Virus record (IMG/VR): IMGVR_UViG_3300012347_000286
Span: 3,266 to 67,265 of that record
Strand: one strand, 5' to 3'
DNA: 64,000 bases
From: a virus
Part shown: positions 1-64,000 of the stretch, one piece after another
How positions within the stretch are numbered: position 1 is the stretch's first letter
Layout of the letters: every line of letters begins with the position of its first letter
Translations under genes and position numbers: made by a program
The notes under the pieces: model-generated
Database searches by the model: none
Told to the model about the DNA's origin: nothing
The model's input: only the letters and a program-made list of their open reading frames with translations

Positions 1-155
1 ACGGAATTGTAATTGGTTATTTTCTTAATCCATTTCTTGCAGTTGCTAAGGCAATCTTAGTGAATGCTTACAATGCTACATACACCCCAGGGTGTACAGG
101 TGATTGCAACCAAGGCAGAAACTGCACGTGTAAGGAGAAATGTAATGGGATTTAA
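1..155 (+). CDS. 3' end of an upstream gene (frame 3, open from the window edge); Cys-rich C-terminus ...TYTPGCTGDCNQGRNCTCKEKCNGI*
   Basis: Frame 3 is open from position 3 to TAA at 153-155. A Cys cluster resembling a zinc-ribbon tail (as in QueC-type proteins) is seen but not proven. Confidence 0.35.
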   Translation, partial: GIVIGYFLNPFLAVAKAILVNAYNATYTPGCTGDCNQGRNCTCKEKCNGI

Positions 156-381
156 GAATCCACTAGACTACAATAGAATGCACCATCAAGTTTATATGGC
201 TGGTGTTGAACTACATCACCCAGGTAACGACGGTTTCACTCAATTTGAAATTAAAAAAGACTTGCACAGAATCAAGTGGTTGCTTGATGAAATTATGGCT
301 GACGCACCTACATTTGCGGGTGAAGAAGAATTCTTAAAAGAACATGAGCAGGTGAAGATGTGGCGAACACTAAAGAAATGA
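145..381 (+). CDS. hypothetical protein (78 aa)
   Basis: ATG at 145 is preceded by AAGGAG at 133-138. The track ORF 64..381 is in the same frame but lacks an RBS. Confidence 0.5.
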   Translation: MGFKNPLDYNRMHHQVYMAGVELHHPGNDGFTQFEIKKDLHRIKWLLDEIMADAPTFAGEEEFLKEHEQVKMWRTLKK

Positions 382-662
382 CAGAAGCTGCTGATAGATT
401 CTTAGAAAAACTAAGAAACGACCCAGTCAAACTCAAAAAGTTTTTGCGTGATATCAATGGCCCTGAAAAACGAATCATTGAAGGCCAAGAACGTGAACAC
501 TTATTTCTAGTGTTCAACCTTATCGAGCCAACAAGCGAAAGCAACAATCAACATTGTTGGACGTCTGTATACCATCATGCAGGTAAAGAGTACCACTATA
601 CAGAAGGTTCAGGCTTTGACGAATTAATAGAGATTCTACCAGATGATTTTCAACAAGATTAA
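360..662 (+). CDS. hypothetical protein (100 aa)
   Basis: Track ORF with weak GGTGA RBS; overlaps the upstream gene by 22 nt. Confidence 0.5.
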   Translation: MANTKEMTEAADRFLEKLRNDPVKLKKFLRDINGPEKRIIEGQEREHLFLVFNLIEPTSESNNQHCWTSVYHHAGKEYHYTEGSGFDELIEILPDDFQQD

Positions 663-1104
663 ACACTTAAAGCAAGAAGGCAAGACAATTGGGATTACGT
701 TCAGTACTTTTGACCTACTCCACGCAGGCCACATCGCCATGCTTAGTGAAGCTAAAAACCATTGCGATTACCTTATTGCTGGGCTCCAAACGGACCCCAC
801 AATTGATAGACCTGATACTAAAAACGCGCCTGTACAATCAGTTGTCGAAAGACAAATCCAATTGGCGGCATGCCGTTATGTCGATGAAATCGTTGTGTAC
901 CAAACAGAACAAGACCTTATAGACCTAATCCTTATACTTCCGATTGATGTGCGTATCTTAGGTGTAGAGTATCAAAGTCAAGACTTTACTGGTCGTGAAC
1001 AAGGTGCTCAAAAGAATATCAATCACATCTTTAATAGTCGTGACCATTCATTCAGTAGTAGTGGCTTACGTAAGCGTGTAGCAGAAGCACAGAAGGGAAA
1101 GTAA
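643..1104 (+). CDS. cytidylyltransferase-family nucleotidyltransferase (TagD/RfaE-domain-II-like)
   Basis: N-terminal TFDLLHAGHI is the HxGH nucleotidyltransferase motif. A later RYVDEIV segment matches glycerol-3-phosphate cytidylyltransferase. Confidence 0.75.
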   Translation: MIFNKIKHLKQEGKTIGITFSTFDLLHAGHIAMLSEAKNHCDYLIAGLQTDPTIDRPDTKNAPVQSVVERQIQLAACRYVDEIVVYQTEQDLIDLILILPIDVRILGVEYQSQDFTGREQGAQKNINHIFNSRDHSFSSSGLRKRVAEAQKGK

Positions 1105-1400
1105 TGGATTTAGAAAAATTCGCTAATAGGTTTGGGTTCAAAGTAGTCAACGTCAGACACCATAGCCCATACCAATACTACGACAGTTATAACAGAACAG
1201 CTAGTTTCTATACCGATAGAGAACATACTACTATTGAAATGGAAATAGACCGTAGACGATTAGAATATTTGTCTAACTATTTTGAACAAAGTGAACGATT
1301 GGATCAACAAGACCGTGAAGAAGCATGGCTTCGTGATAAACATTCTGCACTTAAAGACGCCTACGACAAATACAAAATGTTAGTAGCACTTTACAAATAA
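1104..1400 (+). CDS. hypothetical protein (98 aa)
   Basis: Track ORF, start coupled to the upstream stop. Confidence 0.55.
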   Translation: MDLEKFANRFGFKVVNVRHHSPYQYYDSYNRTASFYTDREHTTIEMEIDRRRLEYLSNYFEQSERLDQQDREEAWLRDKHSALKDAYDKYKMLVALYK

Positions 1401-1480
1401 GGTAAATAAAGTAGCGGTCTCAGGCTCATCCCGCTTTACAAACTCTGCTGCCTATGCTATAATACACATAGGAGAAATCA

Positions 1481-1981
1481 ATGGCAAATAACCCAGTAAC
1501 ATACAAGTACACAAGTACTAAGGAATATATCGACTCATTCCCTTGCGCATATCGTCAATGGCGTGCAGATAGTCACTGTAATACAATTCATGGCTACAGC
1601 TTTTCAATGAAGTTCTATTTCGGTACAAACGATTTAGACGTTCGCAATTGGGCTGCTGATTACGGCGGCTTGAAAGAACTAAAGAAGATTCTTGAGGATC
1701 AGTTTGACCACACATTGTTAGTCGCAGAAGACGACCCAGAACTTGAAACATTCAAACTGTTGCAAGAAAAGAAAATGGCTAAACTAACAATCTTACCAAA
1801 GCTAGGTTGTGAAAGTTTAGCTGATATGCTTTACAAATATGTCAATGGTGTTTACGTCCCTGACTTATGGGGCGAAGGTGAAGCAAATAGATTGTGGTGC
1901 TATCGTGTTGAAGTACGTGAGACACAAAGCAACATGGCATTTAGAGAAGGTCACCGTGAATGGTGTGAGGAATTATTATGA
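1481..1981 (+). CDS. queD: QueD/PTPS-like protein (6-carboxy-tetrahydropterin synthase family) with non-canonical metal ligands
   Basis: [19 protein letters not shown] aligns to the QueD GHKCGRLHGHSF Zn motif, [10 protein letters not shown] aligns to LDHHYLND, and a C-terminal CE is present. Two of the expected His residues appear to be Tyr. Confidence 0.6.
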
Positions 1982-2160
1982 TGAAATTTAAATTAGGCGA
2001 TTTAGTTAAGAAAGTTTCCGGGTCACAATGGCACGGTGTTATTGTTGGTACATACTCAACTGAACTTACCCCAGAAGGTTACGCAGTTGAGAGTGATACT
2101 GAAAAGGGCTCTGTGCAGATTTACCCTGCAAAGGCACTTGAACTATGGGTCAAAGAATGA
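1978..2160 (+). CDS. hypothetical protein (60 aa)
   Basis: Track ORF, start coupled to the upstream stop. Confidence 0.45.
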
Positions 2161-2999
2161 GCAAACTTAAAGTAGCAGAACTATTTTACAGCATTCAAGG
2201 TGAAGGGCGCTACATGGGCGTCCCATCTGTGTTCTTACGAACATACGGATGCAATTTTACATGCGGCGGCTTCGGCATGCCCAAAGGACAATTAAGTGAA
2301 GAACGAAACAACGTGGATGCAGAGAGCATCAAAGATTATAAATCCTTACCGCTTGTCAGTACGGGCTGTGATAGCTATGCATCTTGGGACCCTCGTTTCA
2401 AACATCTTAGTCCTGTGCTCGATACCGATAGTATTGCTAGTAGCATTATGGATATACTTCCTCACGGTCGTTGGCAAGATGAACATCTTGTTATCACTGG
2501 TGGCGAACCTCTTCTTGGATGGCAAAGAAGCTATCCAGACTTACTTTCAAACGAAGACATGAAACGTTTGCGTGAGTTGACATTTGAGACTAATGGTACT
2601 CAAAAGTTATCTCACGAGTTTATGGCGTACTTGCAAGAGTGGAAGCGTCACAAAGAGAAGAACGCATTGACATTTAGTGTCAGTCCTAAACTAAGCAACA
2701 GTGGAGAGAAGTGGGATGAAGCAATTTTGCCTGATGTTATATATCAATACCAGTCTGTGGGTTTCGTATACCTTAAGTTCGTGGTGGCATCAGAAGAAGA
2801 TGTACAAGAGGCAGTGAAAGCTGTAGCTGAATATCGCAAAGGTGGCTTTACTGGTCCAGTATACTTGATGCCAGTAGGTGGCGTTGAAAGTGTTTACACT
2901 ATGAACGCAAAGAACGTAGCACTAGCGGCGATGAAGCTAGGCTTTAGGTACTCGGATAGACTCCAAGTGCCATTATTTAAAAATGAATGGGGTACATAA
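2145..2999 (+). CDS. queE: 7-carboxy-7-deazaguanine synthase QueE-like radical SAM protein
   Basis: [24 protein letters not shown] matches the QueE N-terminus. The cluster motif reads C-x3-C ... then GCDSYASW (QueE CDSxxTW), implying about a 34-aa insert between Cys2 and Cys3. Confidence 0.8.
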
Positions 3000-3187
3000 T
3001 GAGTGAGCAAATTACAGATATTGACGATCCGGTTGCGAGATTTTTAGCAGAGGGCGGCAAGATTACACAAGGTGCATATAAAGAAAGCGGCAGAGCGGAA
3101 GGTGCTAGTACTAACATTTGGTCTAGAAAACCAGGACGCCCTAAAGCAGACGCTATCACACCTGTAGTTGATACTGAGAAAGAATAA
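2999..3187 (+). CDS. hypothetical protein (about 62 aa)
   Basis: ATG overlaps the QueE stop (TAATG); in frame with track ORF 2987..3187. Confidence 0.4.
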   Translation: MSEQITDIDDPVARFLAEGGKITQGAYKESGRAEGASTNIWSRKPGRPKADAITPVVDTEKE

Positions 3188-3188
3188 A

Positions 3189-3812
3189 ATGTTAGAAACA
3201 ATTTGCGAAGTATTAGAAGATGCATATAATCGTAACTGGATTACAAGTCGTGACGGTAACGTGAGTATCCGTCATCACGACCGCGAACATTTTTACATCA
3301 CACCAAGCGGTGTACGTAAGCAGACACTACAACCTGACCAGTTTAAGAAGATTGGTATTGTGAGTAGCTTGATGTGGCGAGAAGAAGAATACACTGACAT
3401 TAGTTCTAAACTAAAACCCAGCGGTGAGATTCCATTACACTTCGGATTACAGAAGAACATGGGTCAACATATCAATGATGTGCGTGTAGTTGTACATGTG
3501 CATCCTACTTATTGTATTGCTGCGATGCATGCCGGTATCGACCTTTCTACTATCAGCGATGCGTTTCCAGAACTAAATCGCTACACAAAGGTAGCACCTA
3601 ATGTCGGTGATGTTGCTCCAATCAGTCAAGAGTTAGCTGATAAGTGTTTTGAGAATCTACAATTGGATAACTACGGTAACATTGCGTATGATATCGTGGG
3701 TATCAAAGGACACGGGGTAGTTGCTATTGATACAAGCCCATGGCGTGCGTATGAGCATATTGAACGGCTAGAACATATTTGCAAGATTGTGTTGGCATCA
3801 GGTAAATACTAA
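3189..3812 (+). CDS. class II aldolase/adducin-family protein
   Basis: GAGAAAG RBS. SRDGNVSIR (GNiS.R motif) and the VVHVHPTY His cluster are typical of AraD/FucA-like class II aldolases. Confidence 0.65.
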   Translation: MLETICEVLEDAYNRNWITSRDGNVSIRHHDREHFYITPSGVRKQTLQPDQFKKIGIVSSLMWREEEYTDISSKLKPSGEIPLHFGLQKNMGQHINDVRVVVHVHPTYCIAAMHAGIDLSTISDAFPELNRYTKVAPNVGDVAPISQELADKCFENLQLDNYGNIAYDIVGIKGHGVVAIDTSPWRAYEHIERLEHICKIVLASGKY

Positions 3813-4093
3813 TGATAAGCACACGTATTATAGACAATGATATGGGTGCGGTAGCAAAGGTGCCTCTTACTGGTAGAGGCACTGTGCATGGTATCAACGT
3901 TGAAATTGATAAAGTCAAACTACCCGAACTTGACATGAGTTTGTTAGAAATGTTGTCTGATGACATGGGCTTGAAACGTTTCAGCGAACATTGCGAAGAA
4001 CATCTGGGCAATAGTGAACTTGAAAAGAAGTTCATTTCAGAGTATACTACGTTTGTAACACCACTTAACAAATCAGGAAAAGCGAGATATTGA
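3812..4093 (+). CDS. hypothetical protein (93 aa)
   Basis: Track ORF, ATGA overlap with the upstream gene. Confidence 0.5.
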   Translation: MISTRIIDNDMGAVAKVPLTGRGTVHGINVEIDKVKLPELDMSLLEMLSDDMGLKRFSEHCEEHLGNSELEKKFISEYTTFVTPLNKSGKARY

Positions 4094-4305
4094 TGAATGA
4101 AAAAATAAAAGAACTTGCGGTACTAGCAAAGATACAAATGGTTAGCGAACCACGCCTTGAAGACTTTGCTGACAGATTGATTAAAGAATGTATCAGTGCA
4201 ATCGAAGAAGTAAAGAAGTCTCCGGCGACTACTTACGAGCGTGATATGACAGACTCCGAGGCTATTGATAAATGCATCCAGGCAATCAAGGATACGTTTC
4301 AATGA
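4090..4305 (+). CDS. hypothetical protein (71 aa)
   Basis: Track ORF, ATGA overlap. Confidence 0.5.
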   Translation: MMNEKIKELAVLAKIQMVSEPRLEDFADRLIKECISAIEEVKKSPATTYERDMTDSEAIDKCIQAIKDTFQ

Positions 4306-5651
4306 AGCTATATAGCAAGCGTATTGCATTTTTAATTAGCGACCAGCACTTTATACCTCACGGTGGCATTGGCTCATTCTGTAAAAGTTTTACAGAGATG
4401 TGCGGTCGACTGAATTGGAAAGTAGATATCATTTTAGACAAAGTACCTACTGGTACTTTTGATGATGTTATTAAAGGTGCAGGCGCTAACATTGTAGTAC
4501 CGGATCTACCATTGCGATATAGTGACCATACTGCGACATTCGCATTTAGCGACACTATTAACTTTGAAAAGATTATCAACTTCCGTAAAGCACTATTGAA
4601 AGCATTTGAGACAAACGTATATGATATGATTGTTTGCAATACGCAGGAAGCAATGACTGCAAGTTATGCAATGACAGTGAACAAGTACATACCTGTTGTA
4701 TTCTACACTCACTTGCATAGTATGATTTTCCGTGATACCCAAGGCAGTGATGTGTTCTTGGATTCTTATCATAACTTCTACAACAAACACATGGAGTTCT
4801 CTGACATTATAATCGGTACGCAAAGTCAGAAGAATATCGATGAACTAACTAAGTACGGCGCAAGTAACTGCGTACTACTGCGTATGCCAATGAGTGAGCG
4901 CGGTCTACTGGAACAAAACACTATTAATGAGCGAAGTGGCGTGTTGTTCATCGGTCGTTGGGAAGAAGGTAAGAACCCTGAATCATATATTAGAGCGATG
5001 AAGGAAGCAAAACTCCCATGCAAAGTTATGACAAACAATAACGGTGCTAAGAAGTTTGAGAAAGCATTTACTGACGCGGGTATCACGGATTATGAAATCA
5101 AAGCAGGCATCACAGGGCAAGAGAAAGTAGACTTCATTAAAAGTTCTAAAGTCTTCTTCATGCCTAGCTTGCGAGAGAACTACCCCTTTGCATTCTTAGA
5201 ATGTCTAGGTCATATGCCATGCGTAGTATTAGATAAGCAAGACTGGTCTGATAACTTTGATTCATCATTGTATCATAAATGCAAGCAAGATGACGTTCCC
5301 GCAATGCTCAACGAATTGTACACATCAGATTCGCGTGGTGCATTAGAGTATGTCAAGTCATTAGATGACGATGTGGCTACTGGTTGGATTAAGTTCTTAG
5401 ATGAATTTGTGGGTAAGCGTAGTAATACAAATGCTGCAAAGATTAACAACTATGAGACAATCAAATACCGTGACTATATCACTGAGTTGGAACGTACTCA
5501 TTTAGCACGTGAAGATTTTGAATCAGTACTGGCAAACAAGTACAAGTTCATTAATGTTTGGTATACTGACTCAGACACATACTTGAGCAAAGATCCAACA
5601 TATAAACCAGTGGAGGAAGTAACAGCTACAGGTCTGTTCAGTTTCGAATGA
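4302..5651 (+). CDS. glycosyltransferase, GT4 (group 1) family
   Basis: C-terminal FIGRWEEGKN ... FMPSLRENYPFAFLECLGHMPCVV matches the GT4 E-x7-E signature. AAGGA RBS sits before the ATG at 4302. Confidence 0.7.
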   Translation: MKLYSKRIAFLISDQHFIPHGGIGSFCKSFTEMCGRLNWKVDIILDKVPTGTFDDVIKGAGANIVVPDLPLRYSDHTATFAFSDTINFEKIINFRKALLKAFETNVYDMIVCNTQEAMTASYAMTVNKYIPVVFYTHLHSMIFRDTQGSDVFLDSYHNFYNKHMEFSDIIIGTQSQKNIDELTKYGASNCVLLRMPMSERGLLEQNTINERSGVLFIGRWEEGKNPESYIRAMKEAKLPCKVMTNNNGAKKFEKAFTDAGITDYEIKAGITGQEKVDFIKSSKVFFMPSLRENYPFAFLECLGHMPCVVLDKQDWSDNFDSSLYHKCKQDDVPAMLNELYTSDSRGALEYVKSLDDDVATGWIKFLDEFVGKRSNTNAAKINNYETIKYRDYITELERTHLAREDFESVLANKYKFINVWYTDSDTYLSKDPTYKPVEEVTATGLFSFE

Positions 5652-6481
5652 AAAAGATTTTAATTACAGGTAACTCAGGTTACATTGGGAGTCACTTAAC
5701 CAAGTTGTTAGGTAATGATTATGAAGTGTATGGGTTGGACTTGAAGAATCCTCAAGTTCCAGTCACTAAGCAATTCAAGCACGATATTAGACAAAACATT
5801 CCTGCTTCAAGTATTGAGTTTGATGCAGTTGTACATCTGGCTGCATTGGTTAATGTAGGTGAGAGTGAGAAACTTCCCACTGATTACTATATGACAAACT
5901 TCTGCGGTACATTGAATGTTATGAACACGGTGAAGTTTAAAAACTTTATCTTTGCTAGTACCGGTGCTGCTGAAAAGTGTGAAAGTGCTTATGGAACAAG
6001 TAAGAAAGCCGCAGAGGATTGTGTACGTGAGTGGTGCAATTATAAGAACGTCCCGTACACTACTTTTAGATTCTACAACGTAATTGGATCAGATGGATTC
6101 AAACCAACGAACCCAGATGGATTGATGTACAATTTAATTAGAGCACTAGATACTAAAGAGTTTACTATTTTTGGGGATGACTACAATACAGTAGATGGTA
6201 CTTGTGTTAGAGACTACGTACATGTAATGGAAATATGTAACGCATTGAAACTAGCAATTGATAAGCCTGCGAACAGTTTGCAGAATTTGGGTCACGGAAT
6301 CGGACACACAGTAAAAGAAATGGTTGAAATCTTTGGTATGACTAATGATGTAACTATTAATGTTACATGTGGTCCAAGACGTAAGGGTGACATTGAAAAG
6401 TCAGTCCTCTCGGACGTTAGCCCATACATGAAGAAACTCTATGAGATTGACGAACTGCTTAAGGTTGACAATATATCGTGA
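5648..6481 (+). CDS. NAD-dependent epimerase/dehydratase (SDR family, UDP-sugar epimerase-like)
   Basis: N-terminal ILITGNSGYIGSHL is a Rossmann GxxGxxG motif, and a YxxxK-type region (YGTSKKAAE) is present. Confidence 0.8.
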   Translation: MKKILITGNSGYIGSHLTKLLGNDYEVYGLDLKNPQVPVTKQFKHDIRQNIPASSIEFDAVVHLAALVNVGESEKLPTDYYMTNFCGTLNVMNTVKFKNFIFASTGAAEKCESAYGTSKKAAEDCVREWCNYKNVPYTTFRFYNVIGSDGFKPTNPDGLMYNLIRALDTKEFTIFGDDYNTVDGTCVRDYVHVMEICNALKLAIDKPANSLQNLGHGIGHTVKEMVEIFGMTNDVTINVTCGPRRKGDIEKSVLSDVSPYMKKLYEIDELLKVDNIS

Positions 6482-6493
6482 TTGTGTTATAGT

Positions 6494-7531
6494 ATGACTA
6501 TGACTACATCTACACACACAAAACGTATCGGCTTTGCTTGCAAATGGGCAGAGATTAACAAAAAAGGCGAGATTGCTAGTGCTGAGGGCCTGAACACAGG
6601 TGGCACTACTCTTGCATGGGCGAATCGCAACAAGCGTGATATCGTGGAACAAAAGATTATTGACGTTGCAAAAACTAACATTGTCAATACCCACGCACTC
6701 ATTAAGAAAGTCGCAACACTTCCTAATGAATTACGCATGTTGCGATTGACTTCGGATATGTTGTCATTCTATACACATGATGCCTATACAGACTTCTGGC
6801 AAAGCAAGTACATGCAAGATTCACTTGCTCGATGGTTCGCCCCACTAGGTGAAACAGCACGACAAAACAATGTTCGTCTAAGTTTTCACCCCGACCAGTT
6901 TGTAGTTCTTGCAAGTGACCGTGACGATGTAGTAAACAATTCAATTAGGGAGTTCGAGTATCATGCAGACATGGCCCGCTGGCTTGGTTATGGCAAGTCA
7001 TTCCAAGATTTTAAAATCAATGTACATATCTCAGGCCGCAAGGGCCCGCAAGGCATTAGAGATGTATACGGCCGTCTTAGCCCTGAAGCACGTAACTGTC
7101 TAACACTAGAGAACGAGGAATACACGCATGGACTTAATGATACTCTATTACTATCTGATATCGTTCCCACTGTACTTGACATTCATCATCATTGGATCCG
7201 GGAAGGGGAATATATCTCGCCTAGCGATGACCGCGTCAAACGTGTTATCGATAGCTGGCGCGGTACTCGCCCCACTCTACACTATAGTGTTAGTCGTGAG
7301 GATGTACTTGTGGGGCACTCAGCTACAATCAGTCCAGACCACACTCAACTGATTACTGAAGGACTAAGTAAACAAAAGCTCCGCGCTCATAGTGACTACT
7401 ACTGGAATGATTCAGTAAATAATTGGGCACTGTCATTCTTAGATAAATTCGATATGATGTGTGAAAGTAAAGCTAAGAACTTAGCCAGCTTTAAACTATA
7501 CGAAAAGGCAAAACAAGATGGGATTATTTGA
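6494..7531 (+). CDS. uvdE: UV damage endonuclease UvdE
   Basis: Blocks VRLSFHPDQFVVLAS, NVHISG, LTLENEE, DIHHHW and RAHSDYY align with Bacillus/S. pombe UvdE (SFHPNQF, NIHIGG, LENDD, HHF, RSHADY). Confidence 0.8.
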   Translation: MTMTTSTHTKRIGFACKWAEINKKGEIASAEGLNTGGTTLAWANRNKRDIVEQKIIDVAKTNIVNTHALIKKVATLPNELRMLRLTSDMLSFYTHDAYTDFWQSKYMQDSLARWFAPLGETARQNNVRLSFHPDQFVVLASDRDDVVNNSIREFEYHADMARWLGYGKSFQDFKINVHISGRKGPQGIRDVYGRLSPEARNCLTLENEEYTHGLNDTLLLSDIVPTVLDIHHHWIREGEYISPSDDRVKRVIDSWRGTRPTLHYSVSREDVLVGHSATISPDHTQLITEGLSKQKLRAHSDYYWNDSVNNWALSFLDKFDMMCESKAKNLASFKLYEKAKQDGII

Positions 7532-7940
7532 TAAATTAAAAGAGGTCTTTAATAAGAAGGAAGAAAAACTTCCTGAACCAAAGAAGGCTCCTAAGGTTAA
7601 GGAACCAACCAAAGAGCTAACTGAAAAAGAGAAAGCTACACTAGCGGGTGAACCCTATGTCTCGATTATCTCGGTTGACTTGGATCCTAATGATATAAAC
7701 AACGGGGCTTTTGAACTTGACTACAACGAAAAATTTGTTGTAAATTTGATTAGAGCAGGGTATAAGTTTAAAGACAGTGACACAGATAATACTATCGTAG
7801 ACAGATGGTTTCAAAATGTATGTCGAAATGTTGCATTAGAAGTCTATGAGCAGGTCCAAGCAGACCCATCCAATCGCAATGAGGATCTTCGTAACATTCG
7901 ACAACGAGACATTGGCAACGGTCGCACAGAAGTAAGCTAA
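7518..7940 (+). CDS. hypothetical protein (140 aa)
   Basis: Track ORF, overlaps the uvdE end. Confidence 0.55.
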   Translation: MGLFDKLKEVFNKKEEKLPEPKKAPKVKEPTKELTEKEKATLAGEPYVSIISVDLDPNDINNGAFELDYNEKFVVNLIRAGYKFKDSDTDNTIVDRWFQNVCRNVALEVYEQVQADPSNRNEDLRNIRQRDIGNGRTEVS

Positions 7941-7952
7941 AAGTACTCATAT

Positions 7953-7990
7953 TAAAAGTCAACAAAAAGGTTGACTTTTATTCTTTTTGG
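7953..7990 (+). terminator. rho-independent terminator (10-bp perfect hairpin AAAAGTCAAC/GTTGACTTTT plus T-run) overlapping the next -35
   Basis: Inverted repeat at 7953-7962 and 7969-7978 is followed by TTATTCTTTTT. Confidence 0.6.
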
Positions 7991-7999
7991 TTGTATAAT
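7971..7999 (+). promoter_or_regulatory. sigma70-type promoter (TTGACT-17-TATAAT)
   Basis: -35 at 7971-7976 and -10 at 7994-7999, upstream of the 8034 start. Confidence 0.7.
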
Positions 8000-8033
8000 A
8001 GATTCATCTTGTAAGCAACTCAATGGAGTAAAA

Positions 8034-9362
8034 ATGGCAACAGTAGTAGCAACATCTAAATTGGCAAAAACAAAAGTAAAGCCAAAAGTTAATATCAAAA
8101 CAGCACGTAAGTCAACATTCGGGCTCACCTTTGATTATTTCAAACGTGACCCAAATGGTCGTCAAATTAATAACATCCTTGAACGTAAGCCCGGGCAGTA
8201 TGCACAAATCTCAATCGAAGATTTAGTTAACAAAGTTAACACTGGTGGCAACATTGATTTTATGTCAGCTCTTGAGCGTTATCAAAAGCTGGCAATTATG
8301 TTCGACCCAGCAAACTTCCCTGTGACTGGAATGGTCCTGCTAGGCGACTTGGCAAGTGACGAAGACATTCAGCGTGAGTTAGATGTGCCTCACGCTACGA
8401 ACATTTTTGCATACTTTGATGAACAACGTGTCCAGTCTATTCAGGCTGTGAAGACACCTGGCAAGCAAGAATATACAATGGTAAACGGACAACATACTGC
8501 AACTACCGTTGCGTTGATTGTTGCATCGGGTTTGATGAAGGGTTGGAAAGCTAAAGATTGGAAGAAGTTCCCAATCTTAGTTTCATACATTGAAACACTG
8601 GATCGTAGTAAAGCACGTGAAACGTTTGCTTTGTTGAACGGCGAAATGTCAAAAGACATTACAACTTTCGACCACTGGAAGCAACACTATTTGTCAGTTC
8701 GTTTAGATGGTAGCAAGAATCCAAAGTACTTGCACACTGCAAAACTGATTCAAATCTTAAAGACTTACGAATGCATTCCCTTACCAGAAGACCATGATGA
8801 TGCAGGTATGGCAGGTGCAGTTACTCACTTGAACGCTGTGGAAACAGCAGCCAAAGGTGGTGACTATGAGAAGTTAGAATTCATCTTTGCAAATCGTAAC
8901 AAGTTCTGGAACAGTCTCCCAGTTGATAACACTGAATTTGGTTTCTACGGTACTCTGTTAGATATCACTGAGGCAGAAAATATCTTGCGTAACTCGCAAG
9001 ATTTTGAAGAATTTGTCGAAGACATTCATGCAGTGGTGCAAAAAGTATTCTCGGGTATGCCTAAGCTGAAGGGCAGTGTTACCAAAGCGTACAAAAAGTA
9101 TCGCTATGACCAATTTGTTGATAAGAACGCAAGTGTCCCATTCAACGTTGCGCTGTATGTTACCTATAAAGTTTACAAGATGCTTGGTGGTACATTTGAT
9201 ATCGCTCCGCTGAATTCAATGTACGTTCACAACAAGGTTGATGTGTTGCACTACCTCACTGATGATGAACTTGCATTCATTAACAAACTGGTTCCTGCTA
9301 AGAGCAAACTCAAAGGCAAGAACGTAGTGATTCCAAAAGCTACTAAAAAGAAAGTAAAGTAA
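8034..9362 (+). CDS. DGQHR-domain (DndB/DpdB-like, ParB-fold) protein, divergent
   Basis: GGAG RBS. MVNGQHTATTVALIV resembles the DGQHR motif of DndB/DpdB. The first 21 codons of track ORF 7971.. lie inside the promoter. Confidence 0.5.
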   Translation: MATVVATSKLAKTKVKPKVNIKTARKSTFGLTFDYFKRDPNGRQINNILERKPGQYAQISIEDLVNKVNTGGNIDFMSALERYQKLAIMFDPANFPVTGMVLLGDLASDEDIQRELDVPHATNIFAYFDEQRVQSIQAVKTPGKQEYTMVNGQHTATTVALIVASGLMKGWKAKDWKKFPILVSYIETLDRSKARETFALLNGEMSKDITTFDHWKQHYLSVRLDGSKNPKYLHTAKLIQILKTYECIPLPEDHDDAGMAGAVTHLNAVETAAKGGDYEKLEFIFANRNKFWNSLPVDNTEFGFYGTLLDITEAENILRNSQDFEEFVEDIHAVVQKVFSGMPKLKGSVTKAYKKYRYDQFVDKNASVPFNVALYVTYKVYKMLGGTFDIAPLNSMYVHNKVDVLHYLTDDELAFINKLVPAKSKLKGKNVVIPKATKKKVK

Positions 9363-9363
9363 A

Positions 9364-9783
9364 ATGTTGAATTGCTTCTTCTACATCATGGTGCTTACAC
9401 ACAATGGTAAAGTTGGATTTGGAATTACTGGCAATGTACACAATCGTATTTTCGACTACATTGCTGGTTCTGCTGAGTTACAATCGTTCAAGTATCTCTA
9501 TTACGGCTCCCGTGCTGACATTGCCGATATTGAGAAGAAACTCAAAGCTGAGTGGAAACGACACATGTGGAAAGTGTTCAAAGGTAACAAATGGACTCTT
9601 GAAATTCTTGACCCATCGTCAGGGCTGTCAGCAGAAGATGTACAAGAATGGGTAAACAATAAGATTGTTGAACTCAACTTACCTATCCGTGTCATTAAAG
9701 ATGAATGGTTGCCCTATCAAGGTGACAAGCGAGTTACCCGTAAATTCATTGAACTTAGCCCAGATATGTATCTTGAGCCTTGA
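9364..9783 (+). CDS. hypothetical protein (139 aa)
   Basis: Track ORF immediately after the upstream stop. Confidence 0.5.
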   Translation: MLNCFFYIMVLTHNGKVGFGITGNVHNRIFDYIAGSAELQSFKYLYYGSRADIADIEKKLKAEWKRHMWKVFKGNKWTLEILDPSSGLSAEDVQEWVNNKIVELNLPIRVIKDEWLPYQGDKRVTRKFIELSPDMYLEP

Positions 9784-9808
9784 CATTTTCTAAATATACG
9801 TATATAAT
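9780..9808 (+). promoter_or_regulatory. sigma70 promoter (TTGACA-17-TATAAT); FEN ATG lies only 6 nt downstream of the -10
   Basis: -35 at 9780-9785 and -10 at 9803-9808; ATG at 9815. Confidence 0.7.
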
Positions 9809-9814
9809 AGACAC

Positions 9815-10828
9815 ATGAAATACGCACTAATCGACACAGCAAACACATTCTTCCGCGCACGACACATTGCTTCTCGTCAAGCAGACACGTGGGAAAAAAT
9901 CGGAATGGCAATTCACTTGACACTCGCTAGTACTAATAGTGTGGTAAATAAGTTTGGAATTGACCATGTAGTCTTTTGCTTAGAAGGTAGGAGCTTTCGT
10001 AAGTCTATCTCCCCTGCATACAAAGCGCATCGTGCAGTAGCACGACAGGCTGCGACAGAAGCTGAAAAAGAAGAATCAGAAATGTTTTGGGAAACTTACG
10101 GCGCATTCACAGAATTCTTGCAAGAGAAAACTAACTGTAGTGTCCTGCGTCATCCCGAAGCAGAAGCAGACGATATGATTGCACGTTTCATTCATCTACA
10201 TCCCGATGATGAACATTTTATTATCAGCACAGACAGCGACTATCACCAATTAATTTCTGAAAAAGTTTCGCAGTTCAATGGAGTTACTAATGAACTCATT
10301 AAACTCGACGGTTACTACAATGATAAGGGCAAACTAATCATTGATAAGAAGACTAAAGAGCCTAAGTTGTTAGACGACCCCGAGTATATTCTATTCAAGA
10401 AAATCATTCGCGGTGACGCAGGCGACAACGTATTCAGTGCATTTCCTGGCGTACGTGAGATTGGTACTAAAACCAAAGTAGGTATTCGTGAAGCATTTGA
10501 AGACCGTAATAGTCAAGGCTTTAAATGGAATAACTTCATGTTACAGCGTTGGACTGACCATGATAATGTTGAGCATCGTGTAAAAGACAAATATGAATTG
10601 AACAAGATTCTGATTGACTTGAAAGCTCAACCTCAAGAAATTAAAGATAAAGTCGATGCGACTATCAAATCAGATGTGCGTGTTACTACTACCCCGCAAG
10701 TTGGTATTAATTTGATGAAGCTGTGTGGAAAATATGAACTTACGAAAATCTCTCAGCAGGCTGATAGCTATGCTAAATGGCTTAACCTCCCATATAAGGG
10801 CCAAGTACATGAATCACATCCTGCATAA
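9815..10828 (+). CDS. flap endonuclease / 5'-3' exonuclease (T5 D15 / T4 RNase H family)
   Basis: MKYALIDTANTFFRARH N-terminus and IISTDSDYHQL acidic clusters are typical of PIN-like 5' nucleases. Confidence 0.85.
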   Translation: MKYALIDTANTFFRARHIASRQADTWEKIGMAIHLTLASTNSVVNKFGIDHVVFCLEGRSFRKSISPAYKAHRAVARQAATEAEKEESEMFWETYGAFTEFLQEKTNCSVLRHPEAEADDMIARFIHLHPDDEHFIISTDSDYHQLISEKVSQFNGVTNELIKLDGYYNDKGKLIIDKKTKEPKLLDDPEYILFKKIIRGDAGDNVFSAFPGVREIGTKTKVGIREAFEDRNSQGFKWNNFMLQRWTDHDNVEHRVKDKYELNKILIDLKAQPQEIKDKVDATIKSDVRVTTTPQVGINLMKLCGKYELTKISQQADSYAKWLNLPYKGQVHESHPA

Positions 10829-11039
10829 ACAAATCTATGCAGGTCTCTATGAGATTATCAAAGATAGAGACTTGTATTATCATAGTGGTGTAGGTCAACA
10901 CTATAGCCACTTAACCGAACGAGGTAAAGAGGCTACGGTTAAGTGGCTTAACATGATGGCATGGGAAATGATTGAACTTGAACGAAAAGAGTTAGATGCC
11001 CGCGCCAAGAAGTTAATGTGGGAAGAGTTGAAAAAATGA
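10809..11039 (+). CDS. hypothetical protein (about 76 aa)
   Basis: Internal ATG with AAGGG RBS; the longer track ORF 10725.. overlaps FEN by 100 nt. Confidence 0.4.
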   Translation: MNHILHKQIYAGLYEIIKDRDLYYHSGVGQHYSHLTERGKEATVKWLNMMAWEMIELERKELDARAKKLMWEELKK

Positions 11040-11263
11040 CCTTTGTTACAACCGATACAACGATTAGAGAGATTCGTCAAGGTGATTACGACTTCTTTAT
11101 CTTAGATGGTGTTAAACTTTCACCTCGTGCATACATTGAAGTATCTGACGTATGCCCTCATAATATTAAATTAGCTATTCATAAAGCAATGGCTGATGGT
11201 TACCTTAAAACTGTAGCGTGTGTTAAAGAAAAAGATTATGTTTGGGAGAAACTCAGTGGATAA
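11018..11263 (+). CDS. hypothetical protein (81 aa)
   Basis: Track ORF. Confidence 0.45.
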   Translation: MGRVEKMTFVTTDTTIREIRQGDYDFFILDGVKLSPRAYIEVSDVCPHNIKLAIHKAMADGYLKTVACVKEKDYVWEKLSG

Positions 11264-11468
11264 GAATCAACAAGAACTATTTAAAATTATCCTCGATGAA
11301 GTCTTGGTTGGCATCAGTGAAAAAGAGTTAGCCAGTTTGATTGACACATTCGTTGAAATATACGAAAATAAGTTTGGTACACTCTCATTAGAAGACACTG
11401 AACCAGAAGAACCTGAACTAATGCACACAAAAGAAGCAACCGAGTACTTGAAGAAGTTCACGCTATGA
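11238..11468 (+). CDS. hypothetical protein (start uncertain; GTG at 11256 has a GGGAGA RBS)
   Basis: Track ORF 11220..11468; candidate starts are ATG 11238 and GTG 11256. Confidence 0.4.
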   Translation: MFGRNSVDKNQQELFKIILDEVLVGISEKELASLIDTFVEIYENKFGTLSLEDTEPEEPELMHTKEATEYLKKFTL

Positions 11469-11953
11469 CAAAAGAAATCTTTTACAAAAAAGTAGGTCGC
11501 AAATACGTCCCTGTCAGTGAATATGACAGTGACCTTTCCTATGCGCTACCAAAAGGTTCGCACTTGCTTGTTGTATACCCAGGGGGACAAAGCACACGCT
11601 ATAATGTCAACCCAAATCATATAGCTCTGATTGCCGCATGCAGAGTAGCAGAAGACACAATAAGTAAAGCTATCATGGATGCGACTGAGATTCGCCGTAG
11701 TACTCGCGGTAAGTCTGAGACTCCGTTGACAGAATCACAAAGAGAAGCATGGAACAATCTTGTAAAAGAATTTGGTCCTGATGCGAAACAACTAGAGTGG
11801 CCAAGCGCACGAGAAGCCGCAGAAAAAGCAGCAGAAGCAATGATGGCAGAAGCTGAAAAGCTAATGTCAGTGCCATCAGTAAAGAAAGCGTATGAGCAGT
11901 TTATGTTCATGGCAGAATTAACAAAGGATAACAACAATGAACTTGAAAGCTAA
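11465..11953 (+). CDS. hypothetical protein (162 aa)
   Basis: Track ORF, ATGA coupling. Confidence 0.55.
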   Translation: MTKEIFYKKVGRKYVPVSEYDSDLSYALPKGSHLLVVYPGGQSTRYNVNPNHIALIAACRVAEDTISKAIMDATEIRRSTRGKSETPLTESQREAWNNLVKEFGPDAKQLEWPSAREAAEKAAEAMMAEAEKLMSVPSVKKAYEQFMFMAELTKDNNNELES

Positions 11954-12398
11954 ACCAATCGTAAAGAATGAATTCTGGGTCATCACTGATGGCTCTAAGA
12001 AAGTCGGTAACGTAGTTGCTGAAGGTAGTGGGTTTGATGTTAAGATTGGGAACAATATCGAACATTACTCTACTAAGAAGGCAATTGAAAAAAGAGTACA
12101 AATTGAGTTTGAGAAAATTGTAAAGTCGAAGGCAGTTCCCGAAACTCCCCCTTTTGCAGTCTATCCAACATCGAGTAACCGCGTCTACAATAACGTATTT
12201 GACGTTAAGCGGAAACTGCATTTGTTTACAGAGACTCCTAAAAGTAAGTGCTTTCACGCCGCAGGTTGGTTTGCATTGAAACAGGGTGAAGAATTCGTTA
12301 CTACGTTATGTCCTAAGTACATTTTTGTTCAACGTTATGACTATATGGGACCATTTAAATCAGAGGAAGAGGCAAATAGTAGCATAAATAGTCTATGA
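11937..12398 (+). CDS. hypothetical protein (153 aa)
   Basis: Track ORF. Confidence 0.55.
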   Translation: MNLKAKPIVKNEFWVITDGSKKVGNVVAEGSGFDVKIGNNIEHYSTKKAIEKRVQIEFEKIVKSKAVPETPPFAVYPTSSNRVYNNVFDVKRKLHLFTETPKSKCFHAAGWFALKQGEEFVTTLCPKYIFVQRYDYMGPFKSEEEANSSINSL

Positions 12399-12580
12399 GC
12401 GAAATTAAGAAATTCATAGATAGAGTTGCTATAGTTGACGGTAGACAGGGGAGAGAAGTTTCCATGCTACTCTCAGATGCAAAGGCATTGCGTGACGAAA
12501 TAATGAAGCTAATGATTGATAACAATCAAAAAACTACTCCGGAAGTAGTTAACGTAGTCATGCAAGGTGGAAAGTGGTAA
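12395..12580 (+). CDS. hypothetical protein (61 aa)
   Basis: Track ORF, ATGA coupling. Confidence 0.45.
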   Translation: MSEIKKFIDRVAIVDGRQGREVSMLLSDAKALRDEIMKLMIDNNQKTTPEVVNVVMQGGKW

Positions 12581-12886
12581 ATGAGCAGAACACAACCAAA
12601 AGTTTTAGTCGAATTAGTTGATAAGACAACTTATAAATGTGACCAGATTGTCGAAGCGGCAGGCATCTGGGCAGTGTTCTATGACGGACAACCAATCAAC
12701 TTAAAGAGCCAGCATTACCTAGATAGCGAAGCTATTCCTAAATACAAAAAAACTAGTTTTAGCAACCCAGGACATGCTCGTAACCTGTGTCGTAAACTTA
12801 ACAATCAATTCAAAACGGATAAATTCAGTGTTGTGTTTATGAACAACGGCACGAAAGTTTATCCAGATGACGACACTAACGTATAA
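12581..12886 (+). CDS. hypothetical protein (101 aa)
   Basis: Track ORF. Confidence 0.5.
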   Translation: MSRTQPKVLVELVDKTTYKCDQIVEAAGIWAVFYDGQPINLKSQHYLDSEAIPKYKKTSFSNPGHARNLCRKLNNQFKTDKFSVVFMNNGTKVYPDDDTNV

Positions 12887-13271
12887 AGAGCAAATAACTG
12901 CGGTAGTATTAGAACAGTTACCGACAGGATTTCATCTTGGATTAACTCAGGATGAAGCTATGCGACAGTGGTGGCAAACTGGAGCACGTAGCAATGGATT
13001 GCGTCTAACTGAATTAGGTGATTTATCTTTTAGAGTAGCAGAGATAGAGTTTTACCAATACGATTTCAAAGTAAAACTTGCTGAAGGGTGGCATGGGTAT
13101 ATACTTGATATGAGTAAGAAATTACAATGCCCGTATTTCTTAGGCACTACTAAAACTCCGGGAAAGAAACAAGAACCGTATATCAGACTGTATGATAGCA
13201 AAATAGCGATGATGATTAGTTTATACGGTGATATAGATAGTTATTTAAAATCGGTCAAAATAAGAAAATGA
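12867..13271 (+). CDS. hypothetical protein (134 aa)
   Basis: Track ORF. Confidence 0.5.
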   Translation: MTTLTYKEQITAVVLEQLPTGFHLGLTQDEAMRQWWQTGARSNGLRLTELGDLSFRVAEIEFYQYDFKVKLAEGWHGYILDMSKKLQCPYFLGTTKTPGKKQEPYIRLYDSKIAMMISLYGDIDSYLKSVKIRK

Positions 13272-13335
13272 TTGTCAACGAAACTGTTGGCAAAGGCGTT
13301 AAATATATACTAGTAATATTTTTAAAGGAACTCAC

Positions 13336-13533
13336 ATGAAAAAACTATTCGCAATCTTAATTACAGCTTTCGCATTCTCAGCATTTGCCGCAGAGCCAGC
13401 AAAGACTCCTGCTACACCCGCAAGTGCACCAATGAAGTTGGCTAAGAAGAAAGACCATTCTAAGGACAAGAAGGTGGACGCCACCAAAAGTCCCAAAAGC
13501 GATAAAAAAGCCGCTGACAAAAAAGCTAAGTGA
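13336..13533 (+). CDS. secreted Lys/Ala-rich histone-H1-like small protein (65 aa, signal peptide)
   Basis: AAAGGAA RBS. Signal peptide MKKLFAILITAFAFSAFA is followed by a KKxK-rich tail. Confidence 0.55.
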   Translation: MKKLFAILITAFAFSAFAAEPAKTPATPASAPMKLAKKKDHSKDKKVDATKSPKSDKKAADKKAK

Positions 13534-13778
13534 TTTAGACGATGAGGACTATGGTCCAGCAGGACCAGAAGAACTAGACCTGCAACGTGGGTTTAGTCGC
13601 CCGAAACTATCTGAACCATTTTATGATGACGGTGTCTCTGATTATGTCGCTATTAGGTTAGCGTTGATTAGAGAGAAAGCTCTACAGAAATATAGAGAAA
13701 CCGTGTTATAATAGCATAAATAAAAGTAGTTAGAGTTCTACTTAAAAACTCAAATTAAACACACACAGGAGAAAATTT

Positions 13779-14090
13779 ATGTTTAACGTATTCGCATATT
13801 CCATGGTCGACACCATTCAGGAATCAAAAAAGAAGTTTGTCAACACAGTCATTACAAACCCAGAAATCAACACAGTTCTAAACTCATTCGTTGATTCTCA
13901 AGCCAAGTACACAAAGCAAGCTATTGACGCTGGCTCATTGGCATTCACTAAACTAGCTTCAATGGCAGTGGATAAGAAATTCTACACTGACGCAATGACA
14001 CCAGCAAAAGAAGCATTTGATAAAATGAAAGACGTTAGTTCTTTCTTCCCAACTGCTAGTTGCGCTAAGCCAGCAAAGAAGGCTAAGTAA
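13779..14090 (+). CDS. hypothetical protein (103 aa)
   Basis: CAGGAGAAAATTTATG RBS. Confidence 0.6.
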   Translation: MFNVFAYSMVDTIQESKKKFVNTVITNPEINTVLNSFVDSQAKYTKQAIDAGSLAFTKLASMAVDKKFYTDAMTPAKEAFDKMKDVSSFFPTASCAKPAKKAK

Positions 14091-14263
14091 TGTTTGGCGT
14101 TGTATTAGGTTTCATCCTATTAATCTCTATCTATCTTGCTGGAGCTTTTATTGCATTGTTACGTCAAAACGGATATCGCTTTGTTGAAACATGTAAAGAT
14201 GTAGTTGAAGCTATTCAGGACATCAAAAATTACAAAGCAAATCAAGGCACTAAAGGGTCATGA
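14090..14263 (+). CDS. small membrane protein (57 aa), not in the ORF track
   Basis: TAATG coupling. Hydrophobic N-terminus MFGVVLGFILLISIYLAGAFIALL. Confidence 0.45.
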   Translation: MFGVVLGFILLISIYLAGAFIALLRQNGYRFVETCKDVVEAIQDIKNYKANQGTKGS

Positions 14264-14838
14264 TTACATACGTCCACACTAACATCTATAAGATTAGTGA
14301 GTATGCTAGACATTTGAAGTCATTAGAAAGTGATGACCGTTATTCACGTTTCGGTCACCCTGCTAGTGACTACAATATCGACCAGCTTATCTTACAAATG
14401 TGTTATCACCCCAAAGACCATGAATTATGGTATGCACGTGATGATGAAAAGCGTGTTGGTTGGGGACATATGGCTAAGAATGACGATGGTTCTTGGGAAC
14501 TTGCAGTATCAGTGGATAAAGAGTTTCAGCGTCAAGGCATTGCAGATAAATTACTAACAGAAATGATTGAATGGGCTAAGTTCCATCATATCCCAGAAGT
14601 TTACATGCACTGCATTGAAAACAACAAAGTCATTCAACATCTTGCTACCAAGCATGAATTGAAACTTAAAGAACGAGGCGATGGTGAACGTACTGCGGCA
14701 ATCGAAGTACCAGAACCTAGCTTAGTAGAAGTGAGCAACCAGTTGTTCAAAGAGCAAACGGAGATTGTGCAAGAGATTACTAGACTACGAGGTAAACTCG
14801 CGGGTCTATGGTTGAATCCAAATCACCAAACTGATTGA
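14260..14838 (+). CDS. GNAT-family acetyltransferase-like protein
   Basis: VDKEFQRQGIADKLL matches the Q/RxxGxG/A acetyl-CoA binding motif. Confidence 0.6.
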   Translation: MITYVHTNIYKISEYARHLKSLESDDRYSRFGHPASDYNIDQLILQMCYHPKDHELWYARDDEKRVGWGHMAKNDDGSWELAVSVDKEFQRQGIADKLLTEMIEWAKFHHIPEVYMHCIENNKVIQHLATKHELKLKERGDGERTAAIEVPEPSLVEVSNQLFKEQTEIVQEITRLRGKLAGLWLNPNHQTD

Positions 14839-14882
14839 TTTTTCAATCACAAATAGACATAATACACACACAGGAGAATAAC

Positions 14883-15155
14883 ATGTCAAAATTCGAAACA
14901 CCAAAACTACCACAAGTAAAATTTAACAAAAACGGCTACGAGATTCGTGCCGACGTTCTAGCAATGGCTAAGGAAGTGGTCATGCAAGACTATCAAGTTA
15001 AGATGCATGGTTGGGAAATCACTGCCGGGCGTGACGAACGTACCGGTCAACTTACAACTACAGTAGCAATGCCAGAGTTTCCGGGCATGGACAAGATTCT
15101 AGAAGCCGCTGAAAAGATGTATGGCTTCGTCAATCAAGGATCTACTCAAAAGTAA
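14883..15155 (+). CDS. hypothetical protein (90 aa)
   Basis: CAGGAGAATAACATG RBS; the track ORF starts 16 codons earlier. Confidence 0.55.
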   Translation: MSKFETPKLPQVKFNKNGYEIRADVLAMAKEVVMQDYQVKMHGWEITAGRDERTGQLTTTVAMPEFPGMDKILEAAEKMYGFVNQGSTQK

Positions 15156-15170
15156 TACTTTTAGTTCTCA

Positions 15171-15200
15171 AAAAGGCTCCACTAGTTGGGGCTTTTTTTT
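15171..15200 (+). terminator. putative rho-independent terminator (GGCUCC..GGGGCU hairpin with G-U pairs plus T8)
   Basis: Hairpin followed by TTTTTTTT at 15193-15200. Confidence 0.5.
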
Positions 15201-15209
15201 GCCCAAAAG

Positions 15210-15238
15210 TTGACAATAAATGGGTAAAGTGATATACT
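15210..15238 (+). promoter_or_regulatory. sigma70 promoter (TTGACA-17-TATACT)
   Basis: -35 at 15210-15215 and -10 at 15233-15238. Confidence 0.65.
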
Positions 15239-15267
15239 ATGGGTAAGTTAAAGAAAAGGTGAACAAA

Positions 15268-15438
15268 ATGAATGTAGCAGATTTGATAGCATTGTTGAAC
15301 AATTTACCCGCTGATGCACCCGTAGTGCATCTAGGTCGTGACGATATGACATGCCCTGTGATATCTGTCCCTGATGTGTGTCTTGATGCTAGTGGACGAG
15401 TGGTTCTGTCTGGTGACTGGGCACCGATGAATTATTAA
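15268..15438 (+). CDS. hypothetical small protein (56 aa), not in the ORF track
   Basis: AAGGTGA RBS; placed between the promoter and the next gene. Confidence 0.45.
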   Translation: MNVADLIALLNNLPADAPVVHLGRDDMTCPVISVPDVCLDASGRVVLSGDWAPMNY

Positions 15439-15457
15439 GTTGTATAAGGAGAAAGAA

Positions 15458-15700
15458 ATGGACAAAGTTAAAATTACAGTTGGTGATATTGTATACTATC
15501 GTAGTAAGGCTGGAAACCAAGTTGTTTGTAAGGTTCGCAAAGTGAACCGAGTGAACTCCAAAGTAGAAATGCTGGCTGTGGGCGACCGAGTTGTACTACG
15601 TTATGATACAGTGGTGATACCAAAAATCAATTTGCGTAGGGCAACTCCTAGCATGATTGAATTGGTTTATGATTGCCACCTAGACCCTGCTATGTTCTAA
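15458..15700 (+). CDS. hypothetical small protein (80 aa); paralog of 16161..16391
   Basis: AAGGAGAAAGAAATG RBS. Shares the pattern GD.I.Y.S.AG..V..VR.V with 16161..16391. Confidence 0.55.
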   Translation: MDKVKITVGDIVYYRSKAGNQVVCKVRKVNRVNSKVEMLAVGDRVVLRYDTVVIPKINLRRATPSMIELVYDCHLDPAMF

Positions 15701-15705
15701 AACGG

Positions 15706-15734
15706 TTGACAATTAATCGTTTTGGGCATATAAT
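15706..15734 (+). promoter_or_regulatory. sigma70 promoter (TTGACA-17-TATAAT)
   Basis: Consensus hexamers with an A/T-tract spacer CGTTTTGGG. Confidence 0.7.
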
Positions 15735-15766
15735 ACATTCATAGTTTGAAACAAAGGAGCTTTAGC

Positions 15767-16102
15767 ATGATGAACGAAACTGAAACAAAACACAAATCAG
15801 CTGGTCAATTTGCTTGGTTCGCCGAGCGTGACGCACGTATGCGTAGTGCAGTAAATAGTTCTCTTTTTTCTGATGCCCAAAAGATTCGCGCAGAACGTGT
15901 GAAGCTGGGTCTTGAAATGGTGTTTAGTGCTGATAAAGTATACATCGAGTTTCGTAAGGGTTTCATTAGTGTTAAAGTTAACAAGCCAGAAGTGCGTGAC
16001 CGCAAGGGTCTTGCATTGTTAGAAATGTGTTACAAGAATGAGGGCTTTGAAAAGTGCAAAACTTCTCAGGGTTTCACTTATCGTTTGTTCAAAAAGGCTT
16101 GA
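15767..16102 (+). CDS. hypothetical protein (111 aa)
   Basis: AAAGGAG RBS before ATGATG. Confidence 0.55.
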   Translation: MMNETETKHKSAGQFAWFAERDARMRSAVNSSLFSDAQKIRAERVKLGLEMVFSADKVYIEFRKGFISVKVNKPEVRDRKGLALLEMCYKNEGFEKCKTSQGFTYRLFKKA

Positions 16103-16127
16103 CGATAAAACGTTTTGGGTATATAAT
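16099..16127 (+). promoter_or_regulatory. sigma70 promoter (TTGACG-17-TATAAT), a member of a 45-nt conserved promoter family
   Basis: GGCTTGACGATAAAACGTTTTGGGTATATAATATACACATAGACAG. Confidence 0.75.
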
Positions 16128-16160
16128 ATACACATAGACAGCAAACAACAGGAGTTGAAA

Positions 16161-16391
16161 ATGGAACTATCAGTTAAAGCAGGGGACAACATTCGTTATA
16201 CATCAGCCGCAGGCACACGAGTTGCTCAAGTTCGTAATGTCTCAATTAACCCAACTGCCCGCCCTGGACACTCTATTGCTTGGCTCAGTTTGTTCGTTCC
16301 AGCACAAAACGGTGGTAAATTTGATACTAATGTTACAATTCCCGCTGACGCAAGTTCTTTAAAAGCATTTAAAGTTGAGAAAATGGCTTGA
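16161..16391 (+). CDS. hypothetical small protein (76 aa); paralog of 15458..15700
   Basis: GGAG RBS. The track ORF 16038.. runs through the promoter. Confidence 0.55.
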   Translation: MELSVKAGDNIRYTSAAGTRVAQVRNVSINPTARPGHSIAWLSLFVPAQNGGKFDTNVTIPADASSLKAFKVEKMA

Positions 16392-16416
16392 CAATAAAAC
16401 GTTTTGGGTATATAAT
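16388..16416 (+). promoter_or_regulatory. sigma70 promoter, a near-identical copy of the 16099 element
   Basis: GGCTTGACAATAAAACGTTTTGGGTATATAATATACACATAGACAG. Confidence 0.75.
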
Positions 16417-16448
16417 ATACACATAGACAGTTAAGAAAAGGGCTCAAA

Positions 16449-16652
16449 ATGTCATTCGAAAAAGTTGTTCTCTCTCAAGTTGCTAAAGTTCTCGGTACTG
16501 ATAACCAAGCAAAATTTGAATACGGTACTCTCTTTGTTCAAGCTCCTGAACGTGATGCCCGTCGTGTCTTCTCTATGCTCTGCAAAGAATACAATTTCAA
16601 AGTTAGCCCAAGCAAAGTCGGTGACGAATTTGCTTACGATTTTATTGCTTGA
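16449..16652 (+). CDS. hypothetical small protein (67 aa)
   Basis: AAAAGGG RBS downstream of the promoter. Confidence 0.55.
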   Translation: MSFEKVVLSQVAKVLGTDNQAKFEYGTLFVQAPERDARRVFSMLCKEYNFKVSPSKVGDEFAYDFIA

Positions 16653-16677
16653 CAATAAAACGTTTTGGGTATATAAT
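16649..16677 (+). promoter_or_regulatory. sigma70 promoter (same family)
   Basis: TTGACAATAAAACGTTTTGGGTATATAAT. Confidence 0.75.
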
Positions 16678-16705
16678 AGAATCTTAAACAGTAAGAAAGA
16701 ACACA

Positions 16706-17005
16706 ATGACTCCATTGACTACACGCCAAAAAGCTCTGATTGTTTCTAACATTGTCAAAGCTGTAAAGAACATTGATAACCTCAACAAGACAGGTTACAA
16801 CTTCATCTACCAATGCTCGGGCTTTATTGCTCACTATGACATGTATGGTTTCATTGCAAGCTATTCAGGCGAATCATTGAAGCGTGATATCTTGTCTTAC
16901 GCAGGTCAAAATCAATGGAAAAACTTTCGCCCAGGCGAACGTGACTATGAATACTACAAAGCTAAGGCTGATGTGTATAACGAAATCGTTTCTCAAATCG
17001 TTTAA
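16706..17005 (+). CDS. hypothetical protein (99 aa)
   Basis: Track ORF after the promoter. Confidence 0.55.
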   Translation: MTPLTTRQKALIVSNIVKAVKNIDNLNKTGYNFIYQCSGFIAHYDMYGFIASYSGESLKRDILSYAGQNQWKNFRPGERDYEYYKAKADVYNEIVSQIV

Positions 17006-17014
17006 GGACTCAAA

Positions 17015-17143
17015 ATGAAAACATTTATTCTTGGTACAATCTTTGGTATCGTTGTTGCTACTGTTGGCTTCTCAGGCATTGCTCGTATGCTTGACAACGG
17101 TGTAGAGAAGACAAAAACAATCGCAGTGGAATCCGCAAAATGA
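17015..17143 (+). CDS. small hydrophobic peptide (42 aa), not in the ORF track
   Basis: AAGGA RBS; MKTFILGTIFGIVVATVGFSGIA is a single TM helix. Confidence 0.4.
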   Translation: MKTFILGTIFGIVVATVGFSGIARMLDNGVEKTKTIAVESAK

Positions 17144-17304
17144 CATTATTTGAAGTGATTGGTTTTCCAAAATCATGCCCATCTGAAACATTCAGCATTG
17201 GTACATATCAAACACTTGAGCGAGCCGAGGAAGTTAAGGCTAAGTCTTACACTGAATATTCTCGCTGTGAGTTTGAAATTGAAACAAAGTGGATGGAAGA
17301 ATGA
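17140..17304 (+). CDS. hypothetical small protein (54 aa), not in the ORF track
   Basis: ATGA coupling with the upstream peptide. Confidence 0.4.
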   Translation: MTLFEVIGFPKSCPSETFSIGTYQTLERAEEVKAKSYTEYSRCEFEIETKWMEE

Positions 17305-17669
17305 GAGTAAAAAACTGGATGATTGAAGTTAGCGTAATTGCACTAATGATTGGTGCAATAGTCGGTCTAGCTGGTTGCAATGAAAATCGTGACCGAACAG
17401 TAGGAGTTGCTGACTACGAACTCAAAGCGGAAGATTGTGTGGTCAAGTATATTGATAACCCTCGTGGTCACAACTTTTTCATCGCTAAGTGTCCGGCAGC
17501 AAGTGAGACAATTACTTACCAGCGACCGCAGGGCAAGGGTAGTGTGCCCACTGCTACAGTAATGACAAGCGAAACACTGCGTATGCAATTAGCTGAGGTT
17601 GAAGCTAAAGAAAAAGCATTGGCTAAGTTGTCAGTGCAAGAAAAAGTTTTGTTAGGCATCAAGGAGTAA
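17301..17669 (+). CDS. lipoprotein (lipobox LAGC)
   Basis: MRVKNWMIEVSVIALMIGAIVGLAGC signal/lipobox; the ATG overlaps the upstream stop. Confidence 0.55.
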   Translation: MRVKNWMIEVSVIALMIGAIVGLAGCNENRDRTVGVADYELKAEDCVVKYIDNPRGHNFFIAKCPAASETITYQRPQGKGSVPTATVMTSETLRMQLAEVEAKEKALAKLSVQEKVLLGIKE

Positions 17670-17672
17670 GTC

Positions 17673-17825
17673 ATGGATAAATGGATGAGTATTTGTTTAA
17701 TCTGTTTCGTGTTCGGTATGTTCAGCCCTGTAATTTTCATGGAGCGAGGAAAAACTGAATGCCGGGTAGAAGCTATCAAAGCACAAATGTCGGCTGACGA
17801 CATTATCAAACTGTGTGGTAAGTGA
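17673..17825 (+). CDS. small membrane protein (50 aa), not in the ORF track
   Basis: AAGGAG RBS at 17661-17666; hydrophobic N-terminus. Confidence 0.45.
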   Translation: MDKWMSICLICFVFGMFSPVIFMERGKTECRVEAIKAQMSADDIIKLCGK

Positions 17826-17857
17826 AATTTAAAAGAGCACAAGCGAGGGATAGAGTA

Positions 17858-18313
17858 ATGGGTCTAGACATGTACGCCTATGTTGGCAAGCCTGGTCAAC
17901 GTAGTGAATACTTTGAGCAAGATGGTCTTGAGTATGACGGTGTTAACCATGAGTGGGTAACACCTGTAGGTGGAGTGCAACCGGTTCATAAGTTAGCACA
18001 GTGGCGCAAGCATCCTAACTTACATGGCTGGATGGAACAACTTTGGATTCAGAAAGGTTGTCCCGGCATTGATTCTGAGTTTTACAAAGAAGAATATAGA
18101 CCTGACTTTAATGGCGTTGAGTTTGAACTAAGTTGGCAAGACTTAGACGACTTGGAACGTGCAGTACGTTCAGGTAACTTACCTGAAACTACCGGATTCT
18201 TCTTTGGTAATAATTCTGACAATGTATACTTTGACCAAGACTTGAAGTTTTGCATTGACGGTAAGGCAGAAATCTTCTTGGGTCAAAGAGTGTTCTACAA
18301 TTCAAGCTGGTGA
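17858..18313 (+). CDS. hypothetical protein (151 aa)
   Basis: GAGGGA RBS before the internal ATG of track ORF 17822... Confidence 0.55.
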   Translation: MGLDMYAYVGKPGQRSEYFEQDGLEYDGVNHEWVTPVGGVQPVHKLAQWRKHPNLHGWMEQLWIQKGCPGIDSEFYKEEYRPDFNGVEFELSWQDLDDLERAVRSGNLPETTGFFFGNNSDNVYFDQDLKFCIDGKAEIFLGQRVFYNSSW

Positions 18314-18528
18314 TGACCAAGTTACGTGTTGACATTCGTCCATACTTCCCTCGTATAGCTAACTACTATTGGGACAATATGGACCCAGCATCTGATGGCA
18401 GTATCTGGGTTTGGCTCAAGCGTGACTATGATATCGTCAAAATTGGGTCTATCGGGGATACTAAAGAACTATGGGTCAATTTTCCCGATGAAAAAACATT
18501 GATGTGGTTTAAGTTGAGGTGGTTATGA
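18310..18528 (+). CDS. hypothetical protein (72 aa)
   Basis: Track ORF, ATGA coupling. Confidence 0.5.
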   Translation: MMTKLRVDIRPYFPRIANYYWDNMDPASDGSIWVWLKRDYDIVKIGSIGDTKELWVNFPDEKTLMWFKLRWL

Positions 18529-18854
18529 GATTAATGTTAGGTACAAAAGAACGGCCCGAGTTACTTGTCAACGTCAAGCAAGAACACAGTCCTACTCATT
18601 TTGAATTTTGGGTAGTCAATGGTAATTGGGATGGCACATTCTATAACGGGTATGTCACTGTGCATCATCCTTATAACCCACATTCTAGTCTTGATAAGGT
18701 TGAAATACTCTGTGACAATCAAGACAGGTTACGTAGCAGTGACTGGAGTGGTGGCTATCAAGCAGTGTTTGATAACTTCCACAATGAAACGTATGTGGCA
18801 CCTAAGCCTAAGCCAGTAGTATATGACGATATGGATGACGATATCCCATTCTAA
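18519..18854 (+). CDS. hypothetical protein (111 aa)
   Basis: Track ORF. Confidence 0.5.
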   Translation: MVMRLMLGTKERPELLVNVKQEHSPTHFEFWVVNGNWDGTFYNGYVTVHHPYNPHSSLDKVEILCDNQDRLRSSDWSGGYQAVFDNFHNETYVAPKPKPVVYDDMDDDIPF

Positions 18855-18857
18855 GGC

Positions 18858-18886
18858 TTGACAATAAACCCATTTGGATGTATAAT
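18858..18886 (+). promoter_or_regulatory. sigma70 promoter (same family; TTGACA-17-TATAAT)
   Basis: GGCTTGACAATAAACCCATTTGGATGTATAATATACACATAGAT. Confidence 0.75.
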
Positions 18887-18913
18887 ATACACATAGATTA
18901 GATAGGAACACCC

Positions 18914-20251
18914 ATGACAGCAAGTTGGATTAACAAGTTAAACGAATCAGATAGTCGCCTTCACAAAGAAGACGTAGTAAAGCAAGCACTTGAGGCGTGT
19001 GTTCTAGGGAGTGTCAACGCACAGACTTTCTTAGGACTAGCTAAAGCAACTTATAATCCATATGTCACGTTCGGTGTCAAACAAATTCCAGATACAGTAG
19101 GTATCGTCGGCGCTGAGAACCCTTGGCAGGATTTCAACGAACTGTTGATTCAATTATCTCAGCGCCGACTTACTGGTCACGCGGCACGTGATGCTATTCA
19201 AAACATGGCTGAACGTTTTGACAGTGATGAATGGAATACATTCTGTGCGGCAGTACTGCGCCGAGACTTACGTGCAGGTATCTCTAGCACAACTATCAAC
19301 AAAATCTGTAAAAAGACTGATTGGGAAATTCCAGTGTTCGGTTGCCAACTAGCAACTAACAGTGAAGGTCGCCCTGAAATGAAGGGTATCAAACGACTTG
19401 AGCCTAAGTTAGATGGTGTGCGTATGTTGTTGATGGTCATCCCAAGTGATGATGGTGAAATCACTACAATCGCATTTAGCCGTAACGGCAAAACATTTGA
19501 TAACTTTGGTCATATCGAAGACCAAGTACGTGACAACTTTAACAAGTTGGTTCGCAAAGCCGCAACAAGTAACTTGAGCATGGGCTTTGTTATGGACGGT
19601 GAAGTGATTGGTAATAGCTTCCAAGAACTTATGCGACAAGCACGCCGCAAATCAGACGTTCAAGCTGAGGATTCAGTCTACAACGTGTTCGACATTATTC
19701 CTCTTGATGCCTTCCGTGAAGGTCATTGGAATGCTCAACTAGAAAAGCGTATCAAAATTCTTGACGACATGCGTCCAGTGTTTGATGACATGGCTAGTCT
19801 TGAATTGTTGCCACACATCATGGTTGACTTAGACACAGCAGCCGGTAAAGACCAGCTTGAGCGTTATGCACAAGATAATGTCAAGGCAGGCTTTGAAGGT
19901 ATTATGATTAAGGAAATGCAAGCTCCTTATATCTGCAAGCGTAGTACAGACTGGATGAAGTGGAAGCCAGTCATCACGGTAGATTTAGAAGTTATCGGCA
20001 TCGAAGAAGGCACCGGTCGTAACGCAGGTCGTTTGGGTGCATTAGTTTGTAATGGAGTAGATGATGGTAAGGAAATCACAGTCAATGTGGGTAGTGGTTT
20101 TAGTGACAGTGACCGAGATAACTATTGGCGTGATAGCAATTTCATCATTGGTCGAACTGCTGAGGTCATGTGTGATGTGATTACACAAAACCAAGATGGT
20201 ACTTACAGTTTGCGTTTCCCTCGCTTTGTTCGTTTCCGGGATGACAAATGA
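18914..20251 (+). CDS. ATP-dependent DNA ligase
   Basis: KLDGVR (motif I, adenylated Lys), EGIMIK (motif IV) and LRFPRFVRFRDDK (motif VI). Confidence 0.85.
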   Translation: MTASWINKLNESDSRLHKEDVVKQALEACVLGSVNAQTFLGLAKATYNPYVTFGVKQIPDTVGIVGAENPWQDFNELLIQLSQRRLTGHAARDAIQNMAERFDSDEWNTFCAAVLRRDLRAGISSTTINKICKKTDWEIPVFGCQLATNSEGRPEMKGIKRLEPKLDGVRMLLMVIPSDDGEITTIAFSRNGKTFDNFGHIEDQVRDNFNKLVRKAATSNLSMGFVMDGEVIGNSFQELMRQARRKSDVQAEDSVYNVFDIIPLDAFREGHWNAQLEKRIKILDDMRPVFDDMASLELLPHIMVDLDTAAGKDQLERYAQDNVKAGFEGIMIKEMQAPYICKRSTDWMKWKPVITVDLEVIGIEEGTGRNAGRLGALVCNGVDDGKEITVNVGSGFSDSDRDNYWRDSNFIIGRTAEVMCDVITQNQDGTYSLRFPRFVRFRDDK

Positions 20252-20493
20252 ACGACCGAGTTAATAACTTGATTGACCAGTCTGGTTTTGGCTCGTATGC
20301 TGAAATTTCAGACACTTACATTGTTCACAAAAATGATTTAGCGGAGTTCGCCGAGTTGATTGTAGAAGCAGTCTTGGATCAAGTTAAAGAACGTGCATAC
20401 TATACGGGTGACAGAGACTGGAGCGATGAAGTGGATCGCCCCTGGATTCAGTTAGAATTTGGGTACGGTCACTTAGCAGAGATGAAAAAATGA
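20248..20493 (+). CDS. hypothetical protein (81 aa)
   Basis: Track ORF. Confidence 0.5.
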   Translation: MNDRVNNLIDQSGFGSYAEISDTYIVHKNDLAEFAELIVEAVLDQVKERAYYTGDRDWSDEVDRPWIQLEFGYGHLAEMKK

Positions 20494-20657
20494 TTCCATA
20501 TACTGATTATGAGAAACTTGCCTTGCTTGAGGAAATTGAGCGGGGTGACAAAGTTGTTATCCCAACCAGCGTTGAACATGCTGAGTTTATGTTGATGGTG
20601 GCAAATGCCTATATCAACGAACACAAAAAAGAAATGCTTGACATTCTTAGGAGTTAA
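20490..20657 (+). CDS. hypothetical small protein (55 aa), not in the ORF track
   Basis: ATGA coupling. Confidence 0.4.
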   Translation: MIPYTDYEKLALLEEIERGDKVVIPTSVEHAEFMLMVANAYINEHKKEMLDILRS

Positions 20658-20812
20658 TGATGAACGATAAGAAACAAGAACTGTACACAGTGTATTGGAC
20701 ACAAGATTACCCACAATGGCAAGAAACACTTGACGAGTTGGATGAGCTTATGTTAGAATCTAGTGAGTACAAAGAAGCTAACGAGCTTATTAACCGAATC
20801 AAAGGAATATAA
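20657..20812 (+). CDS. hypothetical small protein (51 aa), not in the ORF track
   Basis: AGGAG RBS at about 20648. Confidence 0.4.
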   Translation: MMNDKKQELYTVYWTQDYPQWQETLDELDELMLESSEYKEANELINRIKGI

Positions 20813-21090
20813 TGGTAACAATCGTAAAACATGAATGGCATCAAGTTGATAGTCAATTCTTGGCAGAGATTGACGAAGACATATTGAGTCAAATCTATCC
20901 GGACTTGGATGAAGACGAAATTGCAGTTATGCTAAAGCAATTGGAAGATGGCGAGATTGATATCGATACCCTTATCGGTGAAGCCTCTGAAAATAATGTC
21001 GTAATTGAATGGGACCGCGACTACGATGACTGGTGGACAGAGCGTAAGGGTGGGTATGAAGTAACTTATGAGGTAAAAGATGAATCCTGA
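20812..21090 (+). CDS. acidic hypothetical protein (92 aa)
   Basis: Track ORF; Asp/Glu-rich. Confidence 0.5.
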   Translation: MVTIVKHEWHQVDSQFLAEIDEDILSQIYPDLDEDEIAVMLKQLEDGEIDIDTLIGEASENNVVIEWDRDYDDWWTERKGGYEVTYEVKDES

Positions 21091-21274
21091 AGAACTAGTA
21101 GGAAAAGAATTTATCTTTGAAGATGGTAACTCGATTAAAGTAATGCAAACACGCCGCCGCGATGACGGTCATTGGGTAACAGCACATATTTTTTCGGGCA
21201 GGGGTATTCCTCGACAGCTTACTATGCCTCACCAAGAATTTGTAGATACATACGGACACCTATTTAAAGACTAA
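21080..21274 (+). CDS. hypothetical protein (64 aa)
   Basis: Track ORF. Confidence 0.45.
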   Translation: MNPEELVGKEFIFEDGNSIKVMQTRRRDDGHWVTAHIFSGRGIPRQLTMPHQEFVDTYGHLFKD

Positions 21275-21284
21275 ATATTATGTT

Positions 21285-22847
21285 ATGTTAAAAAGAATCT
21301 TTTCACTAAGTAACGGGGCGTTGCTCGTTGCACTATCATTAAGTACTATTGCCGCTTGGTATAGTATCATCGGTCTAACCGCTATCTTCGCAGGTGCGGT
21401 TGTTCCCATTATCATTATGGGTACTGCACTAGAGTTTGCAAAGATTACAACCACAGTTTGGTTACGTAAGTACTGGTATCGCTGTTCATTGATTATGAAG
21501 ATATACCTAGTTCCTGCTGTTGTGTTACTAGCACTATTGACTAGTATGGGTATCTTTGGATTCTTATCTAAAGCACACATGGATCAAGGAATTGGGTCAG
21601 GCGATGTGCAGGCTAAAGTGTCCTTGCTTGACGAAAAGATTGCTACTCAGCGTGAAACTATCAAGTCAAGTAAGTCTATGCTGGCTCAAATGGATCAGCA
21701 AGTTAACGACATTATGACTAAGGGCGATAGTGAAAAGTCAGTTGAGCGTTCGGTTACGATTCGTAAACAACAGGCTAAAGAACGTGCCTCACTGCAAAAA
21801 GATATTGAAGTTGCAAACAAAGAAATCGCAAAACTAAACGAAGAACGAGCACCTATTGCTAGTGAACTACGCAAAGTAGAAGCAGAGGTAGGTCCTATCA
21901 AGTATATCGCTGCCCTTATTTACGGTGACAATGCTGATGCAAATATGCTTGAAGCTGCGGTTCGTTGGGTTATTATCTTACTCGTTGTGGTCTTTGATCC
22001 ACTTGCTATCATGTTAGTATTAGCTGCTAATCAAAGTAAAGAGTGGGACGAAAACAATGACGTAGAAGAAGAAAACAAACTACGTGAACAAGTTGAGCAT
22101 GATAAAGTAGTTGAGACTATTTTAGAAGAAGTTCCGGTAGTAGAAGAATCAGTTGTTCTTGAAGTAACTGACGAAGAGGAAGAAGCATTCAGAGAGTTAG
22201 AGCCCAAGCCTGAACCAGAAAAGAGCATGGCAGAACTTCACCCATATTTGAATCAACCATTCACTCACTTTGAGAATACTACACCAATTGTTCACAAACC
22301 AGAAGTTGAAGAACCAGCGTATGAACAAGATGACGGTCCTTTAACAGAAGAACAGGTTGAACAGATTGTTGAATCAGCAGAGGTTCCTAAAATCTTAGCA
22401 ATGGGAATTGACGATGTTGAACGTCCTGGTGACTACGTGCTTCCCAAAGATGATTACGTGCTACCTGATTTTAAAGTGATTCCTGGTAGTGATTTTATTG
22501 AGTACGAAGGCAAAAAGATGCACAAGAGTGCATTTAAGGACCGTCACCCGGAACTCGCACTTGAGGTAGATAGACCAAGAGAACCTAAGACAGACTTTGG
22601 ATCATCCTTTCCATTAGCTCCTCTTGCTGGTGACACTTTTGTGCGTGTTGACACTATCCCAAATAGTGTATACAAGTTCAATGGCATACGTTGGATAGAG
22701 ACAAACAGAAGTACTACTGACACCTACTTATCTAATGCGGATTACATACAGTTCTTGGTAGAGAAAATTGCTACTGGAGAATATGATCCTGAGCAATTAA
22801 CCGAACAAGAAGAAGAAGCAATTCGTATTCATATTGCAAACTCATAA
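21285..22847 (+). CDS. large membrane protein: N-terminal TM helices, central coiled coil, acidic C-terminal domain
   Basis: Three to four hydrophobic segments, then a KE-rich heptad region, then an E/D-rich tail. Confidence 0.6.
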   Translation: MLKRIFSLSNGALLVALSLSTIAAWYSIIGLTAIFAGAVVPIIIMGTALEFAKITTTVWLRKYWYRCSLIMKIYLVPAVVLLALLTSMGIFGFLSKAHMDQGIGSGDVQAKVSLLDEKIATQRETIKSSKSMLAQMDQQVNDIMTKGDSEKSVERSVTIRKQQAKERASLQKDIEVANKEIAKLNEERAPIASELRKVEAEVGPIKYIAALIYGDNADANMLEAAVRWVIILLVVVFDPLAIMLVLAANQSKEWDENNDVEEENKLREQVEHDKVVETILEEVPVVEESVVLEVTDEEEEAFRELEPKPEPEKSMAELHPYLNQPFTHFENTTPIVHKPEVEEPAYEQDDGPLTEEQVEQIVESAEVPKILAMGIDDVERPGDYVLPKDDYVLPDFKVIPGSDFIEYEGKKMHKSAFKDRHPELALEVDRPREPKTDFGSSFPLAPLAGDTFVRVDTIPNSVYKFNGIRWIETNRSTTDTYLSNADYIQFLVEKIATGEYDPEQLTEQEEEAIRIHIANS

Positions 22848-22860
22848 GATAACAAAAAGG

Positions 22861-22889
22861 TTGACAAATAACCCATTGTCTGCTATACT
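22861..22889 (+). promoter_or_regulatory. sigma70 promoter (TTGACA-17-TATACT)
   Basis: GGTTGACAAATAACCCATTGTCTGCTATACT. Confidence 0.65.
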
Positions 22890-22920
22890 ATCTTCATTGT
22901 TTAACTAAAGGGAATTTTTT

Positions 22921-23529
22921 ATGAAACGTATTCTTACTGCGGTCGCTGTAACAGCTTTGATTACCGGATGCTCTAGTATCAAGCCCACAGAGACTATCGC
23001 AGAGCAAAAACTATCAACCTCGTTTGTTAGTGAAAAAATCAAAATCGAGACTAAATGCTCTTGGATGGGCATGGGTAATGAGTGCAAAATCGTTGCTATC
23101 GAAGCAACCGGTACTGCACCCAGTTTCGGTTCAACTGTCAACAATCGTAAAATTGCACTAACTCGCGCCGAAATGCGAGCCAAAGCAAACGTTGCAGAGT
23201 TCTTGGATAATCAAATTAGCACAAGTCGAGTTAATACTACTATCGCAAAGAACATTGAACGAGCCACTGACAAGGTTCGTCAAGGCAAGGCTGACAGTGA
23301 GGCAGTCGAAATGACAGACACCGAAGCTAAGAACATTTCCCTTCGTGAGAATCAAAACGATACTGCATCTACTTTGACCGAAACTATCCGAACATCTGCA
23401 CAGGCAGTATTGCGTGGTTTCCGTAAAATTGATGAACGTGTAGTAGGAGACCAAGAAGTTGCAGTAACCATTCGTTGGGACATTGGGGCTAACACCTCTC
23501 GTAAGCAACTTATTCAATTGATGCAATGA
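22921..23529 (+). CDS. lipoprotein (lipobox ITGC)
   Basis: MKRILTAVAVTALITGCSS. Confidence 0.6.
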   Translation: MKRILTAVAVTALITGCSSIKPTETIAEQKLSTSFVSEKIKIETKCSWMGMGNECKIVAIEATGTAPSFGSTVNNRKIALTRAEMRAKANVAEFLDNQISTSRVNTTIAKNIERATDKVRQGKADSEAVEMTDTEAKNISLRENQNDTASTLTETIRTSAQAVLRGFRKIDERVVGDQEVAVTIRWDIGANTSRKQLIQLMQ

Positions 23530-24524
23530 AGCATCTAATCTTATTGCTCACGTTGGCACTAGTGTCAGCGTGTGCATCAAAGCCTGCGAAAACTGCGCAC
23601 AGTTTTGACGACAGTATACCTGTACAAGTAGTCGGTGTAGGTAGTACATTCAGTGAAGCCAAGACTAATGGCTTTAATCGAGCAATTGAATATGTCGTGG
23701 GTACAGTCATTGTAACCGAGAAAGAATCGAAACATGATTCCCTAACTCGAAATGAAATTATCAATCATAGTTCGGGTTATGTAGACACCTACACTATCAT
23801 ACGTGAAGATACTGTAAACGGTCGAGTTAGATTGACAATGGATGTGTATATTAAGCACAGTAAGATTGCCAATCGAATCCTCAATAAGGATAAAGAGCAA
23901 ACAACAGTAAACGGTGACCAACTAGCAACACAGTATTCTACCTACTTAAATTCTCGTACAACGGTTACTCAGGTTATCAACACAGTATTAAATGATTACC
24001 CGTCACGGGCGTTCACTGTTAAAAAGGTGAAGTCAGAATTTTTACTAGATAACGAGAACAATGCTAGGTTGTTGATAACTTACAGGTTAGACTGGAACTA
24101 TAACTATCTAGTTTCGTTGAACGAAGCATTGCAGATGGGTGCAGATGACCGTAATGCAAACATTACACAAAATCGTGTGTTGGTTAACAGCAAGAAGCCT
24201 GAGAACTGGCTCTTAGGTGAGGGTAAGAACTACTATTTCAATGATAACAAGTTATATTCCCTAATCTATGAAAAACTTCACGTAACTACAGTCGTTTATG
24301 CTATAATACTAGATGTGAGAGACAACGCAATTAGTTGCGACCAATCACACCATGACATGGTAGCAGGAGGTAGTTGGCTTTGGGTTCAAGGTCACATATC
24401 TCCCCAATCAACAATCGATATTACGATAGATCCTATCTCTGTGAAAAAGTTGAGTGGTGCGCATAACATCGAACTTGGCGTCAGCGGAGATACTAATTAT
24501 TGTAAAAATCTAAAGCGAAGATAA
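23526..24524 (+). CDS. lipoprotein (lipobox VSAC)
   Basis: MKHLILLLTLALVSACAS. Confidence 0.6.
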   Translation: MKHLILLLTLALVSACASKPAKTAHSFDDSIPVQVVGVGSTFSEAKTNGFNRAIEYVVGTVIVTEKESKHDSLTRNEIINHSSGYVDTYTIIREDTVNGRVRLTMDVYIKHSKIANRILNKDKEQTTVNGDQLATQYSTYLNSRTTVTQVINTVLNDYPSRAFTVKKVKSEFLLDNENNARLLITYRLDWNYNYLVSLNEALQMGADDRNANITQNRVLVNSKKPENWLLGEGKNYYFNDNKLYSLIYEKLHVTTVVYAIILDVRDNAISCDQSHHDMVAGGSWLWVQGHISPQSTIDITIDPISVKKLSGAHNIELGVSGDTNYCKNLKRR

Positions 24525-24532
24525 GTATTATA

Positions 24533-25732
24533 ATGACTGATGAATCAAAACAACTAAACCATTGTAGTTTCTGCGGAGCAAGCAAAGAAGCAGTTAAAAA
24601 ATTAGTAGTAGGTGAAACTGCCGCTATTTGTAGTGACTGTATTGAACTTTGTGAGGACCTAATTGAGGACGAAATCTCGGAAGAACAGGAGACTACAAAT
24701 CCTGACTACGATCCTGAATCTATCAAAGAGTTTCTGGATCAGCATGTCATCGGTCAAAATGATGCTAAAACTGTATTGAGCGTTGCCATTGCAAACCATT
24801 ACAAGCGTATCAATCACCCACCAAAAGACTTAGAGATTCAAAAGGGAAACGTTCTTATCGTAGGGCCCACGGGTAGTGGTAAAACATTGCTTGCTAAGAC
24901 TGCTGCCAAGTTTCTCAAAGTGCCCTTTGTAGTCGCTGATGCAACTAGTTTGACAGAAGCCGGATACGTCGGTGATGATGTAGAATCCATGATATCAATG
25001 TTACTTAACGCGGCTGGGGGAGACAAAGAACTAGCAGAGCGCGGTATTGTATTCGTTGATGAAATTGACAAAATCGCCCGTAAGAGCGAAGGTTCTAGTA
25101 TCACACGTGACGTATCCGGCGAAGGCGTACAGCAAGCACTATTGAAGATGGTTGAAGGCACAACTTGTCGAGTACAAAGCTCCGGTGGACGCAAGCACCC
25201 AGGCGGTGATATGGCTGAAATCAACACAAAGAACATCCTCTTTATTGCAGGCGGTGCTTTTGTTGGATTGAAAGACGTTATCGGTAAAAGAACAAACAAC
25301 TCTGGCATTGGCTTCACTGCCGGTGTCAAGGATGCTAAGGTTGAAGGTGACTTGAGTAAAGTAACACCCGACGACTTGACTAAGTTTGGTATGATTCCTG
25401 AGTTTATCGGTCGTTTCACAACTACAGTAAGCATTAGCGAATTGACCAAAGAACAGTTAATCCACATTCTTACTGATGTTAAGAACAATTATGTTGCTCA
25501 ATATAAGTATTTGCTCAAGTTAGATGGAATCGAGCTAACCTTCACTAGTGATGCATTGGATGAACTAGCAGAACGTTGCTTAAAACTCAAAACAGGTGCT
25601 CGTGGATTGCACACTGAGATTGAACGTGTACTAATGCCCCATATGTATCGTACTAGATACTACCGCCAAAATGAAATTAAGATGCTAAATATAGATAAGG
25701 AGCAGGTTATAAACCCACAAGCTATTCTATGA
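24533..25732 (+). CDS. clpX: ClpX ATP-dependent protease ATPase subunit
   Basis: N-terminal C4 zinc finger (CSFCG...CSDCIELC), Walker A GPTGSGKT, GYVG pore loop, Walker B VDEIDK and IGF ClpP-docking loop. Confidence 0.9.
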   Translation: MTDESKQLNHCSFCGASKEAVKKLVVGETAAICSDCIELCEDLIEDEISEEQETTNPDYDPESIKEFLDQHVIGQNDAKTVLSVAIANHYKRINHPPKDLEIQKGNVLIVGPTGSGKTLLAKTAAKFLKVPFVVADATSLTEAGYVGDDVESMISMLLNAAGGDKELAERGIVFVDEIDKIARKSEGSSITRDVSGEGVQQALLKMVEGTTCRVQSSGGRKHPGGDMAEINTKNILFIAGGAFVGLKDVIGKRTNNSGIGFTAGVKDAKVEGDLSKVTPDDLTKFGMIPEFIGRFTTTVSISELTKEQLIHILTDVKNNYVAQYKYLLKLDGIELTFTSDALDELAERCLKLKTGARGLHTEIERVLMPHMYRTRYYRQNEIKMLNIDKEQVINPQAIL

Positions 25733-25950
25733 GCATAAAAGGCAGACGAGTACAAGTACATGACGGCAACGTTGAAAAAGCGTTGCGCAAATTTAAGAAG
25801 AAAATTCTTGAGCAAGGTCTTATCCAAGAGATACGTGACCGACAAGAATATGTGAAACCAACGACCAGACGCAAAGTTGCTGCGGGACAAGCGGAAAGTC
25901 GTTGGAAGAAACATCTACGTAGCCAACAGCTACCCCCAAAACAATACTAA
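25729..25950 (+). CDS. rpsU: ribosomal protein S21 (bS21) homolog
   Basis: VEKALRKFKKKILEQGLIQEIRDRQEYVKPTTRRK aligns with E. coli S21 ([32 protein letters not shown]). Confidence 0.8.
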   Translation: MSIKGRRVQVHDGNVEKALRKFKKKILEQGLIQEIRDRQEYVKPTTRRKVAAGQAESRWKKHLRSQQLPPKQY

Positions 25951-26056
25951 CCCAATAATATACAAATATTTTACGCAATCATGTAAAATATATAAATACG
26001 TTATAGATGCTTAACTGGTCTATAAGTTACAATCTTGCTTTTTAAAGGAGAAAAAT

Positions 26057-27937
26057 ATGAGCAAAGTCATCGGTATCGACCTCGGTACCACAAATTCATG
26101 CGTAGCCGTTATTGAAAACGGAATCCCCAAAGTTATTGAGAATTCAGAAGGTGCTAGAACAACACCATCTATCGTTGCTTACACAAGTGATGAAATTCTA
26201 GTAGGCGCAAGCGCAAAGCGTCAGGCAGTAACAAACCCAAAGAACACAGTATACGCAAGCAAGCGTTTAATCGGTCGCAAGTTCGCCGAAGAAGCTGTCC
26301 AAAAAGATATTAATTTGATGCCATACAAAATCGTTGCTAATGACAACGGTGATGCATGGGTTCAAGTTAACGAAGATAAGTTAGCACCTCCGCAAATCTC
26401 AGCAGAAGTATTGCGCAAGATGAAGAAGACTGCGGAAGACTATCTAGGTGAAGAAGTCACCCAAGCAGTTATCACAGTTCCAGCATACTTTAACGATAGT
26501 CAACGTCAAGCAACGAAAGATGCTGGTCGTATTGCTGGTCTAGAAGTATTGCGTATTATCAACGAACCAACAGCAGCCGCACTAGCATACGGTGTTGACA
26601 AGCAAGACAAGAAAGACCGTAAAGTCGCAGTCTATGACTTAGGTGGAGGTACGTTTGACGTATCTATCATTGAGTTGGCAGACGTTGATGGTGATAAGCA
26701 GATTGAAGTTCTATCAACAAACGGCGACACTTTCTTGGGCGGTGAAGATTTCGACCAACGCATCATGGATTACTTGGTTGAAGAGTTTAAGAAAGAGTCC
26801 GGCGTTGACTTGACTAAAGACGTTCTTGCATTGCAACGTTTGAAAGAAGCCGCAGAGAAGGCTAAGATTGAATTGTCAAGTTCACAAAGCACAAGTGTTA
26901 ACTTGCCATACGTTACAGCAGACGCATCAGGTCCTAAACACTTGAACGTTACAATCAATCGTGCTAAGTTGGAACAACTAGTTGATGAATTGATTCAACG
27001 TAGTCTTGCCCCATGTAAGCAAGCGATGAAGGATGCAGGCGTTACTGCAAGTGACATTGACGAAGTTATCTTAGTCGGTGGTATGACACGTATGCCAAAG
27101 GTGCAAGAAGTTGTTGAACAATTGTTTGGCAAAGCACCTCGCAAAGATGTTAACCCAGACGAAGCAGTTGCCGCTGGTGCAGCTATTCAAGGTTCTGTTC
27201 TAGCAGGTGACCGTACTGACGTTCTATTGCTTGACGTTACTCCACTATCATTGGGTATCGAAACGATGGGCAATGTGTTCTCAAAAGTTATCAACAAGAA
27301 TACAACTATCCCTACTAAGGCTTCACAGACTTTCAGTACAGCACAGGACAATCAACCTGCTGTTACAATCAAAGTAGGACAGGGTGAGCGTGAACTATTC
27401 CAATATAATAAAGTACTTGGTGAGTTCAACTTAGATGGTATTGCACCAGCACCCCGCGGTATGCCTCAAATCGAAGTTACGTTTGATATTGACGCAAACG
27501 GTATCATGCACATCAGTGCTAAAGACAAGGGTACAGGTAAAGAGAACAAAATCACTATCAAGTCTAACTCAGGTTTGACAGAAGCAGAGATTCAGCAAAT
27601 GGTTAAAGATGCTGAGGACAATGCAGAAGCAGATAAGAAACACGTTGAATTGGTACAAGCACGTAACGGTGCTGAAGGTACGTACAACACGTTTAAGAAA
27701 GACTTTGATTCATACAAGGATCAAGTAACAGAAGAAGAACGTACCAAAGCAGAAGAAGCATTGAACGCTATTCAAGAGGCACTTAAAGGTGAAGATGTAG
27801 AAGCAATTCAAAAAGCTACTACTGATTTGTATCAATCGATTGGTCCAATCACCGCTAAGAAGCACGAAGCAGAAGAGGCTGCAAAGCCAAAAGCTGATGA
27901 CAACATCACTGATGCAGAAGTTAAGGAGGCGGTATGA
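26057..27937 (+). CDS. dnaK: DnaK (Hsp70) chaperone
   Basis: [22 protein letters not shown] and [11 protein letters not shown] are Hsp70 signatures; full-length. Confidence 0.95.
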
Positions 27938-28386
27938 GCAACAGAGGCACTTTAACACTACGTTCAATAGACGTTCCTTCTATTCATAAATTTGGTATTG
28001 GTTTTGATTCAATGATAGATGAATTGATGCGAGTCAGTTCTGCCCAAACAACAAGTAACTATCCTCCTCATAACGTCATTAAGACAGGTGAGAATACTGT
28101 TCTGATTGAAATGGCAGTTGCAGGATTCGCAGAAGGTGAGATTAATATCTCCACTGAGAACAATATCCTTACTATCCATGGTCAGCAGTTCCGCAACGAA
28201 CCCGTTAACTATGAATATTTGCATCGAGGATTGAGTAGCAGAGACTTTACCCAAAACTTCAGATTAGCTGAACATGTTGAGGTAAAAGATGCTACAATCA
28301 AGAACGGCATTCTTACCATCTTACTAGAGCGTGATGTTCCGGAAGAAAAGAAGCCCAGAAGTATTGCTATTAATTTCAATAAATAG
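27934..28386 (+). CDS. small heat-shock protein (Hsp20/alpha-crystallin, IbpA-like)
   Basis: Alpha-crystallin domain pattern (GILTIHGQQ ... [11 protein letters not shown]); coupled to the dnaK stop. Confidence 0.75.
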
Positions 28387-28395
28387 TATAATATG

Positions 28396-28430
28396 AGCAT
28401 AGTGCGGGGATAGTCCCCGCACTCTTAACA
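28396..28430 (+). terminator. perfect hairpin (AGTGCGGGGA / TCCCCGCACT) after the sHSP gene; no T-run
   Basis: 10-bp stem with 4-nt loop. Confidence 0.45.
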
Positions 28431-28441
28431 GGTCTACATAT

Positions 28442-28750
28442 ATGGCACAATCAGATACCCAAGTGACAATCAAACCCAATCTTAAATTAACTGAACCACC
28501 TTTGTATAAGGTTATCTACATGAACGATGACACGACTACAATGGACTTTGTTGTCCGTAGTCTAATTGAACACTTCAACTATACTATGGAGACTTCTGAG
28601 AATATTACAACCAGTATTCACGAAGCCGGCTCTGCGGTTGTTGCAGTACTACCCTATGAAATTGCAGAACAAAAGGGCATTGAAGTAACGTTAGATGCAA
28701 GAAGTGAAGGCTTTCCCTTGCAAGTCAAAATCGAAGTTAGTGAAGGTTAA
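28442..28750 (+). CDS. clpS: ClpS-like adaptor protein
   Basis: YKVIYMNDDTTTMDFVVRSLIEHF parallels the ClpS core (V.LLNDDYTPMEFVV.VL...F). Confidence 0.7.
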   Translation: MAQSDTQVTIKPNLKLTEPPLYKVIYMNDDTTTMDFVVRSLIEHFNYTMETSENITTSIHEAGSAVVAVLPYEIAEQKGIEVTLDARSEGFPLQVKIEVSEG

Positions 28751-29439
28751 ATCGTCACTTCAATTCGTTTAGCATAATAGGGTTCCCTATCATGCTTTGG
28801 ATTATTTAAATAGTTGATACCGTTTATCATGGTATCAACTATTTTTTCATGTGTTCCGAAAACCCAATGTGATATCTTATGCTCAGTGTCAGCGTGAGTG
28901 ACATAATCTAAGGTAATATCAGTTAACGTACCCTTTTCTCCAAAGTACAATTTGTTAGAAGGTACGCAGTTTGATGCAATAATTATCTTCTTCACATCTA
29001 CGTGTAGTTGTAGTCGCTCAATGGTTTTTTCTAAGTAACTCATATCATCAAAGAAATGAGATTTTAAATCAAACTCATCCGCAGTAGACATACTTTCATA
29101 ATTTTTATACCAACCGTTGATTCCCACGATTGCTATCCCGTCAACGACTACTACGTTGTTATGTAAATATACTGCATTCCCGATACGCGAGGTCAAGTGC
29201 CCAATCGAATCGAGGGTGTCTTCTCTTGATTGTAAGTCTTTGTTTTCAAGGGCCCCGTCGATGAAGAATACACCTTGATATAATTTACTCAAGTGATGCA
29301 ATGCTTTAGCGACCGTAAAGATATCATCCGATAGATTACCGGCTACAATGCAGTACAGACTGGTAGGTTTTCCCTCCCAGTCAAATTCAGAATCGCTGAC
29401 TAGGTGTAAGTCGCTAATGATGTCAAATCCAAAAATCAT
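28747..29439 (-). CDS. putative metallophosphoesterase-like protein
   Basis: N-terminal DIISDLHL (D-x-H) and VAGNLSDD motifs; weak. Confidence 0.45.
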   Translation of the reverse strand: MIFGFDIISDLHLVSDSEFDWEGKPTSLYCIVAGNLSDDIFTVAKALHHLSKLYQGVFFIDGALENKDLQSREDTLDSIGHLTSRIGNAVYLHNNVVVVDGIAIVGINGWYKNYESMSTADEFDLKSHFFDDMSYLEKTIERLQLHVDVKKIIIASNCVPSNKLYFGEKGTLTDITLDYVTHADTEHKISHWVFGTHEKIVDTMINGINYLNNPKHDREPYYAKRIEVTI

Positions 29440-29492
29440 AATGTATTTATGAAAAAAGGGACCGAAGTCCCCTTTAAAGTAGCATATTTAGA

Positions 29493-29738
29493 TTATGCTT
29501 TTGGCTTTTTAGCAGCTGGCTTCTTTGCTGGGGCCTTTGCAGCTGGGGCTTTCGCCTTAGCTGGGGCTTTCGCTTTCGGTGCTGCTTTTGGCTTAGCTGG
29601 TGCCTTAGGTGCTGCCTTAGGTGCTGCTTCTGCAACAACGGGGGTAGCATTTACTGCTTCAACTTTAGTAACTTCTGCTACAACGGGTGTTGCAACAGGT
29701 TCGCTACTACCAAAAATCTTCTTTAGAAATGAAAACAT
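29493..29738 (-). CDS. Lys/Ala/Pro-rich histone-H1-like (AKP-repeat) DNA-binding protein (81 aa)
   Basis: AGGAG RBS on the minus strand; PKAAPKAPAKPKAAPKAKAPAKAKAPAAKAPAKKPAAKKPKA tail. Confidence 0.6.
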   Translation of the reverse strand: MFSFLKKIFGSSEPVATPVVAEVTKVEAVNATPVVAEAAPKAAPKAPAKPKAAPKAKAPAKAKAPAAKAPAKKPAAKKPKA

Positions 29739-29802
29739 GTTTTTCTCCTTGAACTACTATTTAGACGCATACTTACGTACATATATTTTTTTAAATAAGA
29801 GT

Positions 29803-30294
29803 ATGGCGCTTACTAATCTTAGTTTGTCGGAACTCATGGATTTGCCTTTACCCAGTGTAACTGTGCAGAAGCGTCTTCCTTTTCGCCCAACAAAGTACTT
29901 CCTACATCATGCGTATGAACTCATAAACTATGAGGTTTTCGGAAATACTATGTACAAAGCTACATTAGAACTACGTCCTAACTGTAGAAAGTACTGGGGA
30001 ATGTGTGAGGGGCATATAAAACCAGTGATGACTGGTAGCTACTGTAACATCATTATGATGGATAAATGGTTCTGCCCACAGTGGTTTATCACTACTCTAG
30101 CACACGAAATGGTGCATCAATATCAATGGGATGTGCTTGGTCCTGAAAGACAAGCTAATGGGAAAGATTGGTTAATGAGTCACGGTCCTAGCTTCTATGC
30201 ATTCAGAGAAGATTTAGAGCCACACAATATCTCATTAAAAACGGCGCATTCTCAGCGCCGTTGGTTTAAACATCAAGATTTGTTTAAGGCTTAA
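29803..30294 (+). CDS. SprT-like / WLM-type zinc metalloprotease domain protein
   Basis: HEMVHQYQW is an HExxH motif. The 5' part of the track ORF is antisense to the AKP gene and is rejected. Confidence 0.55.
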   Translation: MALTNLSLSELMDLPLPSVTVQKRLPFRPTKYFLHHAYELINYEVFGNTMYKATLELRPNCRKYWGMCEGHIKPVMTGSYCNIIMMDKWFCPQWFITTLAHEMVHQYQWDVLGPERQANGKDWLMSHGPSFYAFREDLEPHNISLKTAHSQRRWFKHQDLFKA

Positions 30295-31451
30295 CGTTTA
30301 GCACGTGTAGCACGTTCGCTACCTACTTCAGGTTCTACTTCAGGTTTAGCTTCCTTAGAAACCTTCTGTTTAGCGTTAGGGTTACTTGTAACGTTTCCGT
30401 TAACGTCAACAAGAACAACGTCCTTGTCACCCTTCTTACCGATACCACGAGCTAATGTAACACCCAATGTACGCAATCCTGGAAGAGGATTGCTACGTGT
30501 ACTGTCGTTACGAATCAACCAAACCATCAAGTGACTTTCAGGAATGTCTTCTTTGCTAGTGATAACAGCATGACAGTCAACAGTTACATTGTTGCCTTCT
30601 TGCACGAAATGCTGAGGCTTGAATGTCTGAATGACGACTCCGCCCTTTGGATTCAAGTCGCTACCAAAGATAGCTGATAATCCTTCTTCTGGAGTAGGCT
30701 CAACAACGATTTCTTTGTCTAACTTGTAAACTGGATTAGTCGCACCTGTCTTCTTGTCTACTGTCTCGCTAATCTTGATTAGATTGACTGCACCTTGTTT
30801 GACAAGTTTCTTGATGATTTCTTTAGCCTTCTCACCGAACAAGCTATCAGCACTTTCCCACATGTCAGCATTAACTTTCTTAATACTGATAGGCAACGCA
30901 CCCTTTTGACTACGCAACACAACGTCAGCTTTTTTGCGGTTTGCAGTGTCACGTCCTGCAACGTCAACGTTTGTGCAGTTTTTGATAGCCATTTTCTTAC
31001 CACGAGGGTCTTTGAATGTAACGTTGACTGAGCCGTACTTGTCAACAACTGATTGAAGAATACTAGCCATTTCCAATTCGTTAGCAACGCCAGCAGACTT
31101 CTCACCCTGACCACCTGAATCTTTGATGACAATAGAAACAGGACTGTTTTGGAAGATGATGCCGCCCAAACTGCTTAGTTTAGGGTTATCACTGTAAGTT
31201 GGTTGATACTCTTTAAGTGTCTTTTGAAGACCTGCAAGAATCTCGCCCAAAATCTGATTACGGAACTCATCTTTGCGTTGACCTTCGGGAATCTGAACTA
31301 AGACTTCAATCTTGTTGCTTGCCTTATCCTTGATTTCCTCGTAGCCGATTTTAGCTAGTGCTGCGACAACTGTTGGTTTGGTCAAAGTCGTAGCGATTGG
31401 GCTAGCTGCTTCAACCAAAGTAGTTGCAAATTCATAGTGTCTCATGTACAA
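30291..31451 (-). CDS. hypothetical protein (386 aa) with Lys-rich C-terminal tail
   Basis: Track ORF convergent with the SprT-like gene; no family recognised. Confidence 0.6.
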   Translation of the reverse strand: MYMRHYEFATTLVEAASPIATTLTKPTVVAALAKIGYEEIKDKASNKIEVLVQIPEGQRKDEFRNQILGEILAGLQKTLKEYQPTYSDNPKLSSLGGIIFQNSPVSIVIKDSGGQGEKSAGVANELEMASILQSVVDKYGSVNVTFKDPRGKKMAIKNCTNVDVAGRDTANRKKADVVLRSQKGALPISIKKVNADMWESADSLFGEKAKEIIKKLVKQGAVNLIKISETVDKKTGATNPVYKLDKEIVVEPTPEEGLSAIFGSDLNPKGGVVIQTFKPQHFVQEGNNVTVDCHAVITSKEDIPESHLMVWLIRNDSTRSNPLPGLRTLGVTLARGIGKKGDKDVVLVDVNGNVTSNPNAKQKVSKEAKPEVEPEVGSERATRAKR

Positions 31452-31533
31452 TCTCTCATGTAGTTAGTGAAGTGATAATTATATCACCGATTTAGTATTT
31501 ATCGCAAATTATTTTTAACAAAGGCAAAAAAAA

Positions 31534-32127
31534 ATGAGTTTAGTTCCAATCGTAGTAGAATCTACTTCCAAAGGTGAGCGCAGTTACGACATTTACAGTC
31601 GGTTGATGCGTGACCGTGTTATCTTGCTTGAGGGCGAAGTTCACGACCAAATGGCAAACTTGATTGTTGCCCAACTACTTTTCTTGGAATCAGAAGATGC
31701 GACTAAAGACATTAGCATGTACATTAACTCTCCGGGTGGTTCGGTTACTGCTGGTATGGCCATCTATGATACTATGCAATTTATTGCCCCCGACGTTCAA
31801 ACAATCGTCATGGGTCAGGCTTGTTCTATGGGTAGTCTTCTCGCTCAGGGAGGGGCAGCTGGAAAAAGATTCATGCTCCCAAACGCACGACACATGATTC
31901 ATCAGCCCTCTGGTGGCGCACGTGGTATGCAAAGTGACATTGAGATTTCTTACAAAGAGATTACATATTTGAAAACTCGTTTGACTGAAATCTACGTTGA
32001 ACACAATAGCAAGGGCAAGACCTACGCAGAGTTTGAGAAGGATATGGATCGTGACACATTCATGTCAGCACAACAAGCGTTAGACTATGGTCTGATTGAC
32101 AAGATTGTGACAAAACGAAACGGTTGA
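31534..32127 (+). CDS. clpP: ClpP protease proteolytic subunit
   Basis: [10 protein letters not shown] (Ser), MIHQP (His) and RDTFMSA (Asp) form the catalytic triad. Confidence 0.9.
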
Positions 32128-32152
32128 CAATAAATGTGTTCGGTGATATACT
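32124..32152 (+). promoter_or_regulatory. sigma70 promoter (TTGACA-17-TATACT); the clpP stop codon TGA lies inside the -35
   Basis: CGGTTGACAATAAATGTGTTCGGTGATATACT. Confidence 0.7.
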
Positions 32153-32176
32153 AAGCACATCAATAACTATTGTAAG

Positions 32177-34132
32177 TTGAAAATGAGCCACATATCACCG
32201 AACGTAATCAAGTTCCCCGTAACATCCAAGTCAATTGATTTGGCATTCATGCGTCCATTGCAAAAGAAATATTTGCATGACAATGTGTTTCAGTCCCTAG
32301 ACGAGTCTGAGAAACTGAATGACCATAGAATCACTATTGTGCCCGCAGGCACTGGTTCAGGTAAGTCTACTATCGTTACCAAAATCACGATTGCCTCAAT
32401 CATTAGTCGTGATCCAAATGCCAAGTGCATTATCTTTACTTCACCCGATAGCGGTTGTGTTGACGGACCTTTCTCGTCATTTGTTCGAGAGTGGAATGGA
32501 AAGAAGATTACCTGTGCTGACGGTTCAGTTAAAGAGATCCGTGCTAGACAAAAAGACGAAATCGTTAAGTCTTGGGCAGTTGGTGAAAAAACCTCCAATG
32601 ATGTAGTTGACGTTTGGTTTGTTACTACTCAATGGTTGGGCCTTAAGTGGAAAGAATATCGTAATCCCAATATCTTGCAAAAGAACATTGGCATTCCTGA
32701 CTATATCATCGTTGATGAAATTCACTTTGGAATGGGCACAATCAATGCTACTACGATTTTCGAGGACCAAGGGCGCAATAATAAAAACTTTGACCCTAAG
32801 TGGCTACCTACTATTTACGGTATGGCTGTCGCCGGATCACGAGTTATAGGTTATACCGGTACTGCTACCAAGAGTCAACGTGGTGGCACGGTGTTAGGTG
32901 CATCCGTGTTTAAGACTTTGGATCGCATGCCTGAAAGCAAGAATACTAGCGTCTTTGCTGAAACATTACCTATCGAGCCACTGGTAAATTCAGCATACAT
33001 TGTCCAAGATGTTAGTAACACTTACGAATTAGCAAAACTTCAATACGAACTAACAGTATCAAAGACTTTGCAATTCTTCAAGGACATCGACCAAGACACA
33101 TGGGTAAAAGCTGAAGCCATTGGTATTTCAAAATTGATGCCAGGTTCATTCTTTAAGTTCGGTCGCTGTGACGCTACTACATCAATTCCGTTAGAGCATG
33201 ATCCGATGAGTCGTGTCCGCAAAGGTCAAAAGAAAGACTTCTTGGACTATTCATCTGACATTGGCGCTGACTCCGGTATTGTGACAAGTGACCAAAAATC
33301 GTTTCACCCAAATAAAGGTGGTGTTAACTACCACTATACTGCCAACGACATTATCAATCGTGCGAATAGTTCAAGTGTGGCACAAAACCCACTTACACTT
33401 GGGGTAATCATGCAAGGTAACATGGGTTGGGATATCCCGCGATTGAAGCAAGTATCTTTCTTGGGTCACCCGAGTGCAAAAAATGTTCACTTGATGCAAC
33501 TACAAACAATGGCACGAGCAAAACGTTTAGTGCATGGTGTATATGAACATAATACAAAAGCAGTTGAGATTGCAGAACTCGATGTATCGATGCAACAAAA
33601 AGAATTGTTGGCAAGGTACGTAGTGTTCTCGAATACCGTGAATATTGTTGTTCCCAAGTATGCACATCTGCTGAAGTCTGCATACAGTGAGTTTAAACAA
33701 CACATGCACACTCCTGCAGAGGGTTTAGATTTGTATTTGAACATTATTAAAACTCATGTTCCTACAAAATCTAATGTTTCTAAAATGACAAAGCCTCACT
33801 TTCACATGGGGTATAATCCCGGTTCACAAAATCAAGCAAGCAAGAAAGATTATTGCCAGCACTGCACTGATTTAGGTTTAGTCACTGACAAAGGTGATAC
33901 TTTGTGTTCTATTATTGGACGTGTCCAGGCTAATGATATTGCCGAGCGTAGACTGTCTGATGAGGAGTTCAAAGAGTATTGGAAGGGACAGTTGAAGTTG
34001 GACCACTTGAACGGTGTTCGTACTGACAATCGTCCTGAAAATCAGTACACTCGCTGTGGCATCAGTGATGCGTTGAAAACCTTGATTAAGAAAGACTACT
34101 TGAACACCTACAAAAAGGTTGACGGTAAATAG
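32177..34132 (+). CDS. superfamily-2 DEAH-box helicase
   Basis: Walker A PAGTGSGKST, DEIH box (IIVDEIHFG) and further helicase motifs. Confidence 0.75.
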   Translation: MKMSHISPNVIKFPVTSKSIDLAFMRPLQKKYLHDNVFQSLDESEKLNDHRITIVPAGTGSGKSTIVTKITIASIISRDPNAKCIIFTSPDSGCVDGPFSSFVREWNGKKITCADGSVKEIRARQKDEIVKSWAVGEKTSNDVVDVWFVTTQWLGLKWKEYRNPNILQKNIGIPDYIIVDEIHFGMGTINATTIFEDQGRNNKNFDPKWLPTIYGMAVAGSRVIGYTGTATKSQRGGTVLGASVFKTLDRMPESKNTSVFAETLPIEPLVNSAYIVQDVSNTYELAKLQYELTVSKTLQFFKDIDQDTWVKAEAIGISKLMPGSFFKFGRCDATTSIPLEHDPMSRVRKGQKKDFLDYSSDIGADSGIVTSDQKSFHPNKGGVNYHYTANDIINRANSSSVAQNPLTLGVIMQGNMGWDIPRLKQVSFLGHPSAKNVHLMQLQTMARAKRLVHGVYEHNTKAVEIAELDVSMQQKELLARYVVFSNTVNIVVPKYAHLLKSAYSEFKQHMHTPAEGLDLYLNIIKTHVPTKSNVSKMTKPHFHMGYNPGSQNQASKKDYCQHCTDLGLVTDKGDTLCSIIGRVQANDIAERRLSDEEFKEYWKGQLKLDHLNGVRTDNRPENQYTRCGISDALKTLIKKDYLNTYKKVDGK

Positions 34133-34147
34133 ATTTGGATGTATAAT
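34119..34147 (+). promoter_or_regulatory. sigma70 promoter (TTGACG-17-TATAAT) overlapping the helicase 3' end
   Basis: GGTTGACGGTAAATAGATTTGGATGTATAAT. Confidence 0.7.
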
Positions 34148-34173
34148 AGAGACTTCTACAGCAAGGAGTCTCT

Positions 34174-34377
34174 ATGTCTTACATTCGATTCAATCACGAC
34201 CCAAAGTGGGGCCCTCGCAAAGGACTTGAGGGCCCATTCCATTATCCCTCAGGTGTAGTACTTTATTATGACCCAAAAGCAGGTGAGTACTACGATCCTA
34301 CTACTGACTTCTATGTTCCCCATGAAGACGTTGAGGAACTGAAAAACTCTATCTTCCAACTACTAAAAAAGGCTTGA
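34174..34377 (+). CDS. hypothetical small protein (67 aa)
   Basis: GGAG RBS. Confidence 0.5.
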   Translation: MSYIRFNHDPKWGPRKGLEGPFHYPSGVVLYYDPKAGEYYDPTTDFYVPHEDVEELKNSIFQLLKKA

Positions 34378-34402
34378 CATTAATTGCTTTTGGGCATATA
34401 AT
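34375..34402 (+). promoter_or_regulatory. sigma70 promoter (same family, 16-nt spacer)
   Basis: GGCTTGACATTAATTGCTTTTGGGCATATAATAGATACTTAGACAG. Confidence 0.7.
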
Positions 34403-34434
34403 AGATACTTAGACAGTTAAGAAAAGGGCTCGAA

Positions 34435-34653
34435 ATGTTTAACGCAAAGCAAAATCGTTTGTTGACTACTCTAGGTCTCGTAAGTGATAAAGAGCGCATC
34501 GAAATGTATGAGTCTTACCAAGAAGTAGACTGCGAAATGCGGGCTAACGGTATGGGCGGCCAATCATTTACTGGTTGGTTAGAACACAAAATCCGTGTTG
34601 CAGAGTACATCGCCAAGCGTAATGCCGAAAAGTCGCTGAAACAAATGGCTTGA
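34435..34653 (+). CDS. hypothetical small protein (72 aa)
   Basis: RBS AAAAGGG, as at 16449. Confidence 0.5.
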   Translation: MFNAKQNRLLTTLGLVSDKERIEMYESYQEVDCEMRANGMGGQSFTGWLEHKIRVAEYIAKRNAEKSLKQMA

Positions 34654-34678
34654 CAAATAATCATTTTGGGTATATAAT
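34650..34678 (+). promoter_or_regulatory. sigma70 promoter (same family)
   Basis: GGCTTGACAAATAATCATTTTGGGTATATAAT. Confidence 0.75.
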
Positions 34679-34708
34679 AGAATCTTAAACAGTCAAAAGG
34701 AAGTCAAA

Positions 34709-35134
34709 ATGTCAACACGTTCAGCAATCGGTATCATGCATGGTAACAACTGCAAAGCTATCTACTCACATTCAGATGGTTATCTGTCTTACGTGGGTAA
34801 AGTGTTGCTTGAGCATTATGACAGCACCAAAGCTAACATGCTGGTCGCTATGGGCGATATGTCTATGTTGGGTAAAGAGATTGGTGAGAAGATTGACTTC
34901 AACGACCGCATGGTCTATGATACTGACAACATTGCAAAACAATGTCGTTTCTACAAGCGTGACCGTGACGAGACCGGTGTCGAGTTCAAAACATTCTTCA
35001 ACGACCAAGAGTTGTTCGCAGGTATTGACGCAGAATATTTCTACGTGATGAAGGACAACGTGTGGTACGTTTCTGAAGGTGCTGAGTGGAAAGTTTTGTC
35101 AGAAGCACTTGCAGAAGAAATGGTTGGTGCTTAA
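34709..35134 (+). CDS. hypothetical protein (141 aa)
   Basis: AAGGAAG RBS. Confidence 0.55.
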   Translation: MSTRSAIGIMHGNNCKAIYSHSDGYLSYVGKVLLEHYDSTKANMLVAMGDMSMLGKEIGEKIDFNDRMVYDTDNIAKQCRFYKRDRDETGVEFKTFFNDQELFAGIDAEYFYVMKDNVWYVSEGAEWKVLSEALAEEMVGA

Positions 35135-35505
35135 TGAAATACTTTGAAGAGGTCACTGATTGGGGCAGCACGACTGCTAAGAATCATACGTACTATTTGA
35201 ATGATGACAAGTCTAAAATGGTAGGCTACATCAAACATGGTACTACTGACCTCTTCAAGTTCAAGCAGCCAATCAGTTTCTACGGCAAGGGTCGTAAGTT
35301 TGTAGAGTTAAAGAAAATGAAGGGTGAGCCCGATTCAGTGTACTTCACTAAGTCAGAATCATTCGTTCCAAAAGCTGCTATCATTGTGCAAGGTTCGAAC
35401 GGTAAAGAGTATCACATCACAAAGATTGGTAGTAAATACTCTTGCACGTGTCCTGGATTCGCATTTCGTCACGTGTGCAAGCACGTAACGGAATTGAAAG
35501 CATGA
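35134..35505 (+). CDS. SWIM-type zinc-finger protein
   Basis: C-terminal CTCPGFAFRHVCKHV matches the CxCxnCxH SWIM motif. Confidence 0.55.
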   Translation: MKYFEEVTDWGSTTAKNHTYYLNDDKSKMVGYIKHGTTDLFKFKQPISFYGKGRKFVELKKMKGEPDSVYFTKSESFVPKAAIIVQGSNGKEYHITKIGSKYSCTCPGFAFRHVCKHVTELKA

Positions 35506-35675
35506 TTGAAATTATAAGAACATTTACTGGTGAACCAAGACCAAATGGTCAAGCAAAGATAACTGAGGCACCGATGTATCGTTGCACCAAGTGCGGCAAT
35601 ATCAAACCCTCATTCAAAGAATTGAAAGAAGAAGGTTGTACAAAACATGAGTATCATTCAAGCGTACAAAAGTGA
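35502..35675 (+). CDS. small zinc-ribbon-like protein (57 aa)
   Basis: CTKCG ... C..H pattern; ATGA coupling. Confidence 0.45.
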   Translation: MIEIIRTFTGEPRPNGQAKITEAPMYRCTKCGNIKPSFKELKEEGCTKHEYHSSVQK

Positions 35676-36366
35676 CGAAGACGGTAAAGTGTTTGAGTTC
35701 AAAGTGGACTACACTAAGCACCTGCGTAAACTAGCAACCAAGCGCCGTGCAGAAAAAAAGCGCATTCAACACCTTGCTAATCGTGAAGTATTCCTTGACA
35801 AGATGGGTCAGATTGGCTCGTTCACTGAGTTGGAACAATTCATCAAGGACAACTGGGTGTTCTTTCGCATGAACGCACAAGAAAGATCCCATGGTAGACG
35901 CTTTGGTGCAAAAGATGACAACCTGCTCGGATTAACTCTGAGGGTAGATGGGTTCAATGTGTTAACTAGCAATAGTCACAAGTGTCCTCGCAAGGGTGTG
36001 AGTAATTTTGACCGCCGAAGTGAGCACAATAAAGATAAACCAATTGGCTACCCAGGCTGGCGAGGTCGTATCATTTACTCAGTGACAAGTTCTACTACAT
36101 TTGGTAGTGCATACTTTGACCACACTCCTATCTGTACTGGTAGTGGTGGCGGTGGCGATACATCACTAAGCTATGACTTGACATTGTGGGCAAGTGACTT
36201 CCCTGTTATCTGGGAAAAACACTGCCGTGATACTTGGATAATGAAACAGAACCAAGAAAAAATGTATGTTTGGCGCAGTCTCGGTGGTAAAGGGTTGACT
36301 CCCCCGGTCACTGAAGCAGATATCCCAAGTGACTGGGTTTGTCCCGATCCTCTGACAGGTGTATAA
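35647..36366 (+). CDS. hypothetical protein (239 aa)
   Basis: Track ORF. Confidence 0.55.
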   Translation: MSIIQAYKSDEDGKVFEFKVDYTKHLRKLATKRRAEKKRIQHLANREVFLDKMGQIGSFTELEQFIKDNWVFFRMNAQERSHGRRFGAKDDNLLGLTLRVDGFNVLTSNSHKCPRKGVSNFDRRSEHNKDKPIGYPGWRGRIIYSVTSSTTFGSAYFDHTPICTGSGGGGDTSLSYDLTLWASDFPVIWEKHCRDTWIMKQNQEKMYVWRSLGGKGLTPPVTEADIPSDWVCPDPLTGV

Positions 36367-36596
36367 TGAATTCAGCACAAAGACGCAAAACAAAACGTGA
36401 GCACCCTCATAGTATCATCCTTCGCACTGTTGGGCAAGAACAGTATTTCAAATATGACGAGAAGGTTAGTAAAGCTACTAAGTGGTGCAAGAAACATTGT
36501 AAAGACAGTTGGAGAATTAGCAGTGATTGGGACCATGCTGAATTCAAGTTCAGTAGTCATAAAGACGCAACGGTGTTTGCATTGAAATGGGTATGA
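36366..36596 (+). CDS. hypothetical basic small protein (about 76 aa)
   Basis: TAATG coupling; N-terminus MNSAQRRKTKREHPH is basic. Confidence 0.45.
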   Translation: MNSAQRRKTKREHPHSIILRTVGQEQYFKYDEKVSKATKWCKKHCKDSWRISSDWDHAEFKFSSHKDATVFALKWV

Positions 36597-36910
36597 AAAC
36601 ATTTATTGACATTGAATCAGGTGGATTTAAACCCGGAGAGGTTATAGTTATGATGGCTAGACAAACAGGTAAGAGTACAATCATGCAACACCTCTTTGAA
36701 GAAGAAGCCAAGGTGACTAAATTTGCAACAGTTAGTAGCGAGTTAGTTGATGATGAACAGTGGTATACTGTTAGGACAAGTAGCCCTATTATTTCTAAAT
36801 GGATTAGAAGTCAGAATAAAAACTGGTACGTTGAGATAACTGCAAACTACCCTAACTATTTTGATGTGAATGAAAAATTGTACGTAATGCTGGAGTTAAA
36901 ATTTAAATGA
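36587..36910 (+). CDS. hypothetical protein (107 aa)
   Basis: Track ORF. Confidence 0.5.
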   Translation: MGMKTFIDIESGGFKPGEVIVMMARQTGKSTIMQHLFEEEAKVTKFATVSSELVDDEQWYTVRTSSPIISKWIRSQNKNWYVEITANYPNYFDVNEKLYVMLELKFK

Positions 36911-37197
36911 TTTTTTATAAGATTAGAAGCAAAAACGACCCTGAACTATTTGTTAAGGGCACTCCCTACTACCAAAGCTACGACAAGACTGGTCGCATCT
37001 TTCAATCACTAGGGCAACTACGCACATTCATAACTGGTGTTATGAATTCTGATAGTGGTTATAATAGAAATTCTAAAAGTCATCGCAATCGTATAGCAGA
37101 GTGGGAAGTAGTTGAATTGGAGATGGTTATTAGAGAAGTGAAGGGTATTCACGAAATCATCACTGCTAATAAACTCAAAGAATTAATAATGAAGTGA
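36907..37197 (+). CDS. hypothetical protein (96 aa)
   Basis: Track ORF, ATGA coupling. Confidence 0.5.
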   Translation: MIFYKIRSKNDPELFVKGTPYYQSYDKTGRIFQSLGQLRTFITGVMNSDSGYNRNSKSHRNRIAEWEVVELEMVIREVKGIHEIITANKLKELIMK

Positions 37198-37198
37198 T

Positions 37199-37227
37199 TG
37201 ACATTTAACCATAACTGTGATATAATC
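37199..37227 (+). promoter_or_regulatory. sigma70 promoter (TTGACA-17-TATAAT)
   Basis: GATTGACATTTAACCATAACTGTGATATAAT. Confidence 0.7.
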
Positions 37228-37232
37228 ATACT

Positions 37233-38084
37233 ATGAAAATCGCACTATGCAGTGACCTGCACTTAGAATTTAAAGACATTGAACTATTCAACACCGAAGG
37301 TGCTGAGGTATTGATCCTATCTGGCGACATTATGGTTGCCGATAGCTTGCACAATCACGAGCCACCTACTGTGACTAGTCCATACGAGCCGTATCAAAAG
37401 CTAGGGCATAACGCATTGATGGCTCAACGATATCGTGCTTTCATGGAACGTGTGAGCAAAGAGTTCCCTCACGTTGTTTACGTTGCTGGTAATCACGAGT
37501 TCTATCACGGCAAGTGGGTAGGCTCTATCCAAGACCTTCGCAATGAGGCTGCACGGTATCCCAACGTGTACTACTTAGAGCGTGATATGAAAGTTATCAA
37601 TGACGTAACCTTTGTCGGTGCGACATTATGGACTGACTGCAATAAGGGTGACCCGTTGACACTTCACGCATTGACTGACATGATGAACGACTTCCGCATC
37701 ATCCGAAACGATGAAAAGGGTTACACAAAGTTGCGTCCTGCGCATACAATGTGGCGTCATCAACAAACTCTCAACTACTACACAACTGTTATCGGTGACC
37801 GTAAAGACGAGAAGATTGCGGTCGTTGGTCACCATGCACCAAGTAAAATGAGTACGCATGAACGTTACCTTGCACCCGAGCATTCTTTGATGAACGGTGG
37901 TTATAGTTCGGACCTTAGTGAGTTCATTCTTGACCATCCTCAAATCAAATTGTGGACGCACGGGCACATGCACGACCCATTTGATTACAACATCGGTGAG
38001 ACACGCATTGTCTGTAACCCTCGCGGTTACGGTGGTCACGATCCACAAGCTGATGTGTTCAAGCTACAGTTTTTGGATATCTAA
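37233..38084 (+). CDS. calcineurin-like metallophosphoesterase
   Basis: CSDLHLE (DxH), ILSGDIMV (GDxxD) and VAGNHEF (GNHE). Confidence 0.8.
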   Translation: MKIALCSDLHLEFKDIELFNTEGAEVLILSGDIMVADSLHNHEPPTVTSPYEPYQKLGHNALMAQRYRAFMERVSKEFPHVVYVAGNHEFYHGKWVGSIQDLRNEAARYPNVYYLERDMKVINDVTFVGATLWTDCNKGDPLTLHALTDMMNDFRIIRNDEKGYTKLRPAHTMWRHQQTLNYYTTVIGDRKDEKIAVVGHHAPSKMSTHERYLAPEHSLMNGGYSSDLSEFILDHPQIKLWTHGHMHDPFDYNIGETRIVCNPRGYGGHDPQADVFKLQFLDI

Positions 38085-38109
38085 ATTGAAACAAGGTGTC
38101 CAATACTTC

Positions 38110-38138
38110 TTGCACAGAAGTAGAAAGTATCGTATAAT
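38110..38138 (+). promoter_or_regulatory. sigma70-like promoter (TTGCAC-17-TATAAT)
   Basis: Upstream of the 38182 start. Confidence 0.55.
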
Positions 38139-38181
38139 TTGTGTACGTTGCAAGACAACGAAATATTTAAAGGAAAAACAA

Positions 38182-38445
38182 ATGACAACATTAACAAAAA
38201 GCGAACGCCTAGTAGAGGCATTGAAGACAGGTGAAAAATTGACAGCGGCTCAAATCAAAGCACGTTTCGGCATTGCTAATCCAACAGCAACCGTTAGCTC
38301 TTTGCGTTTGAACGGTGGTTATAGCATTTACGGTAACCCTGCAAAAGACTCTAAAGGTCGTGCTGTTACCAAGTACCGCTTGGGTACACCTAGCCGCGCA
38401 GTTATCGCCGCAGGCTATCGTGCTTTGGCATCACAAGCACAGTAA
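38182..38445 (+). CDS. hypothetical protein (87 aa)
   Basis: AAAGGAAAAACAAATG RBS. Track ORF 37897.. is over-extended through the promoter. Confidence 0.5.
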   Translation: MTTLTKSERLVEALKTGEKLTAAQIKARFGIANPTATVSSLRLNGGYSIYGNPAKDSKGRAVTKYRLGTPSRAVIAAGYRALASQAQ

Positions 38446-38462
38446 TACATAAGTGTTACAAA

Positions 38463-38490
38463 TAAAAAGGGCACATAGTTGCCCTTTTTT
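38463..38490 (+). terminator. rho-independent terminator (AAAGGGCA..TGCCCTTTTTT)
   Basis: GC stem plus T6. Confidence 0.7.
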
Positions 38491-38502
38491 GCATTCTTTA
38501 AT

Positions 38503-38520
38503 TGGAATCTGTGTTATAAT
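38503..38520 (+). promoter_or_regulatory. candidate extended -10 promoter (TGtTATAAT) with a poor -35
   Basis: GTGTTATAAT at 38511-38520. Confidence 0.4.
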
Positions 38521-38547
38521 ACATTATCGAAACAGATAGGAGTACTA

Positions 38548-39012
38548 ATGAGTTTTTTGCATAATTTGATGGTCAAGCTAGGTCGCTATCGTTTGATTCC
38601 AGATAGACGAACAGGTGAAGACTATATGCACCGCTACTATCTGTTTCTCAAGGATCGCGTGAAGTTCCCCTTCAATGTAACATTGCATAAAATTGTGAAA
38701 AGTGATGACCCTATCATGCACGACCATCCTTGGGGTTACATGACAATCGTACTCAAGGGCGGTTACTGGGAACACACTCCTGTATTCAACAATCAAGGCA
38801 AACGTATCGCCGAGTTTCAAACATGGCGAGGACCCGGTTCTATTATCAAACGTAGTGCAAACGAATATCATTGGCTTGAGTTAGACGAGTCAGTGGGTCC
38901 AGCTACTACCTTGTTCTTTATGGGCAAGCAACAACGTGAATGGGGATTCTTACTTGGCAGCTTCTGGGTGCAATGGCAAGACTACCTAACACAAAAACAA
39001 AAGAAAGACTAA
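38548..39012 (+). CDS. hypothetical protein (154 aa)
   Basis: TAGGAGTACTAATG RBS. Confidence 0.55.
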   Translation: MSFLHNLMVKLGRYRLIPDRRTGEDYMHRYYLFLKDRVKFPFNVTLHKIVKSDDPIMHDHPWGYMTIVLKGGYWEHTPVFNNQGKRIAEFQTWRGPGSIIKRSANEYHWLELDESVGPATTLFFMGKQQREWGFLLGSFWVQWQDYLTQKQKKD

Positions 39013-39249
39013 ATGTTTATTACACTCACAAATGCTACGCCGGCACACAAAGGCAAACCCGTCTCTATCAATAGTAACTGTATCGTTACAATTAATACCG
39101 ACAAAGTTGAACGTCAGCTAGACGAGAACACTACCGTAACAGAAGATATCACTTTTGTATTTTGTCCACCACATGGCACATGGGAAGTATCAGAATCATT
39201 AGAAGAGGTGACCAGTAAACTTAATGGTAAAACAGGATTCTTTAAATGA
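39013..39249 (+). CDS. hypothetical protein (78 aa)
   Basis: Track ORF. Confidence 0.5.
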   Translation: MFITLTNATPAHKGKPVSINSNCIVTINTDKVERQLDENTTVTEDITFVFCPPHGTWEVSESLEEVTSKLNGKTGFFK

Positions 39250-39527
39250 ACGAAGACTTACGTGAAACTCTCATTATCCTACAAGAGGAACTTATCGAAG
39301 CGGCACAAGTTATTTCCAAGTGTTTTAGATTCGGTCCTGACCAACTTGTTCCAAACACAGACTACACGAATTTACAACGACTTACGGAAGAGCTTGGCGA
39401 TGTCCAAGCAATGATTGAATTGCTCGTTGACTTGCAAGTTGGTATCGATGACCAATCGTTGCTAGAAGCAAAAATGAAGAAGTTCGAAAAACTCAAACAA
39501 TGGTCTAACTTAACTATCAATAAATAA
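39246..39527 (+). CDS. hypothetical protein (93 aa)
   Basis: Track ORF, ATGA coupling. Confidence 0.5.
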   Translation: MNEDLRETLIILQEELIEAAQVISKCFRFGPDQLVPNTDYTNLQRLTEELGDVQAMIELLVDLQVGIDDQSLLEAKMKKFEKLKQWSNLTINK

Positions 39528-39531
39528 TATC

Positions 39532-39897
39532 ATGGAATTCTTTACACTTTTGCTTGTTTTCTGCTTAGGCTTTGGCATTGGTAAGCTACATGCCTACTAT
39601 AAATTTGTTGTCCTCATTAAAGACCTAGCTGATGATGCAGGAATCGATATTATCAAAGAGATTAAGAAGCAGGATGAGGACACTATTAGTGTAGACAAAC
39701 TTAAGGTCGAAGCTCACGGTGATGTATTGTACCTATTTGATATAGACACTGACACATTTATTTGTCAAGGCAAAACAGTGCAAGAACTTGCAAAAGTAGC
39801 AAACGAGTTTAAGCATATTGAATATGCAGTGGTCAAACATGGTACTAAGGTGTTCTCGTTTGAAAACGGTGAATCAAAGGAAGTCACACTCGCATGA
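39532..39897 (+). CDS. hypothetical protein (121 aa) with N-terminal TM helix
   Basis: MEFFTLLLVFCLGFGIG hydrophobic start. Confidence 0.5.
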   Translation: MEFFTLLLVFCLGFGIGKLHAYYKFVVLIKDLADDAGIDIIKEIKKQDEDTISVDKLKVEAHGDVLYLFDIDTDTFICQGKTVQELAKVANEFKHIEYAVVKHGTKVFSFENGESKEVTLA

Positions 39898-40430
39898 AAG
39901 TAAATATCGGCAAGTTTCCTAAGTACACTCCGCAAAAAGTTAAAGTCAACATTGACCGCTTTGATACTTGGAGTATGGATAATACTCTTGCACATATTAT
40001 CTATCCAATGTTGCTACAACTTAAAGACACTAAGCACGGTGTTCCCGGAGTATTTGTAGATGATGTTGGTGGCGAAGATTATGCTTCTCAAGATAGTTTT
40101 GACTTTTACAAAGAGACACATCAAGCATCTTGGGATATTGCGGCAAAACGATGGGATGACACACTTGATAAAATGATTTGGGCGTTTAGTCAAATAATCG
40201 ATGACGAGTGGGAACAACAATATCATCACGGTAAGGCAAAATATGATTGGGTAGAAACAGATTCGCTATACCCTAATCCAGTCACCGGGGTCCCTGAGCC
40301 TACTTATCAAATGGTAGATAAGAATCCTGACGAACACTGGTACGACAGTGTTGGACATCGGTTGCACGAAGAACGTATCCAAGAAGGTCTTGAGTTGTTT
40401 GGTAAGTACTATCGCAACTTGTGGGATTGA
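39894..40430 (+). CDS. hypothetical protein (178 aa)
   Basis: Track ORF. Confidence 0.55.
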   Translation: MKVNIGKFPKYTPQKVKVNIDRFDTWSMDNTLAHIIYPMLLQLKDTKHGVPGVFVDDVGGEDYASQDSFDFYKETHQASWDIAAKRWDDTLDKMIWAFSQIIDDEWEQQYHHGKAKYDWVETDSLYPNPVTGVPEPTYQMVDKNPDEHWYDSVGHRLHEERIQEGLELFGKYYRNLWD

Positions 40431-40431
40431 T

Positions 40432-40677
40432 ATGAACGTGTTTGACCAAATGATAGATAGTCTATCTAAAGAAGCATTTAAAGATTATATTTTCAAACCT
40501 ATCTCAGAAGAAAAGTTTCAAGAATTCTTAAAAGAAGCAACATTTGAAAGACTCAAGGGTAGGAAGCTAGGTGAGATTTTCGCAGAAAAGTTTAACATCC
40601 GAGACAGAGCACTAAGTATGTTTAGTGATGACCAAGATGTTATCAAGCATATTAGATATTGCAAATACGTTACATGA
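40432..40677 (+). CDS. hypothetical protein (81 aa)
   Basis: ATG just after the upstream stop; the track ORF is extended upstream. Confidence 0.45.
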   Translation: MNVFDQMIDSLSKEAFKDYIFKPISEEKFQEFLKEATFERLKGRKLGEIFAEKFNIRDRALSMFSDDQDVIKHIRYCKYVT

Positions 40678-41216
40678 AACAAAAATATATCGACTACTAC
40701 ATGGATGTAGCACAGCGTACTGGTAAACTCAGTCACGCTATTCGTAGACAAGTAGGAGCAGTCATTGTCAAAGACAATCGAATTCTCAGCTATGGCTACA
40801 ACGGTATGCCCACAGGATGGGATAACGAATGTGAATACAAAGACTACATGAGTGCTGACGCAGGCGGCTGGTTAACTGCTGATGAAATTTATGAGCGTTG
40901 GCCCTTTAAAGAAGAAGTCACTAAGATTACTGATTCAGGCGAAGAATACAAATATAATGCTCGGTACCGTCTAGTCACTAAGGATGAAGTACTTCATGCA
41001 GAAAGTAATGCTATCGCAAAAGTGTCCGGTTCAACTGAATCAAGTGAAGATGCTACTTTATTCGTAACAACTGCTCCTTGCATTCATTGTGCTAAGATGA
41101 TTTTTCAATCTGGCATCAAGTCGGTGTTCTACAAAGAAGAATACCGCGATACACAAGGTATCGACTTTTTATCTAAAGGTGGTGTCGATGTTACAAGATA
41201 CGTGGCACAAGATTGA
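40674..41216 (+). CDS. dCMP deaminase (cytidine/deoxycytidylate deaminase family)
   Basis: HAESNAI (H-A-E) and PCIHCAKMI (PCxxC) zinc-binding motifs. Confidence 0.8.
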   Translation: MKQKYIDYYMDVAQRTGKLSHAIRRQVGAVIVKDNRILSYGYNGMPTGWDNECEYKDYMSADAGGWLTADEIYERWPFKEEVTKITDSGEEYKYNARYRLVTKDEVLHAESNAIAKVSGSTESSEDATLFVTTAPCIHCAKMIFQSGIKSVFYKEEYRDTQGIDFLSKGGVDVTRYVAQD

Positions 41217-41388
41217 AGTAGACTTATCATACGGTGAACTTACCCCGTTACTAAAATGGGTAGAAAAGAACTGTACAAATAATTGGAACTACGATATAAT
41301 TGAGTCAGCAGGCAGAGAAGCAGGTATCTATCACTTCTTCTTTAAAGAAGATAAAGATGCGGTTGCGTTCACACTCTGGAAAACATGA
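41197..41388 (+). CDS. hypothetical small protein (63 aa)
   Basis: GGTGG RBS. Confidence 0.4.
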   Translation, partial: DTWHKIEVDLSYGELTPLLKWVEKNCTNNWNYDIIESAGREAGIYHFFFKEDKDAVAFTLWKT

Positions 41389-41627
41389 AGCATTATATAT
41401 TTCAACGTGAGTCGAGCAATTTTGACGATATCCTAAAGGATGTTTCAATCAAAAGTAAAATCTACACAGTGATTACTTGGAAAGGTCACCTCAGACTAGG
41501 TATACAAGACTACGATAATAAATTATCAAGCTACATCATGTTAAAGTATGGGGATGAAATTCGAACCAACTTAACTGCCGATTACTCACCAAAACCGGGA
41601 ATTGACTATATCCCAAAAAGGAAATAA
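41385..41627 (+). CDS. hypothetical protein (80 aa)
   Basis: Track ORF. Confidence 0.5.
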   Translation: MKHYIFQRESSNFDDILKDVSIKSKIYTVITWKGHLRLGIQDYDNKLSSYIMLKYGDEIRTNLTADYSPKPGIDYIPKRK

Positions 41628-41628
41628 A

Positions 41629-41991
41629 ATGGAATCTATCTTACTCGTTCTAGTACTACTACAAATTAAACATTGGTACATTGACTTTGTTAACCAATCA
41701 AATGAAGAGGTTGCTAGTAAAGGCATCTATGGTGACAGACAAGGTATTATGCATAGTGCCAAACATGGTCTAGGTACTATGCTTGCAATCACAATAGTAG
41801 TGTCACCTGCTTATATTTTCTTTGCTGTAGTATGTGGCATCATCGACTTTATTGTTCACTACCATATTGACTGGGCTAAAATGAATTACGGGAATCGTGA
41901 TATCACAACTCCCGCATTTTGGAATCATCTTGGACTAGACCAAATGGCTCATCAACTCACATATCTGTTTATTGCGTTTATGATGACTTAA
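41629..41991 (+). CDS. membrane protein (about 120 aa, 3 TM)
   Basis: AAAAGGAAATAAAATG RBS; hydrophobic segments. Confidence 0.5.
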   Translation: MESILLVLVLLQIKHWYIDFVNQSNEEVASKGIYGDRQGIMHSAKHGLGTMLAITIVVSPAYIFFAVVCGIIDFIVHYHIDWAKMNYGNRDITTPAFWNHLGLDQMAHQLTYLFIAFMMT

Positions 41992-42308
41992 ACTGATTTA
42001 TGTTTGTTATAGGGGATGACTTTTAGCTTGTCCCCTACACCGATAATGCAACTAGTGTCATCTTTAGTCGCAACAATACTCCAGCTATCATTAGCTGGAT
42101 TTGTCCATATGGTCATAATACTGCCCGCTTCGTCGGCGGCTTTTCCTGTGATGACAGGAATTTCTTGATACTTATTCTTCAATGTTTCAAAAATATGCTT
42201 AGTCGTGTCACAATACATATCACGTATCTCGACTTCTCCTGCTGTCGCAGAGCATGATAGTATCGCTGTTATTAGTACAAGTATTTTCATATAATTTAAT
42301 TTGTTCAT
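41988..42308 (-). CDS. secreted protein with signal peptide (106 aa)
   Basis: MKILVLITAILSCSATAGEV signal. Confidence 0.5.
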   Translation of the reverse strand: MNKLNYMKILVLITAILSCSATAGEVEIRDMYCDTTKHIFETLKNKYQEIPVITGKAADEAGSIMTIWTNPANDSWSIVATKDDTSCIIGVGDKLKVIPYNKHKSV

Positions 42309-42489
42309 TATTTGACCCCGATACGGTTTGCTCCCAAACGTACATCAGCATCGTTGCCACAGCTAGTATTAATATAATCAATACTCGCACTATAGCCCAT
42401 GTCTCTATTATCCAGGTGATAACTTCAACTAAACAGTCTAATACTTGTTGGGGGTGTAGCTTTCGTAAGGATCTTCTTTTCCAACTCAT
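42220..42489 (-). CDS. possible small membrane protein, overlapping 41988..42308 in another frame
   Basis: Internal ATG (MSWKRR..) of track ORF 42220..42513; one TM helix. Confidence 0.3.
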   Translation of the reverse strand: MSWKRRSLRKLHPQQVLDCLVEVITWIIETWAIVRVLIILILAVATMLMYVWEQTVSGSNNEQIKLYENTCTNNSDTIMLCDSRRSRDT

Positions 42490-42577
42490 TGTTCCCCTTG
42501 AGCAATGCCGCACATTATTTATGCGTCACTGTAATGTACTTATACTTTAGTACGAGCCATTATGTTAGTATTATATG

Positions 42578-42610
42578 GTAAAAAATCCCCTTTCGGGGAT
42601 TTTTATTTGA
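42578..42610. terminator. bidirectional rho-independent terminator (AAAATCCCC-TTTC-GGGGATTTT)
   Basis: Perfect 9-bp stem flanked by A/T runs on both sides, between convergent transcription units. Confidence 0.7.
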
Positions 42611-42815
42611 TTAAGAAATCATCTATCTTATCATTAGCTTCATCTAAATCTTCTGCATACACCTTAATGTATGCTGTACCATTTGATATTTTCATATCAT
42701 ATGGTACACGACCGTCAAATGCAAAATCAGAAGGTAATTCACGTTCTATCGTGAACTCTTGCAGATTCTTGATTCGTTTCATCAACTGATCCATGTGATA
42801 CAACGGGGTTGACAT
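42603..42815 (-). CDS. hypothetical protein (70 aa)
   Basis: Track ORF. Confidence 0.5.
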   Translation of the reverse strand: MSTPLYHMDQLMKRIKNLQEFTIERELPSDFAFDGRVPYDMKISNGTAYIKVYAEDLDEANDKIDDFLIK

Positions 42816-42824
42816 GACAAATCC

Positions 42825-43370
42825 TTAGAACCAGAGCCAAATGCCTTGGCTTAGTAAAATGATACCAATGACTGCGACTACTTCACTGACCTTGTACATT
42901 GTGTTATTAACAGCAATGATAGATGCAGACAATAGAACAATCGCTAATTGGAATGCCATTGAAGCAAATGTTAGCCATGGTGAATGTCTAGCTGCTTGGT
43001 CACGTGCTGCTTCAAATGCTTGTGCTTTTGCTAGTAACTCTTTCTTGCCTTCGCCTGACTTTGGGTCACTTTCGTAACGCTCAATCTTAGCTTCTAGCTT
43101 TTCTACGCGGGCTTTGTCGCCTTTAGCTTTAGCATCTTCTAGTTGCCCTTCAGCAATTGAGCCTTTGATACTCTTTGCTTGGAAGAAAGCGTATGTGTCA
43201 GTTGCCTTCAACATATTCTTCATTACTGCACCTGAGTGCTGGTTAGCAAAGTATGTAGTTACTGCCATGAACAATGCCATGATAACGATTACTAATCCTG
43301 CTTTGTCTTTGATTTGTGCTTCACGTTCTGAACGTGTGAGTGGTTTTGGTTGTTGTGCTGCTTCAGCCAT
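42825..43370 (-). CDS. membrane protein with central coiled coil (181 aa)
   Basis: A TM helix near residue 30, a KAE-rich coiled coil, and C-terminal TM helices. Confidence 0.55.
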   Translation of the reverse strand: MAEAAQQPKPLTRSEREAQIKDKAGLVIVIMALFMAVTTYFANQHSGAVMKNMLKATDTYAFFQAKSIKGSIAEGQLEDAKAKGDKARVEKLEAKIERYESDPKSGEGKKELLAKAQAFEAARDQAARHSPWLTFASMAFQLAIVLLSASIIAVNNTMYKVSEVVAVIGIILLSQGIWLWF

Positions 43371-43390
43371 ATATATCTCCTATGATATAT

Positions 43391-43558
43391 TTAGTGCCCT
43401 TTGAGCCACTTCATTAAGAAATAAAATGCTGCCATTACAACAGTAAAAACGGCAACCAAGAAGGAGTTCACTATCAACGTAGATAGAACTATTCCTTGCT
43501 CTAGCATCCACCACCAAAGATACACGTATTGTTCTTCAATCTCTTTGAATATCTTCAT
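43391..43558 (-). CDS. small TM protein (55 aa), not in the ORF track
   Basis: ATG overlaps the upstream stop; MKIFKEIEEQYVYLWWWMLEQGIVLSTLIVNSFLVAVF. Confidence 0.4.
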   Translation of the reverse strand: MKIFKEIEEQYVYLWWWMLEQGIVLSTLIVNSFLVAVFTVVMAAFYFLMKWLKGH

Positions 43559-43559
43559 C

Positions 43560-44342
43560 TTATCTTCCTATGTACTTCTTGGGCAACGCCTCAAGTCTAC
43601 GTTGTTCTTCTGTCTTGGGTATCCAACCCTCACCGTATTGCGGGTATTTCCTAATACGGTCTTCTACTACTAATGCGAATGATATGCCTATGCCGGCAGC
43701 TAATATTACTGCTCCGATTCCCCAAGTCGCTTCAATCCAAAGTAGTTGAATTCTTTTCTTGATCCTGCGGCTTCTTGCTTGCTCATTCTGCATCTTCTGT
43801 TGAATGAGTTTTCGCTGGGTTTCTCCCATCTTACCCATCATTGCTTCTACTTCAGAATACAATGCACCAAGTTCTGGTGGCGATTGATATACCATTAGTT
43901 CACGCAGGTCCACTGACATTTGTTCTAGTTGCTTACGCATTAGAACACGTTGCAAAGCACGTTTACCTAGACTAGCATCTCCGTCATAAACCTCTGTCTC
44001 AGCACGTAGTTCTTCTTCTTCCATGATAGCTAAACACTTATGGAAGTTATCATAGTATGCACCCAAATGCTCACCAATCTCTTGATATACGCCTGTGTGC
44101 TGCCCTTCATTGGCTTTCTTGTTTAGCTCAATTACACTATTTTTTTCTTTAATGAATTGGTTTCGTTGTTCTACTGTGGCAGGCTTTTCGGGCGGGTGGA
44201 GCTTCTTAAACTGTTCATCAAGGTCTTTGATGACGTCCTTTACTTCTCCAGCAGCACCCTTGATGTCCTTATAGAGCTTACACCCAGCTTTTACAGCAGA
44301 TACAGCCCCGTTGGCAAGCGCAAACAGCGTTAACGGATCCAT
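43560..44342 (-). CDS. hypothetical protein (260 aa) with C-terminal TM segment
   Basis: Track ORF. Confidence 0.55.
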   Translation of the reverse strand: MDPLTLFALANGAVSAVKAGCKLYKDIKGAAGEVKDVIKDLDEQFKKLHPPEKPATVEQRNQFIKEKNSVIELNKKANEGQHTGVYQEIGEHLGAYYDNFHKCLAIMEEEELRAETEVYDGDASLGKRALQRVLMRKQLEQMSVDLRELMVYQSPPELGALYSEVEAMMGKMGETQRKLIQQKMQNEQARSRRIKKRIQLLWIEATWGIGAVILAAGIGISFALVVEDRIRKYPQYGEGWIPKTEEQRRLEALPKKYIGR

Positions 44343-44451
44343 TGACTCCCTTTGTTATTCTTATTAAGTTATGGCAATTCGTATTATTATTTAGTTGATT
44401 TCGGTAAACTAAAGTATAGCTATATTACCACAAAGGTGTTATAATTACAGC

Positions 44452-44982
44452 ATGAACATACAAAAGCCACACTTATATCTAGATATGGACGGGGTTCAAG
44501 CCGACTTCTTTAGAGCTTGGGCAGATAAACACGGGGTATCACATTACAAAGAAATACCCCATCCCGAAGATGCTATCAATGAATTAGCATCGAGCAGCCC
44601 TGAGCAAGTTTATCAGTTTTTCCGAGATTTGAAACCTTTAGCAGGTGGATTACACATCATTCATTGGCTACATAGCAATAATATCCCGTTTACTGTCTTA
44701 TCTGCTCCGTTACGAGGTGAATACAAAGAAGCAAGTAAGCAAGGCAAAAGAGACTGGTTAGATGAGTTCAACCCTGGAACTAGTGAATCAGCAATCTTTA
44801 CTAGCAAAAAGTTTGAGTACGCAATGAAAGATGGTGAACCTCAAGTCTTAGTAGATGACTTTGGTGCCTACTTAAAGGCATGGAGTGATGCAGGTGGCAT
44901 AGCTGTCAAGCATGACAACGAAACAACCGGAGTAACTATTCAAGAACTTGAAAAAATCTACGCTCCTTGGCTAGCTAAATAA
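44452..44982 (+). CDS. HAD-family 5'(3')-deoxyribonucleotidase-like protein
   Basis: LYLDMDGVQADF is a DxDGV HAD motif I resembling NT5C-type deoxynucleotidases (T5 dmp-like role). Confidence 0.7.
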   Translation: MNIQKPHLYLDMDGVQADFFRAWADKHGVSHYKEIPHPEDAINELASSSPEQVYQFFRDLKPLAGGLHIIHWLHSNNIPFTVLSAPLRGEYKEASKQGKRDWLDEFNPGTSESAIFTSKKFEYAMKDGEPQVLVDDFGAYLKAWSDAGGIAVKHDNETTGVTIQELEKIYAPWLAK

Positions 44983-44989
44983 GTAATAT

Positions 44990-45166
44990 ATGACCAGTAA
45001 AACTGAAAAAGCAAGATACGAAGTAATCACACAAGAAGACCCTGACACAGGTGACCTCATTATTCCGTTGCCACCGGAGCTACTAACTGAGTTAGGCTGG
45101 AAAGAAGGTGATGACATTCAATTTGATGTGGGCACTGACGGTAGGATTATTGTTCGCAAAGTTTAA
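44990..45166 (+). CDS. AbrB/MazE (SpoVT-AbrB swapped-hairpin) family small protein (58 aa), not in the ORF track
   Basis: LIIPLPPELLTELGWKEGDDIQFDVGTDGRIIVRK matches the AbrB/MazE fold pattern. Confidence 0.5.
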   Translation: MTSKTEKARYEVITQEDPDTGDLIIPLPPELLTELGWKEGDDIQFDVGTDGRIIVRKV

Positions 45167-45168
45167 CA

Positions 45169-45564
45169 ATGGCATATACTAATCTATCTAACCTTTCCCC
45201 GACATATACAGTCACAACTGGCTCCGGTGGAGTTTCTGGTGCTTATCTTGTTTCAAACGGCAACAGCACAAATACCTGGGCAGTCACATCAGCGTCTGGT
45301 CAAACAGACTTAAAGCCAAACTCATTACAAGTTAAGGGCAAAAGTGAATTCGAAGACGATGTAAACATAATCGGAGACTTGAAACTTCAGGGTAAAAGTC
45401 TTAAAGATTCACTAGACAAAATCGAAGAAAAACTAGCTATTCTTCACCCAAACGAAGAACTAGAAGAAAAATGGGAAAACTTGCGTGGCTTACGTAAGTT
45501 ATACATGGAACTGGAAGCAGAGATTAAAGAGAAAGAGAAGATGTGGAGTATACTGAAAAAGTAG
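45169..45564 (+). CDS. hypothetical protein (131 aa): G/S/T-rich N-terminus, coiled-coil C-terminus
   Basis: Track ORF. Confidence 0.5.
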   Translation: MAYTNLSNLSPTYTVTTGSGGVSGAYLVSNGNSTNTWAVTSASGQTDLKPNSLQVKGKSEFEDDVNIIGDLKLQGKSLKDSLDKIEEKLAILHPNEELEEKWENLRGLRKLYMELEAEIKEKEKMWSILKK

Positions 45565-45567
45565 TAC

Positions 45568-45606
45568 TTGACAATAACTCTATAATCCACTATAATTGAC
45601 TATAAT
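45568..45606 (+). promoter_or_regulatory. sigma70 promoter with three TATAAT hexamers phased 10 bp apart (TTGACA ... TATAATccacTATAATtgacTATAAT)
   Basis: -35 at 45568-45573; the second TATAAT sits at the canonical 17-nt spacing. Confidence 0.55.
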
Positions 45607-45625
45607 CAACTATGAATCAAGTCCT

Positions 45626-46018
45626 ATGACCATGCATCTTCATCACCCATCACTATCAATGGGTGGCAAACGCAAAGGTAAAGTTAAATTTCGCAATGCT
45701 GACGAGGCTCGCAAAGCCCGTGAGCTTGATGCATCCTGGAAAGAGTTGCAAAAGAAGTGGGAAGTTGACCTGGAAGAAAAGAAACGTAGCAGAGCAATGA
45801 GAGCCGAGCCACTCACTTACAAACTAAGTGCACCAGTTGGACGTTCCACTTCTACGCATATCCCTAGTCGTGTAACAGAAGGTCATTCAACTTCATCCGT
45901 ACACAAGGTCTACACAGGCGACAAGATTCTAGGCATTGCAACACTGCACAAGTCAAACGCTGTTCCAGTCTTCTCCCAGCAAGAAGCTGTTGATATTTCA
46001 AAGATGCGCCGTGGATAA
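45626..46018 (+). CDS. hypothetical basic protein (start uncertain)
   Basis: Track ORF 45596..; no clear RBS. Confidence 0.35.
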   Translation: MTMHLHHPSLSMGGKRKGKVKFRNADEARKARELDASWKELQKKWEVDLEEKKRSRAMRAEPLTYKLSAPVGRSTSTHIPSRVTEGHSTSSVHKVYTGDKILGIATLHKSNAVPVFSQQEAVDISKMRRG

Positions 46019-46311
46019 TGGTATATATTACTGTGAAATAGCAGGGAATTACACCCCTGAATTCACTAAGGGTGTGACTAGCATACCCTATAGACGAGAG
46101 TACCATACAAAAATATTACGTTGTATTTCATACAGTGATAGAGTATGGATACAGGGTCCTAGGGGCGGAGTAAAGATAGTTAAAAATAGACGAGACATGA
46201 CAAACGTGTATGGTTATGTTACCAAGAACGAAAAACTAATGAAAGAGTTTATGTGGGTCAAACTACAAGCCCAAACTCTTGCATACTACAATTAAGGAGA
46301 AAGTGAACTAA

Positions 46312-46527
46312 ATGGCGAAAGAAGAAGGACTGAAAATGGATGGTAAGGTAATTGAAGTATTACCCGACACCAAGTTCAGAATCACCCTGCAAAACGGGAT
46401 AACAGTAATGGGATATCTGTCCGGTAAAATGAGACAGCACACCATCAAAATTCTACTAGGGGACACAGTAGAAGTAGAATTTAGTCCCTACGATATGACA
46501 AAAGGTCGAATCACACGTAGACGATAA
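46312..46527 (+). CDS. infA: translation initiation factor IF-1
   Basis: MAKEEGLKMDGKVIEVLPDTKFRITLQNGITVMGYLSGKMRQHTIKILLGDTVEVEFSPYDMTKGRI is about 50% identical by eye to E. coli IF1; TAAGGAG RBS. Confidence 0.85.
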   Translation: MAKEEGLKMDGKVIEVLPDTKFRITLQNGITVMGYLSGKMRQHTIKILLGDTVEVEFSPYDMTKGRITRRR

Positions 46528-46541
46528 CTAAATACTCTACG

Positions 46542-47093
46542 ATGTACGATATTGTAGAGAAAATAGAAGAATCCCGTAAAAAGAAAATAGAGATAGAACC
46601 TCTATCTTATTCCAACACCGATTTAAGCCCAGTTCTAAGTAAAGCCACTATGGATTATCACTATGGTGATTTAGCCCACGGCTATGTGAAACGCTACAAT
46701 AGCGGTGAGGGTGACAGTGACTTTAATTATGCAGGCGCCTTTTTGCATAATATCTACTTTCAACAATTTCAAAAGCCACAAGAAAGTGGTACACCCAACG
46801 GTCCTGTACTCAATCTAATCAAACGCAAGTATGGTTGGTGGAGAGATTTCAAAGAAGTATTCAAAACTGAAGCAATGAAGATCCAGGGCTCAGGCTGGAT
46901 TTATCTATCGTTCAGTGGTGACATAAAGACCATAGAAAATCACGAGGTACGTGATGACATTCTTATCTTAGTTGACTGGTGGGAGCATGCCTGGGCTCTC
47001 GACTACCAAGCTGATAAGAAAGCCTATTTAGAGAATATCTGGAAGATTATGAATTGGAGCCATATCAACACCCGTTGGGGAAAGAATCTCTGA
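46542..47093 (+). CDS. Fe/Mn superoxide dismutase-like protein
   Basis: DWWEHAWALDYQ matches the SOD D-x-W-E-H-A-Y-Y motif, and the N-terminus has His-containing helices. Confidence 0.65.
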   Translation: MYDIVEKIEESRKKKIEIEPLSYSNTDLSPVLSKATMDYHYGDLAHGYVKRYNSGEGDSDFNYAGAFLHNIYFQQFQKPQESGTPNGPVLNLIKRKYGWWRDFKEVFKTEAMKIQGSGWIYLSFSGDIKTIENHEVRDDILILVDWWEHAWALDYQADKKAYLENIWKIMNWSHINTRWGKNL

Positions 47094-47119
47094 TAAATAC
47101 TTAATAAGGATTATCAAAA

Positions 47120-50100
47120 ATGGCTATTCCAGGACAAGCAAATATTAATATTGGTGCAGAAAATCAAGTTGCAGGAAGCGACAACTTGTATGAAGCATTT
47201 CACACCATTCAAAACAACTTCACAACATTATTCAATGCCTCTAGCACTCTAACTACGTTTAGAGCCGGAGAAGGTATTCAAGTATCAGCGAATGCAAGCA
47301 ACGGCGTTGTCGATATCAACAACACTGGGGTAACTAAAATTACAGCAGGAACCGGAGTCACTATCTCTAGTGCAAACGGTAATGTAACTATTTCAACCGC
47401 TGCTCAAGGTCAGACTGGAGTTACACGAGTTGGACTAACGTCTTCAACGTTAAATGTAGGTGGCGTTTCTGGTAGTAATGTAGTTAGCTCAGGTACATTC
47501 ACTGTCGATTTACCCCGAGTGCCCACTAGCAGCAGTTTTGCAACCGGGTCTTACATTGCACCAAACGTAACAGTAGACGAGTTCGGTAGAGTTACAGCCA
47601 TTGCGAACGGTGTAGGTGTAGGTACTGTGACCAGCGTAGGTATTAATCCTGGAAAAGGTATTGCAGTTACCGGTGGTCCGATTGTTGATTCGGGTGCAAT
47701 TGATGTTATCAATACAGGTGTCACTAGCTTACAAGCGGGTACTGGTATTAGACTATCCGGATCCAATGGGGATATAACAGTATCTGCACTACAAGTAACT
47801 TCCGGTACTGTCACACAAATAGGATTAACTAGTAATACGTTGTCAGTTACTGACGGAACAGTGACCTCATCAGGCACTATCAACGTAGAGCTTCCAGTAA
47901 ACTTATCATCTAATAATTTGATACTGAGCGGAAACGCAAACGTATCCGGTAACGTGAATACGTACAAGTTAGTTTCTACATTCTCTAACGTGCAAACAGA
48001 CTTGACTATCGGTGGCGGTCCAAGCCCCGGGTCACTAACATTTAAAACACAAAATAACTCAGGAAACTACGTTTCATTAATTCCACCTGTTAACACAGCA
48101 GTAGCTGGATTAGTTTTCATGTTACCGAATACGTTGGGATCAAACTCACAAGTATTAGGTACTGACGGCGCAGGAACAATGAACTGGAGAATTCCTCCTG
48201 CTGCAGGTACAAACACGCAGATTCAATTCAATGACCCTGCAAGTAACGGAGCTCCGCAATTAGCCGGACATGCAAACCTTACGTTCAATAAAAACACCGG
48301 TCTATTAACATCACAGCAACTATCTGTTACTGCAAACGCAAACGTCGGTAACTTGAGCACTTCAGGAACTGTGACCGCATCGAGATTTATATCAAACGTT
48401 GCCACAGGCACAACACCGTTTACTGTTACCAGTACTACTATGGTAACTAACTTGTATTCTCAATACGCAAACTCTATCGTTGCTAATGCACAACCTAACA
48501 TCACGAGCGTGGGTAGACTATCTAGCCTTACTGTAGGCAATGCAACTGCAAACGTTGTGTTAGGGAACAGTACTATTACTACGTCTGATATCACTGCTAG
48601 TAATGCGTTTGTGTTGACCAATACTGCTTCATTATTATTCAATACTCAAACAAGTAATACCAAATTTACAGCGTTGCAACCACCAGATACTATTTTAGCC
48701 GGTGCCGGACTATATGCAAATGGAACCCCGGGTGGCAATGCATTCATGTTCTGGAATCTACCGAACACATGGGGCAACGTGAATCAATTCCTGACCACTG
48801 ATGGTTCAGGAACAATGCAGTGGTCTAATGTTCCTGCAAGTTCACCGGGATTTGACGGTGCAAATATAATCGCAATTTCTAACACAACCGTTTCTACAAC
48901 AACTACAACGGGTGCGTTGACTGTTGGTGGCGGGGTCGGTGTAGAAGGTAACGTAAATGTCGGTGGCAACTTAGCATTAGCTACAGGTGGCATCAATGTA
49001 GGCGGTGGTAACTTAACTGTAACTCAAACTGGTATGCTAGGTGCTAGGAATCTCACGTTGTCCAGCGGTGCTAACATTTCAGGTGATGTTAATTTTCTAG
49101 CATTCAGTGATGTACGATTTGCTGGCAATATTGCTGGTAATGTTTCCTTCAGAGGAGATTATTTTAACTTTGGTAGCAATGCTGTTATTTCAGGTGGTGG
49201 GTATATCACTAGTAAAGACATTACTGTAAATGGTAGAGTTGAAGCGACCGGTAATATTACAAGCAGTAGCTATGTTGACGGTCAGTATGTCAAAGCTAGT
49301 ACAGCATTATACGTATACGGGCAGTCACAACTAGGAAACGTCGGCAACGTGTATATTACAGGCGGCACTTCAGGACAAGTATTGTCCACTGATGGGACTG
49401 GTAACTTGTCATGGATCTCTGCTTCAAGTGGCGGTGGTAGTAGTTTTGATGCATCACAACAATTAACTATCACAAACACAAACACATCTACTAGTTACAT
49501 TACCGGTGCTGTAAGAGTTGCAGGTGGCATGGGCGTAATCGGCAACATCAACGCTGGCGGTAATGTTACATCTACGATTACTGCAAGCAATATTACCGGA
49601 AACGTAAGTTACTCAAGCTATTCAGGTGCATTTACAAATACAACAGGTGAGTGGATGCAGTCTGGTCTATATTATGACGGAACAAATATCATTATCAATG
49701 AAAGGTTCTGGAAAGACCCCATCGGTTTCGCTCAAGTCAAATCTGCAATATCAAACGGTGTTCAGTTTGGAGTTGACCCAGGTGGTTACAGTATATTACC
49801 AGTGACTCCGTCAGGTGACTGGGTAGAACAGACGATGTACGGGGCGGGTATATGGACTATTACTGTAGGTACTATTAGTGGTGTACCGAGTGGAACACTA
49901 GCAGTTATATCTATCAGCAATATAACGCTTAATGATGGTGGGTTAGTTTCTGCTAAGTTAGTATCAGGTCAAGTTCTTAAAACAGCGTTGAACGGTCAAT
50001 TAATAACTAATAAAATTTCTTCACACAATGCCGATGTTACGATATCTACGTTTGACGTAATGTTTAATGCATATCGTAAGATTTATCTAGGTGGTTTTGG

Positions 50101-50431
50101 TTCTGCAACTATCGCTCTAGATGACACCATGAAAATGGACAGTCAAGGTATAATTCAGAGAACTAATGGCAACATTACAATCATGCCGAACATTCAGACA
50201 GCCGATGACAATATTATAATGTCTCCTGCTACTGTTAGTGCAAAATTTGTAGCCACAATAGGAACTACCTTTTCTGCACTAAGTAATCAAGGAACACCTG
50301 CTGCAGGTCAACGTGCATTTATCACTGATGGTGACTTAGCCGCAGCCGGTAACTTTGGCGCAGTTGTAGGCGGAGGAGGCTCGAATGGAGTGCCCGTTTA
50401 CTATGATGGAAGTACTTGGCGCATTGGATAA
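47120..50431 (+). CDS. large repeat-rich tail fiber-like protein (1103 aa)
   Basis: G/T/S/N/V-rich beta-repeat composition and an internal ~64-aa (~190-nt) duplication. Confidence 0.65.
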   Translation: MAIPGQANINIGAENQVAGSDNLYEAFHTIQNNFTTLFNASSTLTTFRAGEGIQVSANASNGVVDINNTGVTKITAGTGVTISSANGNVTISTAAQGQTGVTRVGLTSSTLNVGGVSGSNVVSSGTFTVDLPRVPTSSSFATGSYIAPNVTVDEFGRVTAIANGVGVGTVTSVGINPGKGIAVTGGPIVDSGAIDVINTGVTSLQAGTGIRLSGSNGDITVSALQVTSGTVTQIGLTSNTLSVTDGTVTSSGTINVELPVNLSSNNLILSGNANVSGNVNTYKLVSTFSNVQTDLTIGGGPSPGSLTFKTQNNSGNYVSLIPPVNTAVAGLVFMLPNTLGSNSQVLGTDGAGTMNWRIPPAAGTNTQIQFNDPASNGAPQLAGHANLTFNKNTGLLTSQQLSVTANANVGNLSTSGTVTASRFISNVATGTTPFTVTSTTMVTNLYSQYANSIVANAQPNITSVGRLSSLTVGNATANVVLGNSTITTSDITASNAFVLTNTASLLFNTQTSNTKFTALQPPDTILAGAGLYANGTPGGNAFMFWNLPNTWGNVNQFLTTDGSGTMQWSNVPASSPGFDGANIIAISNTTVSTTTTTGALTVGGGVGVEGNVNVGGNLALATGGINVGGGNLTVTQTGMLGARNLTLSSGANISGDVNFLAFSDVRFAGNIAGNVSFRGDYFNFGSNAVISGGGYITSKDITVNGRVEATGNITSSSYVDGQYVKASTALYVYGQSQLGNVGNVYITGGTSGQVLSTDGTGNLSWISASSGGGSSFDASQQLTITNTNTSTSYITGAVRVAGGMGVIGNINAGGNVTSTITASNITGNVSYSSYSGAFTNTTGEWMQSGLYYDGTNIIINERFWKDPIGFAQVKSAISNGVQFGVDPGGYSILPVTPSGDWVEQTMYGAGIWTITVGTISGVPSGTLAVISISNITLNDGGLVSAKLVSGQVLKTALNGQLITNKISSHNADVTISTFDVMFNAYRKIYLGGFGSATIALDDTMKMDSQGIIQRTNGNITIMPNIQTADDNIIMSPATVSAKFVATIGTTFSALSNQGTPAAGQRAFITDGDLAAAGNFGAVVGGGGSNGVPVYYDGSTWRIG

Positions 50432-50434
50432 ACA

Positions 50435-50462
50435 AAAAGCCCCGAAAGGGGCTTTTTTATTT
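50435..50462. terminator. bidirectional rho-independent terminator (AAAGCCCC-GAAA-GGGGCTTTTTT)
   Basis: Perfect stem with A-run upstream and T-run downstream; marks the switch from plus- to minus-strand transcription. Confidence 0.8.
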
Positions 50463-50669
50463 CTTCATACTTCGTAGCATGTATTCGGTATAGTACACTT
50501 GACACATTGTAACTATATCCTTATGCGGCCATTCTAGTAAGAACGGACAAGTTGTTTTCCACCTACCATGCTTTTGATAGTACGCCAACTCTTTGAGGTC
50601 TTCTTTATCAGAAGGATCGAATCGATGACGATACCCAATGTACTCAGTTAGTTGGTTGTAGTCTTGCAT
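50457..50669 (-). CDS. hypothetical protein (70 aa)
   Basis: Track ORF. Confidence 0.5.
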   Translation of the reverse strand: MQDYNQLTEYIGYRHRFDPSDKEDLKELAYYQKHGRWKTTCPFLLEWPHKDIVTMCQVYYTEYMLRSMKK

Positions 50670-50858
50670 TTATTCCCGCGGTAGTGTAGTCGCATCCTTG
50701 AGAATGTCAGCGACTTCCTCAATAGTGTTGCACATAATTTTTGAAGTTTTCCAATCGTCTTGGTCGTCACGACCGGACACTTCAACCATAAAGCCATTGT
50801 CGTAAAAGTAGACCTGTGCAGAGTCGCCTACTTTAGCGAGTTTGTCGGAGACTTTCAT
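50670..50858 (-). CDS. hypothetical protein (62 aa)
   Basis: Internal ATG coupled (ATG..TAA) to the upstream gene; the full track ORF 50670..51071 overlaps its neighbour by 211 nt. Confidence 0.45.
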   Translation of the reverse strand: MKVSDKLAKVGDSAQVYFYDNGFMVEVSGRDDQDDWKTSKIMCNTIEEVADILKDATTLPRE

Positions 50859-50859
50859 A

Positions 50860-51255
50860 TTAGAGCGGTGCCTCGCCCACGACTGCCAACAATTCTTCGG
50901 CAGTAACTTCTTTTGTTTTTGCTTTAGCACGGGCTTTGATAGCATCCATACTTGGCTTTGCTTTTGCCTTAGAGATAGTAACTTTGACTGTGCCTTTCTT
51001 TGCTTCTTTTTGCTTATCTGACAATGAATCAGCAATAGTTGCTTGGTCTGCGGGTGATTGAAAATCTGCATGTGATGCTAGATATTGCAATGCCTCAACC
51101 TTAGACATTTCGCTCGGCAATTCAATGAGGTCAATGCGAGTTGCGCCACCTTTAGAGAATTGTTTGACACGGCGCACCATGTCATCAGTAAAACGGACCT
51201 TTGTACTAGTACCGTGAGTTGTGATACCTGCGACTTTGAAAGTTTGATTAGCCAT
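50860..51255 (-). CDS. Lys/Ala-rich protein (131 aa), possibly nucleic-acid binding
   Basis: AAGGAAAACAAATG RBS; KAKAKPSMDAIKARAKAKTK segment. Confidence 0.6.
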   Translation of the reverse strand: MANQTFKVAGITTHGTSTKVRFTDDMVRRVKQFSKGGATRIDLIELPSEMSKVEALQYLASHADFQSPADQATIADSLSDKQKEAKKGTVKVTISKAKAKPSMDAIKARAKAKTKEVTAEELLAVVGEAPL

Positions 51256-51295
51256 TTGTTTTCCTTAAGAAAAATTTAGTTTAAAAGATTGTCAT

Positions 51296-51336
51296 TTGAC
51301 AGTTACTATTATAACACCGGGCGTAGTAACTGTCAA
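51296..51336 (-). promoter_or_regulatory. minus-strand sigma70 promoter (TTGACA-17-TATAAT) embedded in a perfect 13-bp inverted repeat (TTGACAGTTACTA / TAGTAACTGTCAA), a candidate operator
   Basis: IR arms at 51296-51308 and 51324-51336; -35 at 51331-51336 and -10 at 51308-51313, both minus strand. Confidence 0.6.
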
Positions 51337-51358
51337 GAAGAATTTTGCCCGAAATGAG

Positions 51359-51502
51359 TTACGCCTCGCTTAAAAAGACTGCCTTACCAATTGGGCTCAT
51401 TCCTTTGCCCAAACTCTCTGCAATCCATCCAGTATCACCTGAGAGAATGATATCTTGGTATTGCGATTCACTGATGAAAACTCGGATACGATATTGACGC
51501 AT
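51359..51502 (-). CDS. hypothetical small protein (47 aa), not in the ORF track
   Basis: AAGGAG RBS on the minus strand. Confidence 0.45.
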   Translation of the reverse strand: MRQYRIRVFISESQYQDIILSGDTGWIAESLGKGMSPIGKAVFLSEA

Positions 51503-51512
51503 GATTTGCTCC

Positions 51513-51932
51513 TTAAGCTAAGATATATGGTTTGTTCCACTGACCGATGTTCACATCAACATACCAACCCACATCAAAGTAGTCAGTTTGGATGTCTGAA
51601 TTGTTGTGATTACCTTTGTTCATTTCGGCAAGAACTTCGGACAAGAATTCTTTTGCTTTACCTGAAAAGTGATCCTGATACCAGTATACATTCACATCCA
51701 ACGATTTGTTATTGCGGACGTACTCAATTTGGTCTTGAGACATTACGTTGTAATGTTTAGATCCGTTTGTACCGATATAATTTTCAATAAAGTCAATCGA
51801 ACCTGACTTAACATTCAGAACAAAAGTACTGTGATTGCGTACAGCAAGAGAACCCTTGACACCGTACTTTTTCAGGATAGCTTTGATAGCTGGGGCACGT
51901 TCAGATTTGCGTTCTTGATTGAAGTAAGCCAT
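51513..51932 (-). CDS. hypothetical protein (139 aa)
   Basis: AAGAGGA RBS downstream of a consensus promoter. Confidence 0.6.
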   Translation of the reverse strand: MAYFNQERKSERAPAIKAILKKYGVKGSLAVRNHSTFVLNVKSGSIDFIENYIGTNGSKHYNVMSQDQIEYVRNNKSLDVNVYWYQDHFSGKAKEFLSEVLAEMNKGNHNNSDIQTDYFDVGWYVDVNIGQWNKPYILA

Positions 51933-51964
51933 TTTCTAAGTCCTCTTTGTTGCTGTCTAAGTAT

Positions 51965-51993
51965 CTATTATATGCCCAAAACGATTAATTGTC
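51965..51993 (-). promoter_or_regulatory. sigma70 promoter (minus; TTGACA-17-TATAAT, TAGACAG box downstream)
   Basis: Reverse complement reads GGTTGACAATTAATCGTTTTGGGCATATAATAGATACTTAGACAG. Confidence 0.7.
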
Positions 51994-52000
51994 AACCTTT

Positions 52001-52135
52001 TTATTGGTGTAGACGGTCGATTTCTGCATCAATTTTAGCTTGGACTTGGGCGTTGCGCTCATACATAGCTTGGTACACCATGTAGCCAATGTAGATTACG
52101 CCAAAAGTCACTGCAACAATGTCAACTATATCCAT
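52001..52135 (-). CDS. small TM protein (44 aa), not in the ORF track
   Basis: AGGAAG RBS; MDIVDIVAVTFGVIYIGYMVY. Confidence 0.45.
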   Translation of the reverse strand: MDIVDIVAVTFGVIYIGYMVYQAMYERNAQVQAKIDAEIDRLHQ

Positions 52136-52169
52136 TTTTTACTTCCTGTGTTTTGCTGTCTAAGTATCT

Positions 52170-52198
52170 ATTATACAACCAAAACCATTATTTGTCAA
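52170..52198 (-). promoter_or_regulatory. sigma70 promoter (minus)
   Basis: Reverse complement reads GGTTGACAAATAATGGTTTTGGTTGTATAATAGATACTTAGACAG. Confidence 0.7.
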
Positions 52199-52203
52199 CC
52201 TTT

Positions 52204-52383
52204 TTACGAATTAATCGTTTCAAAAGGATTGAATACTTCAGTATTAGTTTCTGGTTCCATCAAATCTGAGGTTTCGTATACCCAAATGACGGGCACTTCG
52301 AGAAACTCAGCGATTCGCATGGGAGAATAACCCTGCTCCAACATTAATTCAATGTCGATGGATAGTTCGGACATTTTACTCAT
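52204..52383 (-). CDS. small HTH-like protein (59 aa), not in the ORF track
   Basis: TAATG coupling; LEQGYSPMRIAEFLEVP resembles a helix-turn-helix. Confidence 0.4.
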   Translation of the reverse strand: MSKMSELSIDIELMLEQGYSPMRIAEFLEVPVIWVYETSDLMEPETNTEVFNPFETINS

Positions 52384-52583
52384 TACTTTTTACTTGAAGC
52401 ACCTGCATTAAACATGATGCCGAACAAGATGTTCAGACCCCATGCTTGCAACCAAGTAACTTCTTTGACACCTGTAGCATCAACCAAGCAACCGTTCCAC
52501 AACATGTAGACGGGCCAAGACAAGAGGAAGCTGATGAACAAGAGGGATACGAGTCCAACGAGAACTGCGAAAAGTTTTTCCAT
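52383..52583 (-). CDS. small membrane protein (66 aa, 2 TM)
   Basis: AAGGA RBS; track ORF. Confidence 0.5.
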   Translation of the reverse strand: MEKLFAVLVGLVSLLFISFLLSWPVYMLWNGCLVDATGVKEVTWLQAWGLNILFGIMFNAGASSKK

Positions 52584-52585
52584 GA

Positions 52586-52771
52586 TTAATCCTTATCAAT
52601 AGGTAAAGCGATGATTTTACAATGCTGGTCTCGTGGGAGTGATTTTTCACATTCCTCGATAGCATTTTTTATGATGTTTTTGTCACTAGTAGGGGAGAGG
52701 TCAATAAGAGCCGCTAGTGCTACTAAGGCAATTAACGCTCCCATCCCCATTGTCATTAATGTTTCTTTCAT
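52586..52771 (-). CDS. small membrane protein (61 aa); paralog of 55227..55397
   Basis: C-terminus IIKNAIEECEKSLPRDQHCKIIALP versus YRQAIQECERTLPRDQHCKVIGVP. Confidence 0.5.
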   Translation of the reverse strand: MKETLMTMGMGALIALVALAALIDLSPTSDKNIIKNAIEECEKSLPRDQHCKIIALPIDKD

Positions 52772-53067
52772 TATGCCGCCGACAACATGTTAGCCGGAAC
52801 GCGCCAGACACCGCCGATTTGTACGCCGGGCTTGTCTTCACGCACGAGAATGAATTTACGATTGACCTTCTCAACAGTACCTAGAACAGTCATACCTTGA
52901 CGACCTGTGAACTTGACTTTAGAACCTTTGACTAGCGTACACTTTACAGTAGATGCAATTTGGGCACGAGCAAAACGAATTGCGTCACCGATTGCATTCA
53001 GTTGTTCGTTAGTAAAGTTACCAGCGATGATAGCGGCGTTGACTTGGGCTACTGATGAAACTGTCAT
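52771..53067 (-). CDS. hypothetical protein (98 aa)
   Basis: CAGGAG RBS after the promoter; the track start is an upstream TTG. Confidence 0.55.
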   Translation of the reverse strand: MTVSSVAQVNAAIIAGNFTNEQLNAIGDAIRFARAQIASTVKCTLVKGSKVKFTGRQGMTVLGTVEKVNRKFILVREDKPGVQIGGVWRVPANMLSAA

Positions 53068-53101
53068 TTTCAAACTCCTGTTTGTTGCTGTCTAAGATTC
53101 T

Positions 53102-53130
53102 ATTATACAACCAAAATGATTAATTGTCAA
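53102..53130 (-). promoter_or_regulatory. sigma70 promoter (minus)
   Basis: Reverse complement reads GATTGACAATTAATCATTTTGGTTGTATAATAGAATCTTAGACAG. Confidence 0.7.
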
Positions 53131-53357
53131 TCCTTTTCGTTGATTTTTTTCAAGGTTTCTTGGTACTCAAGGCGATTGAGGGTGACACAATACAAAATGT
53201 ATACTAACCAACTAATGAATCCAAACATGAATGCATCTATAATAACCTCTGCCGACACTGTATGTAGGACAAATACGATTGCTCCCACACCAGCGAATGC
53301 CAAGCCAAGTATGCCGAATGTGAAAAGTAATGCTTTTAGTTTAAGCGAAAGTTTCAT
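53127..53357 (-). CDS. small membrane protein (76 aa, 2 TM)
   Basis: AAAGGA RBS before the internal ATG of track ORF 53127..53471. Confidence 0.5.
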   Translation of the reverse strand: MKLSLKLKALLFTFGILGLAFAGVGAIVFVLHTVSAEVIIDAFMFGFISWLVYILYCVTLNRLEYQETLKKINEKD

Positions 53358-53487
53358 TTTTGATTTCCTTTGTAAGAATGTCGTTTGTGATGATTGTGCC
53401 GCCATATGCTTGCTGGAATGTATCAGCGACAGCCTTGAGAAAGAAAGTGAATACTTTACCGTTACGTGCAATGAGTGTGTATTTCAT
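53341..53487 (-). CDS. hypothetical small protein (48 aa), not in the ORF track
   Basis: AAGGAA RBS directly after the promoter. Confidence 0.4.
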   Translation of the reverse strand: MKYTLIARNGKVFTFFLKAVADTFQQAYGGTIITNDILTKEIKNETFA

Positions 53488-53511
53488 ACATTCCTTTGAA
53501 TCAATATATGA

Positions 53512-53540
53512 ATTATACACCCAAAATGATTAATTGTCAA
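53512..53540 (-). promoter_or_regulatory. sigma70 promoter (minus)
   Basis: Reverse complement reads CTTGACAATTAATCATTTTGGGTGTATAAT. Confidence 0.65.
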
Positions 53541-53691
53541 GTCCTCGATTGCGATGTTTTGGTTGACGATTGTACTTGCCCTTTTTGGACTCTACCACCT
53601 TGGGTTTGAACGGCGTGTCCTCACAGAATAGAACACGATGGACCCGATGTTTGGGCTGTTTAACAGTGAAGGATAGTAGTTCTTTTTTCAT
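53530..53691 (-). CDS. small basic protein (53 aa), apparently leaderless; its stop lies inside the next promoter
   Basis: ATG is 6 nt after the -10; K/R-rich (KPKVVESKKGKYNRQPKHRNRG). Confidence 0.4.
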   Translation of the reverse strand: MKKELLSFTVKQPKHRVHRVLFCEDTPFKPKVVESKKGKYNRQPKHRNRGLDN

Positions 53692-53697
53692 AACGAA

Positions 53698-53726
53698 ATT
53701 ATAGCATGAACTCTATTTAGTGTCAA
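53698..53726 (-). promoter_or_regulatory. sigma70 promoter (minus; TTGACA-17-TATAAT)
   Basis: Reverse complement reads GGTTGACACTAAATAGAGTTCATGCTATAAT. Confidence 0.65.
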
Positions 53727-54091
53727 CCGATAGTTAACTCAATTCGTTTGACGTTTTTGGTAGTAAAACTACGCCATTCTTTCTTTTCTAAGTCAAAGAC
53801 ACGCAATGCCTTTGTACTTACAGTTTCCTTACGAGGCGTCTTACCCTCTGCTAATGGGACTGCCGGTGGCAAATCTTTTGCTTCTAAGGTACACTTCATC
53901 ACACGCTCAGACCCATCTACCTTAGTGAATGTGATTGTTGCTGGACCCATTTGTAACATGCTCTTGAGCCAAGCATGTAGGTTGGCTTCTGTGATATCAT
54001 CAATGTTTTTTAAGTTATTAGGGTCAGTGAAGTTAATCATTATAATTCCAGTACGTGATATTTTGAAAAGGGGTAAGTGATTTGTAACCAC
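53723..54091 (-). CDS. hypothetical protein (up to 122 aa; start uncertain, GTG at 54091 or ATG at 54040)
   Basis: Track ORF. Confidence 0.5.
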   Translation of the reverse strand: MVTNHLPLFKISRTGIIMINFTDPNNLKNIDDITEANLHAWLKSMLQMGPATITFTKVDGSERVMKCTLEAKDLPPAVPLAEGKTPRKETVSTKALRVFDLEKKEWRSFTTKNVKRIELTIG

Positions 54092-54149
54092 TCAAGTAAT
54101 TCAGGGTCATATGGAAGATTGACTTCCCCATCTTTGTTTGTGATAATTT

Positions 54150-54443
54150 TCACAACTCAACCTTTTCACCCTCATGAGTGAAGAAGGCAGATTCTTTCTT
54201 AGCTTTAGTCCAACTCTTACAGTAGTGATTGTCTTCATCACAGATTGCAAGTGCTTCTTTCTTAGAAACAACTCGGTGCGACACAATCGTTTCACCGAGA
54301 TGCACTTGACTGAATTCTTTTGCTTCGTTCATAACTACAGTATCAAGCGCCCATTCTTTTTTGCCTTCAGGCACTTCGACCATATAGCGCATACGAAACT
54401 GAGATACAGCTTCTACCAAGACCCATTCTTTTTTCTCTGACAT
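54150..54443 (-). CDS. hypothetical protein (97 aa)
   Basis: GGAG RBS. Confidence 0.6.
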   Translation of the reverse strand: MSEKKEWVLVEAVSQFRMRYMVEVPEGKKEWALDTVVMNEAKEFSQVHLGETIVSHRVVSKKEALAICDEDNHYCKSWTKAKKESAFFTHEGEKVEL

Positions 54444-54444
54444 T

Positions 54445-54738
54445 TTAAGCTCCAGTTAACATACGAATTAAACCAATACTATCAATGGTTGTTAGCAAGA
54501 TGTAGTTTGCCAACATTCCAAAACTCTTCCTAGTGAAAGCAGCCCAAGCGTACATAGCGCAACCTGCGATCCAAACAGGATACAACATAATAAGCGGTGG
54601 GTTGGGGACAGTGAGTGCCATAGTAATACTACACCCAATAGAAATAGCCCAAGCGCACAACTCAACGCAAAAGCGCAAAGGGTGAGTTCTGTAATCATCT
54701 TTGATCCAACTAAAAATTCCAGCTAATATATCATTCAT
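54445..54738 (-). CDS. membrane protein (97 aa, 3 TM)
   Basis: ATGA coupling; hydrophobic. Confidence 0.55.
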   Translation of the reverse strand: MNDILAGIFSWIKDDYRTHPLRFCVELCAWAISIGCSITMALTVPNPPLIMLYPVWIAGCAMYAWAAFTRKSFGMLANYILLTTIDSIGLIRMLTGA

Positions 54739-54932
54739 TCGGGTCGACCTTGTTCTTTCATTCGGGGTTCTAAAACTGTATTATACAGTTCTTCCATTAC
54801 TTTGTAAAGACTTTTGGCATCGCGCTCAGTCAAGCCACTCGTCCAGGGCGGGTCACTTTCTAGTTTTCTGATGCCATAGTCATGTCTGTAATCCAGACAC
54901 ATTTCATAGATAATTTCGTCTTTTGTTTTCAT
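54735..54932 (-). CDS. hypothetical protein (65 aa)
   Basis: ATGA coupling; the track start is an upstream TTG. Confidence 0.5.
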   Translation of the reverse strand: MKTKDEIIYEMCLDYRHDYGIRKLESDPPWTSGLTERDAKSLYKVMEELYNTVLEPRMKEQGRPE

Positions 54933-55240
54933 AACCAACTGTGACCGGTCCAAGTGTTTAAGAATCTCATGCTTGCTTTACCACCAGAGGCAAAGTACTT
55001 CTTCTCAAACAGATTGTATGCTGACTTCCATTTCTTAGCAACTGGTTTGGGTGAGTGACAAGCTAGGTAATGTAACTTTTGAAACTGCTTAACAATAGTT
55101 TTCTTATTGAGTTTGTAGCCAGCTGGATACCATTCGATTCGAGTTTGGAAGTTGTAGTTATCGTTATGACCATACCTCAATCGTTCTTTCATTACGTAAG
55201 CCTTACCAAAGTCTTGTGGTCTAAACTTATTTCGGGACAT
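54929..55240 (-). CDS. hypothetical basic protein (103 aa)
   Basis: GGAG RBS before MSRNK. Confidence 0.55.
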   Translation of the reverse strand: MSRNKFRPQDFGKAYVMKERLRYGHNDNYNFQTRIEWYPAGYKLNKKTIVKQFQKLHYLACHSPKPVAKKWKSAYNLFEKKYFASGGKASMRFLNTWTGHSWL

Positions 55241-55397
55241 GAGGTACTCCAATTACTTTACAATGCTGGTCACGAGGAAGTGTTCGTTCACATTCTTGAA
55301 TAGCTTGACGATACTTAGTGTTATCGCTCCATGGGTGATTGAACAACCATATTGCGACAATAAAGCCAATGAAGGCTGCCCAAAGTGTATCTTTCAT
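55227..55397 (-). CDS. small membrane protein (56 aa), not in the ORF track; paralog of 52586..52771
   Basis: GGAGAG RBS; shared C-terminal ECE(K/R)(S/T)LPRDQHCK motif. Confidence 0.45.
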   Translation of the reverse strand: MKDTLWAAFIGFIVAIWLFNHPWSDNTKYRQAIQECERTLPRDQHCKVIGVPHVPK

Positions 55398-55573
55398 TAC
55401 TTCTCTCCGAAGATATAAGCGCCCATTTTCTTTTCAGTCGCTTCTTTGTCTTTCATACCGCAATCAAAGCAAATTTCTTCACCATTGGGACCGTATGGTC
55501 TAGTTTCGTCAATCATCCCGCACATTTGACATGCTTGGGGAGATTCTTCTTGGATGATGCCGCGACCACTCAT
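55397..55573 (-). CDS. small zinc-ribbon protein (58 aa), not in the ORF track
   Basis: CQMCG ... CFDCG (2x CxxC); TAATG coupling downstream. Confidence 0.45.
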   Translation of the reverse strand: MSGRGIIQEESPQACQMCGMIDETRPYGPNGEEICFDCGMKDKEATEKKMGAYIFGEK

Positions 55574-55749
55574 TGCATTGAATCTTTCATCATTTTGTAG
55601 TTCAGATATGCAAGACCAAAGTCAATCACTGCACTGATGCCATCGCCTCGTTCAATGCTAACTAAACCATGGGCGCAACACCAACCAATAATAAACCATG
55701 TGATTTGAAAGTAGTTTTCACGCCACCATGCTAAAAATTTATCAATCAT
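55570..55749 (-). CDS. small TM protein (59 aa), not in the ORF track
   Basis: AAGGA RBS; hydrophobic WFIIGWCCAHGLV. Confidence 0.4.
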   Translation of the reverse strand: MIDKFLAWWRENYFQITWFIIGWCCAHGLVSIERGDGISAVIDFGLAYLNYKMMKDSMQ

Positions 55750-55853
55750 TTTTCATCCTTATTTGTATACTTGCCTGCTTTGTATCCAGTGTAGATAGCC
55801 ATTGCTATCACACTGAATATACCGAGAACTAGTAGAATCTCAATTACTATCAT
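55746..55853 (-). CDS. possible TM peptide (35 aa)
   Basis: ATGA coupling; a single hydrophobic helix. Confidence 0.3.
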   Translation of the reverse strand: MIVIEILLVLGIFSVIAMAIYTGYKAGKYTNKDEK

Positions 55854-55989
55854 TTAGTTTACTCACATCGAAACGCTTACGAAGTTTTGTTGCAAAATAA
55901 CCTTTAAGGATGACTTCATCAAACATGAAGAACAGCCCAATCAACAATGTAATCGTAATTGTAATCATAAAAAAGTCAGCAAAAAACAT
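55840..55989 (-). CDS. possible small TM protein (49 aa)
   Basis: GGGA RBS immediately after the upstream stop; hydrophobic. Confidence 0.35.
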   Translation of the reverse strand: MFFADFFMITITITLLIGLFFMFDEVILKGYFATKLRKRFDVSKLNDSN

Positions 55990-55991
55990 AA

Positions 55992-57122
55992 TTAATCCCA
56001 GCTTGATGAAGAACTTGAATCACTAGAGCTAGATGAACTAGAGCTATCCGACCAGCTTGACGAGCTAGAAGATGAACTAGAGCTATCCGACCAGCTTGAG
56101 CTTGAGGACTTGCTTGGTGTGTCATCCCAGCTTGAGCTACGCGATGGGGTGCTTGGTGCGTCATCCCATGAGCTGGAGCGTGAACTAGAACTTGCGGGCA
56201 CTTCACGTTCAACAATACGTTCACGTTCCACAACTCGGGTAGTATCGTGATGCGAACCACTCAACATGTTACCAATCAACACACCAGTCAACATATCAGT
56301 GCCACTTGAGCTAGTATGCACAACAGTCGGGGCAGGCTGACTGAAAGTGTTTGCTGATGTACGATACATTCGTGCGCTTGCTTCTGCGGCATCTGCACGA
56401 GCTTGAGCAGCCAGTCGTTCACGGCGTTCTTCTGCTTCAAGGAAGAGTCGTTGCTTTTCTGCGGCTTCTTCTTTCACACGCTTAACTGTTTTCAACTTGT
56501 CAGGATTCTCTGGGTCGAAACGTTCGTGACCATAATTCTTATGTGACTTCAATGCAGCCTCTGCCGCCAATTCAGCCTTACGTTCTGCATCTTGCTTGGC
56601 AAGCATATCCATGTGTTGACGCTTACGTTCAGCTTCACGGTCTGCACGAGCTTTTTCCTCGATTGCTTTGAGTTCGGCTTCGTATTTTTCGTCAGCTTCT
56701 TTATTCTTACGATACACGGTATAGATAATGCCACCAACTGCAAACACAAACAGTACCAAGATAATGTTGCGTACAGTATGACTTTCCTCAATGGATTCAA
56801 TCTTTGCTACTTGCGGGGTAATTGCTTGTTTCAGTTTTTGCACTGAACCTTCAGGAGCAAAGTCAAGTGTTGGGTTAAGACCTGTTGCGATTGTCAGGGC
56901 TTTGTTTGCTTTTTCTAGATTGCCTAGACCTGCTTGTGCTTGCGCCATTGCGTAGAATGCTTTGGAACTCTTTGGATGATTCTGAATAATCACCTCAAGA
57001 CCTGATGCGGCTGCGGCATAGTTCTTTTGTTGAATGAGACCTTCGATTTGTTCAAACGTTGCTTCGGCTTGTGCGGCGATTGCCATCAAACCAAACATTA
57101 CTGCGACTAGAAACTTTTTCAT
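55992..57122 (-). CDS. secreted protein: signal peptide, TPR-like N-domain, charged coiled coil, Ser-rich repetitive C-terminal tail
   Basis: MKKFLVAVMFGLMAIAAQA signal; an EAERKRQ-type coiled coil; (S)nWDD(A/T)PS repeats. Confidence 0.65.
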   Translation of the reverse strand: MKKFLVAVMFGLMAIAAQAEATFEQIEGLIQQKNYAAAASGLEVIIQNHPKSSKAFYAMAQAQAGLGNLEKANKALTIATGLNPTLDFAPEGSVQKLKQAITPQVAKIESIEESHTVRNIILVLFVFAVGGIIYTVYRKNKEADEKYEAELKAIEEKARADREAERKRQHMDMLAKQDAERKAELAAEAALKSHKNYGHERFDPENPDKLKTVKRVKEEAAEKQRLFLEAEERRERLAAQARADAAEASARMYRTSANTFSQPAPTVVHTSSSGTDMLTGVLIGNMLSGSHHDTTRVVERERIVEREVPASSSSRSSSWDDAPSTPSRSSSWDDTPSKSSSSSWSDSSSSSSSSSSWSDSSSSSSSSDSSSSSSWD

Positions 57123-57148
57123 AGTTACCTCTGTGTTAATATGTGTCT

Positions 57149-57177
57149 ATTATATAGGAAAAGCGGTTTATTGTCAA
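57149..57177 (-). promoter_or_regulatory. sigma70 promoter (minus)
   Basis: Reverse complement reads GGTTGACAATAAACCGCTTTTCCTATATAAT. Confidence 0.7.
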
Positions 57178-57203
57178 CCGCTTTTCTTTGTGCTACTTGA
57201 GTA

Positions 57204-58094
57204 TTACTTTCCCAGATTGAGCATCATGTCCTTGCCACCGTTGACCACTGTGTTGGGCATCTTACCATCCCACTTGTCAATCCATTGCAACTGTACATAT
57301 TGTGCGCCACCGTTACTTTGAATAGCTTGTGCTTGAATTTGAATAGCTTTAGCTTCACCTTCAGCTTGTGCGATACGTGACTTAGCTTCAACCTCAATAC
57401 GTTGCAAGTCTTGTTCGGCTTTCAACTTACTTTGTGTAGCAACCATCTTTGCGTCAATCGCATCTTGGTATGCTTTACCAAATCCAAAGTTGACCAAGCT
57501 GATGTTACTCACTGTGATATCGAAGGGTGCGACTTTTGTTTGTAGACGTTCCAGAATCTTACCAGACACTTCTTCACGTTTGATAATCAATTCTTCACTT
57601 GTATACTGACCAGTCACGGTCTTGAACACTTCACTGATAGCTGGTGCAAGTACTTTGTCTGCTACGTTCAATCCAAACTCTTTGTAGATAGTTGGGACCA
57701 TGTTAGGAGTCAAGCGATAGTTTACAACAATGTCAGTGTGTACTTGTTGCATATCTTTAGTACCTGCGCTTTGATTTTCAAGCTGGGCACGTTGTAACTG
57801 TACGTTTACATTCTTAACTGAACTGATTGGGTTGACAAACGTAACACCTTCAGTCAATACGTTATCTAAGTTAGTTTTACCTAGAGTAACTTGCACACCA
57901 ACGTTACCTGGGGGAACGATTGTGATTGATTCAAAAGCAATTACTGCGATAACTAGCAAGAAGGGCAATGATGCAAAGCTACGAAATGGGTACGTAGTTT
58001 CGTATCCGGTGTTCGTGCGTTTGTCAACTGACATGAAATAAAACGCGCCTGCAATTACGATTGCTACGATGAATGAGAGACCAATTAAAAACAT
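57204..58094 (-). CDS. SPFH/band-7 (prohibitin/HflK/C-like) membrane protein
   Basis: N-terminal TM helix, SPFH core, and C-terminal AEGEAKAIQIQAQA coiled coil. Confidence 0.8.
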   Translation of the reverse strand: MFLIGLSFIVAIVIAGAFYFMSVDKRTNTGYETTYPFRSFASLPFLLVIAVIAFESITIVPPGNVGVQVTLGKTNLDNVLTEGVTFVNPISSVKNVNVQLQRAQLENQSAGTKDMQQVHTDIVVNYRLTPNMVPTIYKEFGLNVADKVLAPAISEVFKTVTGQYTSEELIIKREEVSGKILERLQTKVAPFDITVSNISLVNFGFGKAYQDAIDAKMVATQSKLKAEQDLQRIEVEAKSRIAQAEGEAKAIQIQAQAIQSNGGAQYVQLQWIDKWDGKMPNTVVNGGKDMMLNLGK

Positions 58095-58178
58095 TTTGTT
58101 TCCTTAAAAAATTATCGGAGAGGGCTTATTGACATTGCCTCTACGCACACTGCGGGGGTTAACTTTTATCAGCGTTGA

Positions 58179-59234
58179 TTAAAACGCATCGTAGTAGCGG
58201 TAAGACTGTTTCTTGATTCGAGTCAAGGTCAAAGTAGTACCGTTATCTTCGAACACAAACTCACCTTTGTTTGCATCGACTTTAATCAATGCGTTAGGGT
58301 TGAACACTTTGTATTCCCAATCACCTTCTTTGTTGTCTGGTTCAGGATCAAAATCTACAGAGACACCCTTTGGTTGCAATGGGTTACCCTCGAACTTGTG
58401 ACGATACTCAATTTTCTTACCCTTGTGTACAATATCAATTTCGTACTCAGTACCTGAATCGAACTCTGGCTTAGCGTTCAACATTGCCAACGCATCTTGT
58501 GGTGATTCGTTGTAACGATTCATTTCTTCAACCAATGCTTTCAGCATGTCAAAGTTGAATTCAGCGAACAGTGAACCCACGTTAACGATAGAGTTAATAT
58601 GTTCTTTGTTGTTCAACTTGTCACCGCAGTATTCACGGATGAAGTTTGCGTCCAAACCCTTGAAGTCCATCATGTAGAAGATACGACCAGGACGATTACG
58701 CATGTGTGAATCAACACGCCACTTGTCATTACATGTCAACAAGAACAATTTCTTAGTTGGGAACACACCATCAAGCAATGTCAAGACTTTCTCTTGGTCA
58801 TCACGGTCATAAGTCTTTTCAAACTCGTCAAACAAGATAGCGCAAGGCTGGTCGATTGATTGAATGAAATTGTTGAACTTGTCACCGCACCAAGGGGCGT
58901 TAATGACGATTGTTGGGATATCCATTTCAGCCAACTTCATGCAAACGTTCTTAGTAAGCAATGTCTTACCAGAACCTTTTTCACCAGTCAACATGACACC
59001 TGTAGTCGCAGGGCGATCCAAGAATGTGTTAACGATTCGGTCAGTGTTCTTTAGTGAATCACCGTATACTTTACCGATTGGTTGGAATGACTCAATCTTT
59101 TCCAAGAACAACTCGCCGGTCATTTCATTCTTCTGAATGATGTAATTACCTGCGGGCAATTTCTCAGTAAGATCCAACGCCTCTTTCTTAGTGACGCGGT
59201 ATGTATTGCCTGATTTCAAAAAGTATGCTGACAT
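58179..59234 (-). CDS. AAA+ ATPase
   Basis: Walker A GEKGSGKT, Walker B ILFDEFE, sensor-1 TCND and Arg-finger-like RPGRI. Confidence 0.7.
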   Translation of the reverse strand: MSAYFLKSGNTYRVTKKEALDLTEKLPAGNYIIQKNEMTGELFLEKIESFQPIGKVYGDSLKNTDRIVNTFLDRPATTGVMLTGEKGSGKTLLTKNVCMKLAEMDIPTIVINAPWCGDKFNNFIQSIDQPCAILFDEFEKTYDRDDQEKVLTLLDGVFPTKKLFLLTCNDKWRVDSHMRNRPGRIFYMMDFKGLDANFIREYCGDKLNNKEHINSIVNVGSLFAEFNFDMLKALVEEMNRYNESPQDALAMLNAKPEFDSGTEYEIDIVHKGKKIEYRHKFEGNPLQPKGVSVDFDPEPDNKEGDWEYKVFNPNALIKVDANKGEFVFEDNGTTLTLTRIKKQSYRYYDAF

Positions 59235-59284
59235 AAGTTTCTCTGTGTGTTTAAATTAGAAGTGTAGTATACTACCGTTTTGAG

Positions 59285-59315
59285 TTATTGTATAGAGAAA
59301 AGGGCAAATGCCCCT
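59285..59315 (-). terminator. putative rho-independent terminator downstream of nadV (AAAGGG..CCCTTT hairpin with T-rich flanks)
   Basis: Hairpin at about 59290-59310. Confidence 0.45.
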
Positions 59316-59319
59316 TTCT

Positions 59320-60720
59320 TTATTTGCGAGAGTTTGCTCGGACTTCGTCAAAAGTGTAAGACTTTGTAAGACTACCATCTTCGTAGACAGTAACCAATGC
59401 GTCAGTCCAACCACCAATGCCTTTGTCTGACCAACCTGTTGGGGCTGATACACCAGATGCATATTCGCCACCACTGTTAGTGAACAAACGAACACGACCA
59501 CCTTTACTACGTTTGCCTGAGTCAGTGATAGGATCCTTGACTACATCGATCCATTTACCATCGACCTGGACACTTGAGCATTTCATTGCGAAACGTTGGG
59601 TGTCGCGGTCCACGATTTGCAACAACGCTCCACCCATGCCAAAAGCAATATTATCAGCACTGTACCCAAGAGCCATAAAAGCACCGAGAATCCCGCGAAT
59701 AGTAAGTTCATTTACACCATCTCCTTGAATGAGGCGAACGTTGTTCAACACTTTAAAGCCTTTAGAGTTTTTCACACTACCGAACTTCATGTCCAGAATT
59801 TGTACCAACTCTTTGTTGACTGTGATAGGATCACCTGAGTCAGGACGAATCACAACCACTGCACCACTATCAATAACTTGTTGACGCAATTCTTCACCCC
59901 AGATTTTACTGGCTGCGTTGAAAATGTCGTAGCTATCAGATACAAACGCAACGATAGAGCCGGGCTTACCGTATTGTGTTAACATGTTGCTGTAGGCTTT
60001 TGCTTCGTTTTCACGGCCCCAACTTGTTACAGTGCTGTGCTCCATTGCAGGAATGCTGTAACCGCAAACGTCAGCATCATAATACTCCATAGCGTACAGA
60101 ATACCAGTAATAGTGTCGGTACCCATAAAGTTAATGAGATGTCCCGCACCACCAATCCCAGCGCTTTCAAGAGAGCTAACGCCCCGAGCACCGAAATCGT
60201 GTAACTTAAAATCAATACCACTTGGGTCTCCTGTCTTTTCTAAGTACTCGGCAATCACTTTCTTGATTGTGTAAGATTGTGTTGCCACTGTTGTGCCATA
60301 CCACACTGCACGAAGCAATGATGTTTCAAGCCAAGTTGTCAACCAGAAACAGTTAGGGTCTGTGTTCTCAATTGTTGCAAGTACGTTCGAGACCGGAACA
60401 ACAGAGCCTTCGGGTACCGCTCTAATAACAACTGGGAGATATCCGTTGTGGTTGTCAAGAATGTACTGCCATCCTTCTCGGTTAAAGGGGACACCGTGTG
60501 CTGTGAGGATTTTGTCTGCGGTGTCAATGTCAGCTTGGGTAATTGGGCTGAGTAAGTATTCTTTGATAAAAGCCTGTAATCCGAAGAATACCGTTCTATC
60601 ATAACGGCCCCCTCGTGACTCAATGTACGAGTATACACCTGTAGTTCCTACTGGATATTGTTTGAACATTGATACTTTATAGCTATCTGTGTTCAGGATG
60701 ATGTTTTTAGCGAGTTTCAT
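59320..60720 (-). CDS. nadV: nicotinamide phosphoribosyltransferase (NAMPT / NadV)
   Basis: N-terminal NIILNTDSYKVSMFKQYP and overall length are typical of NadV (as in KVP40-type phages). Confidence 0.9.
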   Translation of the reverse strand: MKLAKNIILNTDSYKVSMFKQYPVGTTGVYSYIESRGGRYDRTVFFGLQAFIKEYLLSPITQADIDTADKILTAHGVPFNREGWQYILDNHNGYLPVVIRAVPEGSVVPVSNVLATIENTDPNCFWLTTWLETSLLRAVWYGTTVATQSYTIKKVIAEYLEKTGDPSGIDFKLHDFGARGVSSLESAGIGGAGHLINFMGTDTITGILYAMEYYDADVCGYSIPAMEHSTVTSWGRENEAKAYSNMLTQYGKPGSIVAFVSDSYDIFNAASKIWGEELRQQVIDSGAVVVIRPDSGDPITVNKELVQILDMKFGSVKNSKGFKVLNNVRLIQGDGVNELTIRGILGAFMALGYSADNIAFGMGGALLQIVDRDTQRFAMKCSSVQVDGKWIDVVKDPITDSGKRSKGGRVRLFTNSGGEYASGVSAPTGWSDKGIGGWTDALVTVYEDGSLTKSYTFDEVRANSRK

Positions 60721-60775
60721 AATAAAGTTCCTTTATTTAAGTTTTGCCTAGAGTCTATCTCTAGGACTTGTTATC

Positions 60776-60804
60776 AGTATAACACAACATTATTATTGTG
60801 TCAA
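60776..60804 (-). promoter_or_regulatory. sigma70 promoter (minus; TTGACA-17-TATACT)
   Basis: Reverse complement reads GGTTGACACAATAATAATGTTGTGTTATACT. Confidence 0.65.
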
Positions 60805-60992
60805 CCTTCTTTGGGTTCCATATCAGTTGGATCGAATACATATCCACCTTTGATTCCAAGAATAGGGTCAACCATAAAGTTTGGAACCCATTTGTCCTTC
60901 TTTCCAATCAGTGAGTAAATTGGGAGTGACTTACCGTCTACTACCATTTCACCTACTTGTTTGGTTTCGTATTTGTATTCCCACCAACCCAT
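60801..60992 (-). CDS. hypothetical protein (63 aa)
   Basis: GGGGG RBS; its stop lies within the downstream -35. Confidence 0.45.
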   Translation of the reverse strand: MGWWEYKYETKQVGEMVVDGKSLPIYSLIGKKDKWVPNFMVDPILGIKGGYVFDPTDMEPKEG

Positions 60993-60993
60993 A

Positions 60994-61455
60994 TCAGCCC
61001 CCAAATTCTACCAAAGTGACTGAGCCACCTTTTGATGCGACACCGTATGCAAATGCCTCAATCATTCCAATGATTGTTTCACTGTCGCCACCTGCAAGTC
61101 CCATACCAATGTAGGGCAAGCCGATTCGTTTGTCACCGTATGCATGAATGAGTTTTTGCAAAATCAATTCAAATGCCACGTACTCAAACACATCGGTACC
61201 TTGACTCATATTGTACTGAGTGTAAGCGTTAATAATCAGAAATGTACCCTGGTCATATTCTGTCCAGTTACCTAACTTCATGTATTCACCGCGCTCAGTC
61301 AGATTGTCAATTTCAGCACACAGAGGATATCGTTCACGAATTTCTCGTGCGATGCCACCGCCCATTGTGTTAAAGCAATTACATCCCTGCACCACAACGT
61401 CAAACTCACCTGCTTCTGCTAAGTCTAGCAGATTACCTTTTGCATGTTTTAGCAT
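60994..61455 (-). CDS. macro-domain protein (ADP-ribose binding/processing)
   Basis: VVQGCNCFNTMGGGIAREI matches the macro-domain NAANxxLxxGGGV diphosphate-binding loop. Confidence 0.75.
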   Translation of the reverse strand: MLKHAKGNLLDLAEAGEFDVVVQGCNCFNTMGGGIAREIRERYPLCAEIDNLTERGEYMKLGNWTEYDQGTFLIINAYTQYNMSQGTDVFEYVAFELILQKLIHAYGDKRIGLPYIGMGLAGGDSETIIGMIEAFAYGVASKGGSVTLVEFGG

Positions 61456-61993
61456 ACCTTTTTCCTTGAGTAAAGAATTCCCAACCGCGCAATATAACGC
61501 TAAAACTAAACAACAGTATCATATCAGTAGCAAAGTCACCAACCATCATGCTTATACCTGAATCAAGACAATCGTGAACCAACACACCATTCAAAACCCC
61601 GAATAACGCGGAAATGAGTGATAGCATCATAATGTGATAATATTTCAAGTTATCGTATGTCGCAGATAATTTAAATATCTTGTTGGTTATTAACAATGCA
61701 ATCATAGGAGCACAAGCAAACACTATGACATTCAAAACCATGATATAGATTGTACCAGTCTTATCCATAAGATAAAGTGTTCCCAAAATCACACCAGTTA
61801 AGCCATACCATCCAAATACTAGTATCATCAATAGTTTGATAAAGGATGGTATAAAGATTAAGGCTGCATGTGGATGACGTTGAACCCATGTATCATTGAA
61901 CAAGAATTCATTAAAATTATACGAAGCTACTAGTATAAGAGCTATACATAAAATTTGTAATAAACGAAGTGGATTTATGCTTGTTTTAAACAT
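61433..61993 (-). CDS. polytopic membrane protein (186 aa, about 6 TM)
   Basis: Hydrophobic segments throughout. Confidence 0.55.
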   Translation of the reverse strand: MFKTSINPLRLLQILCIALILVASYNFNEFLFNDTWVQRHPHAALIFIPSFIKLLMILVFGWYGLTGVILGTLYLMDKTGTIYIMVLNVIVFACAPMIALLITNKIFKLSATYDNLKYYHIMMLSLISALFGVLNGVLVHDCLDSGISMMVGDFATDMILLFSFSVILRGWEFFTQGKRYAKTCKR

Positions 61994-62307
61994 GCCGTGA
62001 GTTTTTCAAAATAATCAATTGTTAATTGAGTAGGTTGCACTATCTTGGATCTACCGTCTTTGGTAGACTGTTCAAGTTTGATAACTCCCTTTGTCTGCAA
62101 TGTAACAAGCCGACGTTGAATAGTTGATTCGCTGAGACCATTAGCCAAATTCGCGGCATCCAGCACAGTAACTTCCTCACTAGAGTGCCACTTAGCAGTT
62201 AGTGACAGCAATAGCCTATCTTCAACTGGATCAAGTTGGGGCCATGCTGGAGTTGCTTCCTTCACTGCCCCCATTAAATTAATAAATTTTGCGTATGATG
62301 ATATCAT
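61975..62307 (-). CDS. putative winged-helix transcriptional regulator
   Basis: AAAGGAG RBS; LANGLSESTIQRRLVTLQTKGVIK resembles a MarR-type recognition helix and wing. Confidence 0.45.
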   Translation of the reverse strand: MISSYAKFINLMGAVKEATPAWPQLDPVEDRLLLSLTAKWHSSEEVTVLDAANLANGLSESTIQRRLVTLQTKGVIKLEQSTKDGRSKIVQPTQLTIDYFEKLTACLKQA

Positions 62308-62323
62308 TATACTACTCCTTTAG

Positions 62324-63343
62324 TTATGCACCCACAGCCCACATGACCATGTCATAGTGGTCTTCGAAACATTCGTCACTGCGTACTTCTGCGATTGGTA
62401 CCCAACGTGCTTTTTCAGCGTCATCACTACCTTTCACCTTAGGCAACTCACCATCAGGCAACTGAATCTTGAAACAGTGTGTGATGATACGACCACGGGG
62501 TGAACGATCCACAGCGTCAAATACACGATTGTCAACGATGCTACCACGCAACACGGGGCCTGGTACTTTAATCATTGTTTCTTCGCGCAGTTCACGAATA
62601 GCCGCATCCAATACTGTCTTGTCGGTGTTTGCGTTGACGTAACCACCGGGCAATGCCCACAAGCCACGACCGGGTTCAGCACGGCGTTTAATCATCAACA
62701 CGTGACCCGAACAGATAACAACACTGTCAGCAGTAGAGAAGATTGGAGGGTACTTCAAGCTGGCATATTGTTTGTTGTGTTCAATCAAGAATTCACGTTC
62801 GCGGATAATCTGTTCATACTCAGGAGTATCCTTGAAAGCATCCAAGTAGACGAATGTACTTTGTGGAACCACAGCTTTAATGAAGTTCATGTTTACATCA
62901 CGTTTGAAATACAAGTCACGGATGTTAACTGCACTGAGTGGTTCAATTTCTTCCACATCAACGTATTCCCATTGGGGGAACATATCCAAGTAGAAACTTG
63001 ATTCGTCTTTTTTGTGACCGATGATGGCAGTTTTAGTGCCGAGGATGCGATAACGACTTACGATACTCTGGATGCGTACTGCCCAGGCTTGGTCATTGTA
63101 CATGGTGTCAATGTTTTCTTCGATGTGAATACTCATTGACAGACCGCCTGTAGCAGCCTTAATCATTCTAGCACGTTCGGCACTAGTGAACGGGTTTTTG
63201 TAAGTGCGGGGTTGAGCAGCCGATCCTGTGATAATCACGAGGTTGTCGGTCAATGCTGTGGCTCGCTTGATAATCTCTAAGTGAGCATTGTGGAAGGGTT
63301 GAAAGCGTCCAATGAGGACTAGTGTACCATATTCTTTTGACAT
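62324..63343 (-). CDS. nadM: bifunctional NMN adenylyltransferase / Nudix hydrolase (NadM-Nudix, NatV-like)
   Basis: GRFQPFHNAH is the (H/T)xGH nucleotidyltransferase motif. The Nudix box is GGYVNANTDKTVLDAAIRELREETMI. Confidence 0.85.
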   Translation of the reverse strand: MSKEYGTLVLIGRFQPFHNAHLEIIKRATALTDNLVIITGSAAQPRTYKNPFTSAERARMIKAATGGLSMSIHIEENIDTMYNDQAWAVRIQSIVSRYRILGTKTAIIGHKKDESSFYLDMFPQWEYVDVEEIEPLSAVNIRDLYFKRDVNMNFIKAVVPQSTFVYLDAFKDTPEYEQIIREREFLIEHNKQYASLKYPPIFSTADSVVICSGHVLMIKRRAEPGRGLWALPGGYVNANTDKTVLDAAIRELREETMIKVPGPVLRGSIVDNRVFDAVDRSPRGRIITHCFKIQLPDGELPKVKGSDDAEKARWVPIAEVRSDECFEDHYDMVMWAVGA

Positions 63344-63405
63344 TGAAAAATCCTTTCAATAAATGTCTGCTCGGCGTCTATCGCTCTGCTTCTTTATTTA
63401 TACTT

Positions 63406-63434
63406 AGTATAACACCGTTTGTATTATTTGTCAA
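63406..63434 (-). promoter_or_regulatory. sigma70 promoter (minus; TTGACA-17-TATACT)
   Basis: Reverse complement reads GGTTGACAAATAATACAAACGGTGTTATACT. Confidence 0.65.
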
Positions 63435-63651
63435 CCTTTTTTGCCCATTTGCTGTCTGGATAGGGGAAAAATTCTGTCTCAATTACAAAGAATTTGTGTC
63501 TACCTTTTGGGTTCTCTTGGTTGTACTCTTTTTGAGCAAAGTCTCGGTAAAAATCAGCATCCTCTTTTCGCTGGAACCCACGACTGTCAACTTTCCATGT
63601 TACTTTTTTAGCACAGTGGCTAAGGGTATTTGTACGCATTACTAGAAACAT
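63424..63651 (-). CDS. hypothetical protein (75 aa)
   Basis: AAGGA RBS before the internal ATG; the track start is GTG. Confidence 0.45.
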   Translation of the reverse strand: MFLVMRTNTLSHCAKKVTWKVDSRGFQRKEDADFYRDFAQKEYNQENPKGRHKFFVIETEFFPYPDSKWAKKVDK

Positions 63652-63659
63652 ATCAGTCC

Positions 63660-63989
63660 TTACCACCCAATATGAATGCCGTAGTTTTGAATTGTAGGTC
63701 CGTTGCCGTTGTCGTCTGCTAGACCTCGTGGCACATAAGATTGCCCGTCTAACTTAATCTCAACACGATATCCCAATTCTTTGAGTTTCCATTCTACAGC
63801 CTTTTGTAAAGGTGTAATTGTGCTCTGTAGGTACTCAAACTGCCGCACACTACCCATATCGATAAACACATGACGCTTGCCGCCTTCGGCAGCTTCTTTC
63901 ACTTTTTTCTCAACGCTGTGTTTCAAGTAGTCAGCAACTTCTTGCCCACTTTGGTCATACAGTTCTTTGGCTTCTTTTGCGGTAATCAT
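63660..63989 (-). CDS. hypothetical protein (109 aa)
   Basis: GGGA RBS; track ORF. Confidence 0.55.
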   Translation of the reverse strand: MITAKEAKELYDQSGQEVADYLKHSVEKKVKEAAEGGKRHVFIDMGSVRQFEYLQSTITPLQKAVEWKLKELGYRVEIKLDGQSYVPRGLADDNGNGPTIQNYGIHIGW

Positions 63990-64000
63990 TTTAATCCCAA

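Follow-up and report, generated by a model that had tools for sequence, protein, structure and literature searches.

Small accessory genes in a conserved, mosaic block of an uncultivated phage, with a putative ArfA-like product

Positions 52,001-55,989 of the window (the whole 64,000-nt stretch of the viral record IMGVR_UViG_3300012347_000286 that was analysed) are filled on the minus strand by 19 ORFs, g01-g19, each of 35-105 aa, and our results support their description as a conserved, mosaic set of small accessory genes. As a phage accessory region the block is of an ordinary kind, and it holds several leads. We consider it rather probable that an uncultivated freshwater phage has here a genuine accessory ('hyperplastic') gene block, transcribed leftward from sigma70 promoters, with g12 as an ArfA-like protein and g05 and g16 as bitopic membrane proteins. 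Judged from sequence, g12 appears to be the best lead and the only gene with a mechanistic reading. An earlier note had described the region as an array of small membrane and basic proteins, probably acting early on the host; its observation is partly confirmed, in that it holds in outline, and its interpretation is partly supported, though not to the extent of linking any product to anti-defence or superinfection exclusion.

Gene content and coding status

The block is the densest 4-kb bin of the window in small ORFs, with 17 of its 18 called ORFs no longer than 105 aa and a median ORF length of 60 aa as against 81-365 aa in the other bins. The tight packing of at least 18 short ORFs is borne out, since 13 of the 18 junctions between g01 and g19 either overlap or are at most 2 nt wide (ATGA in five cases, 1-nt TAATG-type overlaps in four, 14-17-nt overlaps in three), and so is the remark that several are shorter than 60 aa, which applies to 10 of the 19. 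The genes are listed below, where substitutions are counted at codon positions 1/2/3 and L197 and L047 are close relatives, L197 being the closest.

u1: 55992..57122, minus strand; 376 aa, heads the operon and lies outside the block; hydrophobic N-terminal segment, weak sub-threshold TPR matches, a second transmembrane (TM) helix and a Ser-rich tail; a fragment in L197 is 89% identical
g01: 55840..55989, minus strand; 49 aa, one TM helix; the weakest ORF
g02: 55746..55853, minus strand; 35 aa, one TM helix; 91% identical in L197 (substitutions 1/1/7)
g03: 55570..55749, minus strand; 59 aa, Trp-rich, borderline hydrophobic; 91% identical in L197 (4/0/8)
g04: 55397..55573, minus strand; 58 aa, acidic C4 zinc-ribbon protein; phrog_18256 (E=4.6e-9); six IMG/VR loci
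g05: 55227..55397, minus strand; 56 aa, TM helix and Cys-x9-Cys loop; paralogue A, '...IGVP' subtype; phrog_7508 (E=2.7e-7); 100% identical in L197
g06: 54929..55240, minus strand; 103 aa, very basic (pI 10.2), no family; 86% identical in L047 and L197 (12/9/27)
g07: 54735..54932, minus strand; 65 aa, soluble, no family; 22 loci, identity 42-77%
g08: 54445..54738, minus strand; 97 aa, amphipathic helix and three TM helices; the most conserved gene of the block
g09: 54150..54443, minus strand; 97 aa, soluble; 28 loci, identity 43-71%; absent from L047 and L197, a single-gene insertion relative to both
g10: 54040..54153, minus strand; 37 aa, acidic, GTG start; LPY..L.EWLQETYPFS.Y common to seven distinct homologues
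g11: 53723..54040, minus strand; 105 aa, WYL_2/DUF2693 SH3-like beta-barrel (PF10902, 53.9 bits against a cut-off of 26.7; phrog_1086, E=9e-22); homologues in T4-like phages
g12: 53530..53691, minus strand; 53 aa, basic, ArfA-like/DUF7230-like
g13: 53341..53487, minus strand; 48 aa, basic, soluble; 11 loci, identity 52-95% (3/1/11)
g14: 53127..53357, minus strand; 76 aa, two TM helices, 17-nt overlap with g13; eight loci, identity 39-45%
g15: 52771..53067, minus strand; 98 aa, basic, N-terminal helix and beta-rich C-terminal half, no family; 63 loci; weak sub-threshold PDB matches only (E>=0.1), mainly to OB/KOW-type RNA-binding domains
g16: 52586..52771, minus strand; 61 aa, TM helix and Cys-x9-Cys loop; paralogue B, '...IIAxPxxKD' subtype; phrog_7508 (E=4.5e-7)
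g17: 52383..52583, minus strand; 66 aa, two TM helices; phrog_2169 'membrane protein' (E=4e-8); 25 loci
g18: 52204..52383, minus strand; 59 aa, very acidic, weak HTH-like segment (HTH_23 only at E=0.043), conserved C-terminal SPFxT[VI]NS; 34 loci
g19: 52001..52135, minus strand; 44 aa, one TM helix, conserved KIDAEIDRLH tail; three loci, identity 47-91%

Conservation in related phages had been set beforehand as one test of these ORFs, and when related IMG/VR phage contigs were searched by tblastn, 18 of the 19 had homologues, with the order mostly preserved. The best identity lies between 42 and 100% for 17 of these 18, the other being g01, with a single 40% match in L047. Also, in the comparison with L197 and L047 third codon positions take most of the substitutions. 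Because of this protein-level conservation and the codon-position bias we regard the ORFs as coding. That they are chance open frames in AT-rich DNA has a probability close to nil, and this reading is rejected for all of them except possibly g01, whose one homologue is weak and which is missing from L197.

On a Kyte-Doolittle scan (19-residue window, threshold 1.6 or above) eight ORFs have a TM segment (g01, g02, g05, g08, g14, g16, g17 and g19) and g03 is borderline, so that the claim of one or two TM helices in most of the products does not hold; the figure is only 8-9 of 19. The 2xCxxC zinc ribbon reported at 55397..55573 is upheld in g04, where all four Cys are retained in four distinct homologues. 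Above cut-off, Pfam gave nothing for the block products except g11. Most products are therefore without annotation, as had been said, but "unannotatable" is too strong in view of the ArfA-like g12, the WYL_2 protein g11, the C4 zinc ribbon of g04 and the PHROG families of g05, g16 and g17.

Promoters, operon structure and mosaicism

The promoters given here are consensus matches only. A perfect (12/12) sigma70 sequence occurs seven times on the minus strand of 50.5-57.5 kb and 16 times in the whole window. Those around the block, with the gene that follows it, are:

57149..57177, minus strand; perfect sigma70 promoter (TTGACA-17-TATAAT) of the u1 and g01-g11 operon
53698..53726, minus strand; g12 promoter, perfect sigma70 with extended -10, ending 6 nt before the g12 ATG
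53512..53540, minus strand; g13-g14 promoter cassette, its -35 hexamer overlapping the end of g12
53102..53130, minus strand; g15-g18 promoter cassette
52170..52198, minus strand; g19 promoter cassette
51967..51995, minus strand; promoter cassette of the downstream gene, marking the end of the block
51,513-51,932; downstream conserved gene, phrog_10415

The individual promoters proposed earlier are thus present for g12, g13, g15 and g19 but not for g01-g11, within which the minus-strand scan of 50.5-57.5 kb found no 12/12 match. Instead, these genes are translationally coupled and make up the tail of an operon headed by u1, with its promoter at 57,177. The cassette is a consensus promoter/5'-UTR unit of about 65 bp that recurs across the genome (12 matches against 0 expected), contains a conserved TTTGG spacer and a conserved 5' UTR, and precedes g12, g13-g14, g15-g18 and g19. 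It may be noted that consensus host-type promoters also serve DNA ligase and other replication-type genes. As sequence matches, these promoters fit early, host-directed expression: the host sigma70 RNA polymerase would read the block leftward, probably early, and the 8-9 small membrane proteins would act at the host envelope while the small soluble ones would act on host machinery.

A lysis cassette (holin, antiholin, spanins) might also account for several clustered proteins of 35-76 aa with one or two TM helices. This we take to be highly unlikely, as a scan of the neighbouring genes and of about 40 other window ORFs turned up no endolysin-like domain, the promoters are of the same host-type consensus kind as those of DNA ligase and other replication-type genes, and neither a lipobox nor a spanin pair is visible in the block sequences.

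T4-type phages have hyperplastic early regions with repeated promoter cassettes, and T5 has early small-gene regions. The present block resembles these in its dense small ORFs, in gene content that is mosaic between relatives and in strong host-type promoters repeated as near-identical cassettes. It differs in that the cassette includes the conserved spacer and 5' UTR, and in that the block's first half lacks cassettes and forms a single long coupled operon.

The relatives are told apart by whole genes that have been gained or lost. T4-type promoter/stem-loop cassettes have been proposed as recombination sites, and there is nearly an even prospect that the block has no concerted function but consists of 'moron'-type cassettes, each exchanged independently, whose promoter units are mainly sites of recombination, a reading that is compatible with the accessory-block explanation. 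In its favour, the closest relatives lack g01, g09, g14, g16 and g18 and have extra genes of their own; the promoter cassettes cross-match at several positions and coincide with breaks in the homology to related phages, and g05 and g16 represent different subtypes of their family and not a recent duplication. Against this, the core order g07-g08-g11-g12-g13-g15-g17/18-d1 is kept down to about 50-60% protein identity, purifying selection on g08 is very strong, and the indels of the first half fall between coupled genes, where cassettes are missing.

The ArfA-like protein g12

The leaderless basic 53-aa protein of the earlier note is g12 (pI 10.4, net charge +10). Only 6 nt separate its ATG from a TGn-extended 12/12 promoter (TTGACA-17-TATAAT), hence it is leaderless by geometry; the same arrangement recurs in 22 of 23 homologues, with 6-9 nt between the end of a consensus promoter and the ATG, but not in the neighbouring genes. 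The family had no tblastn match among 50,697 phage records, and NCBIfam models gave no match. A 46-aa relative is found in chromosomes of Ca. Methylopumilus and other Methylophilaceae in non-prophage context. Only one shared small gene and a similar G+C content (0.37-0.38 vs 0.40) point to the identity of the host.

When the g12-family profile was searched against the PDB, the top four matches were all ArfA (E 0.16-0.29). With hhalign, the family aligned to enterobacterial ArfA over 38 columns (ArfA residues 10-50; E 2.2e-5), at a probability of 76%, too low to be decisive. Among 42,881 ORFs an ArfA HMM gave 40 matches, 28 of them in the g12 family, including nine of the ten best (p=5e-80), and none with reversed sequences; because this control was negative, the similarity is specific and not compositional. 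Reciprocally, the g12 HMM ranked spiked-in ArfA sequences first. By these profile tests g12 is specifically ArfA-like. Its Pfam scores are nevertheless below the curated cut-offs, both for ArfA (PF03889; 15.1 bits, 21 for the best family member, cut-off 25.5) and for DUF7230 (PF23876; 18.3 bits, cut-off 27). Weak matches recur in the family, to DUF7230 in 10 of 11 members, for which it is the best one, and to ArfA in 5 of 11. DUF7230 is also the best weak match of the Methylophilaceae protein, some homologues are named ArfA by JGI, and some carry a precomputed PF23876 domain. No mention of DUF7230 was found in the literature.

Like E. coli ArfA (PF03889; PDB 5U4I, 5MDV, 5H5U), g12 has a basic C-terminal tail, K-K-G-K-x-Y-x-R-x-x-K-H, and a hydrophobic patch, L-(L/F)...(L/P)-F, of equal spacing. 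Its invariant L21-F22...P27-F28 aligns with ArfA L19/L24/F25, although ArfA L24 is replaced by Pro and A18 by Val (Ala in some relatives). In ArfA these three residues contact RF2 Trp319, and others line the mRNA channel (PMC5378476). The patch of g12 may thus recruit RF2 to release the peptide, which would free ribosomes for phage translation. The 12 N-terminal residues are unrelated to ArfA and unaligned, and, unlike in E. coli, the gene is phage-encoded and its mRNA leaderless. Bacterial arfA is subject to tmRNA-linked control, and the active, truncated form of ArfA has about 55 aa. As g12 ends near this length at a normal stop codon and no significant RNA structure or regulatory hairpin was detected, it would be made constitutively from its leaderless mRNA, outside the non-stop-mRNA/tmRNA control of the bacterial gene.

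ArfA-type genes have precedents in cultured phages, namely pelagiphage HTVC027P gp30, reported to be highly expressed (PMC12753301), and ORFs of Pseudoalteromonas phage J2-1, Citromicrobium phage RXM, Pseudomonas phage pf16 and Salmonella phage Arash. These are nearer to canonical ArfA than g12 is, with a PF03889 domain or 42-63% identity to the E. coli protein; our literature search found no biochemical test of them.

The sub-threshold ArfA scores, the greater number of members matching DUF7230, the unaligned N-terminus, the lack of a detected hairpin and a leaderless expression that differs from that of bacterial arfA would also suit a protein without a rescue function. It could bind the ribosome through its ArfA-like tail as an inhibitor or modulator, for example by plugging the mRNA channel of vacant ribosomes and so shutting off host initiation, or it could be a basic peptide that binds RNA or DNA in general, with DUF7230 having its own function. 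We hold this to be unlikely, though to be reckoned with, since the ArfA similarity is specific and not compositional, and the family's invariant residues fall where ArfA contacts RF2 Trp319 and lines the mRNA channel. Also, a chromosomal copy is retained in a streamlined bacterium, which favours a housekeeping-type role over a toxin.

The paralogous pair g05 and g16

The paralogous pair stands, with 42% identity between g05 and g16 (E=3e-18) and exactly two copies of the motif in the window against 0 expected. Both belong to a widespread, uncharacterised membrane-protein family of about 700 proteins (phrog_7508; 702 homologues for g16, whose AF2 model has a pLDDT of 81). Erwinia phage vB_EamP_Frozen gp33 and Escherichia phage ECBP2 J9RVY1 share the layout, in which a C-E-K-(S/A)-L-P-R-D-Q-H-C loop comes after the TM helix within 56-63 aa, and members likewise lie among small ORFs of the non-structural region; the two diverged copies set the present window apart. 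C41, L45, P46, R47 and C51 are invariant across the family.

The two Cys and one His of ECE..LPRDQHCK had been proposed to bind a metal ion. Both Cys are indeed invariant in 89 aligned members, but many have K, Q, E, Y, V or S in place of His50, and it is on this lack of conservation that the proposal fails; two Cys would not suffice unless the protein dimerises, and a Pro lies in the middle of the loop. Metal binding is therefore quite improbable. As bitopic membrane proteins, g05 and g16 would most likely present the invariant C-E-K-S-L-P-R-D-Q-x-C loop as a disulfide-stapled periplasmic ligand of a conserved envelope target, the positive-inside rule giving an ambiguous topology for both.

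The conserved membrane protein g08

The nucleotide identity of g08 to L047 and L197 is 98%. At least 600 IMG/VR matches (74-89% identity), with 114 cluster representatives all of about 95 aa, indicate a widespread membrane-protein family, in which Glu26 is invariant and Asp86 and R70-x-S are highly conserved. For g08 itself there was no Pfam match and a PDB match was lacking too; its single-sequence structure model was of too poor quality for fold comparison. There is a weak alignment between the family and PnuC (PF04973), over the first three-helix bundle of the latter, with the invariant TM1 Glu landing on a conserved PnuC Glu, at an hhalign probability of only 21%; with 97 aa and three TM helices against about 230 aa and 7-8 in PnuC, the apparent resemblance is weak. 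PnuC is a nicotinamide riboside transporter, common in phages beside NadV/NatV-type NAD salvage genes (KVP40). Here, likewise, there are NAMPT and NMNAT-Nudix genes on the same strand, 4.6-8.6 kb upstream.

Organization and conservation of the small-gene block

Where the earlier note had described a dense array of at least 18 small ORFs (52,001-55,989, minus strand), we found 19 (g01-g19, numbered in transcription order) of 35-105 aa, and 10 of these fall below 60 aa. Neighbouring ORFs overlap or are no more than 2 nt apart at 13 of the 18 junctions (five ATGA overlaps, four 1-nt overlaps of the TAATG type and three of 14-17 nt), and the remaining gaps of 31-68 nt are precisely the promoter sites. 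The 4-kb bin of the block has the most small genes in the window, with a median length of 60 aa as against 81-365 aa elsewhere. IMG/VR was scanned with g16, g08, g04 and the downstream gene at 51,513-51,932, which gave about 200 related loci. Lack of conservation in related phages had been named as what would speak against these ORFs; tblastn against the related loci gave homologues for 18 of the 19 proteins, and for 17 of these the best identity is 42-100%. The first ORF, g01, has a single 40% match and is missing from the related phage contig L197, where the upstream gene meets g02 directly. Gene order is kept in L197, L047, L050, L051, L052, L091 and L106, and between the window and the close relatives L197 and L047 (81-98% nucleotide identity) substitutions fall mostly at third codon positions (counts for positions 1/2/3: g02 1/1/7, g03 4/0/8, g11 13/3/39, g13 3/1/11). 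The gene content of the relatives varies by insertion or deletion of whole genes, with g09, g14, g16 and g18 absent from L047 and additional genes in L197 at the g02/g03, g06/g07 and g07/g08 junctions. Judged by this conservation the block ORFs are real genes, g01 being the one doubtful case. Taken as a whole the earlier note was largely correct in describing real ORFs, and it went too far on the fraction of transmembrane proteins, on individual promoters and on a His ligand. Crowded regions of small early genes are a familiar trait of large phages; the block is thus an ordinary kind of phage region and not new as such, and its reading as an early accessory or host-takeover region is plausible.

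Promoters, operon and cassettes

A consensus scan for perfect TTGACA-17-TATAAT promoters found 16 in the whole window. Seven of these lie between 50.5 and 57.5 kb on the minus strand, and none is within g01-g11. A promoter/5′-UTR cassette of about 65 bp is common to 10 of the 16; it covers the spacer, with an invariant TTTGG, and the 5′ UTR (AGATACTTAGACAG...AGG), of which the transcribed start, AGATACTTAGACAG, is conserved.

Perfect promoters in the block region and copies of the cassette in the window
57,177, minus strand, perfect promoter upstream of u1, a 376-aa gene at 55,992-57,122
53,726, minus strand, perfect promoter of g12
53,540, minus strand, perfect promoter of g13, cassette copy
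53,130, minus strand, perfect promoter of g15, cassette copy
52,198, minus strand, perfect promoter of g19, cassette copy
51,995, minus strand, perfect promoter of a downstream gene, cassette copy
51,336, minus strand, perfect promoter of a downstream gene
15706, 16388, 16649, 18858, 34374 and 34650, plus strand, cassette copies

Since g01-g11 contain no perfect promoter, the individual promoters claimed for the array are limited to its second half, and g01-g11 form the coupled downstream part of the operon headed by u1. From the promoter type we infer that the block is probably expressed early. The cassettes are homology breakpoints against the relatives and also match one another, so that modular exchange fits. 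In the T4-type promoter/stem-loop shuffling cassettes a repeated early promoter and a stem-loop lie around exchanged small ORFs; of this layout, the repeated promoter cassettes and the breakpoints at them were observed here. A terminator scan gave sites no more numerous than in shuffled sequence, and Rfam gave zero families across the whole window. The conservation of the cassette reaches past both hexamers. Separately, g07 contains an 11/12 promoter-like site (TTTACA-17-TATAAT, 54780-54808, minus strand) that lies 41 nt ahead of g08 and from which this highly conserved gene might be transcribed separately.

A predicted leaderless gene with an ArfA-like product

We rate g12, which encodes a basic protein of 53 aa and appears to be a divergent ArfA-like gene, as the most interesting component of the block. 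In a leaderless mRNA, transcription begins at the start codon or only a few nt away from it, and a Shine-Dalgarno sequence is absent. The g12 promoter is a 12/12 match with a TGn extension, and its -10 hexamer ends 6 nt 5′ of the ATG. Among 23 distinct upstream regions from homologues, 22 have an 11-12/12 promoter that stops 6-9 nt short of the ATG, and the neighbouring gene families have no comparable layout. The leaderless basic protein of the earlier note is thus borne out as far as promoter geometry goes, by which the g12 mRNA would be leaderless. The same geometry (TATAAT, 6 nt, ATG) was also seen at a FEN-type 5′-3′ exonuclease gene (9808-10828, plus strand) and at a calcineurin-like phosphoesterase gene (37226-38084, plus strand).

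The g12 family has 597 homologues, with R16, H18, L21, F22, P27, F28, K31, V32, Y40, R42, K45 and H46 invariant. Single-sequence scores against Pfam are low for both candidate families. For ArfA (PF03889) g12 gives 15.1 bits (E 0.016) and its best relative, P0219, 21 bits, against a gathering cut-off of 25.5, while for DUF7230 (PF23876) g12 gives 18.3 bits and a Methylopumilus protein 21.7 bits against a cut-off of 27. Weak DUF7230 matches are found in 10 of 11 family members and weak ArfA matches recur across members too; for several close homologues a PF23876 match is already precomputed, some homologues are named ArfA by JGI, and NCBIfam gave no match for g12. Profile comparisons point to ArfA. 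The best four PDB matches of the g12-family profile are all ArfA, and hhalign against 15 enterobacterial ArfA sequences aligned the family with ArfA residues 10-50 (probability 76%, E 2.2e-5). When an ArfA HMM was run on the window together with the related loci (42,881 ORFs in all), we obtained 40 matches, 28 of them in the g12 family (9 of the top 10), which makes up only 43 of these ORFs (enrichment p=5e-80); a reversed-sequence control gave zero matches. In the reciprocal search with a g12 HMM, spiked-in ArfA sequences came first among the non-family matches.

ArfA brings about RF2-dependent, stop-codon-independent peptide release on stalled ribosomes, and the bacterial protein is made from a non-stop mRNA cleaved at a hairpin inside the gene, a control linked to tmRNA. 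In contrast, the g12 gene ends in a normal TAA stop, and no arfA-type regulatory hairpin was found by folding (z=-1.4 for g12, z=-0.4 for the Methylopumilus gene). In ArfA a hydrophobic patch of L19, L24 and F25 contacts Trp319 of RF2, with A18 in the core (PMC5378476); the invariant L21 and F28 of g12 align with L19 and F25, whereas P27 stands at L24 and V20, which is Ala in several relatives, at A18. The positive C-terminal segment of ArfA (KGKGSYxRKGKH) fills the mRNA channel, and the protein is still active when truncated at residue 47 and inactive at 40 (PMC5378476); K36-K37-G38-K39-Y40-x-R42-x-x-K45-H46 of g12 aligns with this segment (ArfA K33-H45), and g12 reaches the equivalent of residue ~52. 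Canonical ArfA-like ORFs are present in a few cultured phages, and gp30 of pelagiphage HTVC027P has been reported as ArfA (PMC12753301). The g12 family gave no tblastn match in the 50,697 deposited phage records.

A shorter relative of g12, of 46 aa (MKQIRKLKLRSQTHYALFRADLPFKPKVEKDKTKFKRQSKHKAKLD), was found by a scan of one genome per species to be conserved in the chromosomes of Ca. Methylopumilus and other Methylophilaceae. This ArfA-like/DUF7230-like ORF starts 6 nt after a MarC-family gene, in chromosomes with a G+C of 0.36-0.38.

Chromosomal relative of g12
L211, 5968-6108, 46-aa ORF of Ca. Methylopumilus universalis NZ_OZ239098; also in the chromosomal loci L205-L210, L212 and L214

The relative gives a hint of the host group and suggests that g12 may have come from a host, and in these streamlined freshwater Methylophilaceae the ORF is possibly an unrecognised minimal ribosome-rescue factor. 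That the host itself belongs to the Methylophilaceae is a guess from one shared small gene and the G+C; our literature search found no described phage matching this one. In a more speculative reading, g12 would have been captured from, or be shared with, a mini-ArfA of the Methylophilaceae host and freed from tmRNA control. Its leaderless mRNA could still be read by 70S ribosomes where ordinary initiation is impaired or mRNAs are damaged, and the protein would recruit RF2 and clear ribosomes stalled by phage- or defence-induced cleavage of mRNA or tRNA, acting thereby as a host-takeover or counter-defence factor at the level of translation. If the family of about 600 proteins is ArfA-like, RF2-dependent ribosome rescue would be extended to phage biology.

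The g08 protein and NAD+ salvage

The most conserved gene of the block is g08. It is matched in IMG/VR at least 600 times (74-89% identity), and its nucleotide identity to L047 and L197 is 98%, where the adjoining genes have 81-90%. Its 97-aa product combines an amphipathic helix with three TM helices; Glu26 is invariant, and Asp86 and R70-x-S are highly conserved. We considered the transporters SemiSWEET and PnuC and could accept neither: two profiles gave no sequence match in the PDB, and a single-sequence AF2 model (pLDDT 61) returned a meaningless Foldseek list. For PnuC there are weak signals. The protein itself does not match Pfam NMN_transporter (PF04973), 8 of 45 divergent relatives match it weakly (E 0.006-1), and hhalign of the g08 family against seven PnuC sequences aligned the first three PnuC helices with a probability of only 21%. 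PnuC has 7-8 TM helices in two three-helix bundles, while g08 has three and the 114 cluster representatives are all about 95 aa. The PnuC link is therefore a lead and no finding. It is worth testing because NAMPT and NMNAT-Nudix genes lie upstream: as a three-helix 'half-PnuC' within the operon system of g12, g08 would feed these neighbouring NAD salvage enzymes. Its conservation extends over hundreds of phage contigs from the environment, and it may be regarded as a candidate for a minimal transporter. The full combination, in which the g12 family is an always-on phage rescue/counter-defence factor and g08 a 'half-PnuC' supplying the salvage enzymes, we consider rather unlikely.

The NAMPT and bifunctional NMNAT-Nudix genes (59320-60720 and 62324-63343, both minus) form an NAD+ salvage pair on the strand of the block, 3.3-7.3 kb upstream of it, of the same kind as NadV/NatV of Vibrio phage KVP40. 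Pairs of this kind have been associated with counteracting defences that deplete NAD.

The paralogous pair g05/g16

The pair reported in the array was recovered: g05 and g16 are 42% identical (E=3e-18), and their back-translated motif has exactly two copies in the window against 0 expected. Both match phrog_7508 (E=2.7e-7 and 4.5e-7) and have a TM helix and a conserved Cys loop. Synonymous differences separate the two motif copies, and g05 and g16 are each nearer to a different subtype from other phages, which argues that the two are not a recent duplication; two family copies are also found in L002 (in tandem) and L028. A profile search with g16 gave 702 homologues, 0 with a Pfam domain or an informative name. 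In an alignment of 89 family sequences C41, E42, L45, P46, R47, C51 and P57 are invariant, whereas position 50, which is His in the window copies, is variable; this argues against the metal site of two Cys and one His that had been proposed. An AlphaFold2 model of g16 from the same alignment (pLDDT 81) has a TM helix (2-25), a second helix (30-43) that ends at the first Cys, and an extended tail, and its structural neighbours in BFVD are only uncharacterised phage proteins such as ECBP2 J9RVY1. Our guess is that the Cys-x9-Cys is a disulfide-stapled periplasmic loop. Architecture and motif are the same in gp33 of Erwinia phage Frozen, and since cultured phages of Erwinia and E. coli have members of this family of about 700 proteins with the invariant loop, genetics is possible.

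Other block proteins and the rest of the window

By Kyte-Doolittle analysis TM segments are present in 8 of the 19 proteins (g01, g02, g05, g08, g14, g16, g17 and g19), with g03 borderline, and not in most as had been stated; five (g06, g11, g12, g13 and g15) are basic. The assignment of g11 to WYL_2/DUF2693 (PF10902) is clear (53.9 bits against a gathering cut-off of 26.7; phrog_1086, E=9e-22), and when the 19 concatenated proteins were searched by tblastn only g11 homologues matched, in T4-like phages. The g04 protein (phrog_18256) is a predicted C4 zinc ribbon, in agreement with the 2xCxxC protein of the earlier note, as C15, C18, C35 and C38 are kept in all four distinct homologues. Its DksA/TraR (NF008243, 15.1 bits against a cut-off of 96) and rubredoxin-like matches were dropped because they are weak and far below cut-off and g04 lacks the N-terminal coiled coil with an acidic tip that precedes the zinc finger of DksA/TraR, having only 14 residues before the first Cys. 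The g17 protein belongs to phrog_2169. Nothing was found in Pfam, PHROG or NCBIfam for g01, g03, g06, g07, g10, g13, g14 and g15, and only non-significant sub-threshold matches for g02, g09 and g18; an Inhibitor_I66 match of g09 (E 0.0017) is under cut-off and was rejected. The g15 profile gave sub-threshold PDB matches only, mainly to OB/KOW-type RNA-binding domains.

The block DNA had no megablast or blastn match in the 50,697 phage records, nor did a 1,103-aa neighbour protein by tblastn. The window is phage-like yet, on these comparisons, unlike any deposited phage. Its products include Hsp70, DNA ligase, a FEN-type exonuclease, NAMPT, NMNAT-Nudix, and SPFH and AAA proteins, and tRNA genes are absent.

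A few further observations may be noted. The acidic 59-aa g18 (52204-52383, minus), whose family is present in 34 loci, has a segment weakly resembling an HTH, and its conserved C-terminal tail, SPFxT(V/I)NS, might be a docking motif. The u1 protein (55992-57122, minus) has a hydrophobic segment at its N-terminus and a second TM segment, and its TPR matches are weak and sub-threshold; its middle part is charged and coiled-coil-like, and SSSWSD/SSSWDD units are repeated in its long Ser-rich tail. The Hsp70/DnaK homologue (26057-27937, plus; 858 bits) is full-length, an unusual phage cargo, and a DUF4337 protein (42825-43370, minus; 104 bits) lies in a short opposite-strand gene run at 42.8-44.3 kb.

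Follow-up and report, generated by a model that had tools for sequence, protein, structure and literature searches.

A recurrent NAD+ reconstitution cassette with an added Poa1p/Adpp-like macro gene in an uncultivated myovirus lineage

Do the NAD+ salvage genes of an uncultivated virus form one expanded counter-defence island together with all of their neighbours, or does a smaller functional unit lie among them? The question arose from a preliminary description of IMG/VR record IMGVR_UViG_3300012347_000286, of which positions 3,266-67,265 were analysed (a stretch of 64,000 nt, hereafter the window), and it concerns seven genes in the region 57,204-63,343 of that window. All seven exist at the positions originally reported, and in the ORF listing all lie on the minus strand. 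The carrier is a large uncultivated phage of an abundant myovirus lineage, and the genes are located in a variable region near rIIA-rIIB, which we compared with about 140 related metagenomic phage loci (IMG/VR relatives). The island shrank in this comparison: a three-gene cassette of NadM, a macro-domain protein and NadV stood, and the remaining neighbours proved to be unrelated or unproven. The cassette is real and recurrent, because the macro gene co-occurs with the NAD+ reconstitution pathway NARP2 and has no promoter of its own.

The locus and its NARP2 core

The features of the region, in the order of transcription, are as follows.

63406..63434, minus strand: sigma-70-like promoter upstream of NadM, TTGACA-17-TATACT with TG, 11/12 consensus matches
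62324..63343, minus strand: NadM/NatV-type bifunctional NMN adenylyltransferase and ADP-ribose Nudix hydrolase, 339 aa (NARP2 Nmnat)
61975..62307, minus strand: putative MarR-like winged-helix (wHTH) protein, 110 aa, first gene of the wHTH-membrane pair
61433..61993, minus strand: membrane protein, 186 aa, about six transmembrane helices, ECF S-component-like fold
60994..61455, minus strand: macro-domain protein, 153 aa, Poa1p/Adpp/T4 Tk.4 family (PHROG 335), proposed hydrolase of ADPR-1''-phosphate or related ADPR derivatives
60801..60992, minus strand: small ORF, about 63 aa from the ATG at 60992 (TTG at 61004 in the ORF listing)
60776..60804, minus strand: sigma-70-like promoter immediately upstream of NadV, TTGACA-17-TATACT with TG, 11/12 matches
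60747..60765, minus strand: 7-bp hairpin in the NadV 5' leader, between promoter and ribosome-binding site
59320..60720, minus strand: NadV, nicotinamide phosphoribosyltransferase, 466 aa, canonical NAMPT (NARP2 Nampt)
59299..59317, minus strand: weak stem-loop followed by TTTTCTCT, directly past the NadV stop codon, read from the sequence
58179..59234, minus strand: classical-clade AAA+ ATPase, 351 aa, Walker A GEKGSGKT, Walker B ILFDEFE
57204..58094, minus strand: SPFH/Band-7 membrane protein, 296 aa, N-terminal transmembrane helices (Pfam Band_7, 3e-29)

NadM contains the Pfam domains CTP_transf_like and NUDIX and matches PDB entry 2qjo (E 1.7e-80) and NCBIfam PRK05379 (1e-110); its residues R13, Q15, P16, H18, H21 and R142 and the Nudix RELxEE motif are invariant across 62 relatives. 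NadV carries the NAPRTase and NAMPT_N domains of Pfam, matches the NAMPT structure 7yqo (E 4e-174) and human NAMPT (about 1e-130), and has the AMEHST histidine and the HDFGARG and RPDSGD motifs. Since the catalytic motifs of both enzymes are intact, NadV and NadM-Nudix are, as judged from their sequences, the NARP2 pathway, to which the preliminary description had assigned them.

NARP2, the Nampt-Nmnat pair of Vibrio phage KVP40 described by Osterman et al., has been published as a counter-defence pathway (10.1101/2024.02.11.579819), and it experimentally cancels Thoeris, DSR, SIR2-HerA and aRES, the last on its own (10.1101/2024.02.11.579819; 10.64898/2026.01.28.702374). As in KVP40, a canonical NAMPT-type NadV and a bifunctional NMNAT-Nudix enzyme are encoded close together in one phage, and the expected reaction leads from nicotinamide, PRPP and ATP to NAD+. 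Unlike in KVP40, a macro gene lies between the two genes, in this window along with the wHTH-membrane pair and the small ORF, and the pair is at most about 60% identical in protein sequence to that of any isolated phage.

A further difference is that NadM and NadV are apparently driven by two separate early-type promoters. Upstream regions of NadM in related loci scored at least 10/12 in 26 of 45 distinct cases compared to 29 of 500 background windows, and those of NadV did so in 39 of 47. The promoter scan revealed none specific to the macro gene, in contrast to the conserved, near-consensus promoters of NadM and NadV; thus, the macro gene is probably co-transcribed with NadM, and the promoter at 63406..63434 is the probable start of the transcription unit that extends from NadM to the macro gene. 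The hairpin in the NadV leader had no match in Rfam. The stem-loop past NadV, which the automated hairpin scan reported on the plus strand only, is possibly a partial terminator before the AAA+ gene.

The macro protein and its linkage to NARP2

The 153-aa protein had no match in Pfam and matched PHROG 335 with an E-value of 2.6e-37. Its AlphaFold model (pLDDT 83.9) has a macro fold, and Foldseek aligned it with DarG, TARG1 and viral macrodomains at E-values down to 5.6e-8. By sequence, its top PDB match was yeast Poa1p, an ADPR-1''P phosphatase, and the validated Adpp of Vibrio phage Gary was 30% identical (E 5e-16). With the CNC, GGG and G-x-G-L-A-GG motifs of Poa1p/T4 Tk.4-type macro proteins also conserved, sequence comparison identifies it as a Poa1p/Adpp-family homologue. 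N26 corresponds to Adpp N27, and Q23 stands where Adpp has H24, a residue whose H24A substitution is listed among the Adpp mutants (10.64898/2026.01.28.702374) and which is equivalent to Poa1p H23, for which a His-to-Ala crystal entry exists in the PDB. Most of the lineage, including this phage, has Gln at this position, and about 13 relatives have His. Adpp is an ADPR-1''-phosphate phosphatase that extends NARP1 (10.64898/2026.01.28.702374), and the earlier proposal that the macro domain acts on ADP-ribose derivatives agrees with the substrate class predicted from this family.

The suggested link of the macro gene to the NadV/NadM pair was borne out by gene order, although all counted loci come from a single lineage and, through shared descent, do not represent independent events. 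Of 44 non-redundant loci seeded on AAA+, 18 have NARP2 and 26 lack it; the macro gene was found in 13 of the former and in 0 of the latter (Fisher p = 1.7e-7, uncorrected for phylogeny). In the macro-seeded IMG/VR loci the order NadM...macro-NadV occurred in about 56 of 73, and in 29 of these 56 the gap between macro gene and NadV was 61-106 bp; the gap between NadM and the macro gene ranged between 5 and 7,673 bp and held a wide variety of inserts, while the macro-NadV junction stayed intact. Moreover, Vibrio phage vB_VmeM-32 has an independent NadM-macro-terminator arrangement, and in related cassettes another nucleotide-processing gene, Nuc_deoxyri_tr2, has been recruited into the same slot.

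The closest precedent is NARP1-AP, the Adps-Adpp-Namat operon of phage Gary (10.64898/2026.01.28.702374), in which a Poa1p-like macro gene likewise lies directly upstream of a NAMPT-family gene. There the partner pathway is NARP1, and the ORFs of the window that were scanned include no PRPS-like Adps. As NARP2 needs no ADPR substrate, the phosphatase would lack the obligatory role that Adpp has in NARP1-AP. The neighbourhoods of phage NadM/NadV surveyed by Iyer et al. in 2022 (NADAR/Macro/SLOG) similarly place ADPR-derivative-processing domains with predicted soluble substrates beside NAD+ salvage genes, although NADAR rather than Macro is given as the NadM/NadV neighbour in the available part of the survey (PMC9503650).

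Neighbouring genes

The AAA+ ATPase (Pfam AAA, 3.3e-9; PHROG 2376, 8.5e-91) is a frequent neighbour that is separable from NARP2 both ways: 26 of 44 AAA+ loci have no NARP2, 11 of 34 NARP2 loci have no AAA+ gene, and in L081, L083, L107 and L126 the gene directly follows rIIB. The SPFH gene followed AAA+ in just 3 of 66 non-redundant loci and is a sporadic accessory gene. Thus, the membership of both in the module, as originally proposed, was not supported. A TPR/Ser-rich gene also lies near the cassette and was likewise counted as a neighbour.

The wHTH and membrane genes are a rare, self-contained pair in which the wHTH stop overlaps the membrane gene by 19 nt. For the putative wHTH protein, a match to Pfam MarR_2 fell below the cut-off (E 0.0063), and a PDB alignment, likewise not significant, showed a recognition helix and wing resembling those of MarR. 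The membrane protein folds like a vitamin-binding S-component of ECF transporters, and its sequence is a distant relative of MASE1. The pair is conserved in L078, L160-L163 and the P0130 contigs and occurred in none of the roughly 140 IMG/VR relatives. The small ORF, which the preliminary description had missed, begins 1 nt past the macro stop codon, between the macro gene and NadV; its homologues (93-94% identity) occupy different positions in L021, L023 and L097, so that it is a mobile small gene.

Competing explanations and the proposed role of the cassette

It is highly improbable that all seven genes work as a single island, with the membrane protein taking up an NAD+ precursor and the wHTH protein as regulator. 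The genes all run in one direction and are closely packed downstream of early-type promoters, the S-component fold would suit uptake, a phage precursor transporter has a precedent in NARP3 (a PnuC-like transporter with a NadR-like enzyme; PMC13464706), which likewise pairs a small, possibly precursor-capturing membrane protein with NAD+ synthesis enzymes, and L079 (the Logan copy of the window itself), L161 and L162 share the order NadM-wHTH-membrane-macro, with at least wHTH-membrane-macro in L160. However, the distribution of AAA+ and SPFH largely refutes their part of this reading, and L078 as well as more distant relatives carry the wHTH-membrane pair without any NAD gene, which counts against a role in the cassette. 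Sequence searches with the membrane protein gave no transporter family, those with its distant relatives gave the MASE1 sensor domain, and, unlike in NARP3, the membrane gene is paired with a wHTH gene; a PnuC-like identity was rejected. We consider it equally far-fetched that the macro protein removes ADP-ribose from DNA, RNA or protein and so counters DarT-like or other ADP-ribosylating defences. DarG and TARG1 are its closest solved folds and NCBIfam DarG gave a weak match (E 2e-5, far below the cut-off), but its best sequence relatives of known function are the small-molecule phosphatases Poa1p and Adpp, and a lineage-invariant Gln80 stands at the position of the catalytic lysine of the DarG/TARG1 'PTK' motif. 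The reversal of DarT-type ADP-ribosylation that had been envisaged was thus not supported.

A general-purpose T4 Tk.4-like enzyme, with a role separate from NARP2 and co-inherited from one variable region of an ancestral genome, is unlikely but deserves more weight. The macro family is represented in 2,736 phage records, most of them from T4-like phages that lack NARP, and its phage members are mostly encoded away from NAD+ salvage genes; in 11 of the 73 lineage loci the macro gene has neither NadM nor NadV in its vicinity, and in 3 of these it lies directly beside AAA+; the cultured Synechococcus phage B23 and Ralstonia phage RSP15 encode macro and NadV far apart; and every counted locus comes from one lineage. 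Against this stand the association with NARP2, the preserved macro-NadV junction, the pair in vB_VmeM-32 and the functional role of a homologous macro enzyme in NARP1. It seems rather improbable that NadV and NadM are mainly a metabolic booster supplying NAD+ for phage nucleotide and DNA metabolism. Literature cited in PMC9025141 interprets the KVP40 genes as a pyridine-nucleotide scavenging pathway, and PMC9503650 describes NadM/NadV genes as common among large aquatic phages; however, NARP2 cancels defences experimentally, and since the DNA ligase of the window is ATP-dependent, the window offers no obvious NAD+-hungry phage enzyme. The booster and counter-defence roles can coexist.

We lean, with guarded confidence, towards an early-expressed NAD+ reconstitution cassette of NadM-Nudix, macro protein and NadV as the functional unit. 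The Gln at the Adpp H24/Poa1p H23 position and the mostly NARP-free occurrence of the macro family in phages are points against this three-gene reading. In such a cassette NadV would convert nicotinamide and PRPP to NMN, and the adenylyltransferase half of NadM would convert NMN and ATP to NAD+, restoring, as the published pathway suggests, the pool destroyed by defence systems. The most likely role of the macro protein would be to remove a 1''-phosphate or comparable small group from derivatives of ADPR, for example from ADPR-1''P, a product of RES-type NADases, and the Nudix half could then split the resulting ADPR to AMP and ribose-5-phosphate. The wHTH-membrane pair and the small ORF would be separate insertions into the NadM-macro gap, and AAA+, SPFH and the TPR/Ser-rich gene neighbours rather than components. 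NARP2 alone overcomes aRES in the published test; therefore, NAD+ can be resynthesized without the macro step. Together with the Nudix reaction, the macro step may remove a toxic by-product and channel carbon and phosphate back towards PRPP and ATP, the two substrates that NARP2 consumes. We found no published description of NARP2 with an Adpp-like macro; the two-enzyme pathway is already known, and the added macro gene is a variation on it rather than a part of a seven-gene island.

Layout of the locus and its source phage

The minus strand from 63343 to 55992 carries nine co-directional ORFs, the last of which is not part of the finding:

63343..62324, minus strand, NadM-Nudix, 339 aa
62307..61975, minus strand, putative winged-helix (wHTH) protein, 110 aa
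61993..61433, minus strand, membrane protein, 186 aa
61455..60994, minus strand, macro-like protein, 153 aa
60992..60801, minus strand, small ORF, about 63 aa
60720..59320, minus strand, NadV, 466 aa
59234..58179, minus strand, AAA+ ATPase, 351 aa
58094..57204, minus strand, SPFH/Band-7 protein, 296 aa
57122..55992, minus strand, TPR/Ser-rich envelope protein, 376 aa

From NadM through the small ORF, neighbouring genes overlap or are separated by at most 16 nt, and the NadV stop codon is followed by a weak stem-loop and a T-run. Three near-consensus sigma-70-type promoters were located on the minus strand of the locus:

63434..63406, minus strand, promoter 5' of NadM, near-consensus sigma-70-type
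60804..60776, minus strand, promoter 5' of NadV, near-consensus sigma-70-type
57177..57149, minus strand, promoter 5' of the TPR gene, sigma-70 with a perfect 12/12 consensus

A 7-bp hairpin (CCTAGAG...CTCTAGG, 60747-60765, minus strand) lies in the NadV leader, 3' of the conserved promoter and 5' of the ribosome-binding site. An Rfam scan of 55500-64000 matched no family, NAD+ riboswitches included, and the leader hairpin was likewise unmatched. The TPR protein (55992-57122, minus strand) combines a signal peptide, TPR, a transmembrane helix and a TolA-like charged coiled coil, and its C-terminus is a serine-rich tail with repeated 'SSSSWD' motifs.

At the DNA level, nothing close to the window turned up in 50,697 phage records, and Megablast with the 7.8-kb region as the query gave zero matches in INPHARED; the locus therefore has no close cultured relative. 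Other genes of the window encode a DnaK homologue, an ATP-dependent DNA ligase, a 5'-3' exonuclease and sugar-modifying enzymes; in relatives, rIIA/rIIB adjoin the locus and the contigs reach up to 483 kb. Together, these features point to a large uncultivated myovirus-like phage. The DnaK/Hsp70 homologue is full-length (626 aa, 26057-27937, plus strand; PHROG 22485 at E 1e-272), with about 69% identity to DnaK-like genes of some phage records and 52-55% to those of huge uncultured phages (LR756501/502). At 4272-6481 (plus strand), a glycosyltransferase, recognized by a weak Pfam match below the cut-off, adjoins an NAD-dependent epimerase/dehydratase, and this pair may be a phage sugar-modification module.

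An intact NARP2 core and a macro-like protein

NadV matched the Pfam families NAPRTase and NAMPT_N, NCBIfam PRK09198 (E 7e-191) and solved NAMPT structures (PDB 7yqo, E 4e-174; human NAMPT, about 1e-130), and in the PDB alignment the AMEHST histidine and the HDFGARG and RPDSGD motifs were present. As judged by sequence search, it was much nearer to cellular NAMPT than to its weaker PDB matches. No PRPS-like ORF (Adps) was detected among the window ORFs scanned. NadM, encoded 1.6 kb from NadV, resembled bifunctional NMNAT/Nudix structures (Synechocystis 2qjo, 1.7e-80; Francisella 2qjt, 3.5e-60), and its G-R-F-Q-P-x-H-x-x-H motif, R142 and the Nudix R-E-L-x-E-E core were invariant in 62 distinct relatives. 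Judged from these sequence features, NadM and NadV are an intact core of NARP2, an already known pathway. The Nampt-Nmnat pair was named NARP2 by Osterman et al., who reported that it overcomes several NAD+-depleting systems (10.1101/2024.02.11.579819), and it also overcomes aRES (10.64898/2026.01.28.702374). The preliminary description had taken NadV and NadM-Nudix for NARP2 counter-defence, and homology, intact motifs and the published pathway bear this out; it had named missing catalytic residues as refuting, and the catalytic motifs are present in both proteins.

The 153-aa protein encoded between them had no match in Pfam and matched PHROG 335 ("phosphatase") at 2.6e-37. Its best PDB sequence matches were yeast Poa1p, which is an ADP-ribose-1''-phosphate phosphatase, and the Mycobacterium tuberculosis (Mtb) DarG macrodomain. 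The AlphaFold model (pLDDT 83.9, built on 42 sequences) matched DarG, TARG1, BT1257 and viral macrodomains in Foldseek with probability 1.0. These matches include DarG itself, and it had been suggested in the preliminary description that the protein could reverse DarT-type ADP-ribosylation. However, the first lysine of the DarG 'PTKK' loop, the catalytic residue of DarG and TARG1, is replaced in the window protein: the position of the Mtb DarG lysine is aligned with Q80, and this glutamine was invariant across 42 lineage sequences. Given this difference and the closer relationship to Poa1p and Adpp, the DarT-reversal proposal was not upheld.

Adpp of Vibrio phage Gary shares 30% identity with the macro-like protein (BLASTP, E 5e-16). 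Adpp turns ADPR-1''P into ADPR, so that NARP1 overcomes the RES-domain defence aRES, and the mutants made by the authors of that study were H24A and N27A (10.64898/2026.01.28.702374, 2026 preprint). The window protein is likewise a Poa1p homologue and keeps N27 as N26, but differs from Adpp at H24, which corresponds to Q23 in the window protein and about 56 relatives and is His in about 13 relatives. Poa1p was crystallised with the equivalent His mutated to Ala. The partner pathway differs too, since the gene lies with NadM and a canonical NadV (NARP2) and not in an Adps and Namat operon as in NARP1. Because of the similarity to Adpp and Poa1p, the retention of N26 and the Gln80 at the DarG lysine position, the protein is better read as a putative enzyme of the Poa1p/Adpp type, with free ADPR derivatives as substrates, than as a DarG-type DNA de-ADP-ribosylase. 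In view of the H-to-Q change, its assignment to one particular substrate is tentative. Attachment of a Poa1p-like macro phosphatase to NARP1 is already known (10.64898/2026.01.28.702374), and a 2022 study (PMC9503650) had recorded NADAR (ADPR-processing) domains next to phage NadM/NadV. No description of a NARP2-plus-macro cassette was found in the papers searched.

Linkage of the macro gene to NARP2

When IMG/VR was searched with the macro-like protein as the seed, 73 loci were retrieved (39-88% identity), and the order NadM...macro-NadV was found in about 56 of them. The gap between the macro gene and NadV was 61-106 bp in 29/56 loci, and that between NadM and the macro gene ranged from 5 to 7,673 bp and was filled by many different small genes. 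The AAA+-seeded search gave 80 loci, and counts were made on the 44 of these that were non-redundant and had 6 kb or more of upstream sequence. NARP2 was present in 18 of the 44, and 13 of these 18 also carried the macro gene; in the 26 loci lacking NARP2, the macro gene was never nearby (0/26; Fisher p = 1.7e-7, uncorrected for shared ancestry). In four loci (L081, L083, L107, L126) rIIB is directly followed by AAA+, which indicates that NadM-macro-NadV behaves as one insertion/deletion unit. Two lineage backbones were distinguished, with rIIA-rIIB lying either 5' of AAA+ or 3' of it (the same four loci versus L017, L093, L097, L117, L129 and L144), and in both the slot directly 5' of AAA+ holds either the whole block or none of it.

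The NadV promoter (TTGACA-17-TATACT) was conserved in 39/47 distinct upstream regions and the NadM promoter was present in 26/45. A promoter preceded the macro gene in only 6/60 upstream regions, which is the background level, and thus the macro gene and NadM are probably co-transcribed.

Although strong, the link between the macro gene and NARP2 is not obligatory. About 2,700 phage records contain a member of the macro family, and most of these records lack NARP; within the lineage, the macro gene was found without NARP2 in 11/73 loci, and it was missing from 5/18 NARP2 cassettes of the AAA+-seeded set. The NARP2-plus-macro cassette dominates an abundant metagenomic lineage, in which 2,637 macro homologues were counted at E <= 1e-5, the 120 listed all being at least 76% identical. 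Among isolates, tblastn with concatenated proteins detected NARP2-macro adjacency only in Vibrio phage vB_VmeM-32, an isolated T4-like phage (Straboviridae), as NadM-macro. Its order is RNA ligase 1 (RnlA)-NadM-Nudix-macro-terminator (KU160494.1, L159 5171-8100), with the macro gene annotated as hypothetical; here NadM and macro are paired independently, next to a gene for RNA repair. The third annotated gene in the listed isolate adjacencies of macro and NAMPT-family genes was, where shown, PRPS-like and not NadM, so these look like NARP1-AP, the Adps-Adpp-Namat pathway.

In Klebsiella phage phi1_175008 (L076 7402-11920, Stephanstirmvirinae), a macro 'phosphatase' homologue is located about 3 kb from an AAA+ homologue, in a setting with MazG-like pyrophosphatases and an adjoining ribonucleotide reductase; neither NadM nor NadV was annotated within the 18-kb stretch viewed. 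Thirteen relatives of the window locus carry an additional Nuc_deoxyri_tr2 (PF15891) protein, in most cases encoded in the macro-NadV interval. Other extra genes in or beside the relatives' cassettes encode a radical-SAM enzyme, an RNA ligase, an AAA_33 kinase, metallophosphatases and a 133-aa protein without a Pfam match that is SLOG-like by eye (example extra-gene sites: L059 13292-13771, L058 10471-10872, L047 8275-9219, L048 5251-6312).

Neighbouring genes and the role of the cassette

The preliminary description had assembled seven genes into an NAD+ counter-defence island, and this larger island was not supported. The AAA+ protein belongs to the classical clade of AAA ATPases (Pfam AAA, 3.3e-9; Walker A GEKGSGKT, Walker B ILFDEFE; best PDB match, the p97 AAA domain), and its homologues occur widely, in unrelated phages and in diverse gene contexts. 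It lies directly 3' of NadV in 17/34 NARP2 loci and is absent from 11/34, and NARP2 is absent from 26/44 AAA+ loci. SPFH, which has two N-terminal hydrophobic segments and matches Pfam Band_7 at 3e-29, directly follows AAA+ in 3/66 loci. Hence there is no evidence that either protein is part of the NAD+ module. The idea that AAA+ and SPFH form an FtsH/HflKC-like pair linked to NARP2 was rejected on this distribution (3/66 loci); AAA+ also has neither a membrane anchor nor a protease domain.

Among 5.8 billion proteins searched by word index, the membrane protein had only six homologues; tblastn against phages and pattern scans of IMG/VR (single sequence and alignment) and JGI metagenome contigs found nothing. 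Wherever its surroundings could be recovered, its gene overlapped a preceding gene of about 100-114 aa. The arrangement was NadM-wHTH-membrane-macro in L079 (the Logan copy of the window itself), L161 and L162, wHTH-membrane-macro in L160, and rIIB-wHTH-membrane-AAA+ in L078, where a close AAA+ relative (94% identity) follows the pair without NadM, macro or NadV. A full HMMER profile search added 168 further representatives, more distantly related and about 185 aa long. In the two that could be placed (P0129, P0130), the membrane gene again followed a gene of about 110 aa, with a faint MarR_2 match in one of them, and the surroundings held regulators, a methyltransferase and other phage-like genes and no NAD gene. 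The N-terminal half of Pfam MASE1 (PF05231; positions about 3-180 of 299), a membrane sensor domain, was matched by 28/77 profile-detected relatives, a few of which reached the gathering score, and the window protein itself was unmatched. The protein has a six-helix ECF S-component-type fold with zero matches to S-component Pfam families; A18 is invariant, there is no clear TM1 AxxxA motif, and no EcfA/EcfT was detected in the subset of window ORFs scanned. No sequence match to PnuC (NMN_transporter) or any transporter family was obtained, and a PnuC-like NR transporter was rejected, as the fold did not match either. The literature on phage ECF S-components and MASE1 structure yielded nothing useful. 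Our reading is that the wHTH and membrane genes form a portable two-gene unit, a membrane protein capturing or sensing a small ligand and a putative DNA-binding partner, which entered the variable stretch between NadM and the macro gene. The unit may act on an NAD+ precursor, although the wider distribution of the pair does not support this.

In the core pathway, as homology shows, NadV converts nicotinamide and PRPP to NMN, and NadM adenylylates NMN to NAD+. The macro-like protein may dephosphorylate ADPR-1''P or a related derivative, after which the NadM Nudix domain could split ADPR into AMP and ribose-5-phosphate; its assignment as an ADP-ribose pyrophosphatase is based on the names of matching NCBIfam models and on published family naming (PMC9025141). 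Such a route would clear a toxic by-product and return material toward PRPP and ATP, the substrates whose use makes NARP2 costly (10.1101/2024.02.11.579819). The case for a macro step in NARP2 is weakened above all by the published assay, in which NARP2 alone beats aRES. It is improbable, in our estimate, that the macro-like protein is a dedicated third part of a "NARP2-AP" and that, jointly, the S-component-like protein and wHTH add NAD+-precursor capture or sensing in a sub-lineage. If so, macro and Nudix would act in series (ADPR-1''P to ADPR to AMP and ribose-5-P), detoxifying the product of a RES-type NADase and refilling the PRPP and ATP used by NARP2, and the membrane protein would serve capture or sensing with its own wHTH partner in the same operon.

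NAD+ depletion is among the commonest bacterial anti-phage strategies, and the phage pathways reconstituting NAD+ (NARP1, NARP2, NARP3, NARP1-AP) have been described only since 2024. The wHTH and S-component-like/MASE1-like pair represents a rare, portable phage module, and the NadM-macro-NadV locus offers a concrete three-gene construct testable against aRES-type defences. An Adpp-like macro protein fixed inside the NARP2 of an abundant uncultivated large-phage lineage suggests selection for the clean-up of ADPR derivatives even where the pathway needs no ADPR substrate, and points to ADPR-1''P toxicity or PRPP/ATP recycling as a hidden cost of the arms race.
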